From Myxococcota bacterium (GTDB taxonomy: Bacteria > Myxococcota > JACRCW01): a DNA stretch of 14,438 nt. Position numbers and translations under genes: made by a program. Below the pieces are notes generated by a model, which did no database searches, was not told where the DNA came from, and saw only the letters and a program-made list of their open reading frames with translations. The stretch is from NCBI GenBank assembly GCA_040752415.1, contig JBFMGU010000265.1, positions 1 through 14,438 of the forward strand, read 5' to 3'. Below, in pieces: positions 1 through 14,438 of the stretch (the first letter of the stretch is position 1; every line of letters starts with the position of its first letter).

Positions 1-61
1 GGGCTGACCATTGCCGGCCATTGAGCCCGTTCACGCAGTGCCGGCAACGGGCAGCCCCTAC
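1..61 (-). repeat. GTAG-led hairpin, REP-like element
   Basis: The minus strand reads GTAG (61-58), then GGGCTGCCCGTTGCCGGC...GCCGGCAATGGTCAGCCC. Positions 1-18 pair with 57-40 at 16 of 18 positions by Watson-Crick pairing. It shares the first 9 nt (GTAGGGGCT), the closing AGCCC and the hairpin length (57 vs 56 nt) with the hairpins at 13374-13433 and 13542-13601. Confidence 0.6.
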
Positions 62-202
62 ATTGCTGGCCGCTTCTCCGCCGCTTCGACCGCGTGAACG
101 GGGCAAGCGTCGCTGATTGAGGACCAACGTTGCTTTCCGCGCATCCCCGAGCTCGTCGTGGTCCGCTGGTAACGCTGGGACAGCAATTGCCGCGCAGCGT
201 CC

Positions 203-499
203 TCACCCGCCCGCGCGCTTCTCCCTCATCCGCAGCACGATATCCATCAGCACCACGAGCCCGATGCCCCACATCAGCAGCAGCGGCAGGCTCATGGGCA
301 GCGCGCGCACCACCGCTTCCGTCGACGGCGCCAGCGCGAAGGCCAGACCGTGGGAGAGCAGGTCAAACACCGCCGCCGACGTGAGCAACGTGGCCAGCGA
401 GCGACCCGGGCGCGCCTTGCGCAGCCGCCAGTGCACCAGGAAGGTCACCAGCAGCACCAACCCGAAGAAGACCACCGCAATGGACGCCTTGACCGGCAT
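203..499 (-). CDS. Small hypothetical membrane protein (98 aa, about 3 TM helices)
   Basis: ATG to TGA ORF with three hydrophobic stretches (SIAVVFFGLVLLVTFLV, LATLLTSAAVFDLLSHGLAFALA, LPLLLMWGIGLVVLMDIVL) flanked by basic residues. Divergent from the protease gene. Confidence 0.65.
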   Translation of the reverse strand: MPVKASIAVVFFGLVLLVTFLVHWRLRKARPGRSLATLLTSAAVFDLLSHGLAFALAPSTEAVVRALPMSLPLLLMWGIGLVVLMDIVLRMREKRAGG

Positions 500-580
500 T
501 TCCCGACGAGCCTCCGCGCGTGCGCTCTAACCGCCCGCCGCACAGTTTGTCGACCCGTTCCCCGGTGCTACACGGGCGCC

Positions 581-1990
581 ATGCGTTGCCTGCGACCCCT
601 GCTCGTGGCCACGTCCCTGCTTGGCGCGGGGGACGGCTGGGCCAATGCCCTGGACCACCTGCGCACCAAGGATGACATCGGGCTCAACAAGGTGCCGTCG
701 TCGGGAATCTCCCGCGTGCTGGTAATTCCGGTGCGCGTGGGCAGCGGGCTCACCACCAGTGAGCGCAACCAGCTGGAGAGCATCTTCGACCCCGCCGGTG
801 GCGTCGGCACGTTCCGCGAGTACTGGCAGGTCAACTCCGGCGGGCGCTACGACCCCATGCCCGTCCTCGTCGACCCCGTGGTCTACACCGACCGCTGTCC
901 CATCCCCGGCAAGACGCTGAGCAACTGCACCTTCTCGCTCAACGACCTCGGCCTCATCAGCAGCAAGGGCCTCAAGACCACGCTGGAGGACATCCTGGGC
1001 CGCGTCCGCGACGAGCAGGACGTGGACCTCACGCAGTTCGACATCAACGGCGTCAACGGCACGCCCGACGGCTACTTTGACGGCCTCATCATCGACACCG
1101 ACATGTACAGCGGCATCGGTTTTCCGCTCGCCGCGTTGGACAACACCGCGGTGGTCTCGGTGACGCCGGGACAGCCCGACGCGGGCGCCACGGGGGCCAC
1201 GTTGACGGCGGGGATCGTCGCCATGATTCCGCCGGAGTTGCACGAGTATGGCCACGTGCTCGGCTTCATCGACCTCTACGGTGGTCCCACCGTCAATGAC
1301 CTCATGAAGGACATCGACTCCACGCTGGGCGCGTTCAGCCGCCTGCAGATCGGCTGGGGCGAGGCCACGGATGTCACCGGTGACCTCGAGATCGACCTGC
1401 CGCCGGTGCTGGAGGGCGGAACCATACTGCGCTTCGGCAGCGCGCCGCGCTACGTGCTGGTGGAGAACCGCGGCGGCACGCAACACGGCATCTACGACGA
1501 GTCGCATCCCGGCATCTACGTGTACAGCGTCGACGAGAGCGAGCTGCCCACCGACCCGCTCGGCTTCATCGACATCTTCAACCGCACGCTCTACCTGCCC
1601 AACCAGGATCCGCCCTACCTGTTCGTGAACATGCCGGTGGACTGCAACCTGGGCTCGCGCACGCGACCAGGGACCTGCGCGTTGGCGGCGGAGAACGAGG
1701 GCCGCGTGCTCACGCATGCCAGCGGGGAGTCCGTGGGCTTCGCCATCCGTCGTGGCGCCACGCAACCGGAGGGCACCATCCATCTCTCCATCCGCCAGGG
1801 CACGGAGCTGCCGCCGGAGATTCCCAGCAGCACGCAACCCGACGCGGGCACCACGACGACGCCACCGTCGGAGGAACCGTCCCAGACCGGCGGCTGCGCC
1901 AGTTGTGAATTGGCCACGGCCTCTCCGCTCGCACTGCTCGCGCTGCTGCTGCGTCGTCGACGCTCCTGCAGCGGTTCCCGGTGGAGTTGA
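581..1990 (+). CDS. Secreted zinc metalloprotease, M6 (immune inhibitor A)-like, with MYXO-CTERM-like C-terminal sorting signal
   Basis: Start moved to ATG 581 (MRCLRPLLVATSLLGAGDGWANA, signal-peptide-like). M6-like motifs: RVLVIPV, TFREYWQVNSGG, DLTQFD..DGYFD, HEYGHVLGFIDLY (HExxH at 1241-1255), LGAFSRLQIGW, YVLVENR, GIYVYSVDE. The tail is a Pro/Ser/Thr linker, GGC, a hydrophobic stretch and RRRR (~1889-1965). Confidence 0.8.
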   Translation: MRCLRPLLVATSLLGAGDGWANALDHLRTKDDIGLNKVPSSGISRVLVIPVRVGSGLTTSERNQLESIFDPAGGVGTFREYWQVNSGGRYDPMPVLVDPVVYTDRCPIPGKTLSNCTFSLNDLGLISSKGLKTTLEDILGRVRDEQDVDLTQFDINGVNGTPDGYFDGLIIDTDMYSGIGFPLAALDNTAVVSVTPGQPDAGATGATLTAGIVAMIPPELHEYGHVLGFIDLYGGPTVNDLMKDIDSTLGAFSRLQIGWGEATDVTGDLEIDLPPVLEGGTILRFGSAPRYVLVENRGGTQHGIYDESHPGIYVYSVDESELPTDPLGFIDIFNRTLYLPNQDPPYLFVNMPVDCNLGSRTRPGTCALAAENEGRVLTHASGESVGFAIRRGATQPEGTIHLSIRQGTELPPEIPSSTQPDAGTTTTPPSEEPSQTGGCASCELATASPLALLALLLRRRRSCSGSRWS

Positions 1991-2068
1991 CCGTGACGAC
2001 GGGATGGACCTGACGCCTGCGAATTGATGGGCCCTTGGCCGCGGAATCGCAGACAAGAATGGATGGAA

Positions 2069-2317
2069 TCAGTCGTTGTCGGGCTCACGCGCGAGGTCGC
2101 CGTCGGCGTCCAGGTAGTACATCCAGCCCTTCTCCCGACGGATCCCCGTCTTCAGGATCACCTCCGTGGGAGCCCGCGCCACGCCGCGCTGCATGCGCAC
2201 CACGTCGCCATTCTTCTCGACGTAGTAGATGTACCTGGCATCATCCTTGGCGATGCCCGCCTTGAGGACCTTCTCCGGGCCCGCGCCCTCCGGCACGGCC
2301 TTCTTCTTGGCTGCCAT
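2069..2317 (-). CDS. Small hypothetical protein (82 aa) made of two tandem ~26-aa repeats
   Basis: ATG 2317 (MAAKKK) with GC-rich third codon positions. Repeats: EKVLKAGIAKDDARYIYYVEKNGDVVR and EVILKTGIRREKGWMYYLDADGDLAR. Upstream in-frame starts (2329, 2338) are also possible. Confidence 0.8.
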   Translation of the reverse strand: MAAKKKAVPEGAGPEKVLKAGIAKDDARYIYYVEKNGDVVRMQRGVARAPTEVILKTGIRREKGWMYYLDADGDLAREPDND

Positions 2318-2358
2318 GGGCCCTGTCATGGAGCACACCCCGGGTCCCGTTCAAGTTC

Positions 2359-5300
2359 TCAGTGCGTCGTCAACAGGACCAACATGTTGTTGGGATCCCG
2401 CACGCCCAAGGCCAGGTCGGCCCGCCCGTCGCTCAGCAGGTCACCCACGGCCACGTGCGCGCCGTAACCGGGCAGGCCGCGACGCTGCAGCAGGTTGAAG
2501 TTCCCGGTCCCGTCGCCCAGGTGGAGGCTCACCACGCGCGCGGTGGTCTCGGTGGCAATCACGTCGGCCATTCCGTCGTCATTCCAGTCCATCACCACCA
2601 GGTCCAAGGGGCTGATGGGCAGCACGGGACCTTGCAGCAGCGTACCGGCCCCTTCGCCAAACCAGGTCTGCACCTGTCCTTCTCCGCCAGGCGTCACGTT
2701 CTCTCCCGCCAGGACCACGTCGTTGTCACCGTCGTGATCCAGGTCCGCGGCGAAGACGCGGCGGGGGATGAGGCCCGCCGGGTGGAACGACGCGCTGGGC
2801 AGGTCACCCGGCGCGCCGGGCACCAGGGTCAACACCGCCACCTCCGCGCTGTCGCAGCCGATGACGAGGTCCAGCCAGCCGTCGCGGTTGAAGTCGGCCA
2901 ACGCCACCGCGGTCACGAGGTTGCAGGCGGTGGGAATGTCCACCGGGGCGAAGGACTCCCCGTCGCCGAGCAGCAGGTGCACCTTGTCGCCCGCGGTGGT
3001 GACCACGTCGAGGTAGCCGTTGTTGTCCACGTCACCCACGTCGAGCTGACCGGGGCTCACCAGGAGGGAATAGCCCATGGGTGTCCAGCTTTCGCCGTTG
3101 CTCAGGTGGAACCGCACCTCGAACAGCGGGTCCTGGTCGACGGAAGTCACGAAGTCGTCGATGCCATCGCGGTTGAAGTCGCCGTGCGCCAGCGCTCGCA
3201 CGCCGGTCGTCACGTCGATGTCCAGGCCGTAGGACACGGTGGCGCTGCCGTCGCCGTAGTAGAGTGCCACGGCGCCCTGGTCGGCGGTCACCACGTCATG
3301 CGCACCGTCGTGGTCGACGTCGGTCACCACCAGGCCCACCACCGCGCTGGCGACGGGGACCACCGCGTCGGGCAACGCACCCATCTCCACCGAGGGCACC
3401 ACCGCCACGGTGCGGTCCACGTTCGCGTGACCCACCACGAGGTCCGCGGCTCCGTCGGCATCCAGGTCCGCGGACGCCAGCGCGCCAATGGCCTCAATCA
3501 CGTCGACGTCGGAGCTGCTGTAGGAGTCGGCGAGGCCGGGACGGACCACGCGCACCACGCTGCCACCGGGAGCCGCCACCGCCACCGCGCCGCCCAACGT
3601 CGTGGCCAGCGTGGTGTTGGGGAGCACCGGAGCAATGACCCGAGGCTGGAACGCGCGCGCGCCCAGGTTCTCGCGGAAGTGCAGCCCGTCGGCGCGGAGG
3701 ATGGCCAGGTCCGGGAGCGCATCCAGCGTGAAGCCCACGACGACCACACCGTGCACCCCTGGCTCGGCGGACTCCGTGGGGCCGGTGAATCCGCCGTGAC
3801 CGTCGCCCCAGTACAGCTGCACGTTCCCAGCCACCCCGTCGACGACAATGGCGTCCAACAGACCATCACCGTCCAGGTCCGCGGAAAGCATCTGGGTTGC
3901 CGTGCCCGCCAGGCCGGTCCTGACCACGTCGCGCTGGTACGGGCGGGGCCCGCGCACCAGCTCCAGCGTGTCCGCCTTGCGCACGAGAATGTCCATCTCG
4001 CCATCCAGGTTGAAATCACCGCTGGTGAACGCAATGGCGTTGCTGGCCATGATCGCGGAGGGGCGCAGCGTGCCGGCATCCCAGACGTGGACCTCGACGT
4101 CACCATTGGTGAGCCCGGCGGCCAGCTCCGCCTTTCCGTCGGCGCGCACCGCCAGCGCCTCGAGCTGCTTCACCGCCCCACGCACATGGGAACCATCCGG
4201 GTACAGCGCGCCGTCGCCCAGGCCCCGCAGCGCATCCACGCTTCCCGCGGCGCCACCGGTCAGCACGTCGGGTTTTCCGTCGAGGTTGTAGTCCATCACC
4301 GCCAGGGCGGTCGCCGCGTCGCTGACGCGAACCACGTGCGGCGCGGGCTGCAGCGACGGGGCACAGGCGCGGAAGCGCTGGTTCAGCAACAACGTGACAT
4401 GCGTGGCGTCGACGTGGCCCACGGCGAGATCGGTGCTTCCGTCGCCGTCGATGTCCGCGGGGGTCATCACCCCGGGAGCATCCGGGACCACCACGGTCTC
4501 GGGGGTGCTCGTGCCATCCAGCGGTCCCCACAGGCGCACCAGGTCCACGGTGTCGTTGGCCACCAGGTCCAGCCAGCCGTCGTCGTCGAGGTCGAGCACG
4601 GCAATGGGCGCCAGCGCCGTGGTGATGGCCACGCGCGCGCCAAAGGAGAACGCGCCCTGACCATGGAACACGGCGGTACCCGCATCCGACGCCACCACCA
4701 CGTCGACGACGGAGTCGCGGTCCACGTCGGCCGCCACCACCAGGGACACCACTCCGGTTTCACCCAGCGGCACTCCGGCCTGGAAGTTCGGCCCCGCGGC
4801 CAAGGTGACGTTGGGATCCGTGCCGCCGAAGATCAACGCATCCACCGCGCCGTCGTCGTCCAGGTCCGCGAGCTCCAACCCGGATGCGCTGGCGCGCAGG
4901 CTGGCGGACACGAACGCCGCGTACACTCCCGGCGTGCGCGACGAGACCCGCCACACCAACGCCCCCGCGGCGGTGGCCACCACCACGTCCGGCCACCCGT
5001 CTCCGTCGACGTCACCCACGCGCAGCGCGGCCACTCCCGCCCCGGGGCTCATGGCCAGGCTGAGCGGCGCGGCAAAGGTTCCGTCCCCAACGTTCTCGAG
5101 GAGAAGCACCTCGCTCGACTCGTTCGCTCCCACCAGCAGGTCCACGTCGCCGTCGTGATCCATGTCCGCGGCCTCCACGCCGACGAGGTCGTGGCCGCTG
5201 AGGTCCACGGTGCGCTCGTTGAACCCGGGGGACTCGCGCTCGTAGATGCGCACGGCGCCAGGGAGCAGCGCGGCGATCTCCGGTGTTCCGTCGCCATCCA

Positions 5301-8300
5301 GCTCCGCCACGGCCACGTCGGTCACGTCGAGGTTGGGGACGAAGTACTCCGGCACCAGGTTCACGTCGTTGCCGACGGTGAAGGTGTTGGACGTGACCCA
5401 GCCGCTCTCCACGTCGCGCAGACGGCTGAGCACGCGCACCTGCGCCGTCGACGCGCGGCTTCCCCGCAGGTCACGCGTGCTGTTCCACAGGAACGTGCGG
5501 GCCACGCCGCCGGGCGTGCCGGGAACGCCCGACACGCCGTGGAAACCTGAGTGCGCGGGCGCCTGCGTGGCCGGGAAGAACGTGCTCCCATCCAGCGACC
5601 ATTCCACGACGACGTCAACAGTCCGAGACGCCGGCTGCGCCAGGTTGTAACGCACCTCCACGCATCCCCCGGCAACCGGGTCGACGTCGACACCACTGAC
5701 CGCCGGGACGCCGAGGACCACGGTGAAGAGGTTGCTTTCCGTCGGAGCGACGCCGGACAGCAACACGCGCAACTGGAAGATGCCGGGTTCGCTGACGGAG
5801 ACGGAGAAGGTGGCGCTGCCGGTGTTGGCGGGCGGGGTGAGCAGGGTCTGACCGCGCAGTCGCGCCGGGTCCGGGCCCACCAGCTCCAGGTGGAACGCGT
5901 CGGACGTCGGAGCCTCGTTGTCGAAGAGGTCCCGCGCCGTGACGGTGACATCCATCGGCACAAGCGCCACACCGTCCTGGGGCTGCTGCGTGAAGACCAG
6001 CTGCGCAGGTTCGGCCGCGGTGACCTCCACGGTGTGCGTTCCCCGGATCGACGGTATCACCGCGTCCTGCACCACCACCTCCCACGCCCCGGTGCGACGC
6101 ATCACCACGCCGCCGGAGAACGTGTGCTCGCCGGAGTCCACGGCGGGCTGGAAGGAATGGTCGGCGGGAACGTTGCCGGTGGTGTCGGCGCTCAGGACCT
6201 GCACCGTGCCCGCGTAGCCCGGAGTGACGTTGTCGTAGTCATCCAGCGCCGTGACGACGAGATCATGCGCTTCGCCGGCACGCACGCTGTCCGGCATGGT
6301 CAGCAGGAACCGCGTGGTGAGCCCGGGACCCACCCGCACGGAGGCGCTGGCGGACAACCCGTTGACGATGTCATCAGCCGTCACCGTCTGGTCGCCCGGG
6401 GTCACCAGCGTCAGCGCACCGGCGAACAGGAAGTAGCCCGCGTCGACACCATCAAAGGTGTGCGTGGCGCTGACCGCCGCCGCGTTGTCCGACGAGGAAA
6501 GCGCCACCGTGCCGCGATAGGACGTGGCGTGATTCCCGAACGCGTCGTGCGCGGTCACCATGACGTCGTTGGGCTGCCCCGCGCCCACCACGTCGGGGAC
6601 CTCCAGCAGCAGCACGGCCGCCTCCCCCGCGCTCACGTCCACCGACGAGCCCACGTCGACGGCGTGGTCCAGGTCCACCAGGTGGACGAAGAAGCGCCCC
6701 GCCGTGCGCAGCTCCACGGTGAACACGTGCTCGGCGTTGTCGTCGGCGGTGAAGGTGTGGGGCGGAGGCAGCTGGGCGTGCGGGTCGTTGGAGGTGACGG
6801 TGATGGTGCCGCGGTACCAGGTGGCGCGCTCCCCGGTGACGGCGTCATCCATGCGCACCAGCACCGTGAACGGAACGCCCGCCACCGCGGCGCTGGGCGA
6901 CTCCTTGTACGGCGCGAAGGTGATGGACGGCAGGGTGCAGTCCGCGAAGCACGTCTCGTCCTCGACGGTGTTGCCGTCATCGCATTCCTCGCCCAGGTCG
7001 ATGATTCCGTCGCCGCAGATGCCGGCGCACGGGGCGCGGTTGTAACGGCACGTCGGGTAGGGGTCGCTGACGTCGCAGATGCCGTCGAAGTCGCGGTCGG
7101 CGCGCGTGGGATCGTTCTCGCAGGTGGGGGAGGCGGGAAGGGCGCCGGTGGGACCACAGTGGCACGGCGGGTCAAAGCTCACACTGCCCAGCGCCTCCTC
7201 CAGGTCGGCCTGGCCGTCGTTGTCGTCGTCACAGTCCACGGGAACGTTGTTCCACTGGCATGGCTCGCCGAGGTTCCGACCCGTCTGGCGACACACGTGG
7301 ATGCACTGCTCCGCCTCAGCCGGGTCCACGAAACACAGGCCATCCCCGTCGAGATCGGTCCGGCCGGCGCACGGTCCGTCCCGCTCCACCTCGTCGGGCA
7401 GAAAGAGGAAGTTGCCGCCGCCGCCATCGCTGTTCACGAGGAAACCGAGGATCCGCAACGGCAGGTACCCGCCCTCGTCCGCGGTGATCTCGGCGAGGTA
7501 GAGGCCCACCGGCAGCAGGAAGTCGTATTCCTCGTCGTCGGCGCGGGTGACGGCGTCGAAGCCGGGCACCAGCGAAGTGAACTTGTAGGTCATGCTCACC
7601 AGCGCCTGGTGCACCACGCCCAGCGCGCCACCGGCGTTCCCCTCGGGGAGCACCACGCGGCCGGTGACACGACGCTCACCCTCCAGCGCCCCGAGGACCA
7701 GCGTGGCCTCCGTGGTCAGGTTCTCGTCGACAACCACGGTGGTGGGCGGGCTGAGCAGCAGCGCGCCGGTGGTCTGCTCCCGGGCACCGGCCACCACCGT
7801 CCACGAGCCCGGTGCCAGCGGCGCAGTGAGGAAGGACCCATCGCCACCCGACGGAACCACGGTACTTCCGTCGAGAAGCGCCACCACGGTGCTGCCCGGC
7901 TCGGCGTTGCCCTGCACCACGCAGCGGATCCGTCCCGGCGCCACCAGCGCAATGTTCCCCAGGTCCACCGACGGACGGGCGCTGCGTCCGGGCGGAGGCT
8001 GGATGGACACCTGGATGCGACGGGCCAGCTCGGGAAGTCCGTCGTCATTGGCGTCGTAGGAGAGGGTGATGTGGTGGACGCCGGTGGGGAGGTTGCGCAG
8101 GGTGAAACGGCCATCCGCGCGCGACTTCCGGTTCAACGTGCTCCCGCGCAACGTGACACGCACGCCGGCCAGCGGATGGGGCGCGCCGGTCTCGCCGGGA
8201 AGGACGCCGGTCACCACGCCGGTGACGTCGCCTTCACCCAGGTGGGCGGGGAACTTCTCGAAGGTGTAGACGCATCCCACCGTCGACAACAGCAGCAGAC

Positions 8301-8316
8301 AGGTCACACCACGCAT
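2359..8316 (-). CDS. Giant surface lipoprotein (~1985 aa): carboxypeptidase-regulatory-like domain, Ca-binding DxDxDG motifs, Myxococcus Cys-rich repeat, Ig-like repeats and FG-GAP/VCBS beta-propeller repeats
   Basis: Start MRGVTCLLLLSTVG-C, with a lipobox-like Cys at 8274-8272. PLAGVRVTL...ADGRFTLRNLP domain. DLDGDG, DDDNDG and DRDFDG motifs (~7030-7370). CGDGIIDLGEECDDGN...C (7017-6937). Three to four ~100-aa Ig-like repeats (~5720-6900). Many xDxDxDGxxDxxV FG-GAP motifs (~2359-5340). Confidence 0.9.
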   Translation of the reverse strand: MRGVTCLLLLSTVGCVYTFEKFPAHLGEGDVTGVVTGVLPGETGAPHPLAGVRVTLRGSTLNRKSRADGRFTLRNLPTGVHHITLSYDANDDGLPELARRIQVSIQPPPGRSARPSVDLGNIALVAPGRIRCVVQGNAEPGSTVVALLDGSTVVPSGGDGSFLTAPLAPGSWTVVAGAREQTTGALLLSPPTTVVVDENLTTEATLVLGALEGERRVTGRVVLPEGNAGGALGVVHQALVSMTYKFTSLVPGFDAVTRADDEEYDFLLPVGLYLAEITADEGGYLPLRILGFLVNSDGGGGNFLFLPDEVERDGPCAGRTDLDGDGLCFVDPAEAEQCIHVCRQTGRNLGEPCQWNNVPVDCDDDNDGQADLEEALGSVSFDPPCHCGPTGALPASPTCENDPTRADRDFDGICDVSDPYPTCRYNRAPCAGICGDGIIDLGEECDDGNTVEDETCFADCTLPSITFAPYKESPSAAVAGVPFTVLVRMDDAVTGERATWYRGTITVTSNDPHAQLPPPHTFTADDNAEHVFTVELRTAGRFFVHLVDLDHAVDVGSSVDVSAGEAAVLLLEVPDVVGAGQPNDVMVTAHDAFGNHATSYRGTVALSSSDNAAAVSATHTFDGVDAGYFLFAGALTLVTPGDQTVTADDIVNGLSASASVRVGPGLTTRFLLTMPDSVRAGEAHDLVVTALDDYDNVTPGYAGTVQVLSADTTGNVPADHSFQPAVDSGEHTFSGGVVMRRTGAWEVVVQDAVIPSIRGTHTVEVTAAEPAQLVFTQQPQDGVALVPMDVTVTARDLFDNEAPTSDAFHLELVGPDPARLRGQTLLTPPANTGSATFSVSVSEPGIFQLRVLLSGVAPTESNLFTVVLGVPAVSGVDVDPVAGGCVEVRYNLAQPASRTVDVVVEWSLDGSTFFPATQAPAHSGFHGVSGVPGTPGGVARTFLWNSTRDLRGSRASTAQVRVLSRLRDVESGWVTSNTFTVGNDVNLVPEYFVPNLDVTDVAVAELDGDGTPEIAALLPGAVRIYERESPGFNERTVDLSGHDLVGVEAADMDHDGDVDLLVGANESSEVLLLENVGDGTFAAPLSLAMSPGAGVAALRVGDVDGDGWPDVVVATAAGALVWRVSSRTPGVYAAFVSASLRASASGLELADLDDDGAVDALIFGGTDPNVTLAAGPNFQAGVPLGETGVVSLVVAADVDRDSVVDVVVASDAGTAVFHGQGAFSFGARVAITTALAPIAVLDLDDDGWLDLVANDTVDLVRLWGPLDGTSTPETVVVPDAPGVMTPADIDGDGSTDLAVGHVDATHVTLLLNQRFRACAPSLQPAPHVVRVSDAATALAVMDYNLDGKPDVLTGGAAGSVDALRGLGDGALYPDGSHVRGAVKQLEALAVRADGKAELAAGLTNGDVEVHVWDAGTLRPSAIMASNAIAFTSGDFNLDGEMDILVRKADTLELVRGPRPYQRDVVRTGLAGTATQMLSADLDGDGLLDAIVVDGVAGNVQLYWGDGHGGFTGPTESAEPGVHGVVVVGFTLDALPDLAILRADGLHFRENLGARAFQPRVIAPVLPNTTLATTLGGAVAVAAPGGSVVRVVRPGLADSYSSSDVDVIEAIGALASADLDADGAADLVVGHANVDRTVAVVPSVEMGALPDAVVPVASAVVGLVVTDVDHDGAHDVVTADQGAVALYYGDGSATVSYGLDIDVTTGVRALAHGDFNRDGIDDFVTSVDQDPLFEVRFHLSNGESWTPMGYSLLVSPGQLDVGDVDNNGYLDVVTTAGDKVHLLLGDGESFAPVDIPTACNLVTAVALADFNRDGWLDLVIGCDSAEVAVLTLVPGAPGDLPSASFHPAGLIPRRVFAADLDHDGDNDVVLAGENVTPGGEGQVQTWFGEGAGTLLQGPVLPISPLDLVVMDWNDDGMADVIATETTARVVSLHLGDGTGNFNLLQRRGLPGYGAHVAVGDLLSDGRADLALGVRDPNNMLVLLTTH

Positions 8317-8377
8317 GGGCCCCTCCACGGGCGCCAAGAGAGCCGTGGTGCCACACGCTGTCAATGCCGGGAACGGT

Positions 8378-9694
8378 TCAGGGCACGCCCAAGCCGTAGA
8401 CGGCCATCAGCTCGTCGATCACCGCGGTGCGCTCGGCGTCGGAGAGCTCGTGGTCGTAGACGATCAGCTCGGCGATGTAGCCCTGGAAGCGCGCGGGGTC
8501 GCCGCCGTTCCAGTCCTGTTGCAGGTCGCTGTAGCCCACGCAGGTGGGGCCCGTGCCGGTGTCCAGCCCGTCGGATTCGTTGAAGTCGCTGGCAACGTTG
8601 AGTTCGGTGCGCTCCAGCCAGGCCCGGGTGTCCTCGATGCGTCCCTGCGCTGGCGTGGCGGCGGTCATGAGGCGGAAGCCGGTGGTGCCGAGCGACTGGT
8701 CATACACCTCACGCCCCCAGGCGCGCATGCTCACCTCCGGCGTCACCGCGTAGGTCTCCCCGCCGCCCGCGTTGTTGTCATTGTTGAGCTCCACGATCAC
8801 GTTGCGTTCCGCAATGCGCAGCGCCCACGCCACCACCACCACGCTGCGACCCATCGTCCCGGCCACCACGTTGGGCGCGAGCATCTCGTCTTCCTCACCG
8901 TCGAACAGCACCGCGGCATGGCCCGCGACGAGGTTGGGCACCAGCGTGGGCATGCGCCGGGTTTCCTGGGCATAGGCGTGGTGGTCGAGGCCCGAGGAGT
9001 CCGGCCATTCCTGCACCACTCCCTCCGGCGTGGCCACGACGGTATCCGCCACCAGCCACAACACCGGGTCCACGCCACCGCGCGGCAGCAGCACGCCGGA
9101 GGAACCGCCACCCGCGTCCTGCGTCACGCCCGCGTCGCGACCCGCGTCGACGACGTTGACGGTTCCCGCGTCCGCCACCGCCCCCGCATCCCGCCCTCCC
9201 GACGAGGTGCTGCTGGAGAGGCTCCCGGAGCCGCTGCTCGACGAGGAGAGCGCGCCGGAGCTGCTGCTGCTGCTGGACACCCCGCCTCCCGACGACGACG
9301 ACACGGACGCGGACGACGAGGACACCGACGCCCCCGTGCTCGCTGCCGCAGACGACGAGGCTACCGACGACGACGACGACGACGCGGACGGATCCGGCCA
9401 CGACGACGATGCCGTGCTGGCGCTGCCCGAGGAGCTCCCGTTGGACGAAGCGGCGGTCCCGGTCACCTGGGCCAGGCACGCGCCCTGGTCGCACGTCTCG
9501 GAGGCGGGGCACTCGTCGGTGGAGACGCACGCCCGACGACACACCCCGTCACGGCAGGTGTTCCCGCTGGCGCAGTCGCTGTTGGCCTCACAGTGGAAGA
9601 CGGCGTTGGGGCCGGGACACCCGGACGCCCCGGCGAGCATGAGCGCCGTGAGAGCCGCGGGGAGCGCTTGGCGCCACGTCGGGCGGGGCCACAT
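8378..9694 (-). CDS. Lipoprotein with Cys-rich N-terminal module, Ser-rich/DAG linker and a probable LamG/concanavalin-like jellyroll C-terminal domain
   Basis: Signal peptide and lipobox (ALTALMLAGASG-C). Cys module CEANSDCASGNTCRDGVC..C..C..C..C. Poly-Ser linker. C-terminal LWLVAD..V..WPDSSG..HA, AVLFDG..D, FQGYIAELIVYDHELSDAER..V...L..Y pattern typical of LamG-like domains. GGAGG lies 12 nt upstream of ATG 9694; the alternative GTG start at 9715 overlaps the upstream stop. Confidence 0.8.
   Translation of the reverse strand: MWPRPTWRQALPAALTALMLAGASGCPGPNAVFHCEANSDCASGNTCRDGVCRRACVSTDECPASETCDQGACLAQVTGTAASSNGSSSGSASTASSSWPDPSASSSSSSVASSSAAASTGASVSSSSASVSSSSGGGVSSSSSSSGALSSSSSGSGSLSSSTSSGGRDAGAVADAGTVNVVDAGRDAGVTQDAGGGSSGVLLPRGGVDPVLWLVADTVVATPEGVVQEWPDSSGLDHHAYAQETRRMPTLVPNLVAGHAAVLFDGEEDEMLAPNVVAGTMGRSVVVVAWALRIAERNVIVELNNDNNAGGGETYAVTPEVSMRAWGREVYDQSLGTTGFRLMTAATPAQGRIEDTRAWLERTELNVASDFNESDGLDTGTGPTCVGYSDLQQDWNGGDPARFQGYIAELIVYDHELSDAERTAVIDELMAVYGLGVP
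9100..9448 (-). repeat. Low-complexity coding linker: poly-Ser tracts ((GAC)n and (GCT)n on the + strand) followed by five DAG tripeptides
   Basis: Trinucleotide runs at ~9259-9275 and ~9366-9384. Translation includes SSSSSS tracts and RDAGAVADAGTVNVVDAGRDAGVTQDAGG. Confidence 0.85.
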
Positions 9695-9711
9695 GCCGGC
9701 TTCCAACCTCC

Positions 9712-10770
9712 TCACCCGTTCCGGAATCCTCCGGTCAACAGGGTGGCCACGGGGATGGCGGGCGTGTTGGCCTGGCTGCCGCGGTGGATGGCGCGGGCCA
9801 GGCTGTAGTTGTCGGGCATGCTGACGGTGGCGGAGACGGCGTCGTCGTGGGCGCGGTCCCGGCCCTCCCCCAGGCGCAGGGAGCCGTTGTCGGCGTGGAA
9901 CTCCGCCAGGTACTGCCCTGAAGCCACGCCCATGGACAACACCGCGTGCGGCTTGAAGGCGTCCATGGAGCTCTGCACGCTCTTGCCCTTCTGCCCGTTG
10001 ATCGTCGGGTCGGCCACGTCGAACCTCTGGGTGTGCACCAGCACGCTGCGGACCTTGTGGGTCTGCGGGTCGCGCACCATGTACTGCCAGACCTGGGCGT
10101 CGGGATTCTGCTTGAGTTGCTTGTTGGTGTAGGGCGCGCCCTCCGACGTGACGAGGTCCTTGCCGAAGGCCTGCTTCATGGCCGCGTCGATGTTCTCGCG
10201 GTGGCTCACGAAGTCCCCGGTGGGGTTGTTCCGCACGTCCATGAACGTGGCGTAGCCGTTGAGCATCAGCCGCACCGGACCGCTTCTGTCCTTGGCGCTG
10301 GCGTCCAGGTAGTAGCCGCGGATGGCCGCGCCCACCACCTCCCGCGTGCCCTGGTGACGCTCCGCCTGCGTGTACGCGCTCCCGTCGACGGAGGTGTGCT
10401 CGTCGCGCGGGATGTGCAGGAAGCCCACCAGCTTCTCACCGTGCGCGTTGGTGGCCACCGAGCTGCCGCGCTTGCTGGCCTCCTGCTGCGTGGTGAAGAA
10501 CATGTGCTCGCAATAGAAGTCGCCCGGGTCGGTGCCGTGGTGCACGGTGGCGTTGGGCGTGCTCAGCACCACGTCGGGGAGGCCGCCGTTGCGCACGGTC
10601 ACCGGAGCCCCCAGCGGCGCGGTGCCAAAGCTGTCCTGCGGCGTGTGGGCCGGCGGGCTCGTCGGGGAAGCCACCGGCGTGGCCTCACCGGTGCCGTGGG
10701 TGTTCTGCGGCCCCTCGGTGTTGGTGGTCCGGTGCGGGACGCTGCTGCGGGAAATGGTCGTCGTGGTCAT
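9712..10770 (-). CDS. Pyroglutamyl peptidase I (C15)-like protein, circularly permuted, with low-complexity N-terminal extension
   Basis: Start moved to ATG 10770 (MTTTT). Motifs: DPGDFYCEHMFF (Cys 10512-10510), GFLHIP (His 10416-10414), VRLMLNGYATF...NNPT (10275-10219), KPHAVLSMGV...LAEFHADN (Glu 9903-9901). These match the four conserved Pcp motifs but in a different order. Confidence 0.75.
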   Translation of the reverse strand: MTTTTISRSSVPHRTTNTEGPQNTHGTGEATPVASPTSPPAHTPQDSFGTAPLGAPVTVRNGGLPDVVLSTPNATVHHGTDPGDFYCEHMFFTTQQEASKRGSSVATNAHGEKLVGFLHIPRDEHTSVDGSAYTQAERHQGTREVVGAAIRGYYLDASAKDRSGPVRLMLNGYATFMDVRNNPTGDFVSHRENIDAAMKQAFGKDLVTSEGAPYTNKQLKQNPDAQVWQYMVRDPQTHKVRSVLVHTQRFDVADPTINGQKGKSVQSSMDAFKPHAVLSMGVASGQYLAEFHADNGSLRLGEGRDRAHDDAVSATVSMPDNYSLARAIHRGSQANTPAIPVATLLTGGFRNG

Positions 10771-10916
10771 GGCAGGTCGGGCCCCAGGGGAGGGGGTCCG
10801 GGAACTGTAGGTCGGGGAAAATGATCTTGCACCTCCCCGGCGGACCGATGCGCGCGGATCCGCCATCCCCGCGGGTGAGAGAACGGCGCCTTCATCCCGA
10901 CCACGATTTGCGGCGC

Positions 10917-10942
10917 CATTCCTGAGCATTCCTGACCGGTCA
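10917..10942. promoter_or_regulatory. Candidate operator: direct repeat CATTCCTGA-G-CATTCCTGA overlapping the palindrome TGACCGGTCA
   Basis: A 9-bp direct repeat at 10917-10925 and 10927-10935, and a perfect 10-bp palindrome at 10933-10942, in the middle of the 317-bp divergent intergenic region. Confidence 0.35.
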
Positions 10943-11087
10943 ACGTGATGGGACCCGCGGTCTTCGCCACGCACTGACGTCGTGCATCCACGTGTTGCAC
11001 CGCGTCCGCGTCCAACGTCGAGGCACGTGCTCCCGCGTCGGTGGTTCCTTAGGTTTCCACCAGCTCATCCGTTGGCAGGAGGGTGTG

Positions 11088-11372
11088 ATGAGGATGCCCA
11101 TCATCCAGGAATGCTCGGTGGACGCGTGCGCGTACAATCAGAACAAGGCCTGTCACGCTCTGGCCATCACCGTCGGTGACACGCGCCATCCCCACTGCGA
11201 CACGTTCTGCCCCACCGCCGGGAAGGGCGGCGACCCCAGCGCCACCGGGCGCGTGGGCGCATGCAAGGTTGCCGATTGCCAGCACAACACCAACCTGGAA
11301 TGCCAGGCGCCGCAGATCGCCGTGGGCTACCAGCAGGGACAGGTGGACTGCCTGACCTACAAGCACCGCTGA
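11088..11372 (+). CDS. DUF1540-like Cys-rich small protein (two repeats)
   Basis: AGGAGG at 11077-11082 precedes ATG 11088 (alternative ATG 11094). Two copies of C-x4-C-x-[YH]-N-x3/4-C-x-A-x2-I-x-V...C-x-T-[FY]: CSVDACAYNQNKACHALAITV..CDTF and CKVADCQHNTNLECQAPQIAV..CLTY. Confidence 0.88.
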   Translation: MRMPIIQECSVDACAYNQNKACHALAITVGDTRHPHCDTFCPTAGKGGDPSATGRVGACKVADCQHNTNLECQAPQIAVGYQQGQVDCLTYKHR

Positions 11373-11453
11373 CGTCGTCGTGGGAGCACTGGTCCAGCGG
11401 ATTTTCCGCGACTGGCCCTGTCGGGCTTCCGTCGGAAATCGCACCGTGTGCCC

Positions 11454-12281
11454 ATGGTCGAGCGCATCCGTCCCCTGGTCCGCGCGGATCTTGCCGTGGT
11501 CCGCGCCATCACCGACGCCGCGGGTCTCACGGGCGCCGCGGACAACATCTCCCGCTACCTGGCCTGGCAACCCGACGGGTACCGCGTGCTGGAGCGCGAC
11601 GGTGTCGTCGTGGCGTGCGTGGGCGCGGTACGGTTCGGGCGGACCGCGTTCGTGGGTGCCATGGCGGTCTTGCCTTCCGAACAACGTCGTGGCTACGGCC
11701 GGCGCGCGCTGGAGCGGCTGCTCACCGAGCTGGATCACGAAGGCATGGAAACCATCCTCCTCGAGGCCACCGACGCGGGAACGCCGCTGTACCGGCAGCT
11801 CGGCTTCGTCGTGGACCACGAGACGTACGCGTACAGGCTGGAGAGCCCGCGCGCGCACGGAGACCCGCTGCCCGGCATTCCCACCGACGCCCTCGACGAG
11901 GTGGTGGCCTTTGATGCCTCCCACTTCGGTGCGGTGCGGCGTGACCTCCTCGTGGGGATGTGGCGGGAGCACCCGGAGCGGTCGGCGGTGGTGCGTCGGG
12001 GCGGGCGGGTGGTGGCGTATGGGATGTGCACGCGCACGCGGCTGGGTCCCGTGGTGGCGGAGGCCCGGGAGGACGCGGAGCGGTTGATGGACACGCTGCT
12101 GTTGCTCCCGCGCGACCCCCTCATGGCCGCGCACGCGCCGCTGCCCAATGAGCACGCCCACGCACTGCTGACGACGAGGGGCTTCCACCAGGTGCGTCGC
12201 CTGCGACGGATGCGACGTGGCGGTCACCCGCTGGGCAACCCCGGGGCGATCTACACGCTGGTCAACGCCGCGACCGGTTGA
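11454..12281 (+). CDS. GNAT family N-acetyltransferase with a second, YitH-like GNAT-derived domain
   Basis: Acetyl-CoA motif A (VLPSEQRRGYGRRAL) and LEATDAGTPLYRQLGF. C-terminal D..HFGAVR..LL, AYG...R..LGPVVAE, PNEHA..LL..RGF..RM pattern. GTG 11448 is an alternative start. Confidence 0.88.
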   Translation: MVERIRPLVRADLAVVRAITDAAGLTGAADNISRYLAWQPDGYRVLERDGVVVACVGAVRFGRTAFVGAMAVLPSEQRRGYGRRALERLLTELDHEGMETILLEATDAGTPLYRQLGFVVDHETYAYRLESPRAHGDPLPGIPTDALDEVVAFDASHFGAVRRDLLVGMWREHPERSAVVRRGGRVVAYGMCTRTRLGPVVAEAREDAERLMDTLLLLPRDPLMAAHAPLPNEHAHALLTTRGFHQVRRLRRMRRGGHPLGNPGAIYTLVNAATG

Positions 12282-12296
12282 GTAATTCTTCCGCGC

Positions 12297-13259
12297 ATGA
12301 AGACGCTTCTCGTCGGGGCGGGCGCGGTGGGGCAGGTATTCGGGTTCCACCTGCAGCGGGGCGGCGCGCAGGTAGGCTTCCTGGTCAAGGAGAAGTACGC
12401 CGAGGCCGCGCGCGCGGGATACGACCTCTATCCGCTGAATCGTCGCCGTCCGCGTCAGGCGCCGGTGCGCTTTCAGGGATTTTCCGTCGTCACCCATGCG
12501 TCAGGCGCCGCCGCGGAACGCCCCGACGTGCTCATGCTGTGCGTCTCCTCCACGCAACTGCGCGGGCCGTGGCTGGACGAGCTGCTCCCGGAACTGGGCG
12601 ACGCCACCGTCGTCACGCTGCAGCCGGGCATGAATGACCGCGCGTACCTCCTCGAGCGTGTGCCGGAGTCACGGCTGGTGTGCGGCATGATCGGCTTCAT
12701 CAGCTACGCAGCGCCCCTGCCGGGAGAGACCGTGCCCACGCCGGGAATCGCCTACTGGCTGCCGCCGCTCTCGCCCTGCCCCTTCAGCGGCCCCACGGAA
12801 CGGGTGCGTCCGCTCGTCGACACCCTGAACCGCGGTGGGCTGTCGGCCCGGATTGTCGACGACGTTCCGGGAATGAGCATCTTCCCCAGCGCGCTGTTGA
12901 TGTGCGTGATCAGTGGGCTGGCGGGGGCGGGCTGGTCGCTGCGCGCGTTGCATGAGCGGGCCCACGCGGACCTCACGCTGGCCGCGGCGCACGAGGCGCT
13001 GGCGGTGATTTCCCGACGGACGGGACGGAACGCGCCCCTGCCGCTGCGCGTGGCGCTCTCCCCGCTGTTGTTCCGCACCGCGCTGGGTATTGCTCCCGGC
13101 GTGACGCCGCTGGACCTGGAGACGTACCTGCGCGTGCACTTCACCAAGGTGGCCGACCAGACCCAGCTCATGATGCGGGATTACGTCGCGGAGGCGCACC
13201 GGCTGGGCATCCCCGCGCCCAACCTGGAGAAGCTGGCAAGCGGTTCCCGTTCAGGTTGA
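12297..13259 (+). CDS. Ketopantoate reductase (PanE/ApbA) family-like NAD(P)-binding protein, divergent
   Basis: N-terminal Rossmann motif KTLLVGAGAVGQVFGFHL, PDVLMLCVSS and VVTLQPG (cf. LQNG). Size 320 aa. Starts 15 nt after the GNAT stop, so probably co-transcribed. Confidence 0.75.
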   Translation: MKTLLVGAGAVGQVFGFHLQRGGAQVGFLVKEKYAEAARAGYDLYPLNRRRPRQAPVRFQGFSVVTHASGAAAERPDVLMLCVSSTQLRGPWLDELLPELGDATVVTLQPGMNDRAYLLERVPESRLVCGMIGFISYAAPLPGETVPTPGIAYWLPPLSPCPFSGPTERVRPLVDTLNRGGLSARIVDDVPGMSIFPSALLMCVISGLAGAGWSLRALHERAHADLTLAAAHEALAVISRRTGRNAPLPLRVALSPLLFRTALGIAPGVTPLDLETYLRVHFTKVADQTQLMMRDYVAEAHRLGIPAPNLEKLASGSRSG

Positions 13260-13291
13260 CCGAGGGCACACCGCTCGGCGCTCTCATACCC

Positions 13292-13684
13292 CCTGGTCAA
13301 CTGACGTCGTCACGGCAGTGGTCCGGCCGGCGCTCGCGCCGCCGGTACCAGGGCGTGAGCGGACGCCGCAGCCGTAGGGGCTAGGCTTTTCCACGTCGTG
13401 GAAGCGACGAGAACGGAAGGAAATGCCTAGCCCGGGTGCCGACGGAGCAGCGCCGTGACCCTGCGTCACCATGCAACCGGGGTGCGTGCTGAGCATCCTT
13501 CTGGGATACGTTGGTTCACCTGGGGAAGTCTTCGTGGCCCCGGGCTAGGCATTTCCTTCCGCTCTCGCCGCTTCCACGACGTGGAAAAGCCTAGCCCCTA
13601 CGGCTGCGGCGTCCGCTCGCGCCCTGGATACCGGCGGCGCGAGCGCCGGCCGGACCACTGCCGTGACGACGGCAGCTGACCAGG
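13292..13684. repeat. Long inverted-repeat element (REPIN/MITE-like): arms 13292-13436 and 13539-13684, 102-bp spacer
   Basis: Manual alignment of the left arm with the reverse complement of the right arm gives 5 substitutions and 1 single-base indel over ~145 nt. Each arm contains GTAG followed by GGGCTAGGC...GCCTAGCCC. The element fills almost the whole gap between two convergent genes. Confidence 0.93.
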
Positions 13685-13689
13685 TAATG

Positions 13690-14427
13690 CTAATCCGGCT
13701 CTTCCACCGTGGCCAACAGCGGCGCGCCATGACGACGGGCATACGCATTGATCAACGCGGCGCGTTTGAGCGCGTCCTCGCGGAACATCGCCCCCAGTGT
13801 GCTCTTGCCCTCGCGGTGCACCTGCAGCATCAGCTCGGTGGCCTTGGGCTGCTCCAGACCGCCCACGCGCTCCAGCACGTCGACGACGAAATCCATGTTC
13901 GTGAAGTTGTCGTTGTGGATCACCACCTGGGCCAGCTCCCCCTGCACCGCGGTGGGCTTGGATTCCGGGCTCGGTGAGCCGTGCGCCAGGGCGCAGAGCA
14001 GCCGCGCGCGGGTGACGCCGTGCTCGCTCAGGAACGAGAACGAGGGACAGAACGAGAACATCAACATGCCGCGCAGCAGGTGCAACGGCGTCACCGTCAC
14101 GCCGGGATGACCCGCTTCCACCTCGGCGTAGCGCAGCACGGTCTCGTGGTAGACGGTGGGCCGCGGATTGACGGTGCCTTCCTTCTGCACCCGCGCGGTC
14201 TCCTGCACAAAGCGCTGCACCGCCTCGCCCAGCGTCAACAGGTCCACGCCACAACCGCGCAGCGCTTCCATGACGTCGTCATCCGGCAGGATGGCCAGGA
14301 GCAGGTCCAGGTCGGTGACCTCACGTCGACGTCCCCGTGACGCGCGCTCCCGCGCCTCCGTCACCGCCTTCCCCAGCGCCACATCCCGAGACGGACGCCC
14401 GGTGAACCACGAGAAGAACGAGGCCAT
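13690..14427 (-). CDS. clpS: Fusion of a ClpA-type N-terminal domain and a ClpS adaptor domain
   Basis: The N-terminal ~150 aa resemble the ClpA N-domain (EAR...EVT..DLLLAIL, ALRGCGVDL, PRPT..ETVL.YA, VT..HLL, FL..HGVTR..LL..LAHG). The C-terminal ~80 aa match ClpS (VVIHNDNFTNMDFVVDVL, ATELMLQVHREGK, YAR.HG.PLLATVE). The start lies 11 nt from the window edge and the frame stays open upstream, so the true start could be outside the window. Confidence 0.85.
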   Translation of the reverse strand: MASFFSWFTGRPSRDVALGKAVTEARERASRGRRREVTDLDLLLAILPDDDVMEALRGCGVDLLTLGEAVQRFVQETARVQKEGTVNPRPTVYHETVLRYAEVEAGHPGVTVTPLHLLRGMLMFSFCPSFSFLSEHGVTRARLLCALAHGSPSPESKPTAVQGELAQVVIHNDNFTNMDFVVDVLERVGGLEQPKATELMLQVHREGKSTLGAMFREDALKRAALINAYARRHGAPLLATVEEPD

Positions 14428-14438
14428 GCCCCGACCCT

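Follow-up and report, generated by a model that had tools for sequence, protein, structure and literature searches.

We analysed a window of 14,438 nucleotides from contig JBFMGU010000265.1, which belongs to a 520-contig draft genome of a Myxococcota bacterium (GCA_040752415.1), and characterized one gene on its minus strand (Table 1). The reading frame of this gene is open throughout for 352 residues before its stop codon, and its GC3 is uniform at 0.955. The longest open reading frame extends further upstream, to a GTG at 10974. Because in-frame GC3 drops from 0.955 in 9715-10770 to 0.60 in 10771-10974, and because the median stretch preceding the domain in homologs is ~61 residues, the ATG at 10770 is the likely start codon.

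Table 1. Position of the permuted C15-like gene in the window, with the predicted regions and residues of its product
Feature	Position	Strand	Remarks
Permuted C15-like gene (protein P0001)	9712..10770	minus	352 codons and stop (TGA, 9712-9714)
N-terminal region, residues 1-58	10597..10770	minus	Ala/Pro/Thr/Ser-rich, predicted disordered
Block I, residues 59-164	10279..10596	minus	Equivalent to canonical Pcp ~118-200 (hhalign, HMMER)
Cys87 codon (TGC)	10510..10512	minus	Predicted nucleophile; aligns to Cys146 of the genome's own Pcp
His119 codon (CAC)	10414..10416	minus	Predicted general base; aligns to His167 of the genome's own Pcp
Linker, residues 156-164 (DASAKDRSG)	10279..10305	minus	Leads from the C-terminal-helix equivalent to the strand-1 equivalent
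Block II, residues 165-336	9763..10278	minus	Equivalent to canonical Pcp ~2-130 (hhalign, VIA-align)
Glu290 codon (GAG)	9901..9903	minus	Predicted third triad member; aligns to Glu79 of the genome's own Pcp
C-terminal tail, residues 337-352	9715..9762	minus	Short, poorly conserved; pLDDT 80, 62 and 49 (last blocks)

The N-terminal region was variable and of low complexity in an alignment of the protein family, and pLDDT ranged from 46 to 72 across the first six ten-residue blocks of the AlphaFold model. Family-wide, the composition of this region was 15% alanine, 13% proline, 11% threonine and 9% serine. We found no hydrophobic signal peptide in residues 1-58 and no recognised trafficking domain in the protein. 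The ~280 residues that follow this disordered stretch of ~58 form a single domain. Its first element, the strand that precedes the Cys helix, starts at the position corresponding to residue ~118 of canonical pyroglutamyl peptidase I (Pcp; MEROPS C15). Next in the chain come the Cys87 helix, then the His119 strand and the counterpart of the canonical C-terminal helix, which complete Block I, and a linker of 9-10 residues leads from there into canonical strand 1. The domain continues past the Glu290 strand, and its last element corresponds to canonical helix alpha-3. In the AlphaFold model, a helix (140-160) followed by a strand (166-173) forms the surroundings of the linker. Block II carries a family-specific insertion of ~40 residues (roughly 190-245) that is missing from 16 compact relatives. 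Compact members without it, such as P0191 and P0145, are 205-250 residues long and represent the family's simplest permuted forms. The family alignment becomes ragged beyond column ~545, at the C-terminal tail.

The original prediction had described the protein as carrying the four Pcp motifs in the order 3-4-1-2 within one open frame, and we found all four in that order. The Cys87 motif (motif 3) is DPGDFYCEHMFF and the His119 motif (motif 4) is GFLHIP; these are followed by the strand-1 motif (motif 1), VRLMLNGYATF..NNPT at residues 166-184, and by the Glu290 motif (motif 2), PHAVLSMGV..AEFHADN. The consensus of 17 canonical Pcps shows the order 1-2-3-4. The linear order of the triad in the protein, Cys-His-[C-terminal helix]-strand 1-Glu, is accordingly not collinear with that of canonical Pcp, in which it runs Glu-Cys-His.

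Profile comparisons recovered the same rearrangement. Using hhalign, we compared a profile built from 60 homologs with one built from 17 canonical Pcps of the same phylum; residues 165-318 matched canonical residues 2-117 (probability 97.5%, E = 7.3e-12), residues 60-127 matched canonical residues 118-175 (95.1%, E = 3.2e-8), and a third alternative alignment reached a probability of only 0.1%. Aligned block by block with relaxed settings, Block II scored 97.9% (E = 6.5e-13) and Block I 96.4% (E = 1.3e-9). In these alignments residues 58-160 reached the last canonical residue and residue 165 aligned with canonical residue 2, which bears out the helix-linker-strand junction that had been proposed as the point at which the native termini are joined. 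A HMMER profile of canonical Pcp likewise matched the protein in two stretches, residues 71-132 to profile positions 128-178 and residues 167-295 to positions 5-86, with a full-sequence E of 4.5e-10 in a set of 209. Two swapped matches to a C15 profile, as had been expected, were thus obtained by both methods, given a canonical profile specific to the phylum. These matches are much too strong to be coincidental, and they support homology of both halves of the predicted protein to C15 pyroglutamyl peptidase I, with their order swapped.

Sixteen of 18 matches in a profile search of the PDB were Pcp, and the best of them, 1iu8, aligned in three stretches in swapped order, all of them weak (best E = 0.009). 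In an NCBIfam search, the Pcp model PRK13197 ranked first (E = 1.4e-3). A single-sequence search of the PDB returned one chance match only (5mkd, E = 1.2). The Pfam model PF01470, which had been expected to hit the protein twice, gave a divided result: no Pfam family matched the protein itself even at E = 10, PF01470 included (gathering score 22.7 bits), but of 25 compact relatives searched with the model, 9 passed the cut-off, with profile positions 126-199 matching at the start of the protein and positions 2-90 further on.

AlphaFold predicted one compact domain (pLDDT 87.4, pTM 0.81), and the order of its secondary-structure elements is a cyclic rotation of that in the modelled canonical Pcp of the same genome. 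When the model was compared with 48,161 PDB chains by VIA-align, the top two matches were Pcp structures: 3rnz_A (Z 5.7, rmsd 3.4, 116 aligned), in which residues 2-130 corresponded to model residues 165-336, and 2ebj_B (Z 5.4, rmsd 3.3, 113 aligned). Both matches cover Block II only. These scores lie below the Z of ~8 that VIA-align states as its level of trust, and they are less than 1 above those of unrelated alpha/beta folds (kinesin, MTAN and MoaB). Foldseek found no match in the PDB at E ≤ 0.001, its top rows being tyrosine phosphatases with a TM of ~0.2. A VIA rerun on Foldseek's best 1,000 gave generic alpha/beta matches (IDH, kinesin, PTP and MTAN) at Z ≤ 5.6; Pcp was absent from it because Foldseek had not ranked Pcp. 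The ESM Atlas's own model of the protein was poor (pLDDT 0.31), and the Atlas gave no usable match.

The protein is a member of a conserved, so far undescribed family that occurs mostly in Myxococcota. This family comprises 353 cluster representatives and is present in 21 of 201 sampled Myxococcota genomes. The canonical-Pcp HMMER profile matched 206 of 209 family members at E ≤ 1e-3, and in every member matched in two stretches the order was swapped (183 of 183; collinear, 0). A search for homologs with the same order had been suggested, and the permuted order was found in all 201 members that have both blocks. Block orders were N-C in 184 members, N-C-C in 16, in which the missing insertion splits a block, and N-N-C in one; the remaining 8 were single-block fragments. 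No family member had the canonical order or a duplicated block, as a duplication intermediate would.

We also examined conservation of individual residues in an alignment of the 209 members. The Glu, Cys and His that had been taken to form a retained triad align to the canonical triad and are conserved in 94%, 99% and 99.5% of members, respectively (Glu290 in 190/202, Cys87 in 193/194 and His119 in 199/200). The changes from CN to CE and from GFxPF to GYxxF proved to be real and family-wide, with Glu88 in 160 of 194 members and Tyr or Phe at position 173 in 205 of 206. Tyr173 and Phe176 (Phe or Trp in 199/205) align to the canonical invariants Phe10 and Phe13, and Phe85 (Phe or Tyr in 190/194) aligns to the aromatic residue two positions before the catalytic Cys. 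We take these three positions to be the counterparts of the aromatics that line the pyroglutamyl pocket of Pcp, and the alignment indicates that the pocket aromatic positions are retained, not lost. All canonical invariant positions save Asn147 have conserved counterparts in the family. Conversely, Glu88, His89, Asp123, Arg138, His139, His308, Asn321 and Arg326 are conserved in the family and absent from canonical Pcp.

Together, these data indicate that the gene very probably encodes a naturally occurring, circularly permuted version of the pyroglutamyl peptidase I fold. Homology with canonical Pcp (PF01470; 3RNZ, 2EBJ and 1IU8) spans essentially the entire canonical domain. Both share the motifs that carry the Cys-His-Glu triad, and conservation extends to the aromatic pocket positions, the NP(S/T) motif and the GxA/GV strand; the model is built from the same set of secondary-structure elements. 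As to differences, the chain order is rotated, with new termini between helix alpha-3 and the strand that leads into the Cys helix and the old termini joined by the linker, and the triad reads Cys-His-Glu along the chain. In addition, CN is replaced by CEH, ~40 residues are added after helix alpha-1 and ~11 between the Cys helix and the His strand, ~9 residues are lacking after the Glu strand (hhalign), and an extra disordered region of ~58 residues precedes a domain that PF01470 misses.

The protein is predicted to be a catalytically active thiol hydrolase, which we consider likely. Cys87, at the N terminus of its helix, would act as nucleophile and His119, located where its strand ends, as general base; Glu290 would orient His119, as in Pcp. 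Since the three pocket aromatic positions are kept, the most likely predicted reaction is cleavage of an amide beside a pyroglutamyl-like or Glu/Gln-derived group. True pyroglutamyl aminopeptidase specificity is conceivable but rather doubtful. Signs of an altered substrate or cellular place are present in the family-specific residues, the two insertions, the C-terminal placement of the domain and the few signal peptides.

These signs also bear on a reading in which the permuted C15 fold has been repurposed: the domain would be a Myxococcota effector hydrolase, exported or delivered, that acts on something other than N-terminal pyroglutamate. We regard this reading as plausible, if somewhat improbable. 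It departs from the best explanation in function only, and its targets could be, for example, prey-cell or extracellular ones. Consistent with delivery, 158 of 160 full-length members carried the domain at their C terminus, preceded by 0 to ~1,050 residues of N-terminal sequence, and a signal peptide or transmembrane helix lay immediately N-terminal of the domain in six members. Pfam searches of 52 longer relatives found one fusion each to PLAT (P0088) and a patatin-like phospholipase (P0162); the many family-specific conserved polar residues and the two insertions would fit as well. The genome moreover retains a separate canonical Pcp, the only copy found by a PF01470 search, on another contig. 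Against export or delivery, the protein itself has neither a signal peptide nor a recognised trafficking domain, no RHS, PAAR, LXG or similar domain was present among the 52 longer relatives, whose one remaining Pfam match was to PSD1, and the Pcp aromatic pocket positions are retained. In the patatin-fused relative, Ser and Asn replace Cys and His. A comparison with 18 related loci in independently assembled MAGs showed no recurrence of any neighbour gene seen in the window, and neither a conserved neighbour nor an immunity-like gene across these loci and the window; neighbour families were common to no more than three closely related loci. A search for longer fused forms yielded only 2, and NCBIfam searches with the neighbour genes and long relatives returned nothing informative.

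Zhang et al. (2012, PMC3482391) reported toxin domains of the pyroglutamyl peptidase family from polymorphic toxin systems and PVC secretion systems, which favours the effector reading. The permuted domain resembles them in being C15-related and in its C-terminal position in variable, sometimes long proteins; section 18 of that article does not mention permutation, and one of its supplementary files, which we searched, contains no relevant entry. The permuted family differs from these toxins in its lack of an RHS, PAAR or similar domain and of a conserved immunity-like neighbour. A more specific proposal is that the domain is a hitherto unrecognised effector module of predatory Myxococcota, which acquired new loops for substrate binding and conserved polar residues after permutation, sits C-terminally of variable delivery regions or signal peptides, and cleaves a target different from N-terminal pyroglutamate. 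We consider this proposal unlikely; if true, it would add to clan CF a new peptidase family whose biological role is also new, and the target might be the prey envelope or a protein amide bond, for example.

The remaining alternatives fared worse. The loss of Cys and His in P0162 would fit a non-catalytic permuted C15 protein that serves for binding or as a scaffold, but such a pseudoenzyme is highly improbable given that the triad is intact in the protein and in nearly all relatives (193/194, 199/200 and 190/202). A chance match of motifs on a generic three-layer alpha/beta fold unrelated to C15 would accord with the structure searches, which taken alone are ambiguous (Z ≤ 5.7, tied with kinesin, MTAN, IDH and PTP folds). 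This reading is effectively refuted because of the swapped hhalign matches, two independent profile-profile matches at 7e-12 and 3e-8, and because of the canonical-profile matches in 206 of 209 members; it is also contradicted by the conserved counterparts of the canonical invariants except Asn147 and by the predominance of Pcp (16/18) among PDB sequence matches. An assembly chimera or fusion of two gene fragments is excluded because the permuted order is family-wide and recurs in many independent assemblies (201/201 relatives with both blocks, spanning the 18 independently assembled MAG loci and 21 of 201 sampled genomes), and the uniform GC3 and uninterrupted frame also argue against it.

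C15 is, to our knowledge, the sole family of MEROPS clan CF and known in one chain order only; our literature search found no description of permuted C15 enzymes, and the listings for Pcp together with Myxococcota likewise contained none of relevance. Natural circular permutations occur in many enzyme families, so the surprise is moderate. Permuted NlpC/P60 members, for example, are circularly permuted thiol-peptidase domains that keep their catalytic residues; their fold and clan are unrelated to those of Pcp, and the likeness lies in the evolutionary phenomenon only. A conserved permutant with an intact triad offers a clean case of the tolerance of a fold for new termini. Permutation also explains why standard models miss or half-annotate these proteins: Pfam misses them, NCBI labels them "hypothetical", and JGI gives "pyrrolidone-carboxylate peptidase" for 13 of 93 matches. 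A new Pfam and MEROPS subfamily covering the 353 sequence clusters would be justified. The family suggests a second and probably non-housekeeping role of the Pcp fold in Myxococcota, alongside the retained canonical Pcp.

We noted several minor features. The segments GLPDVVL, near the N terminus, and MPDNYSLARAI, near the C terminus, may both stem from canonical helix alpha-3, which would make them a relic of a duplication intermediate; this idea comes solely from overlapping alignment tails of low confidence, and we do not claim it. A PDB search with P0011, a relative that has a C-terminal extension, gave 0 matches, and an NlpC/P60-like reading of this extension, made by eye only, was unsupported and was dropped. 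The N-terminal 680 residues of P0110 gave a sub-threshold lead to CHAT (0.77) in an Atlas search. Finally, the N-terminal ~140 residues of MTA/SAH nucleosidase and purine nucleoside phosphorylase, which share the same phosphorylase/hydrolase-like fold, superpose on Block II (165/166-336) with Z scores of 4.1-5.0; these enzymes have neither the Cys-His-Glu triad nor sequence-profile similarity, and the likeness is at the level of the fold only.

Direct searches with P0001, the 352-residue protein, gave little. Pfam matched no family even at E 10, a PDB search with the single sequence found nothing meaningful, and the best NCBIfam match was pyroglutamyl-peptidase I (PRK13197, E 1.4e-3), in which ORF residues 151–199 correspond to profile 139–179, the Cys–His region. 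As a canonical reference, we aligned 17 Pcps of the same phylum (alignment A2), whose consensus shows the canonical motif order. PF01470 matched in 17/61 sampled genomes of the phylum, and the genome encoding P0001 has one ordinary Pcp (P0094, 200 aa), on contig C82 and away from P0001. Comparison by hhalign of 60 permuted family members (alignment A1) with A2 returned two matches in swapped order (see table), bearing out the predicted motif order 3-4-1-2; a third alternative alignment had a probability of 0.1%. In a relaxed alignment, block I (58–160) reaches the very last canonical residue and block II (165–343) begins at canonical residue 2, which agrees with the helix–linker–strand junction of the original prediction, in which the native termini are joined.

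Features of the window, and positions in P0001 with their canonical counterparts (hhalign, A1 against A2; conservation counted in 209 members)
Feature	Position	Strand	Detail
Permuted-Pcp gene, P0001	9712–10770	−	ORF and GC3
Putative lipoprotein ORF, 445 aa	8378–9715	−	Directly after permuted-Pcp stop
FG-GAP/VCBS repeat protein, 2001 aa	2359–8364	−	FG-GAP_3, E 1e-60
DUF1540 protein, 126 aa	10992–11372	+	Two Cys-rich domain copies; divergent from permuted-Pcp gene
Block I	P0001 60–127		Canonical 118–175; 95.1%, E 3.2e-8
Block II	P0001 165–318		Canonical 2–117; 97.5%, E 7.3e-12
Canonical Cys146	Cys87		193/194
Canonical His167	His119		199/200
Canonical Glu79	Glu290		190/202
Canonical Asn19	Asn182		203/204
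Canonical Gly9	Gly172		206/206
Canonical Phe10	Tyr173		Y/F 205/206
Canonical Phe13	Phe176		F/W 199/205
Canonical aromatic at Cys-2	Phe85		F/Y 190/194
P0001 model, elements 1–4	75–79; 86–99; 115–121; 140–160		Strand; helix (Cys at start); strand (His); helix
P0001 model, elements 5–7	166–173; 183–205; 225–250		Strand; helices; hairpin
P0001 model, elements 8–11	265–272; 276–283; 287–290; 323–333		Helix; strand; strand (Glu); helix
P0094 model	E3-10, H20-28, E36-43, H50-61, E65-71, E76-79, ..., H115-128, E135-138, H145-156, E163-168, H173-199

The swapped order is a property of the whole family. A HMMER profile of A2 matched 206/209 members at E≤1e-3, and the stretches were swapped in all 183 members with two of them and collinear in none; the remaining 26 had fewer than two. 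In P0001 itself, residues 71–132 correspond to profile 128–178 and residues 167–295 to profile 5–86. When family block HMMs were run over the 209 members, the order was I then II in 184, I, II, II in 16 (where a missing insertion splits block II) and I, I, II in one (block I split), with single-block fragments accounting for eight and the canonical order for none. PF01470, predicted to give two swapped matches, failed to do so on P0001 and did so on relatives: among 25 compact or signal-peptide-bearing proteins it was the top match at E≤1 in 22 and reached its cut-off in nine, with profile 126–199 at the protein start and profile 2–90 further along. Searched against PDB sequences, the A1 profile matched Pcp in 16 of 18 cases, all weakly (best E 0.009); the best match, 1iu8, fell into three stretches in swapped order. 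An assembly chimera is ruled out by recurrence of the arrangement in 18 independently assembled MAG loci and in 21/201 genomes sampled from the phylum; 12 of these 21 belong to the 160 high-quality genomes. Carriers were strongly enriched in one family (10/11 genomes); another family of the phylum had none (0/54).

AlphaFold2 with A1 modelled one domain with confidence (mean pLDDT 87.4, pTM 0.81), except at residues 1–58, where confidence is low. This model and that of canonical P0094 (pLDDT 89.3) have a common set of elements, in orders that are cyclic rotations of each other, and the models place the new termini after canonical helix alpha-3 and ahead of the strand that precedes the Cys helix. 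Structure searches that depend on element order performed weakly, which a permutant would lead one to expect; Foldseek gave no match with the P0001 model, and its re-examined list held generic folds only. Of the 48,161 chains compared by VIA-align, Pcp structures came first (3rnz_A, with model 165–336 on chain 2–130; Z 5.7, rmsd 3.4, 116 aligned) and second (2ebj_B; Z 5.4, rmsd 3.3, 113 aligned); unrelated alpha/beta folds tied with both, to within 1 unit of Z.

Mapping of the canonical invariants through the A2 consensus and hhalign showed that the Glu–Cys–His triad residues are kept, as originally proposed. Invariant positions in A1 include Cys87, His89, Phe117, His119, Gly172, Asn182-Pro183-Thr184 and Gly281, and Glu290 is almost so. 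The originally noted CN to CE change is family-wide: whereas Pcp has Asn147, the permuted family has Glu88 (160/194), followed by a new near-invariant His89 (186/194). Asp123, Arg138, His139, His308, Asn321 and Arg326 are also conserved, unlike in canonical Pcp, where they have no counterpart. In canonical Pcp, the equivalents of Tyr173, Phe176 and Phe85 bind the pyrrolidone ring.

Natural circular permutants are already known, and P0001 is very probably one built on the C15 fold, its Cys–His–Glu triad intact. It is probably an active thiol hydrolase. The retained aromatic pocket favours a pyroglutamyl-like P1 group, whereas the extra conserved polar residues, insertions, C-terminal placement, occasional signal peptides and a canonical Pcp alongside point to a different substrate or location; true pGlu-aminopeptidase specificity is less likely than not, and a putative exported or effector role is rather unlikely. 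Zhang et al. 2012 (PMC3482391) describe pyroglutamyl-peptidase-family domains from both polymorphic and PVC-SS toxins; permutation goes unmentioned in that paper's passages on these domains.

Searching for homologs with P0001 gave 93 proteins, with E 3e-234 to 8e-34; those with a named source belong to Myxococcota or 'Deltaproteobacteria' MAGs. Thirteen carry the JGI name 'pyrrolidone-carboxylate peptidase' and the other source-given names are 'hypothetical'; some of JGI's automatic names already reveal the likeness to Pcp, but none reveals the permutation. An exhaustive HMMER scan across 1.84 billion cluster representatives put the family at 353 of them with E≤1e-3, of which 221 reach E≤1e-10 and 159 reach E≤1e-30. 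The family is covered by no Pfam or NCBIfam model, and full-text literature searches turned up no account of a C15 enzyme in permuted form. The family is of moderate-to-good value for protein evolution, peptidase classification and annotation.

The domain is C-terminal in 158/160 full-length members, behind Ala/Pro/Thr/Ser-rich regions of none to ~1,050 residues (median 61). A hydrophobic 15-mer lies within the first 75 residues of nine members; in six it is a signal peptide or TM helix immediately ahead of the domain (N-termini judged by eye). An acidic-aromatic motif, [DE]x[FY][DEG] (QDSFG, VDGFD, SDAFD; P0001 ~44–48), recurs in many A1 members within this otherwise low-complexity, disordered region, and may serve as a linear motif in processing or export. 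Sixteen compact members (182–297 aa) lack an insertion of ~40 residues; several of 205–250 aa (P0145, P0158, P0170, P0181, P0191, P0209 and others) approach canonical Pcp size. In 52 longer relatives, Pfam found PLAT (P0088), patatin (P0162) and PSD1 once each and no known toxin-trafficking domain. P0162 (1354 aa, low-GC-type) joins a patatin-like phospholipase domain (504–687) to a C-terminal degenerate permuted domain with Cys replaced by Ser and His by Asn, a copy that is probably inactive. P0110, P0122, P0138 and P0211 (~950–970 aa) share a ~680-residue N-terminal region of no Pfam family, with DxDxDG-like motifs and a His...Cys pair that looked caspase/CHAT-like by eye; Atlas gave only a sub-threshold CHAT lead (0.77). 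P0011 (~340–540) and P0003 (~340–440) share a conserved extension after the permuted domain, GVxQPWFN...GGFEPPYYGNKGKGEYPNANQFYKWSDKY, with no Pfam, NCBIfam or PDB sequence match.

The P0001 gene is a single uninterrupted frame, as predicted, and has 352 codons on the minus strand. Its longest version begins at GTG 10974, but ATG 10770 is the likely start because in-frame GC3 is 0.955 in 9715–10770 and 0.60 in 10771–10974, and in homologs the domain is preceded by a median of 61 residues. Plus-strand ORFs across the gene (for example, 9946–10824) have their high GC in codon position 1 (0.94), which marks them as shadows of the true frame. Simple scans detected nothing promoter-like and a single terminator-like site, which lies within the gene on the plus strand and does not exceed chance expectation. 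The putative lipoprotein ORF starts either at a GTGA overlap (9712–9715) or at ATG 9694 behind GAGGAGG. It contains LAGASGC, which resembles a lipobox, as well as a stretch rich in Cys and a long linker rich in Ser; it matches no Pfam or NCBIfam family and is absent beside homologs elsewhere. Since the repeat protein begins 14 nt past this ORF, the three genes may form one operon. The repeat protein also carries the myxobacterial cysteine-rich repeat (TIGR02232, DUF4215) and, at its N terminus, a weak CarboxypepD_reg-like match below the Pfam cut-off. None of these neighbours, nor the DUF1540 gene, recurs beside homologs, and we found no conserved neighbour gene of the family. Elsewhere in the window, two long ORFs overlap on opposite strands (350–1990, plus; 527–2056, minus), of which only the former has a match, a weak one to an M6 metalloprotease domain (E 2e-4, far below cut-off). 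The minus-strand ORF at 13690–14436, of at least 248 aa and cut off by the contig end, encodes a ClpS adaptor domain at its C terminus, behind an N-terminal extension unusually long for ClpS.
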